A stretch of 64,000 bases of DNA, from positions 62,001-126,000 of IMG/VR virus record IMGVR_UViG_3300042350_002797, one strand, 5' to 3'. This document shows, one piece after another, positions 1-64,000 of the stretch. Positions within the stretch are counted from its first letter, which is position 1, and every line of letters starts with the position of its first letter. The position numbers and the translations under genes are program-made. Below the pieces are notes generated by a model. That model was not told the DNA's origin, ran no database searches, and was given only the letters and a program-made list of their open reading frames with translations.

Positions 1-77
1 TGTTCTAAATCATTTTCTGACGGCCCGACTATGGTGTCGTTTTTCGTACTAACTAACGTTCTTAATGATGTAGGCAT
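1..77 (-). CDS. Partial CDS, N-terminus only (MPTSLRTLVSTKNDTIVGPSENDLE...), running off the window edge
   Basis: ATG at 77-75, 12 nt downstream of the previous stop; frame open to position 1; not in the ORF track. Confidence 0.6.
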   Translation of the reverse strand, partial: MPTSLRTLVSTKNDTIVGPSENDLE

Positions 78-89
78 TTCTTTTTCCGA

Positions 90-422
90 TTAAGCAGATG
101 CCACTATCCAACCATATGTTGCACCACTATAGATAAGTGTAACAATAGCGCCATTAGTATCAATAGTTAAGTCATCCGATACGTTTTGAATTTTAGCACC
201 ATTTCGCCCTACTGTAATATTGTTTGTGCCTGCTGTTGCGGACACATCTATAATTTGTATAGTGTCGTTGACTAGTACACCACCTACTGCTGGCAATGTT
301 ATGGTAATTGCACCAGATGTTGTATTGCATAATACTCTATCATTAACTACTGCACTATAATTCGTAGATGTTTCACGAAAGGTTGCCGATGCTGTTCCAG
401 TAGTTGTAATATATCTTCCCAT
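90..422 (-). CDS. Small virion structural protein (T4 gp9/gp10-like beta domain)
   Basis: Motif CNTTSGAITITLPA...DTIQIID...NNITVGRNG.KI...LIY...W typical of phage baseplate/fibre domains; lies in the structural operon. Confidence 0.6.
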   Translation of the reverse strand: MGRYITTTGTASATFRETSTNYSAVVNDRVLCNTTSGAITITLPAVGGVLVNDTIQIIDVSATAGTNNITVGRNGAKIQNVSDDLTIDTNGAIVTLIYSGATYGWIVASA

Positions 423-442
423 TTATTTCCCCTGACTGATTA

Positions 443-763
443 TCATGTTGTTAAAGTTTCTATGCCGTATGCCATTGCACTTACGTTTGCAACAGATGAT
501 CTGACAACGACTAATTTGTTAGCATCTATAACTATTCCTGAACGTTCTAGAACTCCTTTTGCACCAACTTCTGTATCATATTCGATATATTCTGCATCTG
601 TTGGCGTAGAAGATGATGCTACTGCTAATCTTATTAGCGCAGGAACGTTACCTCTATTACAAACCGATACTGTAACAACCGAAAATGTGCTAGCCGGAAC
701 AGTGTATAAAGTTGCATCTGTAGCTGCTGTTAAATTTGCTGTTCCTAATCTTCCTGTAGCCAT
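443..763 (-). CDS. Small virion protein, about 110-aa beta-sandwich family (paralogue 1 of 3)
   Basis: LYTVP...VSVCN...LERSGIVI...LVV pattern shared with 10866-11195 and 18289-18624. Confidence 0.65.
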   Translation of the reverse strand: MATGRLGTANLTAATDATLYTVPASTFSVVTVSVCNRGNVPALIRLAVASSSTPTDAEYIEYDTEVGAKGVLERSGIVIDANKLVVVRSSVANVSAMAYGIETLTT

Positions 764-774
764 TTAAATCTCCG

Positions 775-3700
775 TTAATTAAATAAGGTGTGTGCAAGAA
801 TATATCCGTCAACGCCGCTTTTAAAATTCATCTTAGTATTTATATTTATTTGGGCACCGGTGGTTGTTGTGATAGTATCACCAGAAATAAACACAATTCC
901 TGCTGTTACACTATTTACGTTCAACGAACTAGCTCCGCTACCAATTTGAGCACTAATATAAGCTTTAATTGCTCTTTGAGTTGGTACAATAGCATCACTA
1001 TCTGCTGTAAAGAATGGATCTGTGCTAAATTCGCTGATAGCTGCGCCGCCTCCACCTAGAGCTACTGATCCTAACTGTAATTCTTGCAAGCCTGCTATAC
1101 TAAATGCATCAGCATTTAATGTAGCTATACCTGTGCTTTGTTCTACGCTAAAAATGTCGCCGACTCTAAAATTACCATCTTGATCGGTACTAGTATAAAA
1201 TACTCTACCGCCACCAAATTCATTAATTTCTTTAGTAGGGTCAGGATCAATTAATGGAGTATCAGGATAATTGGTGTTGGCAAAGTTACCTGTTCCAATA
1301 TCTAAGAAGTCGTGTCCTGTTAATCGAACCTGACTATAACGAATTCTAATTTCGGTAGTTTCTTCGTGTTCAGGCGATTCTGCTACACCTAATCCTGGGC
1401 TTAATTGCAAGACCGCAGAATAATAATCTCCTTGTTGAGTGAGTTGTGATACACTGACTAGCTTGTATACTACGTCATTGATGCCAGTGATTCTAACATT
1501 AGATCCTGCTTTTGGAATTCCTGTTAATCGTTTGAAAGCTATGTATGTACCTGTCTGATATAAGTCTGCATATCCGTTACCAGTCACTGTTGCCGAAGCA
1601 GTTACATAATTTGTTCCTCTATTAGTAAATGTTGGATTGGCTAACACTCCTTTGCCTTTTCTAACTTGTGTGCTCGCTTCGCTGATATTATTAGGATCAA
1701 CAATAGTCATAGTAGGGGCACTTGCATATCCTGAGCCTGGTTCAATTATTCTAATAGATGTAATTTTTTCATCATTTACAACTGCTCTAGCCTTAGTAGT
1801 AGATCCAGTTAATACACTCGATGCTACTGTACCTGCTGCGCCAGCTTGAACTGCGGCCCAGACGCCAGTTTCATTTGAATTTCCAAAAGTAATTGCACTA
1901 TATCCGTTAGCACTGGTACTCATTGTGCGTGTAGTCCAGTTAATACCATCTTCTGATGTTGCTGCGGCAGTTGTACTACTCACAGCAAAGAACACACCTT
2001 GGCCGTATGCAACATTGGTGTAGCTTGCACTAGGAACTGTCATTGTGCCCCATGTTGTTCCGTTATTGCTATATGCAGCAGATGTTCCGCTAGAAGGAAT
2101 AGCTACAAATTTATTTTTTCCGTATGTTACAGATACATAATTTCCACTAGCAATAGTTCGTGAAGTCCAAGTTGTTCCGTTACTAGAGCTTGCTGCTACA
2201 GTACCAGATGCTGCTACTGCTACAAATAGTCCAGCTCCATATGTAACATCATTCCAGGTTGCACTAGGAAGTCCTGTCATTGGAGTCCAAGTAGCACCGT
2301 CGTCAGTGCTGTAAGCTGCCGTGGTAGTTGTGCCGATTGCAACAAATCTTCCATTACCGTAAGTTATGTTGGTCCAAGTTCCTGCAGGTAATGCACCACC
2401 CGATGTCCATGACACACCGCCATTTACAGTTTTTGCAGTTTGTGTGCCCGCAGTGTTAATGGCGATCCATGTAGAAGTATTTTTTCCGTAGGCAATTTTC
2501 CAAGTACCCGAAACTGGAAGAGCACCACCTGATTGCCATACTGTACCATTTACTGAATATGCTGAAGCTGTACTTGCCGATGTTACTGCTACATATCTTC
2601 CTGCTTCAGCAATACCTTCAAATTCAAATACGTTTACACCACCAGTTACAGTTTTAAGTACAGTTATGGTTATGTCATTGGCTGGACTTGATGCATTTAA
2701 GCTGGTTCCTGGTATCGTCAAGACATCATCGGTTTGATATCCTGTTCCTGGAGAAGCAAGAGTTACTCCGTAATAGTTACCAGATTTTAAAACTGTGAAT
2801 TGTGCTCCAACTCCAGATCCATTTATGGCCGCAACGTTTGTGAATGTAGTAGAATAGTTTCCAAACACTACATCATTCCAAGCAGCACTAGGTAGTGTTC
2901 TTGCTGTAGAAGCGAATCCTGGTCCGGTAAATGTTAATCTTGGTTCTATCTGATAAGACGTAGTAACATCTAAATTGTTAGTTACAGTAGTGCCTGGAGC
3001 TATATGATCCCATCCTGCTGCATATAACGAAACACTTTGACCTGTAGTGGTAGTCAAGACTACTGCACTACCACCTGGGCTTGTGCTTACTGTAAATTGA
3101 GTACTTGTGAATCCTGAACGTACATAATATAAGGTGTTAGCAGTCAATCCGCCAACATTTGATCCTACATAGACAGGCATATCGTTATATAAAGTTTCGG
3201 TACTAGCTACAGTAATTAAATTTGTAGTTACTGTAGTATCAGTAATTGTTAATGTTGTAAAACTTTCTTTATATATTAATGCTACTTTAGTTCCAGAGTT
3301 ATAATTTAAAATTACAGCTTCTTGTCCGCATCCTGATCCTGCATTAAGAACTATTTTCATTCCAGTATATGCACTGCTAATAGCAGTGTCTGTGTTTGCG
3401 ATAGTTATTTGGCCAATACTACCACTTTGAGCGGCATTACTTACATAGACATAACCATCGCCACCAATACCTGAACTATCTCCTGGATCAGTTAATCTTA
3501 CTTCATAAACTGCATCATCTCTAAATTCGTCAGCTAATGCAGCAGCATTAAGACCTGTACCAGAAATAGTGTAGGTAGCACTATTATACATTACACCGGC
3601 ATTAGTATATTCAAGTCGTAATACATTATTTGTACCGTCTGTAAATGCTAGTCCAATTTGTGCTTCAACTGATTTGTTATTAACTAATCCTTGTACTGGT

Positions 3701-6700
3701 GTTTCTGTAACATCAACACCCTCAGCTACAGATCCAAATTTACCATAAGAATTATTACCATTAGTAGCTCGAATCTTGCCGCCTGCTTCTGCGAGATAAG
3801 CAATATGTGCATAATAAGAGAATACGCTAACCAGCTCTGCTCGTCCTAGATTAGTAACCCATGCACCAATACCATCGCTTAATACTTGTGTATAATCATT
3901 AGCTACTATAGAATCATTGCCTCCGTTATGCAGATCGCCATCAACTTTTAATCCTATACAAGCAGTACCAAAAGTAGTAACGTTTTGCACATAAGGACTT
4001 CTTTCTGTGATCCATACACGTTCATCATCAGGACCCCAACCTGGATCTAAGCTAGTGTAGGCACCAGCAGTAGGTCGTTGAGTACCGTAAATATTTGCAG
4101 ATCCTAGCGTACCAGTAAGTCCTGCTAAGGTGCAGTTTCTCACGCCTGTACCGCTTCTTAGATAAAACATATCTATTAACTGAGATCCATTAACTGCATT
4201 AACGTATAAATTAGCGGCAGTTAATGTTCTATAATTGCTGTTGTAAACAATATCCCATTTTATCGCATCTACATATTCTCTAACATCTCGTTTACATGCT
4301 GTTTCATCGTATGTGCCAGCATATAAAGGATAAGTTACGTTAATATATGCTACTGCTTCTTCTGCTAAAAACTCTTTATTGATCTCTAAAATGTTTACAG
4401 CATTGTATACATTTTCTATAGTTGAATAATAATTAGTGCCGGTTAGCACTGGCGCAGAACCTGCTGCATTTATATAATAATCAATATAGTTTTTTGCTGA
4501 TGTGAATAAATTTGCGGCCGCTGTACCTTGTGTTGCAGAAGCTGCTGGTCTTGTTGTGTTTTGATTTAACGGATTGCCTGTGCTTTTTACAATAGCTACA
4601 TTTTGAACAATATTACTGATGATTGACGATAATCGCTGTAATGCAGCCATACTGTAAGTAACATCGCCAGCACTAATAATACTCGATGCTGGTTCTATTC
4701 TTGTTGAGCGTAGTTCATCTCCAACAACTGCTGTATCTTTAGGAACTACCATAGGTAATACTTCATTGAACGTTCCTGTTTTAACATTCAATGTATAATT
4801 AGTTTTTATTTCTGCAAACACACTAGTACTATCATCAACTGCATTTATTGCACCAGTTAACGCAGTCACTAAATTATTTAAAATTGTTTGAGCACCAGAT
4901 TCTTCTGTATAGTTTGTATTAATAACTTGTGTAACAGTACCTTGATATACTGTACCTGGTGCAACATTTGACAATACCGCGTCTATAACTGTATTAGCGT
5001 AATTTATAGATGCAATCGTTTCTTCTTTCTGTCCAAGGAGATAAAATGCACCTGCCTCCGAACCGTAGCTAATTGCTGCTCTTCTAATTGCAGAGTTTCC
5101 TCCATGAGCTAAATCGAAAGCCAATGCATCAATGATCAATCCAATATCTCGTTCGCATTTTGCAGAATTATAAGTAAATCCTCCTGCGAACGGAGCAATA
5201 GCTCCTGCAACTTGAGCCGCTATCCATCCTGTTACTTCTTTTTGAATAAATTGTCTATTAATTTCTAATAACCATCTAGCGTTAGGATTTAATGGTCCTC
5301 GTTCGATACGTTGTAGTGCATATTGAACAGTCTTCCAAGGCCTATCTATAGTCACACCATTCAGAGGATTTGGATTATCGTCGCCTGAAGGAGCTACATA
5401 AAATATCTGATTGATTACTCCAAAGTAATTCCATGATGGCTCATCTATAGCATTAACTTTTAACACCATACCTTGATCGCCAATTGGCAATCTAGCTGGT
5501 CCTGCGCCACCGTAGTAGGCAATGTCTCCTTGAGTTGTAAGTACTGCTAATTCGCTGCCTGCTGTAAAAATATTCCAGTAGTCACCTGCTATGTCATTGT
5601 CAGGTCTATTTGGATTAGATGCAGTATGAGCTAGTACACAAATATAGGAGCTAGGTCCAAATTTTACAATATCTCCTAATATATAAAACGTGTTTAATGC
5701 CCATGGTCCAGTCCATCGTTGTCCTGCATTAAGTAATGCCCAGTATGTTGTATTAGGTGGATTATTAGAAAAACTTGCTTCATGGTCTGCTATGGCAAGG
5801 TACACATAAGCACCGTATCTAACTACACTGCCTACTTCATAAAAATTAGGTGCGCCCCAAGCGCCTTGAAATTTAAATCCTGTTACATATAAATCCCAAT
5901 CATCGCTGTTTGTTGTAGGAGTTTGATTAGTATTATTTGTTTTACTAATATAAACATAACCGCCATATGCTACTGTATCGCCTGGTTGATAAACTGCGGA
6001 ACTGTTCCAGCTATCGTCAAATTCTAAGCCTTCTACGAACTGACTCCAATTTCCTTCTGCAAAGGTAGCACTACTGGTATGATAAGTTGTACAGATCCAT
6101 AGGCCAGCGCCGTATTTGACTACGTCATTAATTTTATATCTTACACTAGATCCACTCCATGCGCCTAAGTATTCGATGCCTTTATGTAAAAAATCCCACT
6201 TAGCCTGATCTGCTTCTAAACCTAATGTAGCTGTAGCTGCTGATGTATGATACTCATTACAAATATAAGTAATGCCGCCATACTTTACAATATCATTTAC
6301 TTTATATCTAGTACTAGTGGACCAATTTGTTTTCCAATCAAATGTTTCTGCAAACAAATCCCAATTGCTTTGATCATCTTCTAAACCTAAACTAGCGGTA
6401 GCAGCACTGGTATGGCCAGTATTACAGATATAGATATATCCGCCATACTTTACTATGTCATTTATCTTATAAAATGTAGAAGTAGTCCAAGAGCCTTTCC
6501 AATCTTGTCCATCCGACATTTGATTCCATCTAGTAGGAACATTATTTAAATCTGTGTAAAAATTAGAGTCAGAGGCATGCCCTACGACACAAAGATATGT
6601 TTTTCCGCCGTATCTGACGATATCATCTTTGACGTATGTGGTACTAGCAGCCCAAGTACTTTTCCATACAAATCTAATTCTACCTAGGTTAAATTCAGCC

Positions 6701-6702
6701 AT
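775..6702 (-). CDS. 1975-aa fibre/virion surface protein with 7 N-terminal CBM5/12-like repeats, a beta-helix-like core and an Asp-box (BNR) propeller insert
   Basis: Seven W....Y...D.V.YGG..Y.C...H.S repeats; six SxxGxxW Asp-box motifs; C-terminal VRLTGHDFLDIGTG domain shared with 6753-10469. Confidence 0.75.
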   Translation of the reverse strand: MAEFNLGRIRFVWKSTWAASTTYVKDDIVRYGGKTYLCVVGHASDSNFYTDLNNVPTRWNQMSDGQDWKGSWTTSTFYKINDIVKYGGYIYICNTGHTSAATASLGLEDDQSNWDLFAETFDWKTNWSTSTRYKVNDIVKYGGITYICNEYHTSAATATLGLEADQAKWDFLHKGIEYLGAWSGSSVRYKINDVVKYGAGLWICTTYHTSSATFAEGNWSQFVEGLEFDDSWNSSAVYQPGDTVAYGGYVYISKTNNTNQTPTTNSDDWDLYVTGFKFQGAWGAPNFYEVGSVVRYGAYVYLAIADHEASFSNNPPNTTYWALLNAGQRWTGPWALNTFYILGDIVKFGPSSYICVLAHTASNPNRPDNDIAGDYWNIFTAGSELAVLTTQGDIAYYGGAGPARLPIGDQGMVLKVNAIDEPSWNYFGVINQIFYVAPSGDDNPNPLNGVTIDRPWKTVQYALQRIERGPLNPNARWLLEINRQFIQKEVTGWIAAQVAGAIAPFAGGFTYNSAKCERDIGLIIDALAFDLAHGGNSAIRRAAISYGSEAGAFYLLGQKEETIASINYANTVIDAVLSNVAPGTVYQGTVTQVINTNYTEESGAQTILNNLVTALTGAINAVDDSTSVFAEIKTNYTLNVKTGTFNEVLPMVVPKDTAVVGDELRSTRIEPASSIISAGDVTYSMAALQRLSSIISNIVQNVAIVKSTGNPLNQNTTRPAASATQGTAAANLFTSAKNYIDYYINAAGSAPVLTGTNYYSTIENVYNAVNILEINKEFLAEEAVAYINVTYPLYAGTYDETACKRDVREYVDAIKWDIVYNSNYRTLTAANLYVNAVNGSQLIDMFYLRSGTGVRNCTLAGLTGTLGSANIYGTQRPTAGAYTSLDPGWGPDDERVWITERSPYVQNVTTFGTACIGLKVDGDLHNGGNDSIVANDYTQVLSDGIGAWVTNLGRAELVSVFSYYAHIAYLAEAGGKIRATNGNNSYGKFGSVAEGVDVTETPVQGLVNNKSVEAQIGLAFTDGTNNVLRLEYTNAGVMYNSATYTISGTGLNAAALADEFRDDAVYEVRLTDPGDSSGIGGDGYVYVSNAAQSGSIGQITIANTDTAISSAYTGMKIVLNAGSGCGQEAVILNYNSGTKVALIYKESFTTLTITDTTVTTNLITVASTETLYNDMPVYVGSNVGGLTANTLYYVRSGFTSTQFTVSTSPGGSAVVLTTTTGQSVSLYAAGWDHIAPGTTVTNNLDVTTSYQIEPRLTFTGPGFASTARTLPSAAWNDVVFGNYSTTFTNVAAINGSGVGAQFTVLKSGNYYGVTLASPGTGYQTDDVLTIPGTSLNASSPANDITITVLKTVTGGVNVFEFEGIAEAGRYVAVTSASTASAYSVNGTVWQSGGALPVSGTWKIAYGKNTSTWIAINTAGTQTAKTVNGGVSWTSGGALPAGTWTNITYGNGRFVAIGTTTTAAYSTDDGATWTPMTGLPSATWNDVTYGAGLFVAVAASGTVAASSSNGTTWTSRTIASGNYVSVTYGKNKFVAIPSSGTSAAYSNNGTTWGTMTVPSASYTNVAYGQGVFFAVSSTTAAATSEDGINWTTRTMSTSANGYSAITFGNSNETGVWAAVQAGAAGTVASSVLTGSTTKARAVVNDEKITSIRIIEPGSGYASAPTMTIVDPNNISEASTQVRKGKGVLANPTFTNRGTNYVTASATVTGNGYADLYQTGTYIAFKRLTGIPKAGSNVRITGINDVVYKLVSVSQLTQQGDYYSAVLQLSPGLGVAESPEHEETTEIRIRYSQVRLTGHDFLDIGTGNFANTNYPDTPLIDPDPTKEINEFGGGRVFYTSTDQDGNFRVGDIFSVEQSTGIATLNADAFSIAGLQELQLGSVALGGGGAAISEFSTDPFFTADSDAIVPTQRAIKAYISAQIGSGASSLNVNSVTAGIVFISGDTITTTTGAQININTKMNFKSGVDGYILAHTLFN
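837..844 (-). promoter_or_regulatory. T4-type late promoter TATAAATA inside the 3' end of the 1975-aa gene
   Basis: Exact TATAAATA on the minus strand about 75 nt upstream of the 443-763 start. Confidence 0.5.
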
Positions 6703-6729
6703 TTACTGCTCCGTTATTAATTGATGTTG

Positions 6730-6737
6730 TATTTATT
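6730..6737 (-). promoter_or_regulatory. Late promoter (AATAAATA)
   Basis: In the intergenic gap about 28 nt upstream of ATG 6702. Confidence 0.65.
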
Positions 6738-6752
6738 AGTTTATTTTTATTA

Positions 6753-9700
6753 TCAAGATGGCAGGTCATTTACTACATCTTGGAAGTCGAGACCAGAATC
6801 AAAAGAATGTGAATAAAATGCAAGGGCTAGTGCAGTGCCGTCAATTCCGCCGTTAAATGTTGCTTTAGTATCAAAATTAACCGTGCCGCCTGACACTGTA
6901 GAATTAATTAAATTTGGTCCAATTATAACTTGTCCGGAGGTTAAAATAGTAGTAAACACATCTGAGCCACCACCAGATATTCTTGCTGTAATATATGCTT
7001 TTATGGCTTTTTGTGTAGGAACAATATTGTTAGAGTCTGCTAAGAAAGTCGAATCAGTGCTAAATTCTCTAATAACTGTACCTGTACCTCCTACACTTAC
7101 ACCGCCAAGACTTAATTCTTCTAACCCTCCTAGATTGAATAAACTGGCGCTTATAGTTACCGTACCTGTTGCCTGCTCGACTCTGAATAATTCACCAACT
7201 CTGAAGTTACCGTCTTGATCAGTACTAGTATAAAATACTCTACCGCCACCTGATTCTACAACTTCGTTTTCTGGGGAAACAGTAAAATCAAAATTTTGAT
7301 ATAATTCTGGGTACTGTGTTTGTTGCAGATTGCCTGTGCCGATATCTAAAAAATCATGACCAGTTATTCTGACTTGACTGTATTTTTGTCTTATAATGAT
7401 TGGAGTTTCGTGTTGCGGACTTTCTTCTGTTTCTAGAATAGGAAATATATCCAAGTTAATATTAAAGTTTCCTGTTGATCCTGCTACTGAATTTATTTTA
7501 ACTACTTTATACACTACATCGTTAATACCGTTAATAGATAAATTATCGCCAGGTCCTGGAACTACACTAACTTCCTTAAAATTAACGCTAGCACCTAATT
7601 GAAATTTATCGGCAAATCCGTCGCCCGTTATAGTGACTCTAGTGCTTACGGTTTGATAACTTGTTCCTCTGTTATCCCATGTCACCGGTCCTAATACTCC
7701 ATCGCCAGTTCTTGCTTCTAACACTACATCAACAGTATTATTTGGATCTACAATAGTTACAGTAGGAGCAGAGATATACCCGCTACCACAATCCCATATT
7801 TTGACCATAGCAATTCTACTAGATACAACTTTTACTCTGCCTTTTGCTCTTGTTCCCGAGGGTGGCGCACTAAAAATCACACGTGGTTCTACAATGTATG
7901 TAGTACTAGAATCTAATACTGCTTCAATTGAAAATCCGGCAACATGATCCCATCCTGGCGAGTCGTCTGATTCTTTATAAACTGTAACTTCCTTAGTAAC
8001 ATCATTGTAAGCTTGAATATATCCGTATTGGCCTGTGCCTGTTCCGCTGGTAATAAAAATTCTCATACCAATAAATTGAGCAGTGGTATTAGTGTCATTA
8101 GATGCAAGGGTAATAGTTAAATTGTCCCCAGACTGCGCATTATTACTAGCTAATTTATAATTAGCTCCGCCTATTGTACTGCTATCGCCTGCACCTTTGA
8201 TTCTTACTTCATAGACTGCACCATTTCTGTATACTGGAGTAACTGCTGCTCCTACACCGGCACCAGTAAAATTAAATGTTGCATTAGTATAATTTTGTCC
8301 ACAATGACTATATTCTAAAATTAAAATCTGATCACCTACATTGCCACTTACAGCAGCGTCTACCGTTGCTTCACCTGTCTGATTATCAAATTTTCCTGTA
8401 ATCGGAACTTCGGCTAGTAGAACTCCTTCTGCTACGCAGCCGTATGTACCATACGAGCTATTACCGTTAGTTGCACGAATTTTTCCTCCGTTCTCTGCTA
8501 GGTATCCTATATGACCGTAATATGAAAATACGCTAACTAATTCTGATAAGCCACCGTTGGTTACCCATGCACCAATACCATCGCTAAGAACTTGTGTAAA
8601 ATCATTAGCTACAATAGATCTGTTACCGCCATCGTGAAGGTTACCGTCTACCTTTAGACCAACACATCCTGTACCGAATGTAGTAACATTTTGTACGTAA
8701 GGGCTTCTTGAAGAAATCCAAACAGAGGAATCGATTGTTCCTGTACCAGGATCTAGGCTAACATATGCTCCAGCAGAAGGTCTAGCTGTAAGATATTGAT
8801 TCAGTCCTCCTAAAGATCCGGTCAATCCGCTTAGAGTCATGTTTCTTATACCTGATCCGTTTCTTACATAAAACATATTGTCTTGTTCGTAGCCAGCTGC
8901 TGGCGAAATTGTAGTGCCTCTTAATTCGTCACCTACTAATGCAACGTCTGCAGGGATACTGATTGGCAATATTTCTTCGTAGTATCCTGTTTTGATAAAA
9001 ATTGTAGCAGGTCCTGTAATATTTTCACAGGCATATTTTACAGTTCTCCACGGCGTGTCAATAGTGGTGCCTCTACTTGCACTATCGACTCCTTCTATTG
9101 CAACATAATATACATCTACAATATCAGAAAATAACTCCCAAGTAGCAAGATTATCAACATTTTGTAAAACAGCTCCTTCAGCTCCAATAGGAAGTCGTGT
9201 ACTTTCTATAACTAAAGTTTCTGGATTTTCGCCATATGTATTAATATCACCTAATTCTCTTAGCCTATTAGATTGATTAGCTTCACTTAACAAGGTCCAA
9301 AAGCCAGCAGCAGTAACTTTATCTGGCCTAGTTAAGGTCGCTGAAGTATGTCTTTGTAAACAAATATAAGCAGAGGCTGTAAATGTGGCGATATCATCTA
9401 CTTCATATTGAGTGGAATCAGTCCACCCTGCTCTCCATCTTGTACCTTTATTGACTATTTCCCAATAAGAAGTATTTGTAGGATCGTTAGCTAAAGATGG
9501 CTGAATACAAGCGAAAACAAAGCCGGCGCGGCGTACTACATCACCTATCTGATAACTTACAGCAGCACTGTACTCACCTAACCAATTATATCCTATACTT
9601 AATAATTCCCAGTCAATAGGATTAGTTGACGGAGCAGAGTTTAGGTTAAAAGTCAAAGCAAAGTAACTATATCCTCCGTATTTTACTACGTCTCCGATTT

Positions 9701-10469
9701 GATAACTTGTGCCGGCATCCCAAGTTTGTTCATATTCTAATCCCGGAGCATAAACTGCCCAATTCGCACTGTTAAAAGTTCCGACTGATATGTGTGCAGT
9801 TGTACAAATATATGATGCTGATCCATATTTTACTACATCGTTTAATTTATATCTTGCACTAGGATTAAAATTACCAAGATATTCTATGCCTATATGCACA
9901 ATTTCCCAGTTAGCTATATTATTTTCTAAACCTTGATTAACAGATCCTGCACTAGTATGTGCCGTAGTACACCTATAGACATACGCTCCGTATTTTACAA
10001 TGTCACCTACTCGATAAGGAGTATCTATTTGCCAAACACTTTTCCAGTCTTCAGTTCTAGCATAGATTTCCCATTTAGCTTGATCATTTTCTAATCCGTG
10101 CGTAGATTGATACGAAATTCCTACACCTGGTAATGTAGAACTTGTATGGGGAATTAAACATTTATAAACTGTTCCGCCATACTTAACTAAGTCATTAATA
10201 TTATAAGGTAAATTTGTTTGCCAGTTGCCTGTCCATGTAAATCCATCAGCCATTTGCTCCCATCTAGGAGCAGGTACAGGAGGCACTGTATTTGATTCTA
10301 TCGAAGTTAAATCATTATAAAAACCACCGCCAGATTCTGCTGTGTGCCCAATTAAGCAGACATATGTTTTTGCTCCGTATGCAACAACATCATCTTTGTA
10401 ATATGTTGTTCCTGAGCTCCACTCGCCCTTCCAAGTATATCGTATTCTACCTAATTTAAATTCAGCCAT
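6753..10469 (-). CDS. 1238-aa fibre/virion surface protein, shorter paralogue of 775-6702
   Basis: Same N-terminus (MAEFKLGRIRY vs MAEFNLGRIRF), 7 CBM-like repeats, shared RSPYVQNVTTFGT, VSVFSYY and GHDFLDIGTG blocks. Confidence 0.75.
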   Translation of the reverse strand: MAEFKLGRIRYTWKGEWSSGTTYYKDDVVAYGAKTYVCLIGHTAESGGGFYNDLTSIESNTVPPVPAPRWEQMADGFTWTGNWQTNLPYNINDLVKYGGTVYKCLIPHTSSTLPGVGISYQSTHGLENDQAKWEIYARTEDWKSVWQIDTPYRVGDIVKYGAYVYRCTTAHTSAGSVNQGLENNIANWEIVHIGIEYLGNFNPSARYKLNDVVKYGSASYICTTAHISVGTFNSANWAVYAPGLEYEQTWDAGTSYQIGDVVKYGGYSYFALTFNLNSAPSTNPIDWELLSIGYNWLGEYSAAVSYQIGDVVRRAGFVFACIQPSLANDPTNTSYWEIVNKGTRWRAGWTDSTQYEVDDIATFTASAYICLQRHTSATLTRPDKVTAAGFWTLLSEANQSNRLRELGDINTYGENPETLVIESTRLPIGAEGAVLQNVDNLATWELFSDIVDVYYVAIEGVDSASRGTTIDTPWRTVKYACENITGPATIFIKTGYYEEILPISIPADVALVGDELRGTTISPAAGYEQDNMFYVRNGSGIRNMTLSGLTGSLGGLNQYLTARPSAGAYVSLDPGTGTIDSSVWISSRSPYVQNVTTFGTGCVGLKVDGNLHDGGNRSIVANDFTQVLSDGIGAWVTNGGLSELVSVFSYYGHIGYLAENGGKIRATNGNSSYGTYGCVAEGVLLAEVPITGKFDNQTGEATVDAAVSGNVGDQILILEYSHCGQNYTNATFNFTGAGVGAAVTPVYRNGAVYEVRIKGAGDSSTIGGANYKLASNNAQSGDNLTITLASNDTNTTAQFIGMRIFITSGTGTGQYGYIQAYNDVTKEVTVYKESDDSPGWDHVAGFSIEAVLDSSTTYIVEPRVIFSAPPSGTRAKGRVKVVSSRIAMVKIWDCGSGYISAPTVTIVDPNNTVDVVLEARTGDGVLGPVTWDNRGTSYQTVSTRVTITGDGFADKFQLGASVNFKEVSVVPGPGDNLSINGINDVVYKVVKINSVAGSTGNFNINLDIFPILETEESPQHETPIIIRQKYSQVRITGHDFLDIGTGNLQQTQYPELYQNFDFTVSPENEVVESGGGRVFYTSTDQDGNFRVGELFRVEQATGTVTISASLFNLGGLEELSLGGVSVGGTGTVIREFSTDSTFLADSNNIVPTQKAIKAYITARISGGGSDVFTTILTSGQVIIGPNLINSTVSGGTVNFDTKATFNGGIDGTALALAFYSHSFDSGLDFQDVVNDLPS

Positions 10470-10493
10470 ATTGATTCCAAATAATTTTTCTAA

Positions 10494-10501
10494 TATTTAT
10501 A
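10494..10501 (-). promoter_or_regulatory. Late promoter TATAAATA
   Basis: Exact consensus overlapping the stop of 10497-10856, 25 nt upstream of ATG 10469. Confidence 0.7.
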
Positions 10502-10856
10502 TACCAGTTGGATAGGTATATGATTGATTAATTCTTACTACAAGTTCTCCGTTATCGTTTACATAATATAATAAACTTCTGTTATCCCAGCGATATTGTT
10601 CGTATTTTAAATTTTCAAATACTATTTCGTGATTAGCATTGCGGCCTTCATAAAAATCAATTCCTACTTCAAAATCATTATAATTGTCTTCTGCATCTCC
10701 AGGAACATTAATTTCAATTTGATCATTTTGATCTAACTGATTCACTCTTACAAAATAAAGCTGCCCTTGATCTGTTCTTCTTATTCCGTAAAAATATTTA
10801 GGTGCTGTACCTATAATTGCTTCTTGATCACTGCCAAAAAAGTAGTTACTTGCCAT
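10497..10856 (-). CDS. Hypothetical virion-cluster protein (119 aa)
   Basis: Full ORF, co-oriented with and tightly packed among its neighbours; aromatic and acidic composition. Confidence 0.7.
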   Translation of the reverse strand: MASNYFFGSDQEAIIGTAPKYFYGIRRTDQGQLYFVRVNQLDQNDQIEINVPGDAEDNYNDFEVGIDFYEGRNANHEIVFENLKYEQYRWDNRSLLYYVNDNGELVVRINQSYTYPTGI

Positions 10857-10865
10857 AATTAATCC

Positions 10866-11195
10866 TTATGTTATATCTGCGTAGCTGATTATAATATCTA
10901 AACTTGACTCTGTATTGCTTACTACTCTAAAACTACACGACGGTCCTAAAACTAATTTTTCTCCGTTAGTAATTACTTTTAAGCTAGTATTTGCTGGTAT
11001 AACAATTCCTTTGACAAAATATCCGACTGTACTAGCATCATCTACTACAAAAATATCTACTGTAATAGGATCATTAACTGTATTTGCTAGATTGCAGCCC
11101 ATTAATGTTGCTCTATTAGTTAAGCTAGTTTGTAGAACATCTATAGGAGAAGTACCTATATTATTTGTCACTTGAGTTTTTAAAGTTATTGCCAT
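10866..11195 (-). CDS. Small virion protein, about 110-aa family (paralogue 2 of 3)
   Basis: GCNLAN...VDIFV...IPANTSL...EKLVLG...FRVVS pattern. Confidence 0.65.
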   Translation of the reverse strand: MAITLKTQVTNNIGTSPIDVLQTSLTNRATLMGCNLANTVNDPITVDIFVVDDASTVGYFVKGIVIPANTSLKVITNGEKLVLGPSCSFRVVSNTESSLDIIISYADIT

Positions 11196-11198
11196 ATT

Positions 11199-14100
11199 TT
11201 ATCCAAAAATTAATGCAGAAGCTAATGCGATATCTTCTGCAATAGATAAAGTAATACCTGATCCAGTACCTGCTACTGATACCCATGCAGTACCGTTATA
11301 AATCTCAGTTAAGTTATTATCTGTATTATATCTCATCATTCCTGTTTGAGGAGATAATGGTCGTTGTCCATCCGTTCCTGTTGGAATGACAAACGCATTT
11401 GTTCCAACAATATGGTAGTATCCTGTTCCGGTAGATCTAAATTCTGTAACTGCATCTGTTACAGTGTTTAAAATTATATTATTTCCAAATTTAAAATTAT
11501 CAAAAACAACTGTGCCTGTACCGTTAGGTAATAATTCTAAATCAGTATTCGTTGTTGTAGTTCTAATAACGTTTCCGTCAATTTCGGTACTGTCTACTAC
11601 TAGTTTATTAACATTAAAATTATTAGCATCCAATGTTGCAGATAAACTTCCTCCTGCATAAAAATACAATGTGTTTTCATTCGCTCCTGGACTTGTCTCG
11701 GCAAGAATATATGTGTCGTTGTCAACATCAAATACTCCTCCAATTCTTATCCAATACGATCCATTATATCCTTCATAATAATTTGTATCGCTATTAAATC
11801 TTATCATACCAGACGACGGTATAGCTGGTCGTTGTAATTCAGTTCCTACTGGAATTTTAACTGCCTGATTTGAATTAATATTAACAATACCAGTACCTGA
11901 TGGCGTTAGGTTTATATCTTGGGCCACGGTTCCTATAATACTACTACTGTTAAACTGTAAATTTTCAGCAACAACATATCCAGATCCATTTGCTCTTAAT
12001 TCTAAATTACTATTAGATTGTGTAGTAGTAATCACATTCCCAGATATTAAAATATCGCCTGTACTTAATGTTGACGATATTATACTGGTAGTTACTAAAT
12101 TATTAACGTTGAGATTGCCAGTAACAGTCGCATTGTACAGGCTAGTAGTTCCTGATGTAACATTCAAATCTTGACCAACAATTAGATTATTATTAGGAAT
12201 TGATATATTACCTGTTCCGTTAGCAGAAAGTTCTAAATCTGCATTACTAACCGTTGTTTGAATTACATTTCCGCTTATAGAAATTTGATCTGAAAAATAA
12301 TTAGAAAGATATACATTATTCCAACTAAGACTGGAACTGCCTAAATCATATACACTATTGGTATTAGGTATCAAATTACTAGCAATTTTTGCATTTATAG
12401 TTAGAGTATTAGTATTATTGGTACCTAGGATAGTATTTCCATTAACGGTTACATTGACTACGTCTAAATCTCCTGCAATACTTACATCGTCTGCACTTGT
12501 AACTGTACCGTTAGCTGCTTGTAGGGTAATTCCTCCAGTAGTGCTTTCGATAGTGTTACCGCTAATTCTAATATTACCAGTTTCAACTTTTGTAGGAGTA
12601 ATTTCGGTAGTGTTTATTCCATCTGTAAAAACTACGCCAGACGGACTAGCAATTGTAATATTACTATTTGTAAAAGTTACATTTCCTGTTTGTTGATCGA
12701 CTAAAAAGTAGTCGCCGACTCTAAAATCTCCTTGTGCATCAACGCTGGTATAATACAACCTTGCTCTGTTTAACTCTACAACTTCATTCGCTTGAACTAC
12801 GCTTAACGGATCATTGTCACTAAATCTTCCTGCACCAATATATGCAAAATTAGATCCAATAAAATATCCTATAATTCCTTCACCGTCACCATATGCCCCG
12901 TAGTTACCGTACACACATGCACTAGCAATACTACGAATTTCTGCTCCAAAATCGCTGTAGTCTGCCCATGACAAATGACTAGCAGTTTGCCCGCCGCTAA
13001 AAGTAATAATTTGTTGATTACTAGTGTCTGGTACAGCTAAACTTTCTTCGAATCCTGATACTTTTCCATCTATTACGATGTTAGTATAAGGAGCACTATA
13101 TGTAAAACTCTCAATAGTTCCAGTAGTATATGTTGCAGGATTTGCACTAACATTTTCAACTGTGATAGTATCGCCCACATTAAGAGTCTGCGCACTGATA
13201 CCGTAAACTTTTAATCTGGTTTTGCCGTCACCTGCAAACCCAGTGCTTCCACTTACTGCATACAATCCTTTGTCTGCAAAATATGTAAAACAGTTTAACC
13301 ATTCAACTCTGACGCCGTTGGTCATTGTTACTGCATCGACACCAGGTGTAATAAAAGTTACGCTATGAAACAGCATACTTGCTTCACGACTAGACGCATT
13401 GACAATACTTCCGTCAATATATGCACCTTTACCTGCATCGCCTGCTAAAAATCCTCTAGGATCATTTGGAGGATTAGTTGCTAACCTCACTGTAGATCCT
13501 GCTGTAATAACTGTAATATTTCGTATGTAAGGACTGCGTGTAGTTACTGTCATCCCTGGAGCAAATCTAAAGGCATAACCAGTATTAGTTCCTACATCGT
13601 ACTCAAATCCTGTAATAGTAAGGTCTTCTACAGTAGTTTCACCGTTCAAAAGAAAAATATCTACTGTAACATCGCTATCAGGTTCAATAGTAACTGAGCG
13701 TATTCCGGCACCTTTAACTGTTACTCCTGTTGGTACAGTCAAAGGCAATGTTTCAGAGTATGTGCCTGGATAGATATAAACAGTATCACCGGCTGTAGCT
13801 AAATCTAATGCTCTGCCTATACTTGATAAAGGATCATTTTGATGAGTTCCTGAATTGCCGTCGTCGCCGTTAGTAGCAACATAAAAAATATTTCCTTGTT
13901 GAAGTGCAATATCAATTCCTGATACAGTTAATGCTCCTGTAGATACAGTTGATGCATGTAGTGTATTAACCCATACATCGTTCCATCTTTTTGTACTAGA
14001 ACCTAATTGGTAAGTGTCAGTAACGTCAGGAATTATATTACTGTTGATATCTGCATTAAATGTTATCGAATCAGTATCTTGATCACCTAAGGTTAAATTA

Positions 14101-14564
14101 CCGTCGGCAGTTATTGTACCGGTAGCATGTAAATCACCAAATACTTCAACATCAGCATTTAAGTTTATTTTTCCGGTACCAGATGTTATTAAGTCTAAAT
14201 CAGCATTAGTATTCACTGTGGAAATACTGTTGCCTTCTATTTGTATTGTATTATCAAAAATTGTTTTATTCTGATATAATACAAAATTACCTGCTGCTGG
14301 TGCTAAGTTTAGTATTCCTGAACTGCTATAAATGCTGTTACCGCTTATAGTGATATCATCAATAATCGCTGATCCGGTAACTTCTAAATCTGTAGATCGT
14401 AAAGTACCGTTAACTGTTAAATCGTGAGTAGGACTAGCAGTCCTAATTCCTACTCTGCTATTATTAACATCAAGATATACTAGATTCGTTTCAAAAGCTA
14501 AATCTACACCATCTCGTAGTAGATTTTCTTTTAATAACGGCCCAGAAATTTTACCTACAGCCAT
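11199..14564 (-). CDS. 1121-aa fibre-like virion structural protein
   Basis: Repeated ISGN.I.T..SN..LEL.ANG.G units, FYVA..G.D.N.G motif, two C-terminal IP.GT..QRP...GM.R.N repeats; paralogue of 14593-17688. Confidence 0.7.
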   Translation of the reverse strand: MAVGKISGPLLKENLLRDGVDLAFETNLVYLDVNNSRVGIRTASPTHDLTVNGTLRSTDLEVTGSAIIDDITISGNSIYSSSGILNLAPAAGNFVLYQNKTIFDNTIQIEGNSISTVNTNADLDLITSGTGKINLNADVEVFGDLHATGTITADGNLTLGDQDTDSITFNADINSNIIPDVTDTYQLGSSTKRWNDVWVNTLHASTVSTGALTVSGIDIALQQGNIFYVATNGDDGNSGTHQNDPLSSIGRALDLATAGDTVYIYPGTYSETLPLTVPTGVTVKGAGIRSVTIEPDSDVTVDIFLLNGETTVEDLTITGFEYDVGTNTGYAFRFAPGMTVTTRSPYIRNITVITAGSTVRLATNPPNDPRGFLAGDAGKGAYIDGSIVNASSREASMLFHSVTFITPGVDAVTMTNGVRVEWLNCFTYFADKGLYAVSGSTGFAGDGKTRLKVYGISAQTLNVGDTITVENVSANPATYTTGTIESFTYSAPYTNIVIDGKVSGFEESLAVPDTSNQQIITFSGGQTASHLSWADYSDFGAEIRSIASACVYGNYGAYGDGEGIIGYFIGSNFAYIGAGRFSDNDPLSVVQANEVVELNRARLYYTSVDAQGDFRVGDYFLVDQQTGNVTFTNSNITIASPSGVVFTDGINTTEITPTKVETGNIRISGNTIESTTGGITLQAANGTVTSADDVSIAGDLDVVNVTVNGNTILGTNNTNTLTINAKIASNLIPNTNSVYDLGSSSLSWNNVYLSNYFSDQISISGNVIQTTVSNADLELSANGTGNISIPNNNLIVGQDLNVTSGTTSLYNATVTGNLNVNNLVTTSIISSTLSTGDILISGNVITTTQSNSNLELRANGSGYVVAENLQFNSSSIIGTVAQDINLTPSGTGIVNINSNQAVKIPVGTELQRPAIPSSGMIRFNSDTNYYEGYNGSYWIRIGGVFDVDNDTYILAETSPGANENTLYFYAGGSLSATLDANNFNVNKLVVDSTEIDGNVIRTTTTNTDLELLPNGTGTVVFDNFKFGNNIILNTVTDAVTEFRSTGTGYYHIVGTNAFVIPTGTDGQRPLSPQTGMMRYNTDNNLTEIYNGTAWVSVAGTGSGITLSIAEDIALASALIFG

Positions 14565-14583
14565 TGATTTTCACCGTTTTAAG

Positions 14584-14591
14584 TATTTATT
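14584..14591 (-). promoter_or_regulatory. Late promoter (AATAAATA)
   Basis: Intergenic, 20 nt upstream of ATG 14564. Confidence 0.65.
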
Positions 14592-14592
14592 G

Positions 14593-17500
14593 TTAGCCAA
14601 AAATTAAAGCATAGGTGTCGCTTAAATCTTCCATAACAAGGCTTGAAACTACAGGGCCGCCGCCGCTAGCAGGTGCCCACGTTGTACCGTCCCACACTTC
14701 TAAGTAACCTTGGTCAGTATTATACCTAGATGCTCCTGTTGGAACTCCTGCTGGGCGTTCTGCATCTGTACCGTAAGGAATAAGTAACCCTTTACTATCT
14801 GTAAATTTTACATACCCTGCACCGGTACTTCTTATTTCTGTTGTTGCATTATTGACAATATTTGTAACGATGTTTGTAAAAACTGAAAAATTATTCTTTA
14901 AACTTAAAATTCCTGTTCCTGATGTGTTTAATTCAATGTCGGCATTAGTATTAGTGGTTCGTATTACATTATTGTCAATTTCAATTTCATCGATGATTAT
15001 CTTATTAAATTGTGTTTGATTATTATTAAAACTTGCTGATAATATGTTATTATTATAAAAATTTAAAACATTATTATTGCTTCCTGGTGTTGATTCGGCT
15101 GATATAAATGTATTGTTATCAAAGTCTGTTAGTCCAACTAAAGATTTTGTTCCTTCCACAATTTTACCTTCAAATGATAAATTTGAAGAATTAAATCTTA
15201 TTTCTCCGGAGTTGATTAAAGTTCTATTAAGATTACTACCTACAGGTATTCTTAAAGCAGAGTTGTTAGAAATGTTAACAATAAAATTAGTATAAGGAAC
15301 AAAATTTATAGACTTATCTGATTCAGATCCTGTTAGTAATATATTAGAGATAGAAGAATCGACAATTTTTATAGTTTGGTCAAATATTACTCCGCCCAAA
15401 CTATTAGCTCTTAATTCTAATGGACTATTTGACTGTGTAGTAGTAACATAATTTTCTGTAATTAAAATATCACCGTTATAATATTCGTCAATATTATTAA
15501 TCGTAGCTGTAGTGTTACCTAATACATTAGTATTGTTTGATACTGCTACATTAAGAAATGTTGACAACCCATTTACTGATAGGTTTTGAGATATCAATAA
15601 ATCGTTATTAGCTACCAATACTGATCCAGTTCCATTAGCAGCTAATTCTAAATCTGAATTACTTTCTGTGGTTTCTATTAAATTGCCTTGTATATTAATA
15701 TTATCAAAAAGTAATTGACTTGCATATAAATTTTTATAATAAGATAAACTATTACCTAAATTAAAATTAATTGTATTCGGTATTAAATTTGATACAATAT
15801 CTGCTGCGATTTGTGTCGTGTTAAAATTACTACCTAAACTTATATTGCCTGAAGAGTCTACGTCTCCTGTTACTAATATATTTGCATTTATATTTAAATT
15901 AGTGTTTATAGTTTGAATATTATTCGCTGCATTAAAATTTAAAGGTCCTATTATACTTTCAATAGTATTTCCAGAAATTCTAATGTTGCCTGTGGATACT
16001 TCTGTTGCATCGATGTAAGTTGTGTTAGTGCCGTCAGTGATATTAATTGATGTATTAGATACTACGCTAGTTTGAAACTCAATGTCTCCTGTCGAGCTAA
16101 CAACTCTAAAAATATCCCCAACTCTAAAATCACCTTTATGATCCATACTTTGGTAATAAATTTTACCGTCGTTTATTCTTACTATCTCATTTGCTTGAAT
16201 TACGTTTGTAGGATCGTTGCTAGTATCTTTGCCGGCTCCTATATAACCAAAATTATGATTAATTAAGTACATTAATACTTCGTCGCCGTCAGCATAAGCT
16301 CCGTAGTTTCCATAAACATTGGCACTACCGATACTTCTAACTTCTGCTCCAAAATCTAAACCTAAGCCTGCAAATCCCGCAGTGCCATTTTCAGCATAAA
16401 GTCCTCTATTTGCATAATAGATAAAACAGTTTAACCATTCAACACGCACGTGATTTTTCATCACTATAGTGTCTGCGGCTGGGCAAATAAATGTTGCGCT
16501 ATGAAATAACATGCTAGCTTCTACGCTTGTAGAAATTGCCATTGCTCCATCAATCTTCGCTCCGCGGCCGGCATCGCCTTGATCAAACCCTAAAGGATCT
16601 GATCCAGAAATTACACTGCCTTTGGTAATCACAGACACATTTCTAATATACGGACTTCTACTAGTTACATTTAGCGAAGAGTTAAAACTAAACGCATATC
16701 CTTTGTCATTTATATTATCGTAGTAAAAATCTGCAATAGTTAAATCTTCAACAGTTGTTTGACCATTCAATTTAAAAACATCTTCGTATGTACTTGCAGT
16801 ATCTGGTACAATTTTAACATCCCTGATACCGGCTCCTTTGACTGTAACTCCTTCAGGAATAATCAGTGGAAATAATTCTATATAAGTTCCTGGATAAATG
16901 TAAACAGTGTCGCCGCTTGTTGCTTGTGCTAATGCATATTCGATCGTAGAAAAAGGACCATTAGGATGATCACCTACATTGCTGTTATTACCATTAGCAG
17001 AAACATACCAAATGTTTCCTGCACGTAATGATAGATCGATACCATTAACTATTGCGCCGCCAGAAACGTAGTTAGTTCCATTCACTAAATTTGTATGTAA
17101 ATCACTCCATACATTTGAATTGGATCCTAGAGTGTAAGTATCAGTTGAATCTGGAATAATATTACCAAGAATGTCTGCATTTATTGTAACATTGTCAGTA
17201 TTATCTGAACCAAATATTATCGAGCCGTCAAATGTTATATTTCCTGTGGCATGTAAATTACCAAAAACTTCAGTATTGTTTTTTAAATTTATCGATCCAG
17301 TGCCTGACGTAAAAATGTCAATGTTTTCATTAGATCGTAAACTAGATATTCCTAACGAACTTATTTCTATTCCGTCAACTTGAAATGTTTTAGTCGTTAT
17401 TCTTGGAGATGATCCTGTAGCATAGAAAACAATGTTGTTGGTACTAGTAATAGTACTGTTATTAAATTCTAGATCGCCTATTGTTGTAGGATTGTCAACA

Positions 17501-17688
17501 AGCAGATCATTGGAAGATATCGCAGAATTGACATACAAAGTTCTTAACGGTGTATCAGAATTTATTCCAATTCTGTTTGAATTGACATTAAGATATAATA
17601 GATCAGTTTCAAAGGCAAGATCGATGCCTTGTCTAACTAAATTTGATTCTAATACTTGCCCAGAAATTTTACCTACTGTATTAGTCAT
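14593..17688 (-). CDS. 1031-aa fibre-like virion structural protein, paralogue of 11199-14564
   Basis: Shared N-terminus VGKISG..L..NL.R.G.DLAFET.L.YL.VN, GAE.RSI.SA.VYGNYG block and C-terminal ALIFG. Confidence 0.7.
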   Translation of the reverse strand: MTNTVGKISGQVLESNLVRQGIDLAFETDLLYLNVNSNRIGINSDTPLRTLYVNSAISSNDLLVDNPTTIGDLEFNNSTITSTNNIVFYATGSSPRITTKTFQVDGIEISSLGISSLRSNENIDIFTSGTGSINLKNNTEVFGNLHATGNITFDGSIIFGSDNTDNVTINADILGNIIPDSTDTYTLGSNSNVWSDLHTNLVNGTNYVSGGAIVNGIDLSLRAGNIWYVSANGNNSNVGDHPNGPFSTIEYALAQATSGDTVYIYPGTYIELFPLIIPEGVTVKGAGIRDVKIVPDTASTYEDVFKLNGQTTVEDLTIADFYYDNINDKGYAFSFNSSLNVTSRSPYIRNVSVITKGSVISGSDPLGFDQGDAGRGAKIDGAMAISTSVEASMLFHSATFICPAADTIVMKNHVRVEWLNCFIYYANRGLYAENGTAGFAGLGLDFGAEVRSIGSANVYGNYGAYADGDEVLMYLINHNFGYIGAGKDTSNDPTNVIQANEIVRINDGKIYYQSMDHKGDFRVGDIFRVVSSTGDIEFQTSVVSNTSINITDGTNTTYIDATEVSTGNIRISGNTIESIIGPLNFNAANNIQTINTNLNINANILVTGDVDSSGNISLGSNFNTTQIAADIVSNLIPNTINFNLGNSLSYYKNLYASQLLFDNINIQGNLIETTESNSDLELAANGTGSVLVANNDLLISQNLSVNGLSTFLNVAVSNNTNVLGNTTATINNIDEYYNGDILITENYVTTTQSNSPLELRANSLGGVIFDQTIKIVDSSISNILLTGSESDKSINFVPYTNFIVNISNNSALRIPVGSNLNRTLINSGEIRFNSSNLSFEGKIVEGTKSLVGLTDFDNNTFISAESTPGSNNNVLNFYNNNILSASFNNNQTQFNKIIIDEIEIDNNVIRTTNTNADIELNTSGTGILSLKNNFSVFTNIVTNIVNNATTEIRSTGAGYVKFTDSKGLLIPYGTDAERPAGVPTGASRYNTDQGYLEVWDGTTWAPASGGGPVVSSLVMEDLSDTYALIFG

Positions 17689-17704
17689 GCCTGCTCCAAT
17701 ACAG

Positions 17705-17712
17705 TATTTATT
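17705..17712 (-). promoter_or_regulatory. Late promoter (AATAAATA)
   Basis: Intergenic, 17 nt upstream of ATG 17688. Confidence 0.65.
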
Positions 17713-17719
17713 GGTTCAA

Positions 17720-18289
17720 TTATTTGTCGAAACCGTAGAGCACGTAAACAGGTTTGTTGGCAGGCACAGCAGTTCCAAACAATAAGTAAGTTCCTGTCGC
17801 CCAAGGATTTCCAGGATTTTTAGTGTCATTACCTGGAGGATTTTGTACTAAAGTGTAATTATCTATAGGGATTTGAAAAACGTTTTCCACGAGCACTATT
17901 ATGTTTTTAGCTGCTTGAGTAGCGTTCCATGTAACACCGCTTTGAAAATTGTAGGCCAATGGGTCTGGACTTAATGGTCCAAAATAAACTGTTGAACCGT
18001 CTCCGATGCCTACATCTTGTTTAGTTATACCTACACTTTCTTTAAATCTAAAACTACGCCATTCGCTGCCTTGATAACCTTCAAATTCGCCTGTAGTCGT
18101 ATTAAATCTAATCATGCCTGGTATATATGCTGGAGCAGTTGTATCAGGACTTCTCTGCGTGGTAGTTCCTTTTGGAACTAGCATAGAGTAGGGTCTGTTT
18201 ACTACAACTTCGCCGCCAATATCAACGTACAGACTAGTGTTGCCTGTTACAGACTTTCTATCTAATATTTGTCTTCTAAGATATTTCAT
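17720..18289 (-). CDS. Virion structural protein (189 aa)
   Basis: VPKGTTTQRSP...GMIRFNTTTGEFEGY motif shared with the C-termini of the two upstream fibre paralogues. Confidence 0.65.
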   Translation of the reverse strand: MKYLRRQILDRKSVTGNTSLYVDIGGEVVVNRPYSMLVPKGTTTQRSPDTTAPAYIPGMIRFNTTTGEFEGYQGSEWRSFRFKESVGITKQDVGIGDGSTVYFGPLSPDPLAYNFQSGVTWNATQAAKNIIVLVENVFQIPIDNYTLVQNPPGNDTKNPGNPWATGTYLLFGTAVPANKPVYVLYGFDK

Positions 18290-18624
18290 TATACGGGAAT
18301 AGCAGAAATAGTTGCTACAAGGTTATAAGGTGCAGGAGTATACATTACCACAGAATCTCCGTTGTCTAAAATCATTTTTTCTGAATCAAATGTAACACTT
18401 TCTCCAGCAGGAATAGGTAATTGATTGACTACTTGGTTTGTTGTGACTACACCTGCACCATTTTTAACAAAATGTACATCTAGATATGTTAATCCTGTAG
18501 TTGGATTTAAAGGATCGTATGTAGCTGTATTACATATCCAAATACAAGTGATTGCATTATTTCCGCTACTTGTATAGACTGTAGTAGGTGATCCGCCAGT
18601 AATTGTTGCACTTTCAATCGCCAT
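18289..18624 (-). CDS. Small virion protein, about 110-aa family (paralogue 3 of 3)
   Basis: TTVYT...IWICN...IPAGESV...EKMILDNGD pattern; TAATG stop/start coupling at 18289. Confidence 0.65.
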   Translation of the reverse strand: MAIESATITGGSPTTVYTSSGNNAITCIWICNTATYDPLNPTTGLTYLDVHFVKNGAGVVTTNQVVNQLPIPAGESVTFDSEKMILDNGDSVVMYTPAPYNLVATISAIPV

Positions 18625-18633
18625 TGTTGTTCC

Positions 18634-19815
18634 TTAAAATATCATTCCAAATAAAATTGCACGTCTTTTACTTACCAATTCGTCATTTCTCGCAGTAGTA
18701 ATATAGAATACACCTGAATCGCCGGCGCCTGAACTAGCATGATAAACAATGTTTTTTGTTGCTGCACTACTGGGCGCGGATCCTTGTATAGCTAATTCTA
18801 AATGTCCATCCAAGCTCACTTTACTATTTGTTGGGTCAAGTATGATTGAACCGCTGGTGCTGCTTAAAGTATTAGTAGCTAAAGTTAAATTTCCTGCTAT
18901 TAATCCTGTTGAATCAATTGTTGCTTTAAGTACGTTATCGACTTTAAAAGTTAATTTACTTACTGCATCGCCTGCTGTAATTGCTTGCGCACCAAATGTT
19001 AAACTAGCACTAATTTGATATGTTCCTGCGCCGCCGCTAGCTGCGATAAATCCTAGAACAGTAGTTCCACCAGGAATTCCGGCGCCGGCAATGAAATCGC
19101 CAACTTTTATGTATCCGGCTGTAACTGATGTCACAGTTAGTGTAGTACCACTACAACTGGCTACACCTTGAAATCTTACAGTATCAAAACCTTGACCTAA
19201 TGTATCACCTGCTCCAAATACTTCTGCAACAAATGAAGCCAACGATGATGCTACATAATCTGACATAGCTTTTGCATTTGGAATTCTATCGTCGTCGATT
19301 ACAGAAACTCCTAGTGCTGGATTTGAAGGGTCTACATAATTTAAAATCTTTTGTTCGTAGTCACCTGTACCTGTTACTGTTACATAACCTGTACTGCCAG
19401 AATTAATTAACCCCAAAACTCCTTGATTAGTATCAATACTGTTTGTTTGAATTCCGGTTAAAGTTCCGTTATCTCTTCTAAAAACCCAAGTGCCTGGTAC
19501 TGTTGTAGCAGTAGTAGGACTATAGTGTGTTTCACTTTCGTCCCACAGAATTTGTGCATCTGCTCCTGATCCTCTATCAACTTGAATTCCTGAAGTTCCT
19601 AGAGTCACCGTTGATCCAGTTTCTCCGCTGTTAAGAACAATAATATTATCTTTAACAGTCATAGTTTCTGACTGTACAGTAGTTGTAGTACCTTGTACTG
19701 TTAGATTACCTGTTACTAGTACAGTTCCTGTACGAACTCCTGTATTAAGAGTTATTGTACCAGAATTTTGTACTACAACTTGGTAATCACCGTTACTGAC
19801 TCTAAGAACTTTCAT
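18634..19815 (-). CDS. Virion structural/fibre protein (393 aa)
   Basis: Gly/Thr-rich beta-repeat sequence (GNLTVQGTTTTV...DNII.LN.GE) typical of phage fibres; ends in AILFGMIF, similar to neighbouring fibre C-termini. Confidence 0.6.
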   Translation of the reverse strand: MKVLRVSNGDYQVVVQNSGTITLNTGVRTGTVLVTGNLTVQGTTTTVQSETMTVKDNIIVLNSGETGSTVTLGTSGIQVDRGSGADAQILWDESETHYSPTTATTVPGTWVFRRDNGTLTGIQTNSIDTNQGVLGLINSGSTGYVTVTGTGDYEQKILNYVDPSNPALGVSVIDDDRIPNAKAMSDYVASSLASFVAEVFGAGDTLGQGFDTVRFQGVASCSGTTLTVTSVTAGYIKVGDFIAGAGIPGGTTVLGFIAASGGAGTYQISASLTFGAQAITAGDAVSKLTFKVDNVLKATIDSTGLIAGNLTLATNTLSSTSGSIILDPTNSKVSLDGHLELAIQGSAPSSAATKNIVYHASSGAGDSGVFYITTARNDELVSKRRAILFGMIF

Positions 19816-19828
19816 CTATAATCCTAAA

Positions 19829-20263
19829 TTAGATAGCAACTAACTGAAGTGTAGTTTCAGTTGAATCGTCTGTTACAGACCATGTATATCTAACGTTATT
19901 GAAATCTCTAGCAGTTCTATTATAGAGTTTTTTAATGTTTACATATTGACCATTTGTTTTTCTTCCTTGGATGGCCATTTCATTAGCTGCTAAAGAGCCT
20001 GCTGCTTTGTTAACTAATGTGCAAACACCAACATTGCCTGTACCTGAGCCAGCAGTAGTACGCTTAGTACCAGTTTTTAGATCATTAACTAAAAATTTAC
20101 TTCCAGACTTTTGACGAATAATATAACCAGATTCAGTTTCTGGGTTACTTGCTACTTGAACATTAATTTTAATGTTGAATAGTGAATCACTGTATGGCAT
20201 TCCTGCTGTGTCGGCAGCATTAGCTAGTCTACCAAAATTTCTTTTATTAATTGGACGTCCCAT
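19829..20263 (-). CDS. Hypothetical late protein (144 aa, starting MGRPINK); start moved from 20311 to 20263
   Basis: AAGGAG Shine-Dalgarno about 7 nt upstream of ATG 20263; the upstream in-frame ATG has no RBS and lies in a structured leader. Confidence 0.7.
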   Translation of the reverse strand: MGRPINKRNFGRLANAADTAGMPYSDSLFNIKINVQVASNPETESGYIIRQKSGSKFLVNDLKTGTKRTTAGSGTGNVGVCTLVNKAAGSLAANEMAIQGRKTNGQYVNIKKLYNRTARDFNNVRYTWSVTDDSTETTLQLVAI

Positions 20264-20328
20264 TTGTTTCTCCTTATGTTGACGTTCTAGGTCTACGCGG
20301 TGGGGCCGCATAAGTCATCTAGACATAG

Positions 20329-20336
20329 TATTTATA
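20329..20336 (-). promoter_or_regulatory. Late promoter TATAAATA
   Basis: Exact consensus just downstream of the capsid terminator. Confidence 0.75.
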
Positions 20337-20368
20337 AAAAACAAAAGGACCCCGAAGAGTCCTTTGTA
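20337..20368 (-). terminator. Rho-independent terminator after the major capsid gene
   Basis: Minus strand reads AAAGGACUC-UUCG-GGGUCCUUUUGUUUUUU: stem, C(UUCG)G tetraloop and U-tract. Confidence 0.85.
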
Positions 20369-20396
20369 TTAAAAACTTTTTTGTAAAAAGTTTTAA

Positions 20397-21566
20397 TTAG
20401 CTGAATACTGCGTTAGCAATAGTTACAGTACCTAGGTAATCAGCTGCGTTACCTAAAGAGCTTGCACTGTTAGTCAATTCAACATATCCATAACGAGTCA
20501 TAAAGCTTACGACTGGTTCGAATGTTGATGGATCTAACACAACACCGCTGCTCATCAATGGAATGTATGGGCAGTAGAATGCTGCTGCATCACTTTCGCT
20601 TGATCCTTTGTAACCAATTAATACTGTATCGTTAGATGCATAAGTGTTTACATAGACCTTCATAGCATTGTTCAATGTACCAACGAACTTAGTGTTTGTT
20701 GGAGCTTCGAATGTGCCTTCTGTTGTTCTTGCGAACGCAGAAGTTGTAGCACTTTGAAGAATTGTTAATGCTGTTGGGCTAACTACTGCCCAGTTACCAG
20801 CGCCACGACGTGTACGCTGAGCGATTGTGTTAGCAACACGGTTGATCATAACTGCTAGAGCAGCATGTTCGTCACCAACGAAAGTAGCAGTACCAGAAAC
20901 AGCAGCCTGGTCATATGCTTGTTGGTTTTGTGTGCCTGCTAGTGTTACTAAACTAGCTAAAATTTCTTGGTCAATTTCAGCAGTGATTTCCTGAGCAAGT
21001 GCTGCCATGATTTCTGCTTCGATGTCAATACCTTGTTGGGCTTGTGCATCTTGTGCAGCTTCAAATGTCCAGCGAGCTGATAGCTTACGTGTCTTAGCTT
21101 CAACTGTTTGCTTTAAGATCTGAATGCTTAATCTGTTACCAGCTTGGCCTTCTAGAGCAGCTGTAGCAGCAGCTTTAGCAGTTGTTGTGTTACCAGAATA
21201 TGCTTCAGCAATTTTGAATGGGCTTAGAGCTTCTTCACCTGCTACTGCACCACTGTTACCTGTACCTGCTGTGTCGCTGTAACGAACACGTAGGGTATGG
21301 ATTTGTCCAACTGGTCCAGTCATTGGTTGTACGCCTACCAACTCGTTAGCGATAACTGTTGGCATAACACGACGGATTACTGGTAGAATCACGCGGTTTA
21401 ATGTTGCGACGTTGCCGGCAGAAGTAGCACCACCTGTTGCACTTTCAGCGAGATACTTACGAGTATTCTCAAGTGTAGATGCCATTACGGATCTCTTGGT
21501 GCCTTGAAGGCCTTCCAATAGAGCCTCTTTAGTTTCTGACCAGCGGCTTGTTAGTAGTTCTGACAT
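20397..21566 (-). CDS. gp23: Major capsid protein (T4 gp23-like)
   Basis: VIRRVMP...ELVGVQPMTGPVGQI, A.TRKL.A.WT.E.AQD, E..AEI.QEI, FYCPYIPL and MTRYG motifs. Confidence 0.96.
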   Translation of the reverse strand: MSELLTSRWSETKEALLEGLQGTKRSVMASTLENTRKYLAESATGGATSAGNVATLNRVILPVIRRVMPTVIANELVGVQPMTGPVGQIHTLRVRYSDTAGTGNSGAVAGEEALSPFKIAEAYSGNTTTAKAAATAALEGQAGNRLSIQILKQTVEAKTRKLSARWTFEAAQDAQAQQGIDIEAEIMAALAQEITAEIDQEILASLVTLAGTQNQQAYDQAAVSGTATFVGDEHAALAVMINRVANTIAQRTRRGAGNWAVVSPTALTILQSATTSAFARTTEGTFEAPTNTKFVGTLNNAMKVYVNTYASNDTVLIGYKGSSESDAAAFYCPYIPLMSSGVVLDPSTFEPVVSFMTRYGYVELTNSASSLGNAADYLGTVTIANAVFS

Positions 21567-21587
21567 TATTTTTCTCCTGATTAATGT

Positions 21588-22676
21588 TTAAATTCCAGCT
21601 AGACGACGAATATCAAAGATATTGTTATCGACTTCGCTGCTACTTACGCTGTTGGTTTGTTTATTGCCTGTAATTTCTTTTGCCTCTACAAGTGCCTTTT
21701 TCTTCTGTGGTGCTTCGCCAGCAACAACTGCTGGTAAGTATTTTTCAAAATTACTACGTAACTTTGTAGTTTGAACACTTTCTAACAATTCTGTCATGAT
21801 AGCTTTTTGAGCTGAAGCTAATGGGCTAATCAATTCATCAATTATTGCTTTGCGTTCTACACTTTCTTTTAGTGTTTTGATTTGTGCTTCTTTGCTTTCT
21901 GCAATTAGACGTGCTTCTGCTACAGCGTTTTTAGCAGTAGCTACTTCTAATTCCTTTAAGTCTATAACTTTAAGCAATTTAGCTGTTTCTGATTTTTCAC
22001 TTAGATAGCTGTTTTGATATTCGTTAGCAAATGCCTCGAACAACTTACGACCAAAGTCGTTACGTCGAGCTGCTTCGATATCTTCTTTCAATTGACCAAT
22101 TTCTTTTTGTAGACCTTGGCTAACTGTTTCTTCAACTAACTGAGCGGCACGTTTAACAAATTGAGATTTTAGTGAAGCAAATGCTTCTTTTCCTTCTCTT
22201 ACTAAACGCACTTTTGTTTCTGCGATATCTTTTTTATCAATTTGAAACTCTGTAATTTCTTGAGCTAAAGCTTCTACAACAAAACGTTCAAGAGTTTTAA
22301 ACTTTTGAGCCATTTGTACTTGATCTTCATGCAATTCCATGACTTCCTGTGCTAGTTGACGTGTAACGAATTCGTTAACTACTCTAGCATTTTGTTTCAT
22401 TGCAACTGCATATCTAGCCTTTTGTTCAGCTAGATGCTTACGATCTTCTACAAATTCAGCGATTTCTTCTGCTAGTTTGTCACCAAGCATACGATCGATA
22501 GCCTCGACCATAACTTGTTTGTCGTGTTCATAACGTTGTGCAAATTCTTCGCGTAATTGTTGAGTGACTTGGGTACGATTTTCATTAATTCTCATTTCCC
22601 AAGACTTTTCGATATCAGCTTTGATCTCTTCAGAAATCACATTGTTTTCAAATAGTGTTTTTAGTGCTTCCAACAT
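21588..22676 (-). CDS. gp22: Prohead core scaffolding protein (T4 gp22-like)
   Basis: Coiled-coil, Glu/Ala/Lys-rich; lies between protease and capsid genes. Confidence 0.85.
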   Translation of the reverse strand: MLEALKTLFENNVISEEIKADIEKSWEMRINENRTQVTQQLREEFAQRYEHDKQVMVEAIDRMLGDKLAEEIAEFVEDRKHLAEQKARYAVAMKQNARVVNEFVTRQLAQEVMELHEDQVQMAQKFKTLERFVVEALAQEITEFQIDKKDIAETKVRLVREGKEAFASLKSQFVKRAAQLVEETVSQGLQKEIGQLKEDIEAARRNDFGRKLFEAFANEYQNSYLSEKSETAKLLKVIDLKELEVATAKNAVAEARLIAESKEAQIKTLKESVERKAIIDELISPLASAQKAIMTELLESVQTTKLRSNFEKYLPAVVAGEAPQKKKALVEAKEITGNKQTNSVSSSEVDNNIFDIRRLAGI

Positions 22677-22690
22677 GTGATTCTCCTTTT

Positions 22691-23317
22691 TTATTGGAGT
22701 CCGCTTATTATTTTTAATAAGCTTTCTTTAAGATACTTCTGCGCCTTTGGATCATCCTGAACTTCTTTCGCTATGCGTAAGCTTCTATAACCACCTTGAT
22801 GATTCATTAAATGTTCATAGATAGGTGTAGGATATGCTCCAGGAGCACTAGGTTGAGCCACCACATCTACTGTGATGATTTCAAAATCTTTTACCATTCC
22901 GTCGTTGTCTACATCGCCGGAACCTCTAGAAGAAACTCCCAACTTTACGCCGGCCTGTAACATAGTTTTCACTAGTTCGCCCATTGGAGTTGGGAGTACT
23001 TTTAACTTTCCATAACCGTCTGCCCCTTCCATCCACATTTCTGTGACCATATGGCATACACGATCAAGATTGATTCTTAGGTCTTCTGGATGATCTACTT
23101 CTCCGAGAACCGAATAGCCACCAGCAATTTGATCATTAAGGGTTTTGACAGCCCTAGCAATCTCTCTTGCAGGATAAACTCTTTGATTTTGATTCCTCTT
23201 ATCGCCTTGAATGCAAATCCCTTTAAGATAAAGAGACTTGCCCCCTTGCGCTTCGTCGGACTCGATGACCATTTTTGCTTGGTCGAAACTCAGGTTTTCA
23301 CGAAGTGTTCTCATCAA
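22691..23317 (-). CDS. gp21: Prohead protease (T4 gp21-like)
   Basis: LGEVDHP, GVSSRGSG and DVVAQPSAPGAYP motifs; N.N.RVYP. Confidence 0.93.
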   Translation of the reverse strand: MMRTLRENLSFDQAKMVIESDEAQGGKSLYLKGICIQGDKRNQNQRVYPAREIARAVKTLNDQIAGGYSVLGEVDHPEDLRINLDRVCHMVTEMWMEGADGYGKLKVLPTPMGELVKTMLQAGVKLGVSSRGSGDVDNDGMVKDFEIITVDVVAQPSAPGAYPTPIYEHLMNHQGGYRSLRIAKEVQDDPKAQKYLKESLLKIISGLQ

Positions 23318-23323
23318 TTAACC

Positions 23324-24199
23324 TTATTTTGCACGACTTTTAACGCCGTTTAAAGGACTACCTGCACCTTTGTCGCCGTCATCGCCGCCAGCTGGTGTGC
23401 TTACTTTTTTAAGATGCTTTACACCTGCTTTACCACCTGGAACATTTACATTACCTGCATTATCTTCTTTAGTCGAAGGATTAGCAAGGCCTCCTTTGGT
23501 GCCACCGGATGTGCTTTCGCCGCCACCAAGGATATTTGCTGTAGTTCCACCCATATCGTTCTTACCTGCTACGATACTTTTTGTGTTTACACCGTCGTCG
23601 CCCATTTTTCCATACTTGGTATAATCAGCGCCGCCAACTTTTTCTACATATTCACGCATAAAACTTACGTCATCTGCCATGGACATTTTCATGTCTTTTC
23701 CCATATCGTCACCGCCCATGTCCATATCATCATCACCCATGTCCATGTCGTCGCCCATGTCGTCGTCACCCATGCCGCCTAGTTCTTTTTCAAACTGCGC
23801 ACGTAACTCGTCCATTGCATCTTCTAAATCCATTACACGATCTTCTAGATCATCCGATCCTTCTTCGTCGCCCATGTCCATATCGTCTCCTTCTTCGGAA
23901 TCGATATCACCGATCATGTCGTCAGTTGGGTCGCCGCCGATAGCATCAGAATCGTCGTCGCCTTCACCGAAAGCAAAATCTTCTTCGACTTCTTCGTCAT
24001 CATCGTGCATGGCTTCTTCTACTTCTTCATCGTCTTCTTCTTTTTCTTCTTCTACTTCGTCAAATTCTTCCGCTAGGATAGTTTCGTAGATTTCGCGGGA
24101 TTTTTCTACTACGATTTGGTGAAAAATTTCTTTAGCTGCTTCTTGGTCTTCGTTAACAAGATGCTCGAGCATCTGCTCGAATTTTGATCGATCAGTCAT
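23324..24199 (-). CDS. Highly acidic prohead core/internal protein with a Gly/Lys-rich C-terminus
   Basis: Asp/Glu/Met-rich DDM(D)MG repeats; occupies the position of T4 gp67/gp68 between portal and protease. Confidence 0.65.
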   Translation of the reverse strand: MTDRSKFEQMLEHLVNEDQEAAKEIFHQIVVEKSREIYETILAEEFDEVEEEKEEDDEEVEEAMHDDDEEVEEDFAFGEGDDDSDAIGGDPTDDMIGDIDSEEGDDMDMGDEEGSDDLEDRVMDLEDAMDELRAQFEKELGGMGDDDMGDDMDMGDDDMDMGGDDMGKDMKMSMADDVSFMREYVEKVGGADYTKYGKMGDDGVNTKSIVAGKNDMGGTTANILGGGESTSGGTKGGLANPSTKEDNAGNVNVPGGKAGVKHLKKVSTPAGGDDGDKGAGSPLNGVKSRAK

Positions 24200-24235
24200 A
24201 GTTTTCTCCTATAAAGATGTAAGGCTGTCAAATTA

Positions 24236-24278
24236 TATTTACAATTAATTGTTAAAAACACTCGATAATAGTGTTTTT
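24236..24278 (-). promoter_or_regulatory. Terminator-like hairpin (24254-24278) followed by late promoter variant TGTAAATA (24236-24243)
   Basis: AAAAACACT/AGTGTTTTT inverted repeat directly after the stop of 24279-24863; TAAATA core 37 nt upstream of ATG 24199. Confidence 0.55.
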
Positions 24279-24863
24279 TTACGCGATTTGATTAAATGTT
24301 GGTAGTTGTCTGTAAAATTCTTCGTATTTCATATGTTTAAAATTTGGGTAAATCCATTCTGGGTTAAAGAAATCATCTGTGATTACTCGATAAAATTTTA
24401 CCCTCCAGTTTTGTTTTATCACTTGTTCTGTTTGTCTTTGCCAATTTCCGTAATACGTAGCAGTGTCTGAACTTTTTCTATAGTTGGTAGTATCGGCATA
24501 CACATTGTTCAATAATCCGTTCATACCTACAAAGTCAAACCCGAAGATATAAACTTCAGTAGCTCCGTTTTTTATAGCAAGATCCAGTGCAGTAGGTCCA
24601 GAACTCCATCCTAAACTTGGATTGAAATACTTGAATCCCGTAAAACTTCTGTACTTTTGATTAGGATTAGTCCACACTTCATGTGTTAATTGATATCCAG
24701 ATTTTTCTATTTCTACAACCATTTTTGGATCTACAGCTATCAAATAATCAGGTTCAAACTCTCTATAAAGAGCATTACAGCCATACACTTTGCCGTATCT
24801 TTTAAGTTGATTTAATTTTAAATTCAGTCGACTACGACCGTTGCCGAGCACAAAACATCGCAT
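24279..24863 (-). CDS. DUF115/MptE-like (MAF_flag10, GT42/sialyltransferase-like Rossmann fold) enzyme
   Basis: FVLGNGRS, YGCNA.Y...PDYL.AVD and WSSGPTAL.LA...G..EVYIFGFDF motifs. Confidence 0.65.
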   Translation of the reverse strand: MRCFVLGNGRSRLNLKLNQLKRYGKVYGCNALYREFEPDYLIAVDPKMVVEIEKSGYQLTHEVWTNPNQKYRSFTGFKYFNPSLGWSSGPTALDLAIKNGATEVYIFGFDFVGMNGLLNNVYADTTNYRKSSDTATYYGNWQRQTEQVIKQNWRVKFYRVITDDFFNPEWIYPNFKHMKYEEFYRQLPTFNQIA

Positions 24864-24883
24864 ACTAATCCTTTTATGATTAA

Positions 24884-25123
24884 TTATACTGGAGGTGCTG
24901 GTGGAGTGAAATACATTGATTGTATTAGTTCTAATTCTCTCTCTTGTTCAAGCAAATGTGCTTCGCTAGCTTTACGAAGTTCATTTATTTGTCTTAAAGT
25001 TAGTCGTGTTTTACGTGTATCTGACCGTTCTAACTGTGTAGAATCTTTTTCGGGATTGTATTTTAGATCCATGGCTACTGCCCTAGTATCTTTATCTGCA
25101 TAAAATAATTCACGTAATATCAT
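24884..25123 (-). CDS. Hypothetical head-module protein (79 aa)
   Basis: Has its own late promoter; TRKTRLTL.QIN.LRK helix; co-oriented with the head genes. Confidence 0.7.
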   Translation of the reverse strand: MILRELFYADKDTRAVAMDLKYNPEKDSTQLERSDTRKTRLTLRQINELRKASEAHLLEQERELELIQSMYFTPPAPPV

Positions 25124-25128
25124 ATTAA

Positions 25129-25136
25129 TATTTATA
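25129..25136 (-). promoter_or_regulatory. Late promoter TATAAATA overlapping the portal stop codon
   Basis: Exact consensus 6 nt upstream of ATG 25123. Confidence 0.6.
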
Positions 25137-26853
25137 CTGGAGGAGCAGCAGGAGCGGCACCGCCTACTGGACTTGCTCCTGCTCCTTCAGGTGCAGCTTC
25201 TCCGCCAGGTGGAGGAGGTACTGCTGCATCAGAAGCTATGCCTAAATCACTGCTTATACCGGCTTGACTTATGCCTGCGCCGCGTAATTCTGCGCCGCTT
25301 TCTGAAGCTTGTGTTTCTGCTTTACCATTTTCTTCTCTCCATAGGCGTTCGTTTTCTGCTATTTCTTCTTCAGACAACCCTAAGAATCTTTTCATAGCAA
25401 AACGTTTGCTAATAGTCGGTATTTGAGAAAGTGTTTGATATGTTGGAGCTCGTGCAGTGTCTAATTCGCTTTGTCTAGTTGCTGCAAAATTTTGTGGAGG
25501 ATTAAATTTAAGTTCAAACAGACTGTTGTCAATATTAAGTCCTCGGTCATTTAGATAAAGTTTAAATTCTTTATCAAAAACTTCTTGCATTAGACTTTGA
25601 AGTCTTTCGCAATAGTTGTTGAATCGCAGTTCTTGAATATATGCAGTACCTACTCTGCCATCATTGTACTGGCTTTGACTATCGTCTGCTCCGGTAGGCA
25701 GGTAACTACTAGGAATACGTAATCCTCGAAATAATTTATTTGTAAAATATTTTAAATCGTCTATTTCGCCTAAATTTGTTCCGCCGGGCAAAGTTTCTAC
25801 TTTACTTCCACGACCTTCTGCGGTTTGTGGAAAGAAGTAATCTTCATTGATTGATAAAGGATTATAGGCTGAGTCAATAACATTAGTACCGCCACCAACA
25901 GCAGAAGGAATTCTTCTTTGATGTATTTCATTTTTCACTCGCTCCACAAAACTCATAGCCAAGTGACTGGGCATGTTTCCTACATCAATGTAGAATATTC
26001 TACGCTCAGGGGCACGTTGAATACGATAGATAATAATAGCATCTTCTAATAATTCTTTCTGTTTGTAAACTTTAAAAACAGATTCTAACAGACTATTGCC
26101 GAACGGATAATTGTTATCCAATCCTTCGCTTAAACTTAGATGAATTACGTGTTTTGCATCAACTGCAAGTTCGTTTTCGTTATTTTGAAATCGTGTGCCT
26201 GGACTAATTGGATAAGCACTAGCCTGGCCTCTTGCTGCTGCACCTCCTGCTATATATGCAGTACCTCTGTTATTTGTATTAACAGTGTTAGGATTAATAG
26301 TGGTTACAGTTAGCTCTTGAAAATTAGGATTTAAATCTCTAATTACATACTGTTCAGGCTTTTTGCCTTCGCTTTCGTTAACAATTATTTTGGTTAGCTT
26401 GCCTGGATCGATGTGAAACCATTTTTTAGTTTCAGGATCACGAACAAATATACTATCGCCATATTTGAATACGTTTCTAACAATTCTGAAAATTCTAGTT
26501 TCAAAATTTTGCAGTTTGCACCACTGTTGTAAGTATTCGCGTAGTACAGTAACTTCTGAATTAGTGGCTTTGGATCTAAAAAATAGTGTAAATGGTGTAT
26601 TATTTTGTTTATTAGTCTGACTGCAAAATTCTGCTAGTATGTCCAATGCGGCATTGACTTCACTGTCCATATCCATGGTATCATATTGTAGATATCGTTC
26701 TACTCTATTAGGTGCGCCAGTATATACATCTGGTAAAAAAGAACTATAATTGGTTCTCGCTGGGCCTGCTCGACCAGCAGAACTACCTACAGGACTGTAC
26801 ACAGCAGGTTGTCCGCCAACATTAACAGGTGTAAAATATTTTTTCCAGCTCAT
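25132..26853 (-). CDS. gp20: Portal protein (T4 gp20-like)
   Basis: LEDA..IYR..RAPERRIFYIDVGNMP, EDYF.P...GRGS.V.TLPGG.NLGEIDD..YF..KL.R.L..P.S motifs. Confidence 0.96.
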   Translation of the reverse strand: MSWKKYFTPVNVGGQPAVYSPVGSSAGRAGPARTNYSSFLPDVYTGAPNRVERYLQYDTMDMDSEVNAALDILAEFCSQTNKQNNTPFTLFFRSKATNSEVTVLREYLQQWCKLQNFETRIFRIVRNVFKYGDSIFVRDPETKKWFHIDPGKLTKIIVNESEGKKPEQYVIRDLNPNFQELTVTTINPNTVNTNNRGTAYIAGGAAARGQASAYPISPGTRFQNNENELAVDAKHVIHLSLSEGLDNNYPFGNSLLESVFKVYKQKELLEDAIIIYRIQRAPERRIFYIDVGNMPSHLAMSFVERVKNEIHQRRIPSAVGGGTNVIDSAYNPLSINEDYFFPQTAEGRGSKVETLPGGTNLGEIDDLKYFTNKLFRGLRIPSSYLPTGADDSQSQYNDGRVGTAYIQELRFNNYCERLQSLMQEVFDKEFKLYLNDRGLNIDNSLFELKFNPPQNFAATRQSELDTARAPTYQTLSQIPTISKRFAMKRFLGLSEEEIAENERLWREENGKAETQASESGAELRGAGISQAGISSDLGIASDAAVPPPPGGEAAPEGAGASPVGGAAPAAPPV

Positions 26854-29240
26854 TATGTTCTCTCGTATACATTACCACTACCACTTGATTTAGTGGCTCT
26901 AATTTGCTTACCGCCAATATCAACTTGTACATCAACTAGTGTAGTCATTGTAGTATTTAAGCGTTCTAGACGGTCAACGACATCGTTTAGGGATACACTA
27001 GGACCTCCTTTTGTTATCTGTTCCATAGCAGATGGGACCCCTTGTTCTAATGTTTGCTGTGCTTTTGGTATCAAACTAGATACTGAAGAAGAAAATTTAT
27101 CGCTCATAGGCATAGACAAATTTGAAAGTTTGCTACCTAAACTATTGAATGCTTCTGTTTCTTTTGGATTTAAAACTCTTTCGCCTTTATGAATAAATGC
27201 TAGCAAATCTTCTGGTTCTGCAGGTTTTCCTGTTTTACCAAATGTTCCAAATTCTCTTGTCCCTAGCCCAGTGACACCTTTGAGAATATTAAGTTGATCA
27301 ACACCTATAGTTTGAACACCGGTTATGCTTTGGATCTGATTCATGATGCCGCCGCCTTCTTCGGATTGTGTTCTTTGTTCAATCCTGTCATCTCTTCGGC
27401 GTTGCCATTCAGGTTTGTTCATTCTTTCACGCTCTTTTTGAACATCTGCTTCTTTAGCTTTTAATGATTCTATTACAATTTTGTCTAGTGCTTGCGGCCC
27501 TTTCGCAACCATTTCTTTAATTACTTGTTCTTGGCTAATGCCTCTTTCTTTAGCTTCCTTCATAATAGTTTCGTTTAGTTTAGCGTTTTTATCTAAGCTA
27601 GTTATAAATGCTATTAACTCAGGACTTTTGCCTGTCAATCCGGTTCCTTGTTCTTTACTTAATTTTAATCCTTCTTCGACTGCTTTCATTTTATCTTTTA
27701 ACTTAGGCGAAGTATCTGCTATAGTGCCTATTAATTTGCTAAACGCTGCATCAGTTGCTTTTTGTGTTTCTTCTCGAATATTGTTACTTTTACCTTTAGC
27801 AGCATCTAAATTTTGATAGAATTCATTTAATGCTCTTCCTAAAGGACTAGCTGGTGCCACTTGTTGCAAGATACCTTGTCTAATTCCGGCACTAGCATCT
27901 TTAGTTGCATTTTCAATTCCTGTTAATGCTTTAGTTGCTCCATCGCTCTTTTCTTGTTCTATTTTTGCACCTTGTCTTCTTAGCTCTAATGCCTTAGACA
28001 ATCCTTCTTCTGTTTGAAGATTTAATTTATTAGCTTTAGCAATTTCTTGAAGTTGAGTACTAAAACCTCGAGTCTGAGTCTGCATATCAACAAAATCTTT
28101 TTCTCCTTGACGTGCTAACTGTCTATTTGTATTAGATTGCTGTTGTAAAGCAGCAAGTGCAGCAGCTCTTTCAGTTAATTCTCTTGCCCTGACGTCATCA
28201 CCTTTTTTAGCTGCTTCAGCAGCTTCATATAAAGCTTTTTGTGCAGCAGGACCAATAGCATTAAATTTGCCAATCATATCCTCTGTAGGTCTGCCCATGG
28301 CAAAAATTTGCTCGGATAACATTTGGAAATCAGTGCCACCTTGCTGTGCTGCTGTCTGCATGGCATTGAATCCTTGTTGCACATTCTTGCCGCCTCTCGC
28401 AATTTCATCTGCTAGTGCAGCTTGTACTTGGCCATTTTCCTGCTGCTTTCTCATTAAATCTTCTTGTTCTTTACGACTATTACCGGTAAGTTTAGCCATT
28501 AAATCCATTTCTTTACCAAGCTTTTCAACTTGTTCAATGGCTACTTTTCTCGAATCAGCTTCATTTAATCCTTGTCGTCTTTGCTGGGTTATTGTGGTTG
28601 ATAATAAACTGTTTAAATCTTCAGTAGTAAATCCTAGACCAGTCATTCGATCAACTAATCCTGAATCGTCAAACATTGCTTGGCTAGCTTTAGTAAATTC
28701 TTTAGCTCCTTGAGCAACTCCTCCTGGTAATGTAGCAAATGCTTTGTTATTAGTTTGCATTAATTCTGTAAATTCACGCATACCTAATCTAGTACCAGCA
28801 GCGGCCATACCTAAATCTACTAGACTGTTATTAAAGTTCATACCGCCTTTGCTTAACAATCTAAAAGCATCTAAGTTTTCTTCGTAAAATTGTGAACCTT
28901 TGGCTAGTAAACCTGAAAATTTACCTATAGTGTCGCCGAATAGAAACCCTGCACCTCTTGCGTTATCCCCTACAATATTAAAGGCTTCGCTGACACGCAT
29001 ACCTCCTTTGCTCAAATGAGCAAAGGTGTCAGTAGTAGCTCCTATGCCAAATTTAGCCAGGCCTGCGAACTGATCTTTAACTCCAGTTAGAACTTGATCG
29101 AACGTCGATCCGCCGCCTCCTCCGGTACCTCCTCCACTTCCCCCAGCACCCCCTCCGCCGAAACCACTGCTGCTTCGAGAATGTTGTTTAAGAGCTTCGG
29201 CAAAGGCCTCTTTAAGATCTTGTTTTGTTAAATCGGGCAT
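26853..29240 (-). CDS. Tape-measure-like protein (795 aa)
   Basis: Ala/Gln/Lys-rich, predominantly helical; Gly-rich N-terminal linker; adjacent to the gp26-like chaperone gene. Confidence 0.65.
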   Translation of the reverse strand: MPDLTKQDLKEAFAEALKQHSRSSSGFGGGGAGGSGGGTGGGGGSTFDQVLTGVKDQFAGLAKFGIGATTDTFAHLSKGGMRVSEAFNIVGDNARGAGFLFGDTIGKFSGLLAKGSQFYEENLDAFRLLSKGGMNFNNSLVDLGMAAAGTRLGMREFTELMQTNNKAFATLPGGVAQGAKEFTKASQAMFDDSGLVDRMTGLGFTTEDLNSLLSTTITQQRRQGLNEADSRKVAIEQVEKLGKEMDLMAKLTGNSRKEQEDLMRKQQENGQVQAALADEIARGGKNVQQGFNAMQTAAQQGGTDFQMLSEQIFAMGRPTEDMIGKFNAIGPAAQKALYEAAEAAKKGDDVRARELTERAAALAALQQQSNTNRQLARQGEKDFVDMQTQTRGFSTQLQEIAKANKLNLQTEEGLSKALELRRQGAKIEQEKSDGATKALTGIENATKDASAGIRQGILQQVAPASPLGRALNEFYQNLDAAKGKSNNIREETQKATDAAFSKLIGTIADTSPKLKDKMKAVEEGLKLSKEQGTGLTGKSPELIAFITSLDKNAKLNETIMKEAKERGISQEQVIKEMVAKGPQALDKIVIESLKAKEADVQKERERMNKPEWQRRRDDRIEQRTQSEEGGGIMNQIQSITGVQTIGVDQLNILKGVTGLGTREFGTFGKTGKPAEPEDLLAFIHKGERVLNPKETEAFNSLGSKLSNLSMPMSDKFSSSVSSLIPKAQQTLEQGVPSAMEQITKGGPSVSLNDVVDRLERLNTTMTTLVDVQVDIGGKQIRATKSSGSGNVYERT

Positions 29241-29263
29241 TATTTTTTTCCTGAAATATACGT

Positions 29264-29290
29264 AGATAAATACTAATATAATATTTATCT
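29264..29290. promoter_or_regulatory. Two overlapping, oppositely oriented late promoters (GATAAATA, plus 29265-29272 and minus 29282-29289)
   Basis: Perfect inverted repeat AGATAAATA-9 nt-TATTTATCT in the 59-nt gap between divergent genes. Confidence 0.7.
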
Positions 29291-29299
29291 AAGGTAAAA

Positions 29300-30127
29300 A
29301 TGACCAATCCGCTACAAAAATATTTTAGACAACCTAAAGTTTACATAACTTTGCCCAGCAAAGGCATGTATTATCCCGAAGGCGCACTAACTGGCGATCC
29401 TAATAATTTTCCAATTTTAGCTATGACTGGTATGGATGAAATTATTATGAAAACTCCAGATGCACTTTTAAACGGCGAAGCCACAGTTAAAGTAATCGAA
29501 AGTTGTTGTCCTTATATTAAGGATGCATGGAGCATTCCTAATATAGATATAGATGCTATATTAGTAGGAATTCGTATTGCTACATATGGGGATATACTAA
29601 CTTTAGACAATATTTGTCCGTCTTGTAGCACAGAAAATTCCTATGAAGTAGATTTAAAAACTATTACAGACCATTTAAGTCAGTGTCAATTTAGTCATAG
29701 CATGGCTATTGATCCTATTTCAATTAATTTTAGACCGCTAACTTATCGAGAATTCACTGAAGAAAATTTAAAAAGTTTTTATCTTAGACGGCAAGTATTT
29801 CAATCATCAGAAATAGACGATCAAGAAGCTCAACAAAAAGTTCTAGAAGATGCTTATGCAAAGTTAGCTGAAATGAAAGCTGATCTAGTAATTAAAAGAA
29901 TAGACAGCGTTCAAACTATTGAAAATACAGTAGAGGATGCTAATTTTATTTCAGAATGGATTCAAAATTCTGATAGAGAAATTTTTGATTTAATCACTAA
30001 ATTTTTAGATAACAGTCAAGAGACTTGGAATATTCCAAAATTTCAAGCAAAATGTACTAACTGCGATCACGTGGATCAAATATCAATTAACTTGGATCAA
30101 TCAAGTTTTTTCGTAGCAGCCTCGTAA
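29300..30127 (+). CDS. gp26: Baseplate hub/tail assembly chaperone (T4 gp26-like)
   Basis: NPL..YFRQPK.Y..LPS.G.YY, D.D.IL..IR.A.YG, CPxC...N and C-terminal CxNC motifs. Confidence 0.85.
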   Translation: MTNPLQKYFRQPKVYITLPSKGMYYPEGALTGDPNNFPILAMTGMDEIIMKTPDALLNGEATVKVIESCCPYIKDAWSIPNIDIDAILVGIRIATYGDILTLDNICPSCSTENSYEVDLKTITDHLSQCQFSHSMAIDPISINFRPLTYREFTEENLKSFYLRRQVFQSSEIDDQEAQQKVLEDAYAKLAEMKADLVIKRIDSVQTIENTVEDANFISEWIQNSDREIFDLITKFLDNSQETWNIPKFQAKCTNCDHVDQISINLDQSSFFVAAS

Positions 30128-30345
30128 CACTGTCTAATTCTGACATCGAAACAAGAATTCAATCGCTTGAATTATATGCCAAGCAGATTAAAGAAGATAT
30201 ATTTAGAATTAGTTGGTATATGCGAGGCGGTGTAAGCAGCTATGATCTATTTCAAGTGTATAGTTCTGAAGATAGAACTATTATGAATAAAATAATCGAA
30301 GAAAATATTGAAACTACAAAGAAAGCACAGATGCCGTTGCTTTAA
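30106..30345 (+). CDS. gp51-like frame without a start codon, probably reached by a -1 frameshift from gp26 at T-TTT-TTC
   Basis: Frame open 30091-30345 (…RSSLVTLSNSDIETRIQSLELYAKQIKEDIFRISWYMRGGVSSYDLFQVYSSEDRTIMNKIIEENIETTKKAQMPLL); first ATG only at 30220; slippery heptamer at 30106-30112. Confidence 0.7.
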   Translation, partial: FFRSSLVTLSNSDIETRIQSLELYAKQIKEDIFRISWYMRGGVSSYDLFQVYSSEDRTIMNKIIEENIETTKKAQMPLL

Positions 30346-31328
30346 AGCCCTTGAGCTTGCAATGCTGCTTTCAATTCAGGATCAGTAGTATACTGACTAT
30401 ATCTTCCTTGCTCTCCGCTAGGAGCAGGTTGATCTGATTTTCGTCTAGGATCTGCAGGGGTTTGTTTTCCAGGAGCAGGTTGGCCTCCTTGGCCTTGATT
30501 AGGTTTAGCATCTGCTGGTTTACCTTTGCCCATAGCTTCATCTATAGTTTTAGAAATGCCGTCTTTTAATTTATTCCAATACTTGGCCGCTACACTTCCA
30601 GGATCATCTAAGCTCATACCTGCTACTTTATAAGCTAGTACATTTCCTATAGTTTCTCTAACATCTGGACGATTCAGATACTGTTGCACTGCAATTAAAA
30701 CAACTTCACTAGCCAGAATTCCTGCTATAGCTGCTCCGCCTGCGAATCCGCCAGTGCCTATAGTGGCTCCTAAACCTAAAGCACGAAACAACCATTTTAA
30801 TCCTACAATGCTTCTTACTATAGAAGTAATTAATCCACTGGCTGTGATCTGTACAGCTAACACACTGATCAGATTGCCCTGAGTATCAAAGTAATCTTGA
30901 TCCTTGGGTAGATTATTTGTTTCATAGTATTCATCTAATCCAGATATATTTGTCCAGTAATCGATGACCATTTCGCTATAACCAAAAATCTTTAATATCT
31001 TAAGAAATCCGCCTATACGTTTTGCTGCACTCTTCTCGCCCAATGCACGCCATGACGGGTCATTGCGATCTTTTAGATATTTTAGTAATTTCCTAACACT
31101 CTTTTTACCAACAATTTTAGTTGTTTGAGCAGTTGCTTGTCCAGGTGTCTTAGGAACTTTTTTGAATATTGCTGGACGCTTAATCATATCGTCCATAGCA
31201 GCTTTTTGCGAATTATAACTGCCTACTCTACGACCATCAGGCATTTGAACACTGAACTTTCCAGTGCTAGAATCTTTAACAACTTTAGGTCTAGTGTCAG
31301 CTTCCGCGATTATTTCAAATATATTCAT
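30342..31328 (-). CDS. Hypothetical protein (328 aa) with hydrophobic helices; candidate internal/ejection protein
   Basis: Own late promoter; N-terminal MNIFEIIAE; central hydrophobic Gly/Ala/Ile segments; low-complexity Pro/Gln tail. Confidence 0.6.
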   Translation of the reverse strand: MNIFEIIAEADTRPKVVKDSSTGKFSVQMPDGRRVGSYNSQKAAMDDMIKRPAIFKKVPKTPGQATAQTTKIVGKKSVRKLLKYLKDRNDPSWRALGEKSAAKRIGGFLKILKIFGYSEMVIDYWTNISGLDEYYETNNLPKDQDYFDTQGNLISVLAVQITASGLITSIVRSIVGLKWLFRALGLGATIGTGGFAGGAAIAGILASEVVLIAVQQYLNRPDVRETIGNVLAYKVAGMSLDDPGSVAAKYWNKLKDGISKTIDEAMGKGKPADAKPNQGQGGQPAPGKQTPADPRRKSDQPAPSGEQGRYSQYTTDPELKAALQAQGL

Positions 31329-31349
31329 AGCATACTCAGAATGATATTT

Positions 31350-31357
31350 TATTTATT
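31350..31357 (-). promoter_or_regulatory. Late promoter (AATAAATA)
   Basis: 22 nt upstream of ATG 31328, directly after the last hairpin of the structured region. Confidence 0.6.
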
Positions 31358-31795
31358 AAAGATGAACTACGTTCATCTGTTCTTCGCTTACGCTCGAACA
31401 TATTGTTTTTCTTTAAATGCGAAGCACTTAAGATATTATCTAGATTGTTCAGTCATACTTAGCCCGTTGCCGGGCTAAAAAATAACATTATCTGAGTTGC
31501 ACAATATCATTTAGCATTACAGCATTACAGAGGCGGTCGTCCGGTACCTCGAGCTGCGTCTTTATACGACGGCGGCATACAAATATATGCTAACATACTT
31601 GTATACGTGCAGGTTTTCCCTGCTCATTTCGCCTTTTTATCCTTTTCAAACAATCAAATCGCAGGTCTTAGTAGCGATCTTCATCCCGAAGGGTAGTGAT
31701 TGAGCACTCTTAACGGCAAGAGATTTCCATCCCTGTGACCCGAGGTCCAGGTATCCGGGCACACGAAATTAGCCTGTGCCAGCTGTTAACCGTTT
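31358..31795 (-). ncRNA. Candidate large structured non-coding RNA (about 440 nt), family unassigned
   Basis: ORF-free gap in a gene-dense genome with more than 10 stems, GNRA loops (GGAA, GCAA, GUAA), a C(UUCG)G loop and G-U pairs that form only on the minus strand. Confidence 0.75.
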
Positions 31796-32226
31796 AATTG
31801 TTTGCCTTTGATGTGAGAGCCATGGACACGAACACTGATCTGACCATTATAGTAGCTGTCAGATTCTAGTACTCGCCGTGTGAATTGTTCTCTTGCCTCT
31901 ATGTAACTGCACTCTGCTTTGCTTTTGCAGTAGAACAGTATCTCTCTGTGAAATTTGTCTGTGCCTAATTGTGCAACATCTTTGTTAAGTTCGTCGTTGC
32001 TGCCGTAGTATGTTTGCCAGTCCGAGTCTATTTTTGATTTAATACGTTTCTTTTTCTTTGTGCCGTTTTTTAGTTTTACTATTTTATATGTGGTTTTTGA
32101 AAATTTTGCCAGTTTTTTGCCTATATACATTCGTCCGTTAACAGTATTGGTTATACAGTATACAAATCCAATACAATCTTCAGGAAGTTCCGTTATTAGT
32201 TGACTCTGGTGGTACCACGACATCAA
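31786..32226 (-). CDS. Minimal GIY-YIG endonuclease (146 aa)
   Basis: GFVYCITN..NGRMYIGKK, YYGS, YIEAREQ (catalytic Glu) and YYNG (Asn) motifs; no NUMOD or HTH tail. Confidence 0.85.
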   Translation of the reverse strand: MMSWYHQSQLITELPEDCIGFVYCITNTVNGRMYIGKKLAKFSKTTYKIVKLKNGTKKKKRIKSKIDSDWQTYYGSNDELNKDVAQLGTDKFHREILFYCKSKAECSYIEAREQFTRRVLESDSYYNGQISVRVHGSHIKGKQLNG

Positions 32227-32479
32227 CTTGTTTAGCCTTTTTTAATTCTGCCTTGCGTCGATTTGATTCAAAGTATTTTGGCGAACTGTAACTTGGTTTA
32301 GTTGCTCTATATGCCTGTACTTCTGCCCTACGTGTTCTTGCTAAAATTCTAATTTCTGCTAAAATGTGACGAAGCCTTATGCCAGATCGATGTGTACGAC
32401 TATGCATCCAATCTTGATTTTCCTCAAAATATTTGCGGAAAAGTTGCATTAGTGCTTCGTGTGTTTGTTCTTCATCCAT
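32180..32479 (-). CDS. Small helical basic protein (Hc1/histone-H1-like family, tentative)
   Basis: SGIRLRHILAEIRILARTRRAEVQ helix resembles the G.R.R..L.E...L....R.E.Q motif of phage Hc1-like proteins. Confidence 0.5.
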   Translation of the reverse strand: MDEEQTHEALMQLFRKYFEENQDWMHSRTHRSGIRLRHILAEIRILARTRRAEVQAYRATKPSYSSPKYFESNRRKAELKKAKQVDVVVPPESTNNGTS

Positions 32480-34257
32480 TATTCTACGATATCTAAATCT
32501 GTGCTGTAGCTAGTGAATCCATTTTCTTTAATAACTTTCAAAACATTATTCACACGTCCTATTAATTCGTCCTTATGACTGATTAGGTATATATTTTTGT
32601 TACGTTCTCTGGACATTTTCTTTAGAACACTCAATGCGTTTTCTACGCCACTGGCGTCTAAACCGTTATCGATCAATTCGTCTACAAATAACAAATTAAT
32701 ATTTTGATATAAACTTTCCCAGACATCTCTAAAACTCCAGCTTAGTCCAAGAATTAATCGATTTCTTTCTCCTCTACTTAGATTGTCAAAATCTAAATCT
32801 TGACCTAGTTGAGTAATTTCTACATTTAAGTCATTTAAGAAAGTTACTTGATGAGGCAAGCCCATTTTATCAAGATAATATGTTAATCTGTTATTCAAGT
32901 ATGCAAGATTTTGATCAATAATTTTTTTACGTATAAAACTATCTTTGTTAGTTAACAGTTTGAGCAAGAATTCTTGATGATCTTTAAGAGCAGTTAACTC
33001 ATTAATGATGTTCCAATCAATTTCTTGAAGGGCAGTATTCTTTAAATCTTCAATTTGTTCTGTATACGGGTCTATTTCTTGTTGACGTTTACTTAAATTA
33101 TCTTCGTAACTGGCGAGATTATTTTGATGACGTAATGCTTCTTCTACAGTATCGTAGAATGTTACAGGTCTACCGTTAATATCACCTATCTGCTCTAATT
33201 CTTGTATCACTGAAGCGTAATTGTTAGTAACAGTTTCTAGATATGTGTGTGCTTCTTGTAGATTTTTATCAGCAATTGTTTGCATTTCTTGATGTTTATG
33301 ATCTTGTAAGTCCTGCTCACACGCCGGGCATTTAGAATCCTGTAGCTTTTCTAGTTCTTTTGTGTACTTGGTAACAGTTTTATCAGCTTGTATTATAGCA
33401 GTCTCAATGGTAGCCTTTTCTTTATTCAAGCTTTTTATTTTTGCACTTAGATCATCGTAGTTCTTTAACTTAGTATGCTGCTCTAATTCGTGAGTTATAT
33501 CCACAGCTTGTAGTTCTAAGATTTTTTCTGCTAGCTTTAAACAATCTGATTGCTGTTGAGTTAGCCATGCAGACTTTCTGGTTTCTAAACCTGTAATACT
33601 TTGTTCAATTTTTTCGTTAGATTTTTTAGCAGCTTCTATATTTGCAGTTTCTTGTTGTATTTGATCTTTAGTAGCTTTGATTTGTTCTTTTAAAGACTCT
33701 GCCTTTTCACTTAACAGTGTAATCCCTAATAGTTGTTCAATAATTTCTCGTTGATCATTGGCCCGCATACTTAGAAAAGGTTCAGTGTAGGTGTTTAACG
33801 CCACTATGTGCTTGAACATATCGTGACTCATACCTAGAAGATCATCTAAATCTTTTTGTGTCTCACGCATATCTCCTTGACTATCATCTGTTTCTTCAGA
33901 GTCTTGTTCAACATCATTAACATAGAATCTTAATATTGTAGGTTTACGTCCTCTTTCTATTCGATAATCGACACCATCTTTTTCAAAAGATAAAGTAATC
34001 AACATATTCTTGTTGTTAATCTTGTTAATAAGATTGTCTTTTTTAATATTAGTTAAGGCATTGCCAAATAGTGCATAACTTAATGCATTAACGATAGTGG
34101 TTTTTCCTGTACCGTTACGAGATCCGCTATCATCTCCGCCCATGTCCAAGTTTTCACCTAGCACTAACGTTAGGTATTCTTTTTCAAAGTCTACGGCCTG
34201 GGTTTGATTGCCCACGCTCATGAAATTCTTCACAGTTAAATTTTTAATTCGGATCAT
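32479..34257 (-). CDS. gp46: Recombination ATPase (T4 gp46, SbcC/Rad50-like)
   Basis: KNFMSVGN, Walker A NGTGKTT, CPAC zinc hook, LSRGE signature, Walker B LLFVDE, ISH. Confidence 0.96.
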   Translation of the reverse strand: MIRIKNLTVKNFMSVGNQTQAVDFEKEYLTLVLGENLDMGGDDSGSRNGTGKTTIVNALSYALFGNALTNIKKDNLINKINNKNMLITLSFEKDGVDYRIERGRKPTILRFYVNDVEQDSEETDDSQGDMRETQKDLDDLLGMSHDMFKHIVALNTYTEPFLSMRANDQREIIEQLLGITLLSEKAESLKEQIKATKDQIQQETANIEAAKKSNEKIEQSITGLETRKSAWLTQQQSDCLKLAEKILELQAVDITHELEQHTKLKNYDDLSAKIKSLNKEKATIETAIIQADKTVTKYTKELEKLQDSKCPACEQDLQDHKHQEMQTIADKNLQEAHTYLETVTNNYASVIQELEQIGDINGRPVTFYDTVEEALRHQNNLASYEDNLSKRQQEIDPYTEQIEDLKNTALQEIDWNIINELTALKDHQEFLLKLLTNKDSFIRKKIIDQNLAYLNNRLTYYLDKMGLPHQVTFLNDLNVEITQLGQDLDFDNLSRGERNRLILGLSWSFRDVWESLYQNINLLFVDELIDNGLDASGVENALSVLKKMSRERNKNIYLISHKDELIGRVNNVLKVIKENGFTSYSTDLDIVE

Positions 34258-35264
34258 AAGTTATTATAAATTGAAAGCAGTATTTTACTATCATATGTTT
34301 CACTGTCAATATTAATTAATTGACTAGTTACTATTTGATCTACACTTTCAAATGATTGTATATCGATACTATTGCTTATTTCTATTTCTTTCTTTTCAGG
34401 AATCAAAGTCAATTCTCTAATATCGTAATCGCCCATAAACTTTTCTTTAATAAAACTAGCTTCTTCATAACTGATATCTATGTCCAGACTTACTCTAAGA
34501 TGTGCTTTGGGCAGTATGATTTCGTCTGCACGATCTATTAATTCACTTAGTTTAGTTGTTCTAAATGTAGGTTGGTCAGGCCAAGTGTGATATACTGGCT
34601 GATTACCCCATTCTAATATCATCATTCCCCGATCACTATCCCAATTGTCGGCATAGTTATGTGGAAATGCATTGCCAATATAAATCATATTTTTTTGTTG
34701 CTGGCGTTTATGAAAATGACCACTGAATCCTAACTCGTAATTTTGAAAATCTTGTAGTTGAATCTCTCCATGATCAGGCATTTGTATCATGGCATTCATA
34801 AAAAATGTGGGTAATTCGAAGTGACCAAAGATATAACGCCCGCCTTTTTTACTAATACTACGCCACTCGTCGCCAATTAGCCAAGGACATAAAGTCACTT
34901 CATCTATAGTCGTAGGCTGATGTATAACTGTAACACCTGGAATGTATTTTCCAAACTCTACACTATGGATATCCCGTTTATCTTTGTAATACAGATCGTG
35001 ATTACCAGGGAAAAAATAAAATTGATCAAAAGCTTTGCCCAATTTTTCAAGGGCTCTAAGGCTATAATCCATTGTAGTGATATTAAGGCTGTTGCGATTG
35101 TGATGCCAGTCGCCGAGAAAAATTCCAGTATCACACCCTTCCTCCTTTGCTTTAGCAATATACCAGTCTACAAAATCTTCGCAATCTTTATTATGTGTTT
35201 GACTATTGCTTTTTAAGCCAAAGTGTATGTCAGTAAAACATGCAGCTTTTTTAAATAGCCCCAT
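34254..35264 (-). CDS. gp47: Recombination nuclease (T4 gp47, SbcD/Mre11-like)
   Basis: Metallophosphoesterase motifs DIHFG, LGD, GNHD, GHFE and SGHFH. Confidence 0.96.
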   Translation of the reverse strand: MGLFKKAACFTDIHFGLKSNSQTHNKDCEDFVDWYIAKAKEEGCDTGIFLGDWHHNRNSLNITTMDYSLRALEKLGKAFDQFYFFPGNHDLYYKDKRDIHSVEFGKYIPGVTVIHQPTTIDEVTLCPWLIGDEWRSISKKGGRYIFGHFELPTFFMNAMIQMPDHGEIQLQDFQNYELGFSGHFHKRQQQKNMIYIGNAFPHNYADNWDSDRGMMILEWGNQPVYHTWPDQPTFRTTKLSELIDRADEIILPKAHLRVSLDIDISYEEASFIKEKFMGDYDIRELTLIPEKKEIEISNSIDIQSFESVDQIVTSQLINIDSETYDSKILLSIYNNL

Positions 35265-35409
35265 AAAATCCTTGTCCTATAACTTTTTGAACGTCTTGCA
35301 TCATTTCATCGGACATATGACAAGTCCATGCATCGCTTTCATGCACTCTTATGAATAAAAGTTTTAAACACATACCTTCAGGTAAGGTTAAGGTGATATA
35401 TTTTGTCAT
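35251..35409 (-). CDS. Unannotated 52-aa ORF between gp55 and gp47
   Basis: MTKYITLTLPEGMCLKLLFIRVHESDAWTCHMSDEMMQDVQKVIGQGFYGAI; ATGA overlap with the gp55 stop; 3' end overlaps the gp47 start. Confidence 0.6.
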   Translation of the reverse strand: MTKYITLTLPEGMCLKLLFIRVHESDAWTCHMSDEMMQDVQKVIGQGFYGAI

Positions 35410-36227
35410 TCTTCTCCGCCTTCGTGCCTGCGTACTGCGGCTTCATGTTCTCCTTGTCCGGTTCTACTATAACTAGGATTCATTCCGTTCATTTCTAGTA
35501 AGTCATCTCTAATAACTTGATTACGTTTTTCGATGTTAATGATTCTAACAAAACTATTAGTAACAGCAGCAGTAAAATAAGCAAATGGATTATTTGATTT
35601 TGATTCATCGAATTGTAAACCTATCTGAGTTAGTTGTAAAATAGCCTGTCCTCTCATTTCATCATTATAAGTATAGCCTCTTACGTTGCCCCTAGTAGCA
35701 TATCTTTCGCATAATTTAATATACATTCTAGCTAGAGTATTGGTAATTTGTCCATGATCTTTTGAAAACTTTCCTTTTTCTATGCTGCCTTTCCAGTGAC
35801 TTTTTCCTACACATACAAGTATGTCAGAGTCATCGAATTTCCAATGCTGAAAAGGCGGAAAATTAACTTTGTCGCGGCCATCTGCTACTGTTTTTGGATT
35901 CTTTTTTCTAGTAGTGTTTGTAGGAATATGATCAAATGTCATAATTCTAAAAACAAGATCTTGTTTAGGAATTTTTTTATAATCGACTTCACACTCGGCT
36001 TGCTTTATTTTCTCGCCAGCCGCCCGTCGCCGTTCGTATTCCTTAGAACCTAATCTTTTAGCTCGATTTCTCTTAGCTTCTGCTATGGTTCGTATGTTGA
36101 TTTTATCAACATGAGGTAAAATTATGTCATATTGATGATACTCTGGTTTAATGAACGAGCAATATGTATTTTTTGATTTGTGTATTTCGTCCAATAGGTC
36201 TTTGTTATTAAGATAGTTTACTTTCAT
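35406..36227 (-). CDS. gp55: Late-transcription sigma factor (T4 gp55-like)
   Basis: YLNNKDLL, N.RGYTY.DEM...AI......FD..KS.NPFAYFT....NSF.RII..EK motifs. Confidence 0.93.
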   Translation of the reverse strand: MKVNYLNNKDLLDEIHKSKNTYCSFIKPEYHQYDIILPHVDKINIRTIAEAKRNRAKRLGSKEYERRRAAGEKIKQAECEVDYKKIPKQDLVFRIMTFDHIPTNTTRKKNPKTVADGRDKVNFPPFQHWKFDDSDILVCVGKSHWKGSIEKGKFSKDHGQITNTLARMYIKLCERYATRGNVRGYTYNDEMRGQAILQLTQIGLQFDESKSNNPFAYFTAAVTNSFVRIINIEKRNQVIRDDLLEMNGMNPSYSRTGQGEHEAAVRRHEGGEE

Positions 36228-36247
36228 TAGTGATTCCTTGTTGCATA

Positions 36248-36276
36248 ATAATAAACTATGCAGTTAATTTTGTCAA
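36248..36276 (-). promoter_or_regulatory. Sigma70 promoter for the gp55 operon (TTGACA-17 nt-TATTAT)
   Basis: Perfect -35 at 36271-36276, 17-nt spacer, -10 TATTAT at 36248-36253, then AAGGA RBS before ATG 36227. Confidence 0.8.
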
Positions 36277-36284
36277 CTAAATAA
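36277..36284 (+). promoter_or_regulatory. Late promoter variant (CTAAATAA) for the baseplate operon
   Basis: TAAATA core 19 nt upstream of ATG 36303, followed by AGGAG RBS. Confidence 0.55.
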
Positions 36285-36302
36285 TGAATATAGGAGTCCA
36301 AA

Positions 36303-37367
36303 ATGAGTTTATTTGATCGAGGCGCCGGTACGAATACAGGATCTTTCAGCGGTTCTTTTATCAATACTGGAAGACAGGTGTTAGGTGGTGCCGGAAGATT
36401 GGCAGGCGCATTAAGTAATTTATCTAACCCGTCAATGGCATTGTCGCAATTAAGAAGTAGAAATTTGCCTGTTGGCGGCAATACGTCGTTTGCATCGTCT
36501 AGTGCTGGAGCACAATGGTCCGGATCTGAATCGTCCAATGATTGGAGAGTTAGATTAAGTTTACCAACAGATCCAACATTTTCCGGCAGTCCAGTGTTAC
36601 AGCCATTGGTTGCAGCTGGCGGAATGGTATTTCCTTATACTCCTCAAATTTCTATTTCAGGTACAGCATCGTATGATGAACAAGCGTTGACACATCAAAA
36701 CTATACATCAGTAAGTTATCAAAATAGCAAACAAGATTCTATTCAAATTACAGCACCTTTTTTTGTTGAAGATGCGGTACAAGCACAATATTGGTTAGCT
36801 GCTGTACATTATTTTAGAAGCATAACAAAAATGTATACAGGCGATGTAGGCGAAATCGCTGGAAACCCTCCACCGGTAGTGTTATTCAACGGATACGGAG
36901 ACTATGTGTTTAAAAATATACCAGTAGTTGTTAAAACCTTTAGTGTAGAATTACCTGCTGATGCAAATTATATTGCAACTACAGTAGGTAAATCTAGCAC
37001 ACAAACGTCACCTACTGGAAATGTTCTAGCTAATCCAGTTCCTTTAACACAAAGCTTTGCACAAAGAACTGCTCAGTTAGCTGGATTAGCTGGCGCATTA
37101 GGTGCATCTCAACTTGCACAAGTATTAGGTGTCGGAGCTATTGCTAGTTCAGCGATATCATCGTTGAGAAATGCTAGAAACAACAATCCAGCAAATGTAC
37201 CAACTCCAGCTAACTTAGGTACATTTGGCGGCGCAAGCCATGTTCCAGTTAAAAGTTCTTTTACTATAACCTTAACTCCAATATACAGCAGACAGAGTAT
37301 GAGGAAATTTAATTTGAACACATTTATAAGTGGCGGTTATGTGAACAATAATGTAGGATATCTATAA
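36303..37367 (+). CDS. Tail-tube initiator/baseplate protein (gp48/gp54-like)
   Basis: G.VFPYTP.I, HQNY....YQNS, PPP.V.FNGYG...F.NIPVVV..F..ELP...YI and ITL.P.YSR motifs; first gene of the baseplate operon. Confidence 0.65.
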   Translation: MSLFDRGAGTNTGSFSGSFINTGRQVLGGAGRLAGALSNLSNPSMALSQLRSRNLPVGGNTSFASSSAGAQWSGSESSNDWRVRLSLPTDPTFSGSPVLQPLVAAGGMVFPYTPQISISGTASYDEQALTHQNYTSVSYQNSKQDSIQITAPFFVEDAVQAQYWLAAVHYFRSITKMYTGDVGEIAGNPPPVVLFNGYGDYVFKNIPVVVKTFSVELPADANYIATTVGKSSTQTSPTGNVLANPVPLTQSFAQRTAQLAGLAGALGASQLAQVLGVGAIASSAISSLRNARNNNPANVPTPANLGTFGGASHVPVKSSFTITLTPIYSRQSMRKFNLNTFISGGYVNNNVGYL

Positions 37368-37368
37368 T

Positions 37369-37668
37369 ATGGCCACTTATAAAAAATCTAGCCCATGGGC
37401 TGACACACCTATAGAAAATGATTACTTAAGTAATCTTCGTATTCGGCCAGTTAGTGCAGAGCCGGATGATTTTCTTTACACTATAGAACCTCAATATACA
37501 CACCGCCCAGATTTGTTAGCTTATGATTTATATAAGGATTCAAAGTTATGGTGGGTGTTTATTCAAAGAAATATGGATGTACTTACTGATCCTATATACG
37601 ATTTTATACCAGGAGTAAAAATTTATATTCCAAAAGGCGACAGCTTAAAACAAATTTTAGGATTGTAA
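37369..37668 (+). CDS. gp53: Baseplate wedge protein (T4 gp53-like, LysM-type)
   Basis: RPDLLAYDLY.DS.LWWVF...N...D...DF..G..I.IP. Confidence 0.85.
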   Translation: MATYKKSSPWADTPIENDYLSNLRIRPVSAEPDDFLYTIEPQYTHRPDLLAYDLYKDSKLWWVFIQRNMDVLTDPIYDFIPGVKIYIPKGDSLKQILGL

Positions 37669-37671
37669 TTT

Positions 37672-40158
37672 ATGAATGTGTTCGAAGAAAATCTAAGAGC
37701 AGCAAGAAGCATACAAGAGAATCCTAATCCAATTATTAATAATAGTTCTGTAGTTGCAGGATCGTCTACGACACCGGTTAATAATCAAAGTAGTGGATAT
37801 ACGGCTCAATCGCAAGCACAACGATCTCCAAGCCAGAATGTTGCATCTACTCCTACATCTAATAATAATCAAACACAAACGCCGCCTTTTCCTAATGTGT
37901 TAACGCAATACACCAGTTATAATTATGCGTTTACTTTAAGCGTTTTATCTAGAGATCAAATTAACACATCAAGTTACAAACGAGGAGATTACGGTCCTTT
38001 ATTATTGCGTACAGCCAGCGGTGCTCCAGACAAGGATTTAATAGGAACACAATACGGTCAGTATGAATTTTATATGGATAATCTTAGGATCGATAGTGTT
38101 ATAGGATTTGATAAACTTTCAGGCAATACAAATGCAAATAAGATTAGTTTTGAAATTTTCGAACCTTACAGTATGGGATTGTTTTTTCAATCAATTCAAT
38201 CTGCCGCTAAAACTGCTGGTTATGAAAATTATTTAGATGTTCCGGTATTATTAACAATAGAATTTAAAGGGCATGTATTTGATAATGATCGTCAAGAAAT
38301 GTTTGTCACTATTCCTGATACTAAAAAACATATTCCTCTTAAAATAAGAACTATCCAGATGAAAGTCAGTGGAAAAGGAACTTCATATACTGTTGATGCG
38401 TATCCTTGGAATGAAGGTGCATATAGTGCTCAGTACAACATTTCTAAAACAGATATTACAATTAAATGCGACACTGGTAATTATACAGTACAAAATTTAT
38501 TACAAACAGGAGAACAAAGTTTACAAGTTGTTTTAAACAATTATTTTAAACAACGAGTAAAAGACGGTCAAGCAGAAACTGCGGATGAAATAGCAATTAT
38601 TTTTCCAACTGATATGTTTAATCAAAAATCATCAGGGCCCGATGAAAAAGCCGATCAATCAGCAACTAGATCCTCGACAATCAATAGCGGTGATTCTTCT
38701 GTGTTTAAATCTATAGGAATAGTAAGGGGAACAGGTAATAATAATAACCTTGTTCAAGACACTACTAATGGAACTGCCGCAGTTAACAAAATAGGACAGT
38801 CGCTATTAGCCTTTAATGAGCTCTATAAAGGAGATAGTTCTTTTCCAAAAGATAATGTGGTCTATGATGAAAAGACCGGAATTTATCAAAGAGGAAATAT
38901 AACGATAGATGTTAAGAATAGTGACTTTAAATTTAATCAAGGATCAACAGTTGTTGATATGATTAACCAAGTTATTATGACCAGCGAATACGCTAGAAAC
39001 GCTTTAACAGAAGGTAATAAAACACCACAAGGACAAATTTCTTGGTGGAAAGTTGAAACACAATTATACATTCTACGATCTAAAGAAAACGCAACTACTG
39101 GTCAAGGATCAAAACTGGCAGTTTTTAGAGTAGTTCCTTACTTAGTAGATACACATTATATTATTCCAGCAAACACTAAAAAACCTGGTCTTAAGAATTT
39201 AAAAAAAGAAAGTTTAAAAGAATACAACTACATCTATACAGGAAAAAACACTGAAATTTTAGATTGGAATATAGATTTTAGAGCAGGATTTTATACTGCA
39301 TTAGCTGCTGATGGAACTAAAAATACCGCTAAAGCTGAGTTATCTTCAGCGGCTAGTCCAGGTGCTAATCAATCAGATTTAGAAGAACAGAAAAAGAACA
39401 TAATTTCAAAACATGTAGCCGGTGTTTCGCCTACTACACAACAAACTCCGTCAGTGGTTAGAAATGACAAAATAGAAACTCAAAATTCGAATCAAGGTGG
39501 TCCATCGTTACAAGATGAAAAAACTGTAGCAGCAAAAGTATTCCAAGATATGTTAGTCAATGGCAATGACATGATAAAATTAGACATGACTATATTAGGA
39601 GATCCTTACTATCTTGGAGACAGCGGCATGGGGAATTATAATGCAGCACCTAGCCCTTATCAAAATCTTACAGGTGACGGTCAAATAAATTATCAAAGCG
39701 GTCAGGTCGCTATTACAATTAATTTTAGAACCCCAATAGATGTTAACTTAGAAACAGGCTTTTATAACTTTGGATCAGATACCAAACCTGTATTACAATT
39801 TAGTGGACTTTATCTATTACAAAAGGTTTCGCACGAGTTTTCAAGAGGAAAATTTAAACAAACATTAAACGGATTTAGATTAAAAGGACAAGATAATGAC
39901 GCTGCACCAGAAGCAGAATTTGTTTTAAGTCCTGAAACACCCACAGATGCAGCATCGTTTAACAAACAAACTAATGCCAGTATTCTTTCAGCAATTACAT
40001 CTGGAAATAATAATAATACTAGATCTCCAGTTGCTCAAGTACCTGGACAATCTAATCAAGGTGTAGCTAGAACAACAGAAGTAACTCCTGGACCAATAAC
40101 AGCTATTGACCCCTTTGATAGAAATGCTGCTGCATTCGGCAGAAGAATAAATCCATAA
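37672..40158 (+). CDS. Baseplate hub protein (gp27-like position), 828 aa
   Basis: Lies between gp53 and gp5; C-terminal LDMTILGDPYYL and FSGLY....V.H.F..G.F.QTL motifs of hub proteins. Confidence 0.65.
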   Translation: MNVFEENLRAARSIQENPNPIINNSSVVAGSSTTPVNNQSSGYTAQSQAQRSPSQNVASTPTSNNNQTQTPPFPNVLTQYTSYNYAFTLSVLSRDQINTSSYKRGDYGPLLLRTASGAPDKDLIGTQYGQYEFYMDNLRIDSVIGFDKLSGNTNANKISFEIFEPYSMGLFFQSIQSAAKTAGYENYLDVPVLLTIEFKGHVFDNDRQEMFVTIPDTKKHIPLKIRTIQMKVSGKGTSYTVDAYPWNEGAYSAQYNISKTDITIKCDTGNYTVQNLLQTGEQSLQVVLNNYFKQRVKDGQAETADEIAIIFPTDMFNQKSSGPDEKADQSATRSSTINSGDSSVFKSIGIVRGTGNNNNLVQDTTNGTAAVNKIGQSLLAFNELYKGDSSFPKDNVVYDEKTGIYQRGNITIDVKNSDFKFNQGSTVVDMINQVIMTSEYARNALTEGNKTPQGQISWWKVETQLYILRSKENATTGQGSKLAVFRVVPYLVDTHYIIPANTKKPGLKNLKKESLKEYNYIYTGKNTEILDWNIDFRAGFYTALAADGTKNTAKAELSSAASPGANQSDLEEQKKNIISKHVAGVSPTTQQTPSVVRNDKIETQNSNQGGPSLQDEKTVAAKVFQDMLVNGNDMIKLDMTILGDPYYLGDSGMGNYNAAPSPYQNLTGDGQINYQSGQVAITINFRTPIDVNLETGFYNFGSDTKPVLQFSGLYLLQKVSHEFSRGKFKQTLNGFRLKGQDNDAAPEAEFVLSPETPTDAASFNKQTNASILSAITSGNNNNTRSPVAQVPGQSNQGVARTTEVTPGPITAIDPFDRNAAAFGRRINP

Positions 40159-40169
40159 AGGTAATCTAA

Positions 40170-41786
40170 ATGACGTCATCATCATACACTAAAGAAAATA
40201 GTAGCGAAGAATTCAGACCAAGTATTACCAGTAACCCGGTCAATCCAGGACCATTTATAGCTAAGGTTATTAGTAATGTTGATCCTACTTACATGGGATC
40301 TCTTCAAGTACAAATATTAAGAGAAGTAGGAAATGATCCTGCGGTTGCAGGACAAACAAGAACAGTGAAGTATCTTAATCCTTATTACGGAATAACTGAT
40401 ATAGATTTTGTAACACAAAGTCCTGAAGATTTTAATAACACTCAAAAAAGTCATGGAATGTGGTTCGTTCCTCCTGAACCAGGAACACTTGTTCTTGTAA
40501 TCTTTGTCGGCGGTTCCGCAAGTAACGGATTTTGGATAGGTTGCGTACAACACGAAAATTCAAACTTTATGATACCTGGTATAGCAGCTACTAAGTTTAA
40601 AGTTTCTGGCCAAGCCGAGCGTGTGCCTGTTGCTGAGTATAATAAAGTTGCAAGAATATCTACTCAAGATCCTACAAAAATTCCTAAACCAGAACACCCT
40701 TTCGCTACAGTATTGTCTGAACAAGGCTTATTAAGAGATGACATACGAGGAATAACTTCAAGTTCTGCTAGAAGAGAAACTCCTAGTCATGTTGTGGGAA
40801 TTAGTACTCCAGGGCCACTCGATAAAAGATCTTCATCTAAACGAGGTAAAGTAGGTAAAGCTGAACATAAAATTTCTAATTTTCCAGTAAGTAGGTTAGG
40901 AGGCTCTACTTTTGTCATGGACGACGGAGATGACAAATTTTTACGGAAAACAGATCCTTCTAAAGGGCCTCCTGAATACGCATCTGTTGAAAACAAAGAA
41001 ACTACCGGAGATGTTACTAGACCTCATAACGAATTAATTAGAATACGAACACGTACAGGCCATCAAATTTTATTACATAATTCAGAAGATTTAATTTATA
41101 TAGGCAATGCTAGAGGAACAGCTTGGATAGAATTAACTAGTGATGGAAAAATTGACATATTTTCTGAAGATAGTATTAGCGTAAGAACTAAACAAGATTT
41201 GAATTTTTATGCAGATCGTGATATCAATTTACAAGCCGGTCGCAATTTTAACACTAAAGTAGCCGGAGAAATGCACACACACGTGAATAAAGATTCAGTG
41301 TTAATAGTAGATGAAAATCAAAAAATTCATATTAAGAAGAATGTAGACGAAACAGTAGTAGGAAATGTTAAAGAAAAAATTCAAGGAAACTTTGATTTAA
41401 ACATTACCGGCCACAACTATCAAACATCAGGAGAAGCTAATCATACTAGAGCCAAGACCATTGTAGAAACAGCTACCCGTATTGACATGAACGGCCCAGC
41501 CGCAGCTACCGCAGCCACCGCAGGATTGCCAAAACAATTAAAAACTCATGTTCTTCCGCAGGATACAGGAATAAAGATAAGCACTATTATGCGTAGATTG
41601 CCTACCAGCGAACCTTATCCTCAACATGAAAATTTAGATCCTGTAAAATATAAACCAGAAAAAACTGATAGAGATTCAGCTGGAAGGTACGAAGGTGAAT
41701 CCACGGATTTACAAGAGCCAGCAACATATTGGAAAAAGTATTCTACAGTAATTGATACGTTTGAAAAAATTAAATCACAAGAATAA
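40170..41786 (+). CDS. gp5: Central spike protein (T4 gp5/VgrG-like), no lysozyme domain evident
   Basis: N-terminal OB fold (DP...G...V...GMWFVPP..G..VLVIF..G....GFW), RTRTGHQI, C-terminal beta-helix repeats. Confidence 0.8.
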   Translation: MTSSSYTKENSSEEFRPSITSNPVNPGPFIAKVISNVDPTYMGSLQVQILREVGNDPAVAGQTRTVKYLNPYYGITDIDFVTQSPEDFNNTQKSHGMWFVPPEPGTLVLVIFVGGSASNGFWIGCVQHENSNFMIPGIAATKFKVSGQAERVPVAEYNKVARISTQDPTKIPKPEHPFATVLSEQGLLRDDIRGITSSSARRETPSHVVGISTPGPLDKRSSSKRGKVGKAEHKISNFPVSRLGGSTFVMDDGDDKFLRKTDPSKGPPEYASVENKETTGDVTRPHNELIRIRTRTGHQILLHNSEDLIYIGNARGTAWIELTSDGKIDIFSEDSISVRTKQDLNFYADRDINLQAGRNFNTKVAGEMHTHVNKDSVLIVDENQKIHIKKNVDETVVGNVKEKIQGNFDLNITGHNYQTSGEANHTRAKTIVETATRIDMNGPAAATAATAGLPKQLKTHVLPQDTGIKISTIMRRLPTSEPYPQHENLDPVKYKPEKTDRDSAGRYEGESTDLQEPATYWKKYSTVIDTFEKIKSQE

Positions 41787-41797
41787 GGAATTATATT

Positions 41798-42238
41798 ATG
41801 ACTGCTAACTCTAAACTTTACGAAAAAGTTATTATTAAAGGACTTAATCAAGAACAAAAGATACCAGGAACTAGAACTTATAAAGGGTTTAGTTCAGTAT
41901 CTTCAGAAGCTAACAGCTTTTCTTTATATGATTTCGCTCTAATAAAGCAAGATATTTTAAATCATTTTAATATAAGACAGGGGGAAAAATTGGAAAATCC
42001 TGAATTTGGTACAATTATTTGGGACGTTATATTCGAACCTCTTACTGATGATTTAAAAAATTTAATTAGAAGAAATGTAGAAACAATTGTTAATTATGAT
42101 CCTAGGGTAGCTGCCGAAGATGTAATAGTAACTTCGTACGAAAGTGGAATTCAAATTGAATGTGTATTAACATATTTGCCATATAACATTAGCGAAGCTT
42201 TACAATTAAGATTTGATAGAGATAATAATTTATTTTAA
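41798..42238 (+). CDS. gp25: Baseplate wedge subunit (T4 gp25-like)
   Basis: IKQDILNHF.IRQGEK..NP.FG..IW..FEP and YDPRV motifs. Confidence 0.9.
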   Translation: MTANSKLYEKVIIKGLNQEQKIPGTRTYKGFSSVSSEANSFSLYDFALIKQDILNHFNIRQGEKLENPEFGTIIWDVIFEPLTDDLKNLIRRNVETIVNYDPRVAAEDVIVTSYESGIQIECVLTYLPYNISEALQLRFDRDNNLF

Positions 42239-42262
42239 TAAACTACGCACATTTTAACTTTC

Positions 42263-42270
42263 GATAAATA
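42263..42270 (+). promoter_or_regulatory. Late promoter (GATAAATA)
   Basis: Intergenic, 22 nt upstream of ATG 42292. Confidence 0.65.
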
Positions 42271-42291
42271 TTAGTTATATGGGAAAAATGT

Positions 42292-45200
42292 ATGTCAGCA
42301 ACTGATAGACAAAATAGACTTTTAGTAGCAGAAGATTGGAAAAGAATTTACCAAACTTTCCAGAATGCTGATTTTCAAAGTTACGATTTTGAAAATCTTC
42401 GCAGAGTAATGATTAACTATATTAGAGAAAATTATCCTGAAGATTTTAACGATTATATTGAATCAAGCGAATTTTTAGCTCTTATAGACCTAATAGCATT
42501 TACAGGTCAGAGTATCAGTTTTAGGACCGATCTCAACGCAAGAGACAATTTTTTAGAACTTGCTGAACGTAGAGAAAGTGTACTACGTCTAGCAAGGCTA
42601 TTAGGATATAATTCTAAAAGAAATATTTGTGCCAGCGGCCTATTAAAATTCACCACAATATCTACTACCGAAACCATTTTAGATAGTAATGGTCGCAATC
42701 TATCAGGGCAAGTAATTGTATGGAATGATTTAGCCAACCCAGATTGGTACGATCAGTTTATTAGAGTTTTAAATGGTGCGCTGCCTTTTTCAGCACAGTT
42801 TGGCAATCCTGTAGACAAAAAAACAGTTTATAGCATTCCTTCTGAGCAATATAGATTACAATCTGCTAATTCAGATGTTCCAGTCTATACCTTTACCAAA
42901 GCAGTCGATGGCAGAAACATGGTGTTCGAAATTGTATCTACGTCTTTTAGAGATGCTGACGAAATTTATGAAGAGCCTCCTGCTCAAGGAAATAGATTAG
43001 CGTTTATATACAGAAATGATGGAAAAGGTAATGCCAGTCCTAACACTGGTTTTTTTCTGCATTTTAGACAAGGTATTCTTAATCAAGGAACTTTTACAAT
43101 TGATCAACCAGGCACTAATGAGACGGTGGATATAGATGCAGTCAACATTAATAACAGTGACGTTTGGTTATATCGTCTAGATCAGAATGGATTAGAATCG
43201 GAATATTGGAAAAAAGTTCCAAGTTTAGAAGGCAATAACATAATTTATAATAGTCTATCTAAATCTATAAGAAATATATACGGTGATATTACTAGAGCAG
43301 GAGACAGAGTAAGTTTAGTTTTCAGTGACGGAACATTTGGTACCTTACCGTTAGGAACTTTTAGAGCTTATTATCGTGTTAGCAATGCTTTAAGCTACAC
43401 AATTAATCCAAGAGATATTAGAAATGTAAATTTAGAAATTCCATATTTTTCTAACGTAGGAAGATTGGAAACTTTAACTATTACTTTAAATTTACAATCA
43501 GCAGTTAACAACTCTAGCGAAACAGAAACTAACGATAATATTAAGTCTAGAGCCCCAGCTGTATATTATACACAAAATAGAATGATTACTGCTGAGGATT
43601 ATAACATCAGTCCTCTTAGCGTAAATCAAGAAGTAGTCAAGGTTAAAGCAGTAAACAGAAGCTCCAGTGGAATCAGTAGATACTTTGACTTAGTTGACCC
43701 TACGGGAAAATATAGTAAAACTAATTTGTTCGCAGATGATGGTATAGTGTATAGAGAAGAATTTACTGAAAGTTTTAAATTTAATTATGTAACTAGAACT
43801 GATATTGAAGGAATAATTTATAATCAAATCACTGATTTGTTAAATCGACGTTCGTTAAGAGATTTTTATTATTCTAAATTTTTTAAGATAGTTATTCTCA
43901 GCTTAAATGTTGCATGGTATTCTAAATCCAGCGACACTAATCAATCTACAGGATACATTGGAGATAACGAACTAGCATTTACATATAAAGTAGGATCTTT
44001 TACAAACACGTTGCTTAGATACATCACAGCAGGAGCATTAGTAGAATTCAGAGCCCCAGACGGATATTATTTTGATAGAAATAATAATAATGCACTAGTA
44101 CAAGGAAATCCTGTGACTCCTAACAGTACTACTAGTATTTGGTCAAAAATAGTAAAAGTTGCGGGCGACGGCACAGGCAACAGTACAGGCGAACTGTCTG
44201 ACGGGTCAGGTCCAATTATTTTAAATGATGTAATACCTTCAAATGCAATTTTATATCAACTTATTCCTACGTGGGTCACTTATCTGGATCAAAGTACAAT
44301 ATCTACTATGATAGATTTAGTCTTTTCGGATAAACCGTTTGGTTTACGCTACGACATTGACTCTTTTTCTTGGAAAATAGTATTTGAAGTAGATTTAAAC
44401 ATTGTAGATAATTTTAGTTTAGGTCAACAGGGCGACAACAGCAATCAACAATTAGACTCAAGTTGGTTAATTTTATTTTCAACAGATACAGAATATTATA
44501 CAGTTAAGAGTAGACAGCTAAGATACATTTTTGAAAGCGACAAACAGGTAAGATTTTACTTTGACGCCAGCGACAAAATTTATGACACTAGAAGTAATAC
44601 AGTGGTCAAAGATAAAATTAAAGTGTTAAGTATCAACACAGATCCTAATTCAGTTGGACTAACTTCTGATTCTTCTGGATTAATACCATATACTTTTGAT
44701 AAAGAATGGGAAATTTTAGAAGAGTTTAGAGGCATTGACGGATACGTAGATACAAAAAAGATTCAGATTACATTTAATGATGTTGACGACGACGGCGTTG
44801 TTGATAATCCTCAAATATTTGATGAAATTGTAGCACCTAATGTAACACCATCTTCTCGTTATATTATTCTTGAACGCTATGAACTCGCTCAAGGTCAAGA
44901 AGATTATCGTTGGGTAGAAAATAACGGTAAAGTTATTATCTTGAATTCAGAAAATGGTTTTAATAGCAGTCAGTACAACGACGGTCAATATTTTTATTTT
45001 ATTGCTACAGATGTGGTAAAGAAGTTTAATAAATCTCAGAATTTATTAATAATAAGTTTAGATTACAAAGCATATGTAGGAAGAGCAGGTATAAAGTTTC
45101 AGTATATACATAATGCAGATTTTGAGTCTAGAATCGATCCAGGTGTAAGTAACATTGTTGATATCTATATATTAACTAAACGATATGATGAAAATTTTAG

Positions 45201-45765
45201 ACAATGGTTAACTGGAGTGATTTCACAAGAACCGTTACCTCAAAGTTCAGATAGTTTATATAATTTATTATCGCCTGAGTTGAATAAGATTAAAACAATA
45301 AGTGATGAAATCATTTATCATCCTGTAAAATATAAAGTGTTGTTTGGAGAAAAAGCAACAACAGATGTTCAAGCAACTTTTAAAGTTGTAAAAAATCCAG
45401 ATTTAGTTATTACTGATAATGATGCAAAAGCATCTGTATTAAATTCTATTAACGAATTTTTTGCTCTTGAAAACTGGGAGTTCGGTGACAACTTCTATTT
45501 CTCAGAATTATCAACTTATGTTATGAGAAGATTAAGTCCTAATATTGTAAATTTTATTATTGTTCCTAAAAAGGACTCGAGTAGTTTTGGTGCATTATAT
45601 GAAATAAGATCAGAAAAAGATCAAATCTTTATAAGTGGCGCAACTGTAAATGACATAGAAATAATTTCTACAATTACTGCTAATAAACTTAAAGCATCAG
45701 GGGCTATATCTGCAAGTTCAACAGTAGCAGGCCAACAAATGATTACCAGTGCGGAGAATAGTTAA
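42292..45765 (+). CDS. gp6: Baseplate wedge protein (T4 gp6-like), 1157 aa
   Basis: DF.SYDFE.L...I.Y....YPEDFNDYIESSE, A.RRESVLRLA..LGY, IK.RAP..Y..QNR.IT.EDY motifs. Confidence 0.88.
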   Translation: MSATDRQNRLLVAEDWKRIYQTFQNADFQSYDFENLRRVMINYIRENYPEDFNDYIESSEFLALIDLIAFTGQSISFRTDLNARDNFLELAERRESVLRLARLLGYNSKRNICASGLLKFTTISTTETILDSNGRNLSGQVIVWNDLANPDWYDQFIRVLNGALPFSAQFGNPVDKKTVYSIPSEQYRLQSANSDVPVYTFTKAVDGRNMVFEIVSTSFRDADEIYEEPPAQGNRLAFIYRNDGKGNASPNTGFFLHFRQGILNQGTFTIDQPGTNETVDIDAVNINNSDVWLYRLDQNGLESEYWKKVPSLEGNNIIYNSLSKSIRNIYGDITRAGDRVSLVFSDGTFGTLPLGTFRAYYRVSNALSYTINPRDIRNVNLEIPYFSNVGRLETLTITLNLQSAVNNSSETETNDNIKSRAPAVYYTQNRMITAEDYNISPLSVNQEVVKVKAVNRSSSGISRYFDLVDPTGKYSKTNLFADDGIVYREEFTESFKFNYVTRTDIEGIIYNQITDLLNRRSLRDFYYSKFFKIVILSLNVAWYSKSSDTNQSTGYIGDNELAFTYKVGSFTNTLLRYITAGALVEFRAPDGYYFDRNNNNALVQGNPVTPNSTTSIWSKIVKVAGDGTGNSTGELSDGSGPIILNDVIPSNAILYQLIPTWVTYLDQSTISTMIDLVFSDKPFGLRYDIDSFSWKIVFEVDLNIVDNFSLGQQGDNSNQQLDSSWLILFSTDTEYYTVKSRQLRYIFESDKQVRFYFDASDKIYDTRSNTVVKDKIKVLSINTDPNSVGLTSDSSGLIPYTFDKEWEILEEFRGIDGYVDTKKIQITFNDVDDDGVVDNPQIFDEIVAPNVTPSSRYIILERYELAQGQEDYRWVENNGKVIILNSENGFNSSQYNDGQYFYFIATDVVKKFNKSQNLLIISLDYKAYVGRAGIKFQYIHNADFESRIDPGVSNIVDIYILTKRYDENFRQWLTGVISQEPLPQSSDSLYNLLSPELNKIKTISDEIIYHPVKYKVLFGEKATTDVQATFKVVKNPDLVITDNDAKASVLNSINEFFALENWEFGDNFYFSELSTYVMRRLSPNIVNFIIVPKKDSSSFGALYEIRSEKDQIFISGATVNDIEIISTITANKLKASGAISASSTVAGQQMITSAENS

Positions 45766-48700
45766 TGTCAAATATGGATCAAGAAGAACCTGGATTACCA
45801 ATTAATAATTCTGGACAACGATCTTCTGCTGATTTATTACCAAAATATTTTAGAACAGCAGGTAATAGAAAGTTTTTACAATCTACTTTAGATCAGTTAA
45901 TACAGCCAGGATCTGTTAAAAAACTTAACGGATTTATTGGCCGTAAAAATGCCAAAGCTGTTAAATCAGATGATATTTTTATTAATGCTAGTGATTCTAT
46001 AAGACAAAATTATCAGTTAGAACCAGCCGCAGTAATACAGGATGATTTTAACAATATAAATTTTTTCAAAGATTATATTGATTATATAAATCAGATTAAA
46101 ATCTTAGGCGGGGAAGTTTCTAATCACGAAAAATTAAATCAGCAAGAAACTTATAGCTGGAATCCATTTATAGATTGGGATAAGTTCGTAAACTTTCAAA
46201 ATTATTACTGGTTACCTTATGGCCCAGATAGTATTAAAGTTGCAGGACAACAAGAAGAAATAGTCAGTACTTATAGTGTAGTTCTTGTTGATGAAGGTGA
46301 CAATTATGCCTTTTTGTTTAGTCCAGACGGACTATTAAGAAATCCTACTTTAAGATTATATAGAGGGCAAACTTATAATTTTCAAGTAAATGCACCAAAC
46401 AATCCGTTTAGTATAAAAACTTCAAGAATTCAAGGAAGCACTAATAGGTATAATAACGGAGTTACAAATAATGCTACTTCTAACGGAGTTATTACATTCA
46501 CAGTTCCTGTTAATGCTCCAGATGTGTTGTTCTATGTAAGTGAAAACGACGTTAATGCCGGCGGTGTTTTTCAAGTTTTAGATGTCGAAGAGAATACTTT
46601 TTTAGATCTGGATAAAGACATCTTAGGTAAAAAAACATATACTATGATTAATGGTATAAGCATGTCTAATGGCATGAAACTAAAATTTATAGGAAGAGTT
46701 ACTCCTGAAATTTATGCAAATGGCTATTGGTATGTCGAAGGTGTAGGAACAGAAATTAAATTAATTCCTGAATCCGAATTAGAAATAATTAGCTCATATT
46801 CAGATTCAAAAGAATTATTGTTTGATGATATTGGATTCGATAACGAGCCGTTCAGTTCAGCAAGCTCTTTTGCCGGCAAAAAAGATTATATTACTATAAG
46901 CAGAGGGTCAGCAGATAGAAATGCATGGTCTAGATACAATCGATGGTTTCATAAAGATATAATTGAATTTGCTGCACAATCAGAAAATCAAATACCAGTA
47001 TTTGATCAATCTCTGCGAGCTAATAGACCAATTATTGAATTTAAAAATAATATTAAACTTTTTAATTTTGGTCATAAAGCAAAAACTACCATTGATTTAA
47101 TAGATAATTTTACTAAAGACGTTTTTTCAACTATTGAAGGCAGTCTAGGTTATAATGTAGACGGTGTCGATTTAGCCAACGGTATGCGAGTGTTGTTCAC
47201 TGCTGACCCAGATAGATTAGTTAAAGATAAGATTTTTAAAGTAAATTTTATAAATGTAGTAGTTCCAGGTAGACAATTTACTTTCAATGCAAGCACACAG
47301 GTCGATGTAGACAACAATATTATTAGTGTAAGTACTCCTCATAACCTATCTTCAAGCGATCAAGTTGTTTATTTGAATAATGGAAATGACAGTATTACTG
47401 GATTAGTAAACAGAAAAATTTACTACGTTTATGTTATTGATACTTTACGTTTTCAGTTATTTAATGATAGATTATTAACAGTGCCTGTAGATATTTTTGC
47501 GACAGGTAGCGAAATTCATAAGTTTGAAGTTTATAATAAATTACGAAGACAAATCAATTTAGTTGAAGAGCCAGACACTGATCCAATTTTTAACGAAACA
47601 ATTTTGATCAAATCTGGCATAGCCAACGGCGGCTTTATGTATTGGTACGATGGCACTAATTGGAAATACGCTCAGCAAAAAACTAGTATAGGACAGCCTC
47701 CGTTATTTGATTTGTTCGATGAAAACGAAGTTAGTTATTCAGATACATCTGTTTATGATAGCAGCACTTTTCAAGGTAATAAAGTGTTTAGCTATAAAAT
47801 TGGAACAGGCCCAGTTGATTCTAACTTAAATTTTCCGTTAACTTATAAAAATATCAACAATGTCGGAGATATCGTATTTGAGTTTAATTTGTTAAATGAA
47901 TCATTCAATTACAAAGTCGAAACACAAGTCAAATCAAAAAATACAGATGTAGCTTATCTTAGACAGATAGAAGACCTGTCTACCTATTCTTATGCTAATG
48001 GTTGGACTAAGACGTTAGTTACAAACATTCAGCCTATAGTTAGAATTTTTAAAAATTCAGGATTAGTAAACGACTTTCCAATAGATGTATATGATGACCC
48101 TAATAACTTAAATGATCTTGAAGTAAGAGTGTATATTGACGGTATCCGCTTAAACAAAGATAAATTTTCCATTCAATCTAATGTTGTAAGAAAGTTTGTT
48201 CGATTAACTACAGATGTTAGTATAACAAATGTTGTCACTTTAAAGTGTTTTTCATCTCAAACGAAAAATGATAAAGGACATTATGATGTTCCTTTAAATT
48301 TACAAAACAATCCTTTAAACGATAATGTTAATGAATTTACTTTAGGTGAAGTAATTGATCATGTAGGATCTATTGTCGAAAATTTAAATCAATTCTCAGG
48401 AGAGTATCCAGGAGATAGTAATCTAAGAGATTTAGGAAATGTTTCAGGTTACGGTACAAGATTTTTACAACACTCAGGTCCTTTAAATTTAGCACTGTAT
48501 CATCTTGGTCAAAAGAACTTTAATATTTTTAAAGCTTTAGAAAAAGCTAGAGACGATTACGGTAAATTTAAAAGAACTTTCTTAGTAGCAGCGTCTAATA
48601 CAGGAATAGAAACAGAAGCAAGACTTCATGTTGATTATGTATTAGAAAAAATGAGTAAAGATCAGGCAAGTAACAAGCCATACTACCTTTCAGATATGTT

Positions 48701-51700
48701 TGCTTATACTGTAGCTAACAGATTAGAATATGTGATCGAAGATGCAAGATTAAAAATTTATCCGATGTCAAATAATTTTAATCTGAATTCTTTATCAAAT
48801 AACGCGGTATATTTGTACATCAACGGAGAGCAATTAGTACATGGTAGAGATTATGTTTTTGGTGATGATGTTTTCATTACTATCATTAGAGATCTTTATG
48901 AAAATGATTTATTAGAAATAGTCGAATATGAAAGTACTGACGGATCTTTTTGTCCTGCAACGCCTACTAAATTAGGATTATATCCAAAATTTGAACCTAA
49001 GAAGTTTATCGATGATTCCTATCTAGAACCAAAAGAAGTTATACAAGGACATGACGGTAGTATTACTTTAGCATACGGAGATTATCGTGATGACATGTTA
49101 TTAGAATTAGAAAAGAGAATTTTTAATAATATTAAATCATCCTACGATACTAGTATTTTTAACGTATATGAATTTATTCCTGGACACAGTAGAGATACAG
49201 TTTATTCTAAGGAAGAATTTGACACAGTTTTAAGTAGATTTTTCTATCAGTGGACATTATTAATAAATGAAGATTACACTCAGCAAACATATTGGGATAG
49301 ATTAAATCCGTTTACTTTTAATTATAGGGGAAATTTTACTCCTGATGGAAGGGATATTCCAGCATTTTGGAGAGGAGTATATCAGTGGTTGTTAGATACA
49401 GATAGACCACACACTCGCCCCTGGGAATGTCTAGGGTTTTCAATAGAACCTTCTTGGTGGACAGAAATATATGGACCAGCACCTTATACATCTGATAACA
49501 GAGTGTTATGGGATGATATACAGCAAGGAATTATCAGAGAACCAGGTAAGCCAATTAGAATTAATAGTTTATTTGCAAAATCTGTTTTACAATACGGAAC
49601 TCCAGTAGACGACCAAGGTAACTTATTAGATCCCGTTAATGCTAACTTTGCGCAAGGTCCTCTGAAACCAACACCTGAAGGATATTATGTATTTGGAGAT
49701 CAAGGGCCTGTTGAAGCAGCTTGGAGAAAATCCAGTTTTTATCCTTTTAGTTTAATTCAGGCATTATTATTATTGCAACCTAACAAAGTTCTAGCATCAT
49801 GTTACGACATATCAAGAACTAAACGTAATTTTAATAATCAATTAATTTATTCTGAAACAGGATTAAGAATAAGATTAAAAGATTTAGTGCTTCCTAGTAC
49901 GATTTCTCAAAGCAACAGAATATATGCTGCTGGGCTAGTCAATTACATAGTTGACTTTATTAGTAGTGACTTGTTATCTTTAGTAGAGAATTACAAAAGC
50001 GATTTACAACGATTAACAAATAAAATTGGTTCTAAGTTAGGATCTTTTACCAGTAAAACTAAATTAAAATTATTATTAGATAGTAAATCTCCAACTAGTA
50101 CAGGCGGCGTGTTTGTCCCAGAAGAAAATTATAATATTTTTCTTAACACATCTAGTCCAATTAAAAAAGTTGTGTACAGCGGAGTCATAGTTACAAAATA
50201 TCCAGACGGTTATGAAATTAGAGGTTATGATTTAGACAATCCTTTTTTTACATATTATCCTTATAGAAAAACTGGATCTACTATTAAAGTAGGTGGTATA
50301 AGTGAAAGTTTTGCTGACTGGGCTGAAAATAAAACATACGTGGCAGGAAAAATAGTTTTATATAACGGAGTGTATTATAGAGTAAAAACAACTCATGAAA
50401 CTACTGACACATTTGATAGTCAGTTGTATGCTAAATTACCTCGACTTCCAGAAATAGGTGGAGTCGAGATCTTACTAAGAGATTTATGGGATTACTCAAC
50501 TCCTCTTACATTGTCATACGGAACTAAATTACAAACAATTCAAGATGTAGCAGATTTTATTCAAGGGTACGGAGAGTATCTAGAACAATTGGGATTTGTT
50601 TTTGAAGAGTTTAATAATGTTTTACAAACAATAACTAATTGGAAAACTTCTTTACAAGAATTTGCGTTTTGGACTACACAGAATTGGAAGGAAGGATCAG
50701 TATTAGCATTAAGTCCAGCTGCTCAAACATTGACTTTTAAATCAGATCTTGAAGTTGTTAACGATATTAAAGATCCGTTTTATGGCTATAAAATTTATAG
50801 AGTTGATGGCAAGTTGTTAGATTCTTCAAATTTACAAGTGTATAGAAATAAAAACGAATTCTATTTAGATGTAAAAGATTCAGCTCAGGGAATATATGGA
50901 GCAGTTCTGTATACAATACAAAAAGAACATGCTCTTATAATAGATAATTCGACATTGTTTAATGATGTAATTTATGATCTAGCTCCAGGATATCGCCAAG
51001 AAAGAATTAAAGTTTTAGGTTATGTGGCTTCAGAATGGTTTGGAGGATTTGACATTCCAGGTTTTATCTACGATGAAGCAAGAATTAATGATTGGCAAAT
51101 TTGGACAGATTATAAATTAGGCGATATTGTAAAATTCAAAGAGTTTTATTATAGCGCCAGGAAATTTATTTTAGGATCAGAAGAATTTAATTTTGAAGAT
51201 TGGTATAGGTTAGATGAAAAACCTGAAAGTCAGTTATTGTCTAACTGGGATTATAAAGCAGACCAATTCAGAGATTTTTATGATTTAGATACTGATAATT
51301 TTGACGCAGAACAACAAAGATTAGCGCAACATTTAATTGGATATCAAAATAGACAATATCTTGAAAACATTATTAAAGACGATGTTAGTCAATATAAATT
51401 TTATCAAGGAATGATTGTTGAAAAGGGTAGTCAAAATGTACTTAATAAGTTGTTTGATACATTAAGTGCAGATGATCAGGAAAGTTTAGAGTTTAACGAG
51501 GAATGGGCACTGAGAGTAGGAGAATTTGGTGCGTCAAGTGCCTTCGAAGAGATTGAGTTTAAATTAGACGAAAATTTATTTAGACTAACTCCTCAGCCGT
51601 TTGAATTAACTAATAACATTAATCCATCTATAGTAGATTATGTTATAAGACAGAAATCTACGGATGTTTATATTAAGCCAGTTGGGTATAATAACAATCC

Positions 51701-54700
51701 ATGGCCTATTAGCGATGTAAAACAGTTTTTAAGATCAGCAGGGTTCGTAAGATATAATGATGTTAAACTTGCTATAGATACCTTAGATGAAATACTAACG
51801 CAAGATATAGTAGATTTTATTGAGGGCGATTACATCTGGTGTGCATTCGATACAGTTAAAAATAATTACTGGAACGTATACAGATTAACAAATGCAAATA
51901 TAAATGTTGAGCGTATTCAATTTTCCTCATCAGAATTTACAGTAGTATGCGAAAGAATTCCAAATATCCAAGTAGGTCAATATATTGGAATAGATCAAAA
52001 TGAAAAAGTTAACGGATTTTATAAAGTTAAAAGTATTCAAGGAAGATCATTTACTGTTGATAAGGATTTAACCGGCATCGATTTAGAAACTGAAGATAGC
52101 AGTGCTTTAGTAATATATAAATTCACAACTAGTAAGATAGAAGATATTAATTTTGCTAATGAATATTTGCCTCCTATTATTAAAACGGGAGAATTAATTT
52201 GGGCTAATAATGTCGGTCAAGGGCTGCGGGGAGTATACGAAAATAATAAAGTTTACAACAGATTATCTTTTGAAACTCCGGATCCAGAACTAAATCTTAA
52301 GTTCGGACTAAAAGTTTCTTCAATCAAAGACGGATCGTTGTGCGCAGTAACAACAGCAAACAATCAAGTCACAATTTTTAGCAAAGCAGTAAATGATGCT
52401 AAGTGGACACAAACGTTTGTTATCGACCCTCCAAAATATATTTTTCCAGATGACATCGATGGCGGCGCCGCATTTAGAGCAGCACAAGGATTCGGATACG
52501 AAACAGCATTTACTCCAGACGGAGAATGGCTGGCTATCGCAGCACCACTAGCTAGTCGAGTTCGTTCTGGATGGGAAGGCGACTTTACCGAAGGGCAATC
52601 GTACGATTTTGGAGATGCTGTAAGAGTAAGAAGCACTCATTGGTATGCAAAACGTAATATATTAGGAGACAGTGCTGTTAACTTTAAAGACGATGCTCCA
52701 GGGCCAGCTTTCGGGTCAAGGAATTACGATGAGTTCAGATTTAGACAAGACTGGACTCCTGCATATCTAATTAACACTGATGCTACTAAATCTCCTAGTG
52801 CCTTAACAGAGCAAGGATATGTCGCTTTATATAAGAGAGTAGGACAAGGAGAATTTACACTCGTTCATAGTTTTGTAAGCCCAGAGCCAACAAATAATGA
52901 ACGTTTTGGTAGTAAAATCTCTTTCGCGAAACAAGGTAATGATTATGTTCTAGCTATTAGCAGTCCAGGATATAGAAACCGCGGTAGGGTTTACATGTAT
53001 CGATATGGAGAAACAGAAACTGATAGTACTGTAAGTTTTTGGAAAATGGATTATAATAGATTCTATGTAGGGGCATTTAGTTCATTCAATCAATATTATC
53101 CAGGAGATATAGTATTAAATCCTACTAACTATCAGTTGTATAGATGTTTAGCCTTCCAAGATCCGACTCCAATAGAAACGAATCCTAGTGCGTGGCAAAT
53201 TATAACATCATCTACATCAATTCTAGGATTCTTTCCGCAAATAGTAGATGATGATATTGAAATCGACAATAATGTTACATTTGATTCTAGCTATAAATTG
53301 CCTCCGCCATTGAGAAATGATGCAGTAGAAATATTATTTCCAGGAGATGAATTTGGGTACGATGTAAGATTAAGTGCAGATGGCGGCGACACTCTTGTAA
53401 TTTCTGCACCAGCTGCCGATGAATTTAATTACGGAAATTTTAAAGGAAAATTTAAAAAGACAATCATTTATAGCAAAGGTGATGTAGTTTATCACAGAGG
53501 CGGGTTCTGGAGATACGCAGTAGATTCGGATACTACACCTAACGAAGATGAATTTGTTGAAAGTGAGTGGGAAATTCTAAATGTGACCTATGAAGATTCT
53601 TCATACGGGTATCAAGGCGAATTTAAATTAGATGGCAGGTATTATCCAGGCGATGTTGTATATGTTAAAAATAATGCAACTGGCAAAGCGACTCTATATC
53701 AGAGCATAGGCAATTTTATCGGTGACGGCAGTTCAGGAACAGACTTAGATAAATCACACGAGTGGAGAAAACTATTTCCTAGAACAACAAATACAGGAAA
53801 AGTATTTGTTTATAAATTTGATGGGTCTGCGTATTCGTTGTCTCAGACTTTAGGAGCCGATCAAGCGTTAGATATTAATACAGAAGAAAGATTCGGAGAG
53901 TCCGTAGCTGTTAGTGATAATTCTGATGTAATAGCAGTTGGTAGTGTACTTACAGATAAAATTACAGACGATCAAGGAAAAGTTGTTATTTTTAAACAAC
54001 AAGCCGATGTTTATTATAAACAACAAGATTTATATAGTCAACGAGCCGAGCCAAGAGAAAAGTTTGGCAGTTATGTAGATTTTATGAATAATGGTGAAAC
54101 ATTAGTAGTATTCTCAGCTAATGGCGACATTGAAAATATTACAACATTTGATAAAGCTAACACTACTTTCGACAATGCATTTTTACGAATAGTTGATCTT
54201 CAAATTGATACTGGAAGAATTGATATCTATGATCGATATGATGTTAATTATGTGTATGGAGAAAGTTTAGCAACTCCATATTTAGAAGAGGATCTGCAAG
54301 TCAACGACCTATCAGACAAATATGGTTATAGTATTGCCGTTTCAAATAATAATATTTTAGTTTCAGCCCCATTAGAAGACGGTATAGATACTAATGTTGG
54401 AAAAGTTTATAGTTATAATAAATCTACAGGAAAGTTATCTTGGTCTCAAAAATATAAAGAAAGTAAAACTCCAGATGCTACTAAGATTAAAAAATCTTAT
54501 CTTTATAATCGAAAAACAAATGCATTAGTATCTTATTTAGATGTAGTAGATACTATTAGAGGAAAAATTCCAGGCCCTGCTGATCAAGAAATAAAGTTTA
54601 AAACTTACTATGATCCTGCAACGTACTCGGTGGCATCTGAAAATTTAAACGTTAACGATGGAGCTAAGTGGGATGAAAAACATGTAGGTATGTTATGGTG

Positions 54701-57700
54701 GGATTTAAGTAGAGCAAAATTTATAGAAAACAGTGTAGGGGATGTAACATATCGTTCTGTAAATTGGAATAAGCTTTATAAAACTGCTAGTATCGACATT
54801 TACGAATGGGTATCATCTAAATATTTGCCCTCTCAATGGGACGAATTAACCGGAACAGAAGAAGGATTTGCTCAAGGTATAAGCGGAACAACACGATACG
54901 GAGATCAGAGTTACAGCATTAAACGACGGTTTGATACAATTACAAAAACTTTTGTATCTACTTATTATTATTGGGTAAAAAATCCTACATTAATTCCTAA
55001 TGTAGTAGGCAGATCTATGTCAGCTATTGATGTTTCTCAGATGATTGCTGATCCTATTGGTTACGGTTACCCATGTTTAGCTCTAACCGGAACAAATAGT
55101 TTTAGTCTGTCAAATGTCAAAAATTTCTTAGAAGATGACAGAATAGTGTTAAATGTTCAATATTGGATAATAAACGATCTGACAAAAAATGCGCATAGTC
55201 AATGGAAGATCATTAGCGAGAAGCCAACTGCAATTATTCCTAGAGAAATTGAAAGTAAATGGTTAGATAGTTTAGTAGGAAAGGATTATCAAAATCGTGT
55301 TTTACCAGACAGAAAACTTCCTTTTAAATTAAAATACGGCATCGAGTCTAGACCAAGACAAAGCATGTTTTCTAATCGTGTTGAGGCATTAAAAGAATTT
55401 ATAGAGAAAACTAATTCAATTTTAGAAAAATTAGTAATAGTAGATATTGCAGATTTAACTGACTTAATGTCCAACGATCCTGAACCAAGTTTAATTTCAG
55501 GAATTTATGATAAGATTGTCGATGTTGATTTAGAGTTAGGATTAATTGGAACGTCAAAATTAAAAACTGCTGCAATTACTCTTATTATAACTGATGGAAG
55601 AATAACAGGAGCAGAAATAGTTAACGCAGGAAATGGATATGTAAACGCACCATATGTTAAAATAGTTGGTAATGGTAAAGGTGCAATAGTTAAAACAGTA
55701 ATTTCTAATGGTAAGGTAGTCGGTGTTGATATTATTGATTCAGGATATGGATATAATAACGATACTTTTGCAATTATTAGATCTTATTCTGTGTTAATAA
55801 AAAGCGATGCTGTTTCTCTGAATAAATGGGCAGTAGTAAATTGGAATGATGTTAAGAAAGAATGGTTAAGAGTTAAGACTCAAGCTTATGATGTAACTAA
55901 TTTCTGGGAATATATTGATTGGTATGATGTTGGATATAATCAATATACCCCTGTTGATTTTGTAGTAGAAAATACTTATCAGTTAGGGTTCTTAGAATCA
56001 GATATTGGGTCAATTGTTAAAGTAAAAAATATAGGTTCTGGTGGCTGGGTACTGTTAGAAAAATATGATAACAATGTAACAATTGACTATACAAAAAATT
56101 ATAAAGTTGTTGCAAGACAAAATGGTACAATTAAATTTAAATCCTCTTTATATAATTTTACTAATACAACTTTTGGCTATGATGCTGATTTATATGATTC
56201 TTTATTTTATGATAATGTTGCAGAACAAGAATTAAAAATTATTATTAACACTATAAAGAATAAAATATTTGTTGAAGACTTAAGAGTAAATTATATCCAA
56301 TTATTTTTTAGTAGTCTACGATATGTATTCAAAGAACAATTCTTTGTCGATTGGGCTATAAAAACAAGTTTTGTAAATGCGAATCATAAAGCAGGATATT
56401 TACAACAAAAAGTTTCTTATAATAGTGATAGTTTACAAGACTTTGAGGAATATATTAAAGAAGTTAAGCCGTACAGAACAAAAATACGGGAGTACGTAAG
56501 TTCTTATACTGCGGTTGATCGTTCTCAGACCAGTGTAACGGATTTTGATTTACTACCATCAATTAAGAATAACTTAATTGTCGAACCAGTAAAAGTTAAA
56601 ATAAATGATAACGACGGTTCTGTTGAGTATTTTGATCCAGTTGTAGAAACATATCCTTGGAAGTTCTGGCTAGATAATGTTGGATTTAATGTCCAGTCTA
56701 TAGAAATCTCAGATCCAGGTTCAGGTTATATTACTAGACCAGTAGTTCGTATCAATGGAGGATTTGGATCTGGCGCTGAAGCAAAAGCTTATATTAATAA
56801 TGGAAAACTTTCTAGAATTGATTTAATTTCTAAAGGATCAGGGTATCTTAAAGCACCTGAAGTTATAATCGATGGAGGTTTAGCAGTCGGAGGAACTGCT
56901 GCGAAGGCTGTAGCAGTTATAGAAAACAGTGTAGTCAGATCTAACAAGTTAAGTATTAAGTTTGATAGAATTACTCGAAATTATTACGTAACAGAATTAG
57001 AAGTTACTGAAACATTTGTTGGAAATAATTCTAGAAAACAATGGCCTCTAAAGTATAGTCCAAATTTAACATACAATAAGACATCGGTTAAAATAAATGG
57101 TGTAGATGTTTTAAAATTTGATTATGCTCTTACATCTAAAAAATCTACAACACGCGGCTATACTAGTTATTCAGGCTTAATAACTTTTGAAAATGCACCA
57201 CGTGCTAATGCAGAAATAGTAGTAACTTACGAAAAAGATTTTAATCATTTATCAGCAGCTGATAGAATTAATTTCTATTACGATCCTCAAACAGGACAAC
57301 TAGGAAAAGATTTAGCACAATTAATGCAAGGTATTGATTTTGGTGGTGTTAATATAACTGGATTAGGATTTAATATTAACGGCGGTTGGGATAGCTTACC
57401 TTGGTATTCAGATGGGTGGGACGGATTTGATGCGGAATTTGATGATAGAATTATATCAGTGGGTGACAGCACTTATAGTTTTTATATTGGATATGTTCCT
57501 GAATCAGGACAAGAAATTAACATTTACCTTAACGGTAAACGATTAGACGATCCGTATTTTGATCTATACGATGGTGTAACAGTTCAAGCCAACGGAAGAA
57601 AGGTAGCACCAGCAGGAACTGTAATGAATACTTGGGTAGGAAATGGAATTGATGATACAATTTTATTACCAGATGGTGCAGGATTAAACATTAAGGCTGG

Positions 57701-60692
57701 TGATAAACTTATATTTAGAAAAAATACAAGTGATGGGGCATATCCAGGAGATTTAAATGAATTAGATACACAGTTGTCTGGGGGGAATTTAGCTTACATT
57801 ACAGCAACAGGTTTTGCTCCAGATGATATTTTACTAGACGGAGAAGGCTTCGTTACTCCTGCACAAAGCCATGCCCCTGAAGAAATAGTTCCAGGCCATA
57901 TAAGTGATGCAGTTGCTATTAAGATGTTTAGGTTACCTAAATCTGGAAGCAGTACTATATCGTTCAACAATTACATAGCAGACGGAGTTACAAATACTTA
58001 TAGCTATGGACAAATTGCAAACAGTCCTTCTGCTATAATTGTAAAATATAATGAATTAGTGTTAAAGCAATCAGTTGGGTATACTGTAGATCATATTAAT
58101 AGAACCATAAGCTTAATAGATTCGTTTGGTAATTCGTTAGTGCCTGTACAAGGAACTCTTGTAAGTGTTGCTGCATTTGGATTCGGATCTAATAGTATTT
58201 TAGACATCGGTACTACAGTGTCAGATGGAAGTACTTTAGACATTATAACAAATGCTCCATGGCCTCGATTACAAATCGACATGCTAGATACTGATGCACT
58301 AAATCGATTAGGATCAGTGGTTATAGTTGCTGGTATATACGTAAATTACGAATTGTTTGAAACTGACGAAACATATGAGAGTCCTCATAGAGTTGGTATA
58401 AGATTAGCAGAAGCTCCGCTGGCAGGTACTGACGTGCATTATATCTTAACAGGGGACAGTAATTATTCGTTAAGCACCGTATATTCTTATCAGATTCCTA
58501 TAGACGGTTTTGCACAAAATTATACCTTACCTAATAATACTGTCGGAATTAACAAACCTTACGAAAATAATGTAATTGTAATTAAAAATGGGCAGGTTTT
58601 AACGGCTGGAATAAACACAAATTATATTATGCAAGATAATCAACTTGTTTATACTATTCCAGCTTATCGATCAGAAGCATATTCTATTAATCCAACACAG
58701 TTTTTTATCTATATTAATGGAGTAGAATTAGTGAATGGAGTTGATTATATTTTTTCAAGCGGTACTTCAACTTTGAGTATTTCAAAAGAAAAGTATATTG
58801 AAGGTGCAACATTAACTTTATTAGATTATACCGCTTCAGATTATTTCTTTATTGATACAGAAATAACATTTATAGAACAATTATATATTACAGACGATGT
58901 CAGAGTAATAAGTTTTTACAATCACGATATTGAAAAAATTATAAGAAGTTATGAAAGATTTGATATAAGTTCAAGTTTAGTTCCAGGAACGTCTTCATAT
59001 TTTGAATATACAAAATTAAGAGGAGGATCTATTAAACTCTTCAGAACAACTAGAAAAGATGATTATATCTGGGTGATAAAAAATAAGAGATTATTATCGC
59101 ACAGTATAGATTTTTATCTTGATGATGATTTAAGAACTATTAAATTAGCAGATGAATTAGTAGAAACAGACAAGTTAGAAGTGATTTTATTTAATGATAA
59201 TAATGTTCAGTTAGGCTACGGATATATGCAATTTAAAGATATGCTTAATAGAGTTCATTACAAACGAATTAGGAAATCAAAATCTACAAGATTAAGTTCT
59301 AATCTGTTACAAAAAGATTTAACGATTCAAGTTAAGGACGGCTCAGTATTATCAAAACCAAATGCAGCAAAAAATCTTCCAGGTATTATTGAAATTAATG
59401 GGGAACGAATAGAATATTTTGAATTAAATGGAAATACTCTTAGCCAGTTAAGGAGAGGAACTCTAGGAACAGGAACTCCAGAAGTACATTTAGTTGATTC
59501 TTATATAATTGACATAGGACCATCGGAGACAATTCCTTACAATGATCAACATATTGTAGAAACATTTATAGGTGATGGTAGCGGACAAGAATTTATATTA
59601 AATTATAATCCTACTGTTAGTACCACTGACTGGTACAGAGATACTATTCCTTTAGATTTTGGAAGATCAGACGAGCTTGACGTGTTTGTTGGTGGCTATA
59701 GATTAAAGAAAGTTCCTTATCAATTATATCAAGATTCCAATAATTATCCTTACAGTCCAGAAGGTGATAGCCAATTTGAAGCAGATTTTAGTGTAAACGG
59801 CACAAATAAATTACGATTAACTAATGCTGCCACAGAAAATTCTAAAGTTGTTGTAATTAAAAAAGTAGGACGAGTTTGGGAAGATGCTGTTGATCCAACA
59901 GAAATTTTTAGAAATGTTAGACCATCAATTGGAGATGCTTCGTTTGATGTGATAAAAGTAAATTCTAACTATTCAGTAAAATTAAGGGATACGGGAACAG
60001 TTTATAATAACGGAGATGTAATCTATCTATCAGGAGCTACGTTAGGCGGATCTAGTCCAGAAAATGACATTACGATTACGGTTACTGACATTTTGGTGGA
60101 TAGAGGAAGAAATACAGCTAGGTCTGTAAAAATATATCCAGGAGGCTCGTTGTTTGGATCTACCTTTATTGTACCAGGAGAAAATTATATTATTGAGTTT
60201 GTTGGAACTACTGATTTTACTTTAATAGGTGCACCGTCTAACGAAGTTGGGGTAGAATTTACTGCTACTGCCGCAGGTACAGGCTCAGGTACTGCGTTTA
60301 TTGTGATACCTATTGCAGAACCTAATGAAGTAATATTCACATTAGCTACAGGTGTAGCAAGTATTTTATGGGTAGACAAGTACTTTATAGGTAATGGCGG
60401 GTCTGGTTATATAAGAAGTGTTGATAATACTGGAGTAACAGGTACATTCACCGTTGAGTTGGATAATCCTTTAGCTAATAAAAAATCTATTTCAGCTACA
60501 GAATGGGCAATATATCCTTATAAAGATCCTAGAAAATCTATTGTACAATTTACATATACAGGAATAGGTTTAGAAAATGGATTCGTATGCAAGAGCCTAT
60601 CAGAATCTAACAACTCTATTGCAGACTTTTTAAAGAATACAGAAACGGTATTTCCGACTTATATTACAGATCAAAATGATACATCAGAATAA
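45765..60692 (+). CDS. Giant 4975-aa baseplate/virion structural protein
   Basis: Uninterrupted 14.9-kb ORF coupled (TAATG) to gp6; N-terminal DLLP.YFRT wedge-like motif, FG-GAP-like propeller blades, CBM-like repeats, G.GY..AP.V.I repeats. Confidence 0.8.
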   Translation: MSNMDQEEPGLPINNSGQRSSADLLPKYFRTAGNRKFLQSTLDQLIQPGSVKKLNGFIGRKNAKAVKSDDIFINASDSIRQNYQLEPAAVIQDDFNNINFFKDYIDYINQIKILGGEVSNHEKLNQQETYSWNPFIDWDKFVNFQNYYWLPYGPDSIKVAGQQEEIVSTYSVVLVDEGDNYAFLFSPDGLLRNPTLRLYRGQTYNFQVNAPNNPFSIKTSRIQGSTNRYNNGVTNNATSNGVITFTVPVNAPDVLFYVSENDVNAGGVFQVLDVEENTFLDLDKDILGKKTYTMINGISMSNGMKLKFIGRVTPEIYANGYWYVEGVGTEIKLIPESELEIISSYSDSKELLFDDIGFDNEPFSSASSFAGKKDYITISRGSADRNAWSRYNRWFHKDIIEFAAQSENQIPVFDQSLRANRPIIEFKNNIKLFNFGHKAKTTIDLIDNFTKDVFSTIEGSLGYNVDGVDLANGMRVLFTADPDRLVKDKIFKVNFINVVVPGRQFTFNASTQVDVDNNIISVSTPHNLSSSDQVVYLNNGNDSITGLVNRKIYYVYVIDTLRFQLFNDRLLTVPVDIFATGSEIHKFEVYNKLRRQINLVEEPDTDPIFNETILIKSGIANGGFMYWYDGTNWKYAQQKTSIGQPPLFDLFDENEVSYSDTSVYDSSTFQGNKVFSYKIGTGPVDSNLNFPLTYKNINNVGDIVFEFNLLNESFNYKVETQVKSKNTDVAYLRQIEDLSTYSYANGWTKTLVTNIQPIVRIFKNSGLVNDFPIDVYDDPNNLNDLEVRVYIDGIRLNKDKFSIQSNVVRKFVRLTTDVSITNVVTLKCFSSQTKNDKGHYDVPLNLQNNPLNDNVNEFTLGEVIDHVGSIVENLNQFSGEYPGDSNLRDLGNVSGYGTRFLQHSGPLNLALYHLGQKNFNIFKALEKARDDYGKFKRTFLVAASNTGIETEARLHVDYVLEKMSKDQASNKPYYLSDMFAYTVANRLEYVIEDARLKIYPMSNNFNLNSLSNNAVYLYINGEQLVHGRDYVFGDDVFITIIRDLYENDLLEIVEYESTDGSFCPATPTKLGLYPKFEPKKFIDDSYLEPKEVIQGHDGSITLAYGDYRDDMLLELEKRIFNNIKSSYDTSIFNVYEFIPGHSRDTVYSKEEFDTVLSRFFYQWTLLINEDYTQQTYWDRLNPFTFNYRGNFTPDGRDIPAFWRGVYQWLLDTDRPHTRPWECLGFSIEPSWWTEIYGPAPYTSDNRVLWDDIQQGIIREPGKPIRINSLFAKSVLQYGTPVDDQGNLLDPVNANFAQGPLKPTPEGYYVFGDQGPVEAAWRKSSFYPFSLIQALLLLQPNKVLASCYDISRTKRNFNNQLIYSETGLRIRLKDLVLPSTISQSNRIYAAGLVNYIVDFISSDLLSLVENYKSDLQRLTNKIGSKLGSFTSKTKLKLLLDSKSPTSTGGVFVPEENYNIFLNTSSPIKKVVYSGVIVTKYPDGYEIRGYDLDNPFFTYYPYRKTGSTIKVGGISESFADWAENKTYVAGKIVLYNGVYYRVKTTHETTDTFDSQLYAKLPRLPEIGGVEILLRDLWDYSTPLTLSYGTKLQTIQDVADFIQGYGEYLEQLGFVFEEFNNVLQTITNWKTSLQEFAFWTTQNWKEGSVLALSPAAQTLTFKSDLEVVNDIKDPFYGYKIYRVDGKLLDSSNLQVYRNKNEFYLDVKDSAQGIYGAVLYTIQKEHALIIDNSTLFNDVIYDLAPGYRQERIKVLGYVASEWFGGFDIPGFIYDEARINDWQIWTDYKLGDIVKFKEFYYSARKFILGSEEFNFEDWYRLDEKPESQLLSNWDYKADQFRDFYDLDTDNFDAEQQRLAQHLIGYQNRQYLENIIKDDVSQYKFYQGMIVEKGSQNVLNKLFDTLSADDQESLEFNEEWALRVGEFGASSAFEEIEFKLDENLFRLTPQPFELTNNINPSIVDYVIRQKSTDVYIKPVGYNNNPWPISDVKQFLRSAGFVRYNDVKLAIDTLDEILTQDIVDFIEGDYIWCAFDTVKNNYWNVYRLTNANINVERIQFSSSEFTVVCERIPNIQVGQYIGIDQNEKVNGFYKVKSIQGRSFTVDKDLTGIDLETEDSSALVIYKFTTSKIEDINFANEYLPPIIKTGELIWANNVGQGLRGVYENNKVYNRLSFETPDPELNLKFGLKVSSIKDGSLCAVTTANNQVTIFSKAVNDAKWTQTFVIDPPKYIFPDDIDGGAAFRAAQGFGYETAFTPDGEWLAIAAPLASRVRSGWEGDFTEGQSYDFGDAVRVRSTHWYAKRNILGDSAVNFKDDAPGPAFGSRNYDEFRFRQDWTPAYLINTDATKSPSALTEQGYVALYKRVGQGEFTLVHSFVSPEPTNNERFGSKISFAKQGNDYVLAISSPGYRNRGRVYMYRYGETETDSTVSFWKMDYNRFYVGAFSSFNQYYPGDIVLNPTNYQLYRCLAFQDPTPIETNPSAWQIITSSTSILGFFPQIVDDDIEIDNNVTFDSSYKLPPPLRNDAVEILFPGDEFGYDVRLSADGGDTLVISAPAADEFNYGNFKGKFKKTIIYSKGDVVYHRGGFWRYAVDSDTTPNEDEFVESEWEILNVTYEDSSYGYQGEFKLDGRYYPGDVVYVKNNATGKATLYQSIGNFIGDGSSGTDLDKSHEWRKLFPRTTNTGKVFVYKFDGSAYSLSQTLGADQALDINTEERFGESVAVSDNSDVIAVGSVLTDKITDDQGKVVIFKQQADVYYKQQDLYSQRAEPREKFGSYVDFMNNGETLVVFSANGDIENITTFDKANTTFDNAFLRIVDLQIDTGRIDIYDRYDVNYVYGESLATPYLEEDLQVNDLSDKYGYSIAVSNNNILVSAPLEDGIDTNVGKVYSYNKSTGKLSWSQKYKESKTPDATKIKKSYLYNRKTNALVSYLDVVDTIRGKIPGPADQEIKFKTYYDPATYSVASENLNVNDGAKWDEKHVGMLWWDLSRAKFIENSVGDVTYRSVNWNKLYKTASIDIYEWVSSKYLPSQWDELTGTEEGFAQGISGTTRYGDQSYSIKRRFDTITKTFVSTYYYWVKNPTLIPNVVGRSMSAIDVSQMIADPIGYGYPCLALTGTNSFSLSNVKNFLEDDRIVLNVQYWIINDLTKNAHSQWKIISEKPTAIIPREIESKWLDSLVGKDYQNRVLPDRKLPFKLKYGIESRPRQSMFSNRVEALKEFIEKTNSILEKLVIVDIADLTDLMSNDPEPSLISGIYDKIVDVDLELGLIGTSKLKTAAITLIITDGRITGAEIVNAGNGYVNAPYVKIVGNGKGAIVKTVISNGKVVGVDIIDSGYGYNNDTFAIIRSYSVLIKSDAVSLNKWAVVNWNDVKKEWLRVKTQAYDVTNFWEYIDWYDVGYNQYTPVDFVVENTYQLGFLESDIGSIVKVKNIGSGGWVLLEKYDNNVTIDYTKNYKVVARQNGTIKFKSSLYNFTNTTFGYDADLYDSLFYDNVAEQELKIIINTIKNKIFVEDLRVNYIQLFFSSLRYVFKEQFFVDWAIKTSFVNANHKAGYLQQKVSYNSDSLQDFEEYIKEVKPYRTKIREYVSSYTAVDRSQTSVTDFDLLPSIKNNLIVEPVKVKINDNDGSVEYFDPVVETYPWKFWLDNVGFNVQSIEISDPGSGYITRPVVRINGGFGSGAEAKAYINNGKLSRIDLISKGSGYLKAPEVIIDGGLAVGGTAAKAVAVIENSVVRSNKLSIKFDRITRNYYVTELEVTETFVGNNSRKQWPLKYSPNLTYNKTSVKINGVDVLKFDYALTSKKSTTRGYTSYSGLITFENAPRANAEIVVTYEKDFNHLSAADRINFYYDPQTGQLGKDLAQLMQGIDFGGVNITGLGFNINGGWDSLPWYSDGWDGFDAEFDDRIISVGDSTYSFYIGYVPESGQEINIYLNGKRLDDPYFDLYDGVTVQANGRKVAPAGTVMNTWVGNGIDDTILLPDGAGLNIKAGDKLIFRKNTSDGAYPGDLNELDTQLSGGNLAYITATGFAPDDILLDGEGFVTPAQSHAPEEIVPGHISDAVAIKMFRLPKSGSSTISFNNYIADGVTNTYSYGQIANSPSAIIVKYNELVLKQSVGYTVDHINRTISLIDSFGNSLVPVQGTLVSVAAFGFGSNSILDIGTTVSDGSTLDIITNAPWPRLQIDMLDTDALNRLGSVVIVAGIYVNYELFETDETYESPHRVGIRLAEAPLAGTDVHYILTGDSNYSLSTVYSYQIPIDGFAQNYTLPNNTVGINKPYENNVIVIKNGQVLTAGINTNYIMQDNQLVYTIPAYRSEAYSINPTQFFIYINGVELVNGVDYIFSSGTSTLSISKEKYIEGATLTLLDYTASDYFFIDTEITFIEQLYITDDVRVISFYNHDIEKIIRSYERFDISSSLVPGTSSYFEYTKLRGGSIKLFRTTRKDDYIWVIKNKRLLSHSIDFYLDDDLRTIKLADELVETDKLEVILFNDNNVQLGYGYMQFKDMLNRVHYKRIRKSKSTRLSSNLLQKDLTIQVKDGSVLSKPNAAKNLPGIIEINGERIEYFELNGNTLSQLRRGTLGTGTPEVHLVDSYIIDIGPSETIPYNDQHIVETFIGDGSGQEFILNYNPTVSTTDWYRDTIPLDFGRSDELDVFVGGYRLKKVPYQLYQDSNNYPYSPEGDSQFEADFSVNGTNKLRLTNAATENSKVVVIKKVGRVWEDAVDPTEIFRNVRPSIGDASFDVIKVNSNYSVKLRDTGTVYNNGDVIYLSGATLGGSSPENDITITVTDILVDRGRNTARSVKIYPGGSLFGSTFIVPGENYIIEFVGTTDFTLIGAPSNEVGVEFTATAAGTGSGTAFIVIPIAEPNEVIFTLATGVASILWVDKYFIGNGGSGYIRSVDNTGVTGTFTVELDNPLANKKSISATEWAIYPYKDPRKSIVQFTYTGIGLENGFVCKSLSESNNSIADFLKNTETVFPTYITDQNDTSE

Positions 60693-60718
60693 AGTAAAAG
60701 TATCATATTATATACCCG

Positions 60719-60726
60719 GATAAATA
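60719..60726 (+). promoter_or_regulatory. Late promoter (GATAAATA)
   Basis: Intergenic, 21 nt upstream of ATG 60747. Confidence 0.65.
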
Positions 60727-60746
60727 ATACATTAAAAGAGACTACT

Positions 60747-61358
60747 ATGCAAGGTAAAGACTTATCAGGAATTCATATAGAAGGGCACATTAAAATATGG
60801 TGCCCAGAAACCAATGAGATTATAATCAATAAGAGAAATGCTATTCATTATGAGAATATTAGTATAGCTCTTGCTGAATCTATAGCCAACTCAGGTCAAG
60901 GATTTATATATGAAATGGCGTTTGGTAATGGAGCTACTACTGTAGATCCTACAGGTATTATCACTTATCTTACCCCAAATAGTACAGGTATTAATGCAGG
61001 CTTGTATAATCAAACTTACTCAAAAGTTATTGATGATAGATCTGTAGCTAATTTAGATCCGATTAGAAATAAATTAGAAACTCGTCACGTAACTGGTACT
61101 AATTATACCGATGTATTTGTAACTTGTCTATTAGATTACGGTGAGCCGACTGGACAAGAAGCGTTCGACAACGTTACAAATAATGAAAGTGATTTTGTTT
61201 TTGATGAGATTGGATTAAAGTCATATAGTTCTACTGGGCAGAGTAGACTACTTACACATGTTATTTTTCACCCAGTACAAAAAAGTCTGAACAGATTAAT
61301 TCAAGTAGACTACACAGTAAGAATTCAAAGTCTTACAGGATTAAGTGAGGTAGCATAA
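60747..61358 (+). CDS. Baseplate/tail-fibre attachment protein (203 aa)
   Basis: MAFGNG, FDEIGL and TH.IFHPVQKS..R.I.V.YTVRI motifs resemble fibre-anchoring domains; precedes the fibre genes. Confidence 0.55.
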   Translation: MQGKDLSGIHIEGHIKIWCPETNEIIINKRNAIHYENISIALAESIANSGQGFIYEMAFGNGATTVDPTGIITYLTPNSTGINAGLYNQTYSKVIDDRSVANLDPIRNKLETRHVTGTNYTDVFVTCLLDYGEPTGQEAFDNVTNNESDFVFDEIGLKSYSSTGQSRLLTHVIFHPVQKSLNRLIQVDYTVRIQSLTGLSEVA

Positions 61359-63475
61359 TGAGTTATACAATTAATTTTACAGATACTCCTAATAATCCTG
61401 GCGGTATAACAGTTGAAGATCAAAGTCTAAACCAAGAAAAAAGTATAAGTTTTATAGGAAAAAATTATACAGGGTATGCTAAAGTTATTGCAGAAAGTTT
61501 TTTACATCTGCTAGAAAATTTTGCTAAATCAGAAGCACCTAATAATCCTGTTGTAGGTCAATTATGGTACGATACTGACTCTAATAACGATCCATCACAG
61601 CCTCAACTATTAGTTTATGACGGTACAAATTGGCAACCTGCTGGAACAGTAAAAAGAAGATCCAGTCAACCCTTAGCATCTGAAAGTGTTATTGGTGATT
61701 TATGGGTAGACACTGCTAATCAACAGTTATATTTGTGGTCTGGATCTAGTTGGATTTTAATCGGTCCTGAATTTAGTGCAGGAACAGTTACAGGTCCTAA
61801 AGTTGAGTCGCTAATAGACACATTGACCATTGAAAGATTTGTAATAAGTCTATATGTCAGCGACGAAAGAATAGCAATTATAAGTTCTCAAGAATTTACT
61901 CCAAAACTATCAATAGAAGGATTTCCTAAAATTAAGAAAGGTATTAATTTAAGAGATACTAATGATAGCGGAGTTACTAATTTAAACAACAGCACTTTTA
62001 GATTTGTTGGATCTGCTACTAATAGTGAAAAATTAGGCGGCATTGATGCAAGTAATTTTGTTAGAAACGATATTAATAGTACTACGAACGGTAGTTTTAG
62101 CATTAGAAATAATGCTGGATTAATTTTAGGTTCAGATTTATCTGTAAGTCTGTCAAATACTTCAACCGGCGCCACTGTTTTATACAATAAAACTGAGGGA
62201 TCCAGCATCTTTATAAGAACTAATCAAGATGGTGCAGCTCAAGATGTTATCACAGTTAGCGGAACTAATGTAGGTATTAATAAAACAAATCCAGTGTATG
62301 AATTAGATATCAATGGCACATTACGTACTAGTGATAATCTGTTTGTTAATGGTACAAATAATGCAGTAGATTTAAATACTGGATCAATCAGAACTGCTGG
62401 CGGATTAAGCGTACAAAAAAGTATTCATGTTGGTCAAGGAATTAAAGTTACTGGTAATATTGTTAGCAATAATATTATTCCAGAAACAACTGCTGTATAT
62501 GATTTAGGCACAGAAGATACTACTTTTAGAAATATATATGCAACAAAAGTTGTTTCATCTAACTTTGAAGGTTCTTTTTCAGGACAATTAATCGGTTCAG
62601 TAACAGGTAGTGCCAGTCGATTAGCAAGCGCCACTAATTTTAGACTAGTAGGTGAAGTAACTAGTAATACTGTAAGTTTTAATGGATTACAACCTAGTGG
62701 ATTAGCAGAATTTACAGCCACAGTTAGTGCAGATTTTATTGGAAATAAAACACTTGTAAGTTCAGTCAATGACGATGATTTATTATTAATACAACGACCA
62801 GCAACAGGTTTACAAAAAGTAACTACTGCGGCATTCTTTTCAAGAGCAGGCGTATTACCAATTGGATCGTTAATGCCGTTTGCTGGTACAGTTGCTCCGA
62901 ATGGATTCGTATTGTGTGACGGAAGCGAATACTTAATCAGTGAATATACAGAGTTATGGCAAATTATTGGATATACTTATAAACCACTAGGAGCATTACA
63001 AGGATTGAATACATTCGCTGTGCCTGATTTAAGGGGAAGATTTCCTTTAGGTTTAGATAATATGTTTAGTAATGTTAAAGTTCCTAAGAATGATGGGTCA
63101 GGAGATCTAATTTATACAATTGGAACAAGTGCATCGAGAGTTAATGCTTCTGCTGCAAATAACATAGGTTCAGGAAGCGGAACTCAAGATACTCAGTTGC
63201 AAATTAGTCAGTTACCAGAACATACACACGATATGAGGGGACTAACATCTACAGGAGAAAAAGGCCAGCAGTACTATGCAATTAGAAATAGCTCTGATCC
63301 TGCAGGAGATGTTAATACTGTAAGCCATACTACAAAAGGTCCGTCGCTGCCAAATGAAGGGCAATTTTTGCCTAACAGCGGTGGTGTCAATAACGCACTT
63401 TTAGGTGAAGCAGTTTCATTAATGAATCCTTATATAAGTTTAAATTATATAATCTATACCGGAAAGTTTATCTAA
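61358..63475 (+). CDS. Tail fibre with C-terminal phage tail-collar domain (gp12-like)
   Basis: PIGSLMPFAG..AP.GF.LCDG...Y.EL...IG...F.VPDLRGRFPLG collar motif and terminal NPY..LNYII. Confidence 0.85.
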   Translation: MSYTINFTDTPNNPGGITVEDQSLNQEKSISFIGKNYTGYAKVIAESFLHLLENFAKSEAPNNPVVGQLWYDTDSNNDPSQPQLLVYDGTNWQPAGTVKRRSSQPLASESVIGDLWVDTANQQLYLWSGSSWILIGPEFSAGTVTGPKVESLIDTLTIERFVISLYVSDERIAIISSQEFTPKLSIEGFPKIKKGINLRDTNDSGVTNLNNSTFRFVGSATNSEKLGGIDASNFVRNDINSTTNGSFSIRNNAGLILGSDLSVSLSNTSTGATVLYNKTEGSSIFIRTNQDGAAQDVITVSGTNVGINKTNPVYELDINGTLRTSDNLFVNGTNNAVDLNTGSIRTAGGLSVQKSIHVGQGIKVTGNIVSNNIIPETTAVYDLGTEDTTFRNIYATKVVSSNFEGSFSGQLIGSVTGSASRLASATNFRLVGEVTSNTVSFNGLQPSGLAEFTATVSADFIGNKTLVSSVNDDDLLLIQRPATGLQKVTTAAFFSRAGVLPIGSLMPFAGTVAPNGFVLCDGSEYLISEYTELWQIIGYTYKPLGALQGLNTFAVPDLRGRFPLGLDNMFSNVKVPKNDGSGDLIYTIGTSASRVNASAANNIGSGSGTQDTQLQISQLPEHTHDMRGLTSTGEKGQQYYAIRNSSDPAGDVNTVSHTTKGPSLPNEGQFLPNSGGVNNALLGEAVSLMNPYISLNYIIYTGKFI

Positions 63476-63485
63476 GGAAATATGA

Positions 63486-64000
63486 ATGACTTATCAGATT
63501 AATTTAACTAACGGATCTTTATTAACAGAAATTGTTGATAGTTCTATTGACCAGCAAGCCACAGATTTAACCTTAATAGGTAAGAACGTTTCTGGGTATG
63601 GCGAATATATTAATGAAAATTTTATAAAAATATTAGAAAATTTTGCGGCAGAAACTGAACCAAACAATCCATTAATTGGACAAATATGGTTTGATACTGC
63701 TGAAAATCGATTAAAAGTATACGACGGTAACGGATTTAAAATAGGATCAGGGCCAATAGTAAGTGGAACTCGACCTCTTAGTTTCAGTCAAGGGGATTTG
63801 TGGATCGACAGTACTCAAAATCAACTGTATTTTTATGACGGAATAGATCTTCAATTAGCAGGTCCTATTTACAAAGAGTCTCAAGGACGTTGTGGGTTTG
63901 TTGTAGAGGATATTGTTGATACAAACGGCTCAGCAAAAACTATTGTTAAACTTTTAGTTAATGATGTTTTATTAGGAATTTTTAGTACTTCGTCCTTATC
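63486..64000 (+). CDS. Partial tail fibre, paralogue of 61358-63475 (runs off the window)
   Basis: MTYQINLTNGSLLTEIVDSSIDQQATDLTLIGKNVSGYGEYINENFIKILENFA...GQIWFD matches the preceding gene's IGKNY.GY...E.F..LLENFA...GQLWYD; AAGGA RBS; not in the ORF track. Confidence 0.85.
   Translation, partial: MTYQINLTNGSLLTEIVDSSIDQQATDLTLIGKNVSGYGEYINENFIKILENFAAETEPNNPLIGQIWFDTAENRLKVYDGNGFKIGSGPIVSGTRPLSFSQGDLWIDSTQNQLYFYDGIDLQLAGPIYKESQGRCGFVVEDIVDTNGSAKTIVKLLVNDVLLGIFSTSSL

Follow-up and report, generated by a model that had tools for sequence, protein, structure and literature searches.

How does a lake-water jumbo phage that carries a single gene of the T4 gp26/gp51 family supply the two proteins, one short and one long, that related phages encode as two separate genes? 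The locus examined here lies in a window of 64,000 nucleotides (positions 62,001 to 126,000 of IMG/VR record IMGVR_UViG_3300042350_002797). The initial annotation noted a candidate slippery heptamer just before the stop codon of this gene and proposed a -1 programmed ribosomal frameshift into a "gp51-like" frame, comparable to lambda G/GT. Here we ask whether the sequence features are real, whether they are conserved, and how far the comparison with known systems can be taken. In this phage and in every relative examined, a ribosome slipping back by one base appears to produce a short and a long version of the tail-hub assembly protein.

The reading frames and their surroundings

The sequence reads ...TCA AGT TTT TTC GTA GCA GCC TCG TAA in the frame of the upstream gene, which places an in-phase X_XXY_YYZ heptamer four codons before the stop. 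The features of the locus are as follows.

29300..30127 (+): frame 0 ORF, 275 aa, the short product; the only gp26/gp51-family gene (PF12322 T4_baseplate, phrog_150 "baseplate hub") in the 364,554-bp genome, with two Cys pairs (C106/C109 and C252/C255) and a C-terminal FF motif.
30106..30112 (+): slippery heptamer T_TTT_TTC, in phase (AGT TTT TTC); its last base, C, is the first base of the conserved Arg codon (CGT) of the -1 frame.
30125..30127 (+): frame 0 stop codon, 4 codons after the heptamer; in relatives it lies 1-11 codons after, and the intervening frame 0 residues are not conserved.
30112..30345 (+): -1 frame extension of 77 codons (RSSLVTLSNSDIETR...KKAQMPLL) plus a TAA stop at 30343-30345, with a conserved helical C-terminal domain (R..L....S.(E/D)IE...ISWYMRGG...EDR...NIE.TKK..PLL); its stop overlaps the stop of the convergent 328-aa gene.
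29300..30345 (+): inferred trans-frame long product of 348 aa (residues 1-271 from frame 0, then 77 from frame -1), with the junction ...LDQSSFF/RSSLVTL...
30113..30190 (+): the stretch in which most relatives have a putative stimulatory stem-loop; the window and its nearest relatives show no significant structure here.
26853..29240 (-): divergent neighbor of 795 aa, a probable tail tape-measure protein (TMP), given as context and not part of the recoding site.

The observation made in the initial annotation is correct: the heptamer, the 77-codon open frame, the absence of an early start and the product sizes of 275 and about 348 aa are all as described. The first ATG, GTG or TTG of the -1 frame is the ATG at 30220. 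Four independent lake-metagenome assemblies are identical over 29800-30450, with 0 mismatches and 0 gaps, and four IMG/VR contigs from other samples are also identical at the site. The T6 run is therefore not an assembly error. The family assignment rests on a PF12322 match at 1.6e-16 (61.1 bits against a curated cut-off of 24.5) and a phrog_150 match at 2.9e-19. The four Cys residues, together with F270 and F271, are invariant in 62 homologues.

The statement that no strong hairpin is evident also holds for the window, with a z-score of -0.70 for the downstream 100 nt and -0.24 for the 78 nt after the heptamer. A search of Rfam returned no known frameshift element, scans for promoters and terminators were at chance level, and no ribosome binding site stands out. 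The placement next to a tape-measure gene is plausible but only indirectly supported. The 795-aa neighbor has no Pfam or PHROG hit, BLASTP against T4 gp29 found nothing significant, and no source names its homologues. However its nearest named clusters by language-model features are tape-measure families (0.90-0.92) and its homologues vary from 737 to 1116 aa.

Conservation of the heptamer and of the -1 frame

Conservation of the slippery site and of the -1 frame in homologues had been named at the outset as one way to check the proposal, a missing heptamer being one outcome that would count against it. We examined 101 loci representing 81 distinct genes at 27-100% identity to the window's protein, including PA5oct, Atu_ph07, Phosso, XacN1, Xoo-sp13, Serratia BF, E. 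coli BF17 and the Rak2/121Q group. Further searches for related loci seeded with the XacN1, BF17 and PA5oct proteins added few loci, and an alignment including T4 was too diverse to scan with. An in-phase T_TTT_TTY is present in 101/101 loci. As the sequences are related, these counts do not represent independent events.

The constraint is at the nucleotide level and exceeds what the encoded peptide and codon usage explain. In the bodies of the same genes Phe is encoded 80% by TTT and 20% by TTC, and NAY/AGY codons end in T 71% of the time. At the site, by contrast, the preceding codon ends in T in 81/81 genes, the first Phe is TTT in 81/81 and the second Phe is the minor codon TTC in 79/81. 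Elsewhere in these genes only 8 of 42 FF dipeptides form an in-phase slippery heptamer. Part of the conservation is nevertheless expected without recoding, since FF is itself a conserved peptide motif and these genomes are T-rich. C7-G8 of the heptamer region is invariant and forms the Arg codon that natural in-frame long forms also have after the Phe (F-R), so that reading in the -1 frame must start at the heptamer. Three loci (L043, L048 and L050 in our set) have a second in-phase heptamer, A_AAA_AAN, two codons later. It is an addition and not a replacement, since these loci keep T_TTT_TTC.

The -1 frame is 71-79 codons long in every locus, and its substitutions are concentrated at third positions (codon-position variability 0.40/0.25/0.57), as in coding sequence. 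A profile of the extension finds 422 proteins at E<=1e-3. About 20 of the top 150 hits are proteins of 319-351 aa that carry the extension in frame at the C-terminus and are colinear with the long product across the junction (e.g. ...DLDWSSSFRNKILTQTPEE...). An AlphaFold model of one of these is predicted to fold as a single unit (pLDDT 95, pTM 0.91), with the extension predicted as helices (pLDDT 88-97).

In all 5 of the contigs with such a long gene and with upstream sequence (L107, L108, L110, L111 and L112, from uncultured T4-like phages), the long gene is preceded by a tandem short paralogue that ends just after the FF position. The long genes carry the same C-terminal domain (hmmsearch 2e-26 to 6e-27), and the same two end products result. 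L111 and L112 share the synteny of the window, namely a portal, a protein of about 770 aa, then the divergent PF12322 genes. In the short paralogues the heptamer is slippery-like in only 2 of 5, one of which, although it needs no frameshift, still has TCT TTT TTC. There is one family member per genome in the window phage, Atu_ph07, PA5oct, XacN1 and Serratia BF, and two in T4.

A downstream RNA structure is found in most relatives. Of 62 distinct downstream sequences, 41 have z<-2 (mean z -2.5), with stem-loops starting 5-8 nt after the heptamer. RNAalifold on all 62 sequences gave no consensus because subclades pair the same 5′ arm with different 3′ arms. The structure was therefore assessed per sequence and on the main subclass, where a 13-bp stem is 87% paired, against 20-51% when the partner is slid, and its covariation score was reached by 0/500 shuffles. 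The window itself has no significant downstream structure, so the efficiency of the shift there may be low; a stimulatory element for its own site is neither demonstrated nor excluded by these data.

Interpretation and alternative explanations

We propose that the single gp26/gp51-family gene is decoded in two ways. In this view most ribosomes read frame 0 through AGT TTT TTC and stop four codons later, giving the 275-aa short form. A fraction would slip back one base on T_TTT_TTC, with the P-site and A-site tRNA-Phe re-pairing on UUU UUU, and continue from CGT (Arg) for 77 codons, giving a 348-aa long form with an extra helical C-terminal domain. In most relatives the stem-loop probably stimulates the slip, whereas the window's own subclade may rely on the heptamer alone, possibly helped by the nearby frame 0 stop, which is speculation.

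Sequence comparison establishes that the slippery site, the reading frame and the extension are conserved, that the long form exists as one polypeptide in relatives, and that lineages encoding the long form as a gene of its own also keep a separate short-form gene and lose the constraint on the heptamer. That the shift is ribosomal rather than transcriptional, that both forms are needed in a set ratio for assembly of the baseplate hub/tape-measure complex, and that the extension supplies the gp51-like activity are inferences. The second of these follows from T4, where gp26 and gp51 are hub-assembly proteins and gp51 is required but absent from the virion (PMC3004832). We have no direct evidence of the trans-frame protein or of the efficiency of the shift, as no RNA run was listed for this stretch and no proteomic data were available. 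On the comparative evidence the -1 frameshift is strongly supported, and we assign this reading a probability of roughly 0.85.

The best surviving alternative, although unlikely, is transcriptional slippage, in which RNA polymerase adds one extra U in the T6 run and generates an mRNA subpopulation encoding an identical long protein (..SFFR..). The site is a homopolymer of 6 T, or 7 T in XacN1 and Xoo-sp13, and without RNA data this mechanism is not excluded. However six T is short compared with the runs at which slippage is productive, as in the dnaX and IS cases, a point that was not tested here. Moreover the conserved RNA structure lies downstream with a 5-8 nt spacer, an arrangement typical of ribosomal -1 frameshifting, and the second heptamer added in three loci makes sense for ribosomes.

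Independent initiation of the second frame had also been named beforehand as an outcome that would overturn the proposal. Under this reading, still less likely than slippage, the downstream frame is a separate small gene of about 40-75 aa, translated by its own initiation or by termination-reinitiation at the gp26 stop. Six of the seven intact named records that we opened annotate a separate small ORF, and in Atu_ph07, Phosso, BF17 and Serratia BF an ATG of the -1 frame overlaps the frame 0 stop (ATGA/TAATG), so that a separately initiated small protein is conceivable there. In the window clade, however, the first start codon lies 36 codons into the conserved domain, inside the WYMRGG motif. 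The Arg codon that straddles the heptamer is conserved, gene callers place the start at many different positions (hits of 41-98 aa), and natural homologues carry the domain fused in frame to the PF12322 body.

A sequencing error, a decaying gene or a chance open frame, suggested only by the error-prone homopolymer and the lack of structure in the window, is refuted as far as sequence comparison can show by the identical assemblies from four studies, the same architecture in 81 distinct genes including isolated and completely sequenced phages, the coding signature of the -1 frame, and the uniform length of the top 120 homologues (all 270-294 aa).

Relation to T4 gp26/gp51, lambda G/GT and dnaX

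The interpretation given in the initial annotation is partly supported: the frameshift itself is strongly supported by comparison, but two parts of it go beyond the evidence. The first is the description of the extension as gp51-like. T4 gp26 (baseplate hub, 208 aa) and gp51 (hub assembly protein, 249 aa) belong to the same Pfam and PHROG family as the window's gene. The short form ends at the same profile position as gp26, at the FF motif (gp26 ends ...KEFFELL), and gp51 extends about 45 residues further, as the long form does. The gp51 tail is shorter than the extension, and similarity of the tails is weak. Full-length profiles align end to end with an E of 4e-4, whereas hhalign of the tails alone gives P 0.006-0.035, against 0.2-0.3 for reversed controls. 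An HMM of the extension does not find T4 gp51, and phrog_634 (gp51 C-terminal part) finds nothing in the window's genome. PF28602, which is assigned to gp51 homologues, was not among the Pfam profiles searched. Homology of the two tails is thus neither secured nor ruled out by these comparisons. In a quick ML tree, the only one completed, T4 gp26 and the gp51 proteins form one clade (SH-aLRT 99) outside all jumbo-phage genes, although the gp26 branch is long. The T4 pair therefore looks like a separate duplication, and the long product is read as a functional counterpart of gp51 rather than its orthologue. T4 also differs in using two divergently transcribed genes and no frameshift, with GAG TTC TTT at the motif of gp26, and T4 gene 26 has an internal-start product, 26′, which has no counterpart here.

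The second is the match to lambda G/GT, which holds for expression logic only. As in lambda gpG/gpGT and the conserved tail-assembly-chaperone frameshift of long-tailed phages (Xu, Hendrix & Duda 2004), a -1 slip on a heptamer near the end of a tail-morphogenesis gene would yield an abundant short form and a rarer long form with a shared N-terminus and an added C-terminal domain. The gene lies beside the probable tape-measure gene, and the architecture is conserved while the sequence diverges. However the protein is a PF12322 member of about 275 aa with two Cys pairs, against chaperones of about 100-140 aa, and no sequence or fold similarity to known tail assembly chaperones or to any solved structure was found. 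Pfam and PHROG searches gave only PF12322 and phrog_150, Foldseek against Swiss-Prot AFDB and PDB and VIA-align against PDB representatives gave no meaningful match, and BFVD hits are all gp26/gp51-family proteins. The gene is on the opposite strand to the TMP-like gene, with the portal, the TMP-like gene and an unknown convergent gene as neighbors, rather than between the tube and TMP genes. Binding to the TMP and absence from the mature virion were not measured, and a complex prediction of TMP-like residues 96-795 with the short form gave no verdict, which is evidence neither way. In the PA5oct record the neighbor carries an ESI-MS/MS virion note and the gp26 homologue does not, a weak hint only.

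In E. coli dnaX (tau/gamma), a bacterial-type X_XXY_YYZ heptamer with a downstream stem-loop, present here in relatives, gives two products of one gene in a set ratio, as is inferred here. In dnaX the shifted frame stops almost at once and the frameshift product is the shorter one, whereas here the shifted frame adds a 77-residue domain. No upstream Shine-Dalgarno-like stimulator was identified here.

Programmed frameshifting in tail assembly genes is a hallmark of long-tailed phages, to which the T4 superfamily has been, to our knowledge, the conspicuous exception. The roles of T4 gp26 and gp51 in hub assembly remain poorly defined (PMC3004832). A frameshift that makes gp26-like and gp51-like forms from one gene gives a concrete model of two forms with a shared body and an extension with a separate task, and cultivable systems exist (PA5oct, Atu_ph07, 121Q/PBECO4, Serratia BF). 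A broader possibility, which agrees with the initial annotation's suggestion of G/GT analogues and which we regard as tentative and somewhat less likely than not, is that the gp26/gp51 family is the T4-superfamily counterpart of the G/GT chaperones, with the two forms cooperating on the tape measure and hub. The need for both would then have been met at least three ways: by -1 frameshifting in Rak2-, PA5oct-, Atu_ph07- and lake-type jumbo phages, by tandem duplication in other uncultured T4-like phages, and by an independent duplication in T4 itself. This would explain why no G/GT-type frameshift was ever found in T4, and what the "catalytic" gp51 does.

No public record searched describes this site, and a literature search, which did not extend to subscription journals, found no paper describing a frameshift in gp26/gp51-family genes. 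In the seven intact public records inspected (in the eighth, CMSTMSU, the gene is split) the long product is missing, and the extension is either called as a spurious small "hypothetical protein" with an arbitrary start or not called at all. The protein databases hold hundreds of such fragments.

The gp26/gp51-family gene and its -1 frame

The window belongs to a 364,554-bp IMG/VR virus record rated complete. At least 18 lake-water metagenomes contain the same sequence, with the phage sequence present at 100 % of sampled words in 18 runs from 2018-2025 across many studies. This is a widespread and persistent freshwater jumbo phage with no cultured host. Contigs from four independent studies are identical over 29800-30450. 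The elements of the locus are the following:

29300..30127 (+): ORF of 275 aa, ending AGT TTT TTC GTA GCA GCC TCG TAA.
30106-30112: T_TTT_TTC heptamer, in the X_XXY_YYZ phase of this ORF.
30220: first ATG/GTG/TTG of the -1 frame, which is open for 77 codons from the last base of the heptamer.
30343-30345: TAA stop of the -1 frame.
30342..31328 (-): convergent gene of 328 aa, of unknown function, with no Pfam or PHROG hit.
31786-32226 (-): ORF of 146 aa with a GIY...YIG-like N-terminus (..CIGFVYCITNTVNGRMYIGKK..).

The predicted products are 275 and 348 aa. Everything that the initial annotation had described at this site, namely the in-phase heptamer and an open -1 frame of 77 codons without an ATG before 30220, is present in the sequence. 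The stop codon of the extension overlaps by two bases the stop of the convergent gene, leaving no intergenic space.

The 275-aa protein matches Pfam PF12322 'T4_baseplate' (61 bits against a cut-off of 24.5) and phrog_150 'baseplate hub', two families to which both T4 gp26 (208 aa) and gp51 (249 aa) belong. On the 282 positions of the phrog_150 profile, the window's protein covers positions 3-234, T4 gp26 covers 14-235 and T4 gp51 covers 13-280. Thus, the short form ends where gp26 ends, at a conserved FF motif (T4 gp26 ends ...KEFFELL), and gp51 runs about 45 positions further. The genome has only one member of the family, as do Atu_ph07, PA5oct, XacN1 and Serratia BF, whereas T4 has two. On the other strand lies a neighboring 795-aa protein without Pfam or PHROG hit, whose nearest named clusters by language-model features are tape-measure families (0.90-0.92) and whose homologues vary widely in length; a T4-type portal gene follows it. 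Further downstream of the gp26 gene lie gp46/gp47-like genes, and the 146-aa ORF located between the hub gene region and these genes suggests a small homing-endonuclease-like gene. L112, one of the relative contigs, has a SegE_GIY-YIG gene in the corresponding region.

Conservation of the slippery site and coding signature of the -1 frame

Conservation of the heptamer and of the -1 frame in homologues had been proposed at the outset as one check of the candidate. A tblastn search with the 77-residue extension found the -1 frame immediately after the gp26 homologue of Atu_ph07 and Phosso, both of which have CAT TTT TTC and a conserved (S/C)WYMRGG motif. We then examined 101 loci (81 distinct genes, 27-100 % identical to the window's protein) from seven named jumbo phages and from IMG/VR contigs. 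Every one of them has an in-phase T_TTT_TTC (T_TTT_TTT in XacN1 and Xoo-sp13) at the FF motif, a 0-frame stop 1-11 codons later and a -1 frame of 71-79 codons. In one further record, Escherichia phage CMSTMSU (L008, an UNVERIFIED_ORG record), the gp26 homologue is split into two annotated ORFs (1492-2091 and 2067-2348) and is matched by tblastn in two pieces, which is probably due to a sequencing frameshift inside the gene body, unrelated to the programmed site.

Because FF is itself conserved, we asked whether the nucleotides are constrained beyond the peptide. In the bodies of the same genes Phe is encoded by TTT in 80 % and by TTC in 20 % of cases, and NAY/AGY codons end in T 71 % of the time. 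At the site, however, the preceding codon ends in T in 81/81 genes, the first Phe is TTT in 81/81 and the second Phe is the minor codon TTC in 79/81. That C, with the invariant G after it, forms the Arg codon that opens the -1 reading. Elsewhere in these genes only 8 of 42 FF dipeptides form a slippery in-phase heptamer. These counts come from related sequences and are not independent events, although third positions are close to saturated across the set (0.57 differences per site). Three relatives (loci L043, L048 and L050) carry a second in-phase heptamer (A_AAA_AAA, A_AAA_AAG and A_AAA_AAT) two codons after T_TTT_TTC, about 6 nt downstream, giving tandem slip sites into the same -1 frame.

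The -1 frame encodes protein and is part of the same polypeptide. Pairwise differences in the extension are 0.40, 0.25 and 0.57 per site at its codon positions 1, 2 and 3. A profile built from 35 extensions and searched against 1.84 billion representative proteins gave 422 hits at E<=1e-3 and 142 at E<=1e-10. Most of these are fragments of 41-98 aa whose called starts fall at many different places in the domain, the signature of a frame that gene callers cannot start properly. Twenty of the top 150 hits are proteins of 319-351 aa carrying the domain at the extreme C-terminus in a single frame, with junctions such as ...DLDWSSSFRNKILTQTPEE... that are colinear with the ...NLDQSSFFRSSLVTLSNSD... 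predicted for the window. An AlphaFold2 model of one of these long proteins (P0246) has pLDDT 95 and pTM 0.91, and in this model the extension forms helices 266-341.

Two-gene relatives, RNA structure and relation to T4 and lambda

Some relatives offer a natural control. We retrieved the encoding contigs for six of these long forms and, in all five with upstream sequence, the long gene is directly preceded by a second PF12322 gene of 276-329 aa that ends a few residues after the FF position and has no extension domain. Two of the contigs, L111 and L112, have the gene order of the window: T4-type portal, then a ~770-aa protein on one strand, the PF12322 genes on the other, and a gp46-like gene beyond (plus gp47-like in L111). 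In L112 (1-2709, minus strand) the portal gene is 963+ aa and carries Intein_splicing and (faint) HNH hits between two Portal_T4 segments, suggesting an intein inside the portal protein. Thus, the same locus encodes the short and long forms either as two genes or as one gene with the slippery site. In the short paralogues the motif reads TCT TTT TTC, AAT TTT TTA, GAC TTC TTT, GAT TAT ATC and AAT TTC TTT, and T4 gp26 has GAG TTC TTT. In the two-gene contig L107 (1687-1704) the short paralogue still ends TCT TTT TTC AAT GAC TAA, an in-phase slippery heptamer whose -1 frame stops after one codon, while contig L108 has AAT TTT TTA; these may be relics of a frameshifting ancestor, or simply FF codon usage. 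The heptamer is invariant only where a frameshift is needed to reach the extension.

The downstream sequence of the window folds no better than shuffles, with z -0.70 for 100 nt and -0.24 for 78 nt, and its closest relatives behave the same way. Across 62 distinct sequences, however, the mean z is -2.5, with 41 sequences at z<-2 and 25 at z<-3, and the dominant helix usually starts 5-8 nt after the heptamer. Subclades pair the same 5′ arm with different 3′ arms, which is why RNAalifold returned no consensus on the whole set. In the largest subclass (24 sequences) a 13-bp stem (columns 13-25 with 50-62) is paired in 87 % of cells, against 20-51 % when the partner is slid by 1-3 columns. Four pairs change on both sides, for example UA 12, AU 4, CG 2, UG 2 and GC 1 at one pair, and the covariation score is reached by 0 of 500 shuffles. 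The arms encode conserved residues, so part of the pairing is inherited, but the compensatory changes are not. No Rfam family matches the region.

Profiles of full-length trans-frame products and of T4-like gp51 align from near the N-terminus to the last residues of both at E 4e-4, placing FFR..L...(E/D)EI on iFKLLLnPDEv and ..EDR......I.ENIE on MiPiER...SLIEKD. The extension alone against the gp51 tail gives P 0.006 for the window clade and 0.008 for the Rak2-like clade, both aligning at the same colinear position, whereas reversed controls give 0.2-0.3. An HMM of the extension does not detect T4 gp51, and these weak signals leave homology of the tails undecided. T4-like gp51 proteins (P0122-P0213 among the homologues) carry a second precomputed Pfam family, PF28602, besides PF12322, which the window-type proteins do not; PF28602 was not compared with the -1 extension. 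A quick ML tree puts T4 gp26 with the gp51 proteins (SH-aLRT 99), outside all jumbo-phage genes, and nests four of the five short paralogues among frameshift-type genes. This tree rests on the quick search only, with a midpoint root and a long gp26 branch. In our reading the long form occupies the place of gp51 functionally and its tail may be anciently homologous, while the T4 pair and the tandem pairs are probably separate duplications.

The initial annotation had further matched the site to the lambda G/GT tail-assembly-chaperone frameshift, and this interpretation is supported in part. The expression logic is the same and the gene sits beside the probable tape measure, but membership is not supported: the gene is not between the tube and tape-measure genes and is on the other strand, there is no Pfam or PHROG similarity to chaperone families, and two structural search methods found no match in the PDB. 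Predicted-structure matches are all gp26/gp51-family 'baseplate hub' proteins. In the literature gp26 and gp51 are listed as hub-assembly chaperones, and gp51 is required for baseplate assembly but absent from the particle (PMC3004832). This fits a chaperone role but does not show tape-measure binding, for which a complex prediction of the short form with the TMP-like protein gave no verdict either way.

Mechanism and annotation in public records

The best explanation, to which we give a probability of about 0.85, is ribosomal -1 slippage on U_UUU_UUC, with both tRNA-Phe re-pairing and reading resuming at CGN (Arg), stimulated in most lineages by the downstream stem. The conserved site, the coding -1 frame and the in-frame long forms are observed by comparison, whereas the ribosomal slip itself is inferred. 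Transcriptional insertion of one U would give the same protein and, in the absence of RNA data, is not excluded, but the short run and the downstream position of the structure argue against it and we consider it unlikely. Independent initiation of the second frame, named beforehand as an outcome that would overturn the candidate, is less likely still: a separately initiated small protein is contradicted by the absence of a start codon in the window clade, the conserved junction codon and the natural fusions, although in four named phages an ATG does overlap the 0-frame stop. Artefact or decay is excluded, as far as sequence comparison shows, by the breadth of conservation.

What is new is the familiar tail-gene frameshift logic in an unrelated protein family; to our knowledge no such frameshift had been reported in this phage superfamily. 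Papers on PA5oct, Atu_ph07, XacN1, CBB, the Eneladusvirus phages and RsoM2USA do not mention a frameshift, and other full-text searches found nothing, although most subscription journals were not covered and a prior description is therefore not ruled out. Of the seven intact public records inspected (an eighth, CMSTMSU, has the gene split in two), none annotates a joined CDS, and the extension is called as a small hypothetical protein with varying starts or, in PA5oct, not at all.

What the first reader, a model, noticed from the sequence alone, without database searches (positions are those of the whole stretch)
31358..31795. About 440-nt multi-domain structured RNA in a phage operon
This is the only long ORF-free gap in the window. 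On the minus strand it folds into a series of stems: GGCACA/UGUGCC; CCUG-GACC/GGUC-CAGG; GGGAU-GGAA-AUCUC; CUCUU/AAGAG, whose loop CCGUU can pair with the upstream AACGG (possible pseudoknot); an AAUCA/UGAUU junction enclosing CC-UUCG-GG and AUCGC/GCGAU; GCAGG/CCUGC; a 10-bp stem at 31606-31575; GAGG-CGG-ACGA-CCG-CCUC; UUAGCCCG-GCAA-CGGGCUAA; and terminal hairpins. GNRA and UUCG loops and G-U pairs favour a minus-strand RNA. It does not match tRNA, tmRNA or RNase P signatures that I can recognise. Its size is in the range of large phage ncRNAs such as ROOL and GOLLD, but I cannot assign it.
Basis: partly seen in the sequence, partly recalled or inferred. Interest (0 to 1): 0.85.

Follow-up and report, generated by a model that had tools for sequence, protein, structure and literature searches.

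The report
Long form of Polynucleobacter-1 RNA
The gap holds a real, roughly 435-base folded RNA gene with three pseudoknots; its first third is a known orphan Rfam motif (Polynucleobacter-1), the rest has not been described, and its function is still unknown.

Summary
Window 31358-31795 (minus strand) is non-coding and folds far better than shuffled sequence. It is conserved over its whole length in 117 uncultured T4-like phage contigs.

It is not unassignable. The 5' 137 nt (31648-31784) match Rfam RF01718, Polynucleobacter-1 RNA, at 112 bits. That family is a 141-nt orphan motif from 2010 with no known function. The other ~300 nt are not in Rfam.

The RNA starts at the stop codon of a SegE-type GIY-YIG gene in 106 of 108 loci. 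It ends in two hairpins just before a T4-type late promoter.

The pairing with the nuclease is not obligatory. The GIY-YIG family occurs in 497 cultured-phage records that lack the RNA. A related RNA sits in Burkholderiales genomic islands beside a DUF6641 gene, with no GIY-YIG.

Two 14-nt loop modules, 52 nt apart, change in lock-step across lineages. No complementary partner for them was found inside the RNA.

Best reading: a stand-alone, trans-acting large ncRNA of mobile elements. Its mechanism is inferred, not shown.

The parts
31358..31794 (-). Whole conserved RNA element (RNA position 1 = window 31800): from the 5' strand of pseudoknot Pk1 to the end of terminal hairpin T2 plus its short U run.
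   Evidence: nhmmer aligns 117 loci over essentially the whole length. Fold z = -4.98. Covariation is given.
31648..31784 (-). 5' domain, which equals Rfam RF01718 Polynucleobacter-1 (P1, P2, the junction CACAGGGAUGGAAA, P3, and P4 with P4a/P4b).
   Evidence: cmscan 112.1 bits, E = 1.7e-23, model positions 1-141 of 141.
31790..31794 (-). Pk1 5' strand (AACGG). It pairs with the P3 loop CCGUU at 31712-31716. It lies outside the Rfam model and overlaps the last codons and stop of the GIY-YIG ORF.
   Evidence: Pair 8-88: GC 34, AU 22, UA 1, GU 1. L082 and the bacterial type carry other complementary variants.
31609..31623 (-). P5 hairpin (GCAG/CUGC).
   Evidence: All 4 pairs show double changes (helix 9).
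31575..31606 (-). P6, a 13-bp hairpin whose loop UUAGCA (31588-31593) forms pseudoknot Pk2.
   Evidence: 11 of 13 pairs show double changes (helices 10-11).
31511..31516 (-). Pk2 3' strand (UGCUAA), pairing with the P6 loop.
   Evidence: All 6 pairs show double changes and 97% of cells are paired (helix 12). At least six different complementary sequence pairs are seen across lineages.
31566..31570 (-). Pk3 5' strand (GUCGU), pairing with ACGAC at 31536-31540 inside the P9 loop.
   Evidence: Pair 233-263: UA 30, CG 28. Pair 234-262: GC 32, AU 18, GU 6 (helices 13-14).
31519..31557 (-). P8 (GCAGC/GCUGU) enclosing P9 (GAGGU/GCCUC) and the conserved GGUACCGG...ACCGCC.
   Evidence: helices 15-17. 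Pair 245-281: CG 24, GC 24, UA 6.
31486..31499 (-). Twin module A (CAACUCAGAUAAUG).
   Evidence: In 42 of 42 sequences it matches module B at the variable dinucleotide (AG, GG, GC or AC) and at the pentamer (AUAAU, AUGAU or AUGAA).
31459..31478 (-). Hairpin H (UUAGCCCG-GCAA-CGGGCUAA), lying between the twin modules.
   Evidence: helix 18. A hairpin in the same position is present in the bacterial type.
31434..31447 (-). Twin module B (CAAUCUAGAUAAUA).
   Evidence: No complementary partner for it was found within the RNA.
31379..31399 (-). Terminal hairpin T1 (GUUC...GAAC with an inner GC-GUAA-GC).
   Evidence: helices 19-20; all pairs show double changes.
31358..31377 (-). Terminal hairpin T2 (GAUGAAC-GUA-GUUCAUC) plus UUU. 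It looks like an intrinsic terminator.
   Evidence: Perfect hairpins with compensatory variants (AACGAGC/GCUCGUU, AGUGAAC/GUUCACU and others) are visible in the alignments. The simple terminator scan did not call it in the window.
31350..31357 (-). AATAAATA, a T4-type late-promoter-like motif lying between T2 and the next gene. It bounds the element and is not part of the RNA.
   Evidence: A (T/A/C)ATAAATA-like motif is present in 51 of 59 homologues. The T4 late-promoter consensus TATAAATA is taken from general knowledge.
31786..32226 (-). Upstream SegE-type GIY-YIG nuclease gene (146 aa). It is the RNA's neighbour and is not shown to be a functional partner.
   Evidence: Pfam PF19835, E = 5.8e-34. 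The ORF ends at the RNA start in 106 of 108 loci.

Best explanation
The gap encodes a genuine, independently folding non-coding RNA of about 435 nt. It is a long form of the Polynucleobacter-1 RNA.

Shown:
- It has a 5' domain identical in architecture to Rfam RF01718.
- It has about 300 further conserved nucleotides: P5, P6, P8/P9, hairpin H and two terminal hairpins.
- Three pseudoknots tie it together: Pk1, Pk2 and Pk3.

Inferred:
- In this T4-like phage it is transcribed on the minus strand as the last element of the gp55-gp47-gp46-orf99-GIY-YIG operon.
- It starts at the nuclease gene's stop codon and ends at hairpins T1/T2, just before the late promoter of the next gene.
- It acts in trans as a stand-alone RNA of mobile elements. 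It is neither a leader of a neighbouring gene nor an obligate cofactor of the adjacent nuclease.

Most likely mechanism, at low confidence: it works as a protein-binding scaffold or decoy. Its two co-evolving 14-nt modules would present the same lineage-specific sequence to a dimeric or two-site external partner.
For: Rfam match at 112 bits.

Whole-length conservation in 117 viral loci.

Covariation:
- 91.2% of cells paired against 79.4% in shuffles.
- 65 of 94 pairs show double changes.
- Covariation score 0.363, against 0.156 for shuffles (0 of 500 reach it) and 0.05-0.08 for slid structures.

A model of the middle domain finds loci that were held out of it: L149 at 109 bits, and the divergent L007 clade at E about 1e-3.

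G-U cells far outnumber A-C cells, and all 117 copies lie on the strand of the upstream operon.

Independence from its neighbours:
- The GIY-YIG family is present in 497 cultured-phage records, none of which has the RNA. In Melnitz and ACP17 there is no long gap after the gene.
- Nine bacterial or metagenomic loci and two Burkholderiales MAGs carry the RNA (82-98 bits) with no GIY-YIG. There it lies divergent from a DUF6641 gene.
- Five of 70 phage loci have no same-strand gene after the RNA.
- A late-promoter motif lies 3' of the RNA, so late transcripts would exclude it.

Twin modules: they are identical in 42 of 42 sequences at the variable positions, 9.6 of 10 positions against 8.0 for shuffled partners. 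No complementary partner was found within the RNA.
Against: There is no expression data. No isolate carries the RNA, so the transcript ends are inferred.

No sigma-70-like promoter was found directly upstream, in the phage or in the bacterial loci.

The trans-acting scaffold or decoy mechanism rests only on excluding other readings and on the twin modules. No partner was identified.

Models built from the phage type did not detect the middle or 3' parts of the bacterial RNAs. Homology beyond the 5' domain between the two types therefore rests on a shared architecture pattern that I derived after looking at both.

The near-universal abutment to a nuclease gene is left as unexplained synteny. 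In L149 a PD-(D/E)XK nuclease takes the place of the GIY-YIG.
Confidence: 0.55

Rival explanations
1. The RNA is the cofactor of the adjacent nuclease, as a guide or scaffold. The precedent is HEARO RNA, described in the same 2010 survey and later recognised as the omega RNA of IscB (general knowledge). The twin modules would act as the specificity elements.
For: The RNA starts at the stop codon of a nuclease gene in 107 of 108 loci. In L149 a PDDEXK_15 nuclease replaces the GIY-YIG at exactly the same place. The GIY-YIG protein is only 142-146 aa and has no DNA-binding domain. The twin modules co-evolve and have no partner within the RNA.
Against: The GIY-YIG family is in 497 cultured-phage records that have no such RNA. 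The bacterial RNAs have no GIY-YIG within the fetched flanks. In L082 two unrelated genes separate the nuclease from the RNA. No enrichment of sequences matching or complementary to the modules was found in the 64-kb window.
Confidence: 0.1
2. The RNA is a cis-acting 3' element of the early/middle operon. It would protect the upstream mRNA from 3' exonucleases and insulate the late gene downstream by terminating read-through. It would have no role of its own in trans.
For: Its position at the end of the operon. Two terminal hairpins sit directly before a late-promoter motif. No promoter of its own was found. A fast-evolving gene family (N-terminus MRINELL..., Gly-rich) follows in most loci.
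Against: A terminator or stabiliser does not need 435 nt, three pseudoknots and a long sequence core shared between phage and bacterial copies. In bacteria the RNA is divergent from its neighbour, not at the 3' end of an operon. It persists where no gene follows it.
Confidence: 0.15
3. The RNA is a ribozyme. For example, it might cut itself free of the GIY-YIG mRNA at the stop-codon boundary, or it might catalyse some other reaction.
For: A long junction sequence, CACAGGGAUGGAAA, is shared by phage and bacterial copies, though my search pattern required it. The fold is multi-pseudoknotted. The 5' edge coincides exactly with the end of an ORF.
Against: There is no match to any ribozyme family in Rfam, even at E <= 10. 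No conserved cleavage-site signature was identified. This reading cannot be tested with these tools.
Confidence: 0.08
4. The conserved element works at the DNA or single-stranded DNA level. It could be a replication or transfer origin, or the homing site of the neighbouring nuclease genes, and the folds would be incidental.
For: The bacterial copies lie in integrative islands beside DUF6876 and a DUF6641 protein. The only named look-alike of DUF6641 is the oriT-adjacent MobI, at a weak score of 0.51. Swapping of nuclease genes at one site is typical of free-standing homing endonucleases, which target conserved DNA.
Against: Compensatory changes preserve pairing, not sequence, in more than 60 pairs. 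G-U cells far outnumber A-C cells, so one strand is read. The orientation always matches the flanking transcription. The homing idea would explain the neighbourhood but not the structure.
Confidence: 0.05

Closest known systems
Rfam RF01718, Polynucleobacter-1 RNA motif (Weinberg et al. 2010, PMC2864571)
   Same: The 5' 137 nt match the whole 141-position model at 112 bits. The stems P1-P4 and the junction are the same. The gene context is the same as described in 2010: downstream of the GOS11034 / P-SSM2 gene 218-like family, which here is the SegE-type GIY-YIG gene. The setting is also the same: freshwater samples and Burkholderiales.
   Different: The Rfam model stops after P4. Here about 300 further nucleotides are conserved and covary, and a pseudoknot strand (Pk1) lies 5' of the model. 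The 2010 paper found no example in a purified phage; here 117 T4-like viral contigs carry it. No function has been published.
Large ncRNAs associated with phages and mobile elements: ROOL and GOLLD
   Same: They are of similar size (over 400 nt), have many helices and pseudoknots, are carried by phages or prophages, and have unknown biochemical function. This comparison rests on general knowledge.
   Different: There is no sequence or structure match in Rfam, at the gathering threshold or at E <= 10. Multimer formation, reported for those RNAs, was not tested here.
HEARO / omega RNA of IscB (a structured RNA next to a nuclease gene)
   Same: It is a large structured RNA lying directly beside a small nuclease gene on a mobile element, and it was first found in the same 2010 survey.
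   Different: The linkage is not obligatory in either direction. No terminal variable guide segment was identified. The nuclease is of the GIY-YIG type, not HNH/RuvC.
T4 td group I intron with the GIY-YIG homing endonuclease I-TevI
   Same: A GIY-YIG gene lies next to a pseudoknotted RNA of several hundred nucleotides in a T4-like phage.
   Different: There is no match to the group I intron model, even at E <= 10. No split host gene is present: the flanking ORFs are complete and unrelated. The nuclease ORF lies 5' of the RNA, not inside one of its loops.

Membership tests
Rfam RF01718 Polynucleobacter-1 RNA | The covariance-model score reaches the curated gathering score of 37 bits over the full model. 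| tested here: met
   112.1 bits, model positions 1-141 of 141, window 31648-31784 on the minus strand.
Rfam RF01718 Polynucleobacter-1 RNA | The consensus helices (P1, P2, P3, P4 with two inner hairpins) are kept by compensatory changes. | tested here: met
   Helices 2-8 have 89-100% of cells paired. 19 of their 31 pairs show double changes.
Rfam RF01718 Polynucleobacter-1 RNA | The gene context described by its authors: downstream of the GOS11034 / P-SSM2 gene 218-like gene. | tested here: met
   A SegE-type GIY-YIG ORF ends at the RNA start in 106 of 108 loci. The family is abundant in cyanophages. That P-SSM2 gene 218 is itself this GIY-YIG family is inferred, not checked directly.
Rfam RF01718 Polynucleobacter-1 RNA | The family as defined is a 141-nt motif. 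| tested here: not met
   The conserved, covarying unit is about 435 nt in phages and at least 470 nt in bacteria. The Rfam model covers only its 5' third.
Group I intron | A match to the intron core model and an interrupted host gene. | tested here: not met
   No RF00028 hit at E <= 10. The flanking ORFs are complete and unrelated.
ROOL, GOLLD and other curated large ncRNAs | A match to the family's covariance model. | tested here: not met
   Only RF01718 passes in the 64-kb window. Sub-threshold hits are weak and unrelated: cow-rumen-2 at 23 bits against 66, RAGATH-33 and sR17.
Nuclease guide or cofactor RNA (omega RNA-like) | Obligatory co-occurrence of the RNA and its nuclease. | tested here: not met
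   The nuclease occurs without the RNA in 497 cultured-phage records. The RNA occurs without the nuclease in bacterial loci.
Nuclease guide or cofactor RNA (omega RNA-like) | Physical binding to the nuclease, and dependence of its activity on the RNA. | not testable with these tools
   This needs biochemistry.
Cis-regulatory 5' leader or riboswitch | A conserved downstream gene in the same transcript. | tested here: not met
   A late-promoter motif lies between the RNA and the next gene. Five of 70 loci have no same-strand gene downstream. In bacteria the downstream genes vary.
tRNA / tmRNA | Detection by ARAGORN. | tested here: not met
   0 genes were found in the window.
Intrinsic terminator (hairpin T2 only) | A G+C-rich hairpin followed by a run of U. 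| tested here: inconclusive
   The hairpin is kept by compensatory changes. The window's U run is only 3 nt, and the scan did not call a terminator there. Many homologues have UUUUU.

The most novel reading that the evidence does not exclude
The long Polynucleobacter-1 RNA is a new class of large RNA of mobile elements. Its two co-evolving 14-nt loop modules would be programmable specificity elements. They might read a nucleic-acid target that differs between lineages, in the manner of a guide, or they might drive assembly of an RNA-only or RNA-protein multimer. The RNA would be shared between T4-like phages of Burkholderiales and small islands in their hosts, for example in a conflict between a phage and a satellite or defence element.
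Probability: 0.15. Interest if true: 0.85.

Novelty: new variant of a known kind. Interest (0 to 1): 0.6.

Why it matters
Few bacterial or phage non-coding RNAs longer than 400 nt with complex tertiary folds are known, and several of them turned out to be ribozymes, guide RNAs or self-assembling cages.

This work makes four concrete advances:
- A 16-year-old orphan Rfam motif turns out to be only the 5' third of a much larger RNA with three pseudoknots.
- The RNA is placed for the first time in identifiable phage genomes: a clade of uncultured freshwater T4-like phages.
- A related form is shown to live in Burkholderiales genomic islands, without the nuclease gene.
- Two sequence modules are shown to evolve in concert. 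This gives a concrete handle for finding the RNA's partner.

The RNA is well suited to structure determination and to metatranscriptome checks.

Tried and rejected
- Other Rfam families, at the gathering threshold and at E <= 10: only RF01718 is credible.
- tRNA and tmRNA: none found.
- Cultured phages by blastn: the RNA gave no hit in 50,697 records.
- Group I intron: no model hit and no split gene.
- Leader of the downstream gene: rejected because a late-promoter motif lies after the RNA and five loci have no gene there. I first thought the downstream gene was not conserved. That was wrong: 44 of 54 distinct downstream ORFs form one fast-evolving family.
- RNA-guided GIY-YIG nuclease: rejected as an obligate system.
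- Extending phage-derived covariance models to the bacterial RNAs: both failed. The one hit in L198 lies outside the RNA and is taken as chance.
- A complement of the twin modules within the RNA, or an excess of module-like sequences in the window: none found.
- A consistent local fold around the twin modules: single-sequence folds disagree, so their pairing state is left open.
- An antisense ORF: the stop-free stretches on the plus strand vary in frame and extent and are attributed to base composition.
- Exact look-up of the two DUF6641 proteins: nothing on record.
- A bacterial-type pattern searched in viral contigs: no hits.

Full report
**What is in the window.** The window is part of a T4-like phage genome. 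On the minus strand lie gp55-like (35406-36227), gp47/SbcD-like (34254-35264), gp46/SbcC-like (32479-34257), a 99-aa ORF (32180-32479) and a 146-aa SegE-type GIY-YIG nuclease (31786-32226; Pfam PF19835, E = 5.8e-34). Then comes the gap, then a 328-aa ORF (30342-31328). A baseplate-hub gene follows on the plus strand, and a tape-measure-like gene after it. The gap has no ORF of note on the RNA strand. As RNA, its minus strand folds at -142.9 kcal/mol against -113.1 +/- 6.0 for shuffles (z = -4.98).

**A known family covers the 5' third.** cmscan against Rfam 15 finds one family in the whole 64-kb window: RF01718, Polynucleobacter-1 RNA, at 31648-31784 on the minus strand. It scores 112.1 bits (gathering score 37) and spans all 141 model positions. 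A permissive scan of the region adds nothing credible. ARAGORN finds no tRNA or tmRNA.

The only paper in the library that mentions this family is its description by Weinberg et al. 2010. Its supplement says the motif occurs in environmental samples and in Polynucleobacter. It lies mostly downstream of genes of family GOS11034, which may be related to P-SSM2 gene 218, and it was not found in any purified phage. No function is given.

**The conserved element is three times longer than the Rfam model.** Two pattern scans of IMG/VR gave 117 loci. These align to the window's RNA over essentially its whole length, about positions 3-505 of a profile built from the first set. Because I fished with the exact string CACAGGGATGGAAA, the invariance of that string in my set is an ascertainment effect.

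The synteny is constant: gp55, gp47, gp46, a small ORF, the GIY-YIG gene, the RNA, 0-5 variable ORFs, a convergent hub gene and a tape-measure gene. Blastn finds the RNA in none of 50,697 cultured-phage records.

**Structure.** Numbering sets RNA position 1 at window 31800. I analysed 59 non-redundant phage-type sequences (alignment A2). A mutual-information scan and RNAalifold led to a model of 94 pairs in 22 helices.

Formal counts:
- 91.2% of cells are paired, against 79.4% in shuffles.
- 65 pairs have changes on both sides.
- The covariation score is 0.363, against 0.156 for shuffles (0 of 500 reach it) and 0.05-0.08 for the structure slid by 1-3 columns.

Beyond the Rfam part, the supported helices are P5, P6 (13 bp), P8, P9, hairpin H and the terminal hairpins T1 and T2.

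Three pseudoknots are supported:
- Pk1: AACGG (7-11) with the P3 loop CCGUU (85-89). Its 5' strand lies outside the Rfam model, at or just after the GIY-YIG stop codon.
- Pk2: the P6 loop UUAGCA (208-213) with UGCUAA (285-290). At least six different complementary sequence pairs occur across lineages, for example CUCUAAU/AUUAGAG in the L007 clade and AUCGCAU/AUGCGAU in L141.
- Pk3: GUCGU (231-235) with ACGAC (261-265).

The helices contain 413 G-U cells against 98 A-C cells, so the minus strand is the one that folds. A covariance model of the middle domain (R1) recovers loci that were left out of it: L149 at 109 bits, and the divergent L007/L015/L087/L132 clade at E about 1e-3, all at the expected place.

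The exceptions are the proposed GGGAU-GGAA-AUCUC hairpin and the 'ACGA loop', which is in fact part of Pk3.

**Ends of the element.** In 106 of 108 loci with enough upstream sequence, the GIY-YIG ORF ends within a few bases of the RNA start. In the window the last codons overlap the Pk1 strand. At the 3' end, T1 and T2 are kept by compensatory changes. They are followed by a short U run and, in 51 of 59 sequences, by a (T/A/C)ATAAATA motif. That motif resembles the T4 late-promoter consensus TATAAATA, which I take from general knowledge.

No sigma-70-like promoter lies directly upstream on the minus strand. I therefore infer that the RNA is made as the 3' end of the early/middle operon transcript. 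I also infer that late transcripts of the next gene start after it. None of this is shown.

**Relation to its neighbours.**
- The next same-strand ORFs form one fast-evolving family in 44 of 54 distinct cases. They share an N-terminus like MRINELL and Gly-rich repeats. My first impression that the downstream gene was not conserved was wrong.
- Five of 70 loci have no same-strand gene before the convergent hub gene, and they still keep the RNA.
- In L149 the GIY-YIG gene is replaced, at the same spot, by a PDDEXK_15 endonuclease gene.
- In L082 a B12-binding radical-SAM gene and a 151-aa ORF lie between the GIY-YIG gene and the RNA.
- The GIY-YIG family itself is widespread. It occurs in 497 cultured-phage records, mostly cyanophages, as a single copy, and is often mislabelled 'NAD synthetase'.
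- Its closest cultured relatives have no long gap after the gene: Methylophilales phage Melnitz (48% identity) and Acidovorax phage ACP17.

**A bacterial form.** A scan of one genome per species found true RF01718 hits in a Limnohabitans MAG (L131, 93 bits) and in a MAG labelled Bordetella parapertussis (L128, 84 bits). It also found a phage-type copy on a 9-kb contig binned with Polynucleobacter (L123). A metagenome scan with a pattern specific to the bacterial type gave nine loci. Eight are of the bacterial type, scoring 82-96 bits, and one (L201) is of the phage type.

These bacterial copies have no GIY-YIG gene. The RNA lies divergent from a 153-aa DUF6641 gene, which is followed by a 137-aa ORF. 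Nearby are DUF6876, integrases or a resolvase and, in L128, a type III restriction-modification system. The window encodes no homologue of DUF6641 or of the 137-aa protein. DUF6641 is uncharacterised. Its only named look-alike is the oriT-adjacent MobI, at a weak score of 0.51, and no paper mentions it.

The bacterial RNAs are conserved among themselves for at least 450 nt. They probably end in hairpins of the GAAC-GNNA-GUUC type, like phage T2.

Phage-derived models of the middle and 3' domains do not detect the bacterial RNAs. Homology beyond the 5' domain is therefore not shown by that test. However, the pattern AACTC-N30-60-AGTGTG-N3-13-AATCT gives one hit on the RNA strand at the expected distance in 59 phage-type loci and in all nine bacterial loci that reach that far. 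The other 140 loci have no hit; these are mostly the chance matches of my first scan, plus RNA-bearing loci whose sequence differs from the pattern or is cut short. I derived this pattern after inspecting both types, so it is supporting evidence only.

**The twin modules.** Two 14-nt segments flank hairpin H: A (302-315, CAACUCAGAUAAUG) and B (354-367, CAAUCUAGAUAAUA). In all 42 phage-type sequences examined they carry the same variable dinucleotide (AG, GG, GC or AC) and the same pentamer (AUAAU, AUGAU or AUGAA). They usually share the same first two bases as well. These states occur in several combinations, which implies repeated concerted change: 9.6 of 10 positions are identical, against 8.0 +/- 0.13 for shuffled partners.

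The bacterial RNAs show the same behaviour with other sequences. The L131 group and L197 have AACUCAUCGAAAG and AAUCUAUCGAAAG; L128 has AACUCAGCAAAU and AAUCUUGCAAAU.

I found no column inside the RNA that covaries in a complementary way with the modules, apart from one clade-level association at position 292. The window shows no excess of module-like or complementary sequences. Single-sequence folds disagree on whether the modules are paired. This points to an external partner seen twice, or to a symmetric partner. That is an inference.

**What it most likely is.** The following is shown. This is a large, strand-specific, pseudoknotted RNA structure. It is conserved in a clade of T4-like phages, and its 5' domain is also conserved in Burkholderiales islands. 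It is the long form of an orphan Rfam motif.

The following is inferred. It is a stand-alone, trans-acting RNA of mobile elements. It is produced at the end of the early/middle operon. It probably works as a protein-binding scaffold or decoy that presents two copies of a lineage-specific sequence.

Four rival readings remain open: a cofactor of the adjacent nuclease, a cis-acting 3' element, a ribozyme, and a DNA-level element. Each is weighed in the rival-explanations section of this report. The constant neighbourhood of nuclease genes, including one swap, may simply reflect free-standing endonuclease genes settling beside a highly conserved target sequence, as happens in T4 (general knowledge). 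I could not test that.

**Novelty.** The 5' third is already known and listed in Rfam. The following are, as far as the searched literature and Rfam 15 show, not described:
- the roughly 300-nt extension;
- the three pseudoknots, one of which uses a strand outside the Rfam model;
- the twin modules;
- the assignment to T4-like phage genomes;
- the separate bacterial island context.

I rate this a new variant of a known kind and moderately interesting.

Noticed in passing
L149:4127-4642 (+): In one phage lineage the GIY-YIG gene upstream of the RNA is replaced, at the same position and with its stop abutting the RNA, by a 171-aa PDDEXK_15 endonuclease gene (Pfam E = 1.1e-25). This is a nuclease-gene swap at a fixed site.
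   Followed up: partly
L082:4678-6488 (-): A B12-binding radical-SAM gene (458 aa) and a 151-aa ORF are inserted between the GIY-YIG gene and the RNA. In this locus the RNA is 1.8 kb from the nuclease gene.
   Followed up: partly
L202:900-2463; L128:724-6137; L131:608-1570: The bacterial copies of the RNA sit in small islands. A divergent DUF6641 gene and a conserved 137-aa ORF lie beside the RNA. Nearby are DUF6876, integrases or a resolvase and, in L128, a type III restriction-modification system. What kind of island this is (satellite, mobilisable island or remnant) is unknown.
   Followed up: partly
window 30342-31328 (-) and the first ORF after the RNA in most loci: The gene after the RNA belongs to a fast-evolving family with a conserved N-terminus (M-R/K-I-x-E-L/I-I/L-x-E) and Gly-rich repeats of the GxGxAVGG type. 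It has no Pfam or PHROG match. Between the RNA and the hub gene lies a hypervariable stretch of 0-5 ORFs.
   Followed up: partly
window 32180-32226: In the window the 99-aa ORF overlaps the start of the GIY-YIG ORF by 47 nt in another frame. In other loci the shorter homologue of this ORF ends just before the GIY-YIG start.
   Followed up: no
window 23324-24199 (-): A 291-aa protein that is extremely rich in Asp and Glu, with repeated DDMG and MGDD runs, lies near the portal gene. It was not examined.
   Followed up: no
L066:185-337, L172:929-1076, L020:4863-5000, L007:774-933: Lineage-specific insertions of extra hairpins occur inside the RNA: in the P8 loop of L066 and L172, and between the Pk3 strand and P8 in L020. 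The L007/L015/L132 clade lacks hairpin P4b and has an insertion before P5.
   Followed up: no
window 31724-31757 (-): In most homologues, the strands flanking P2 (CCCUAAAC and GGGAUGGAAA) resemble the 11-nt GAAA-tetraloop receptor (CCUAAG/UAUGG, recalled from memory). Many copies have a GAAA loop on P4a. I saw no clean co-variation between the two features, so this is a lead only.
   Followed up: partly
L123 (contig JBBAKF010000080.1, 9.2 kb): A phage-type GIY-YIG-plus-RNA locus is binned in a Polynucleobacter MAG. With the bacterial copies in Limnohabitans and other Burkholderiales, this hints that the phage clade infects freshwater Burkholderiales.
   Followed up: no
window 31786-32226 (-); PHROG 447: This SegE-type GIY-YIG family is annotated 'NAD synthetase' in PHROGs and in many GenBank phage records. 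That is probably a propagated misannotation.
   Followed up: no
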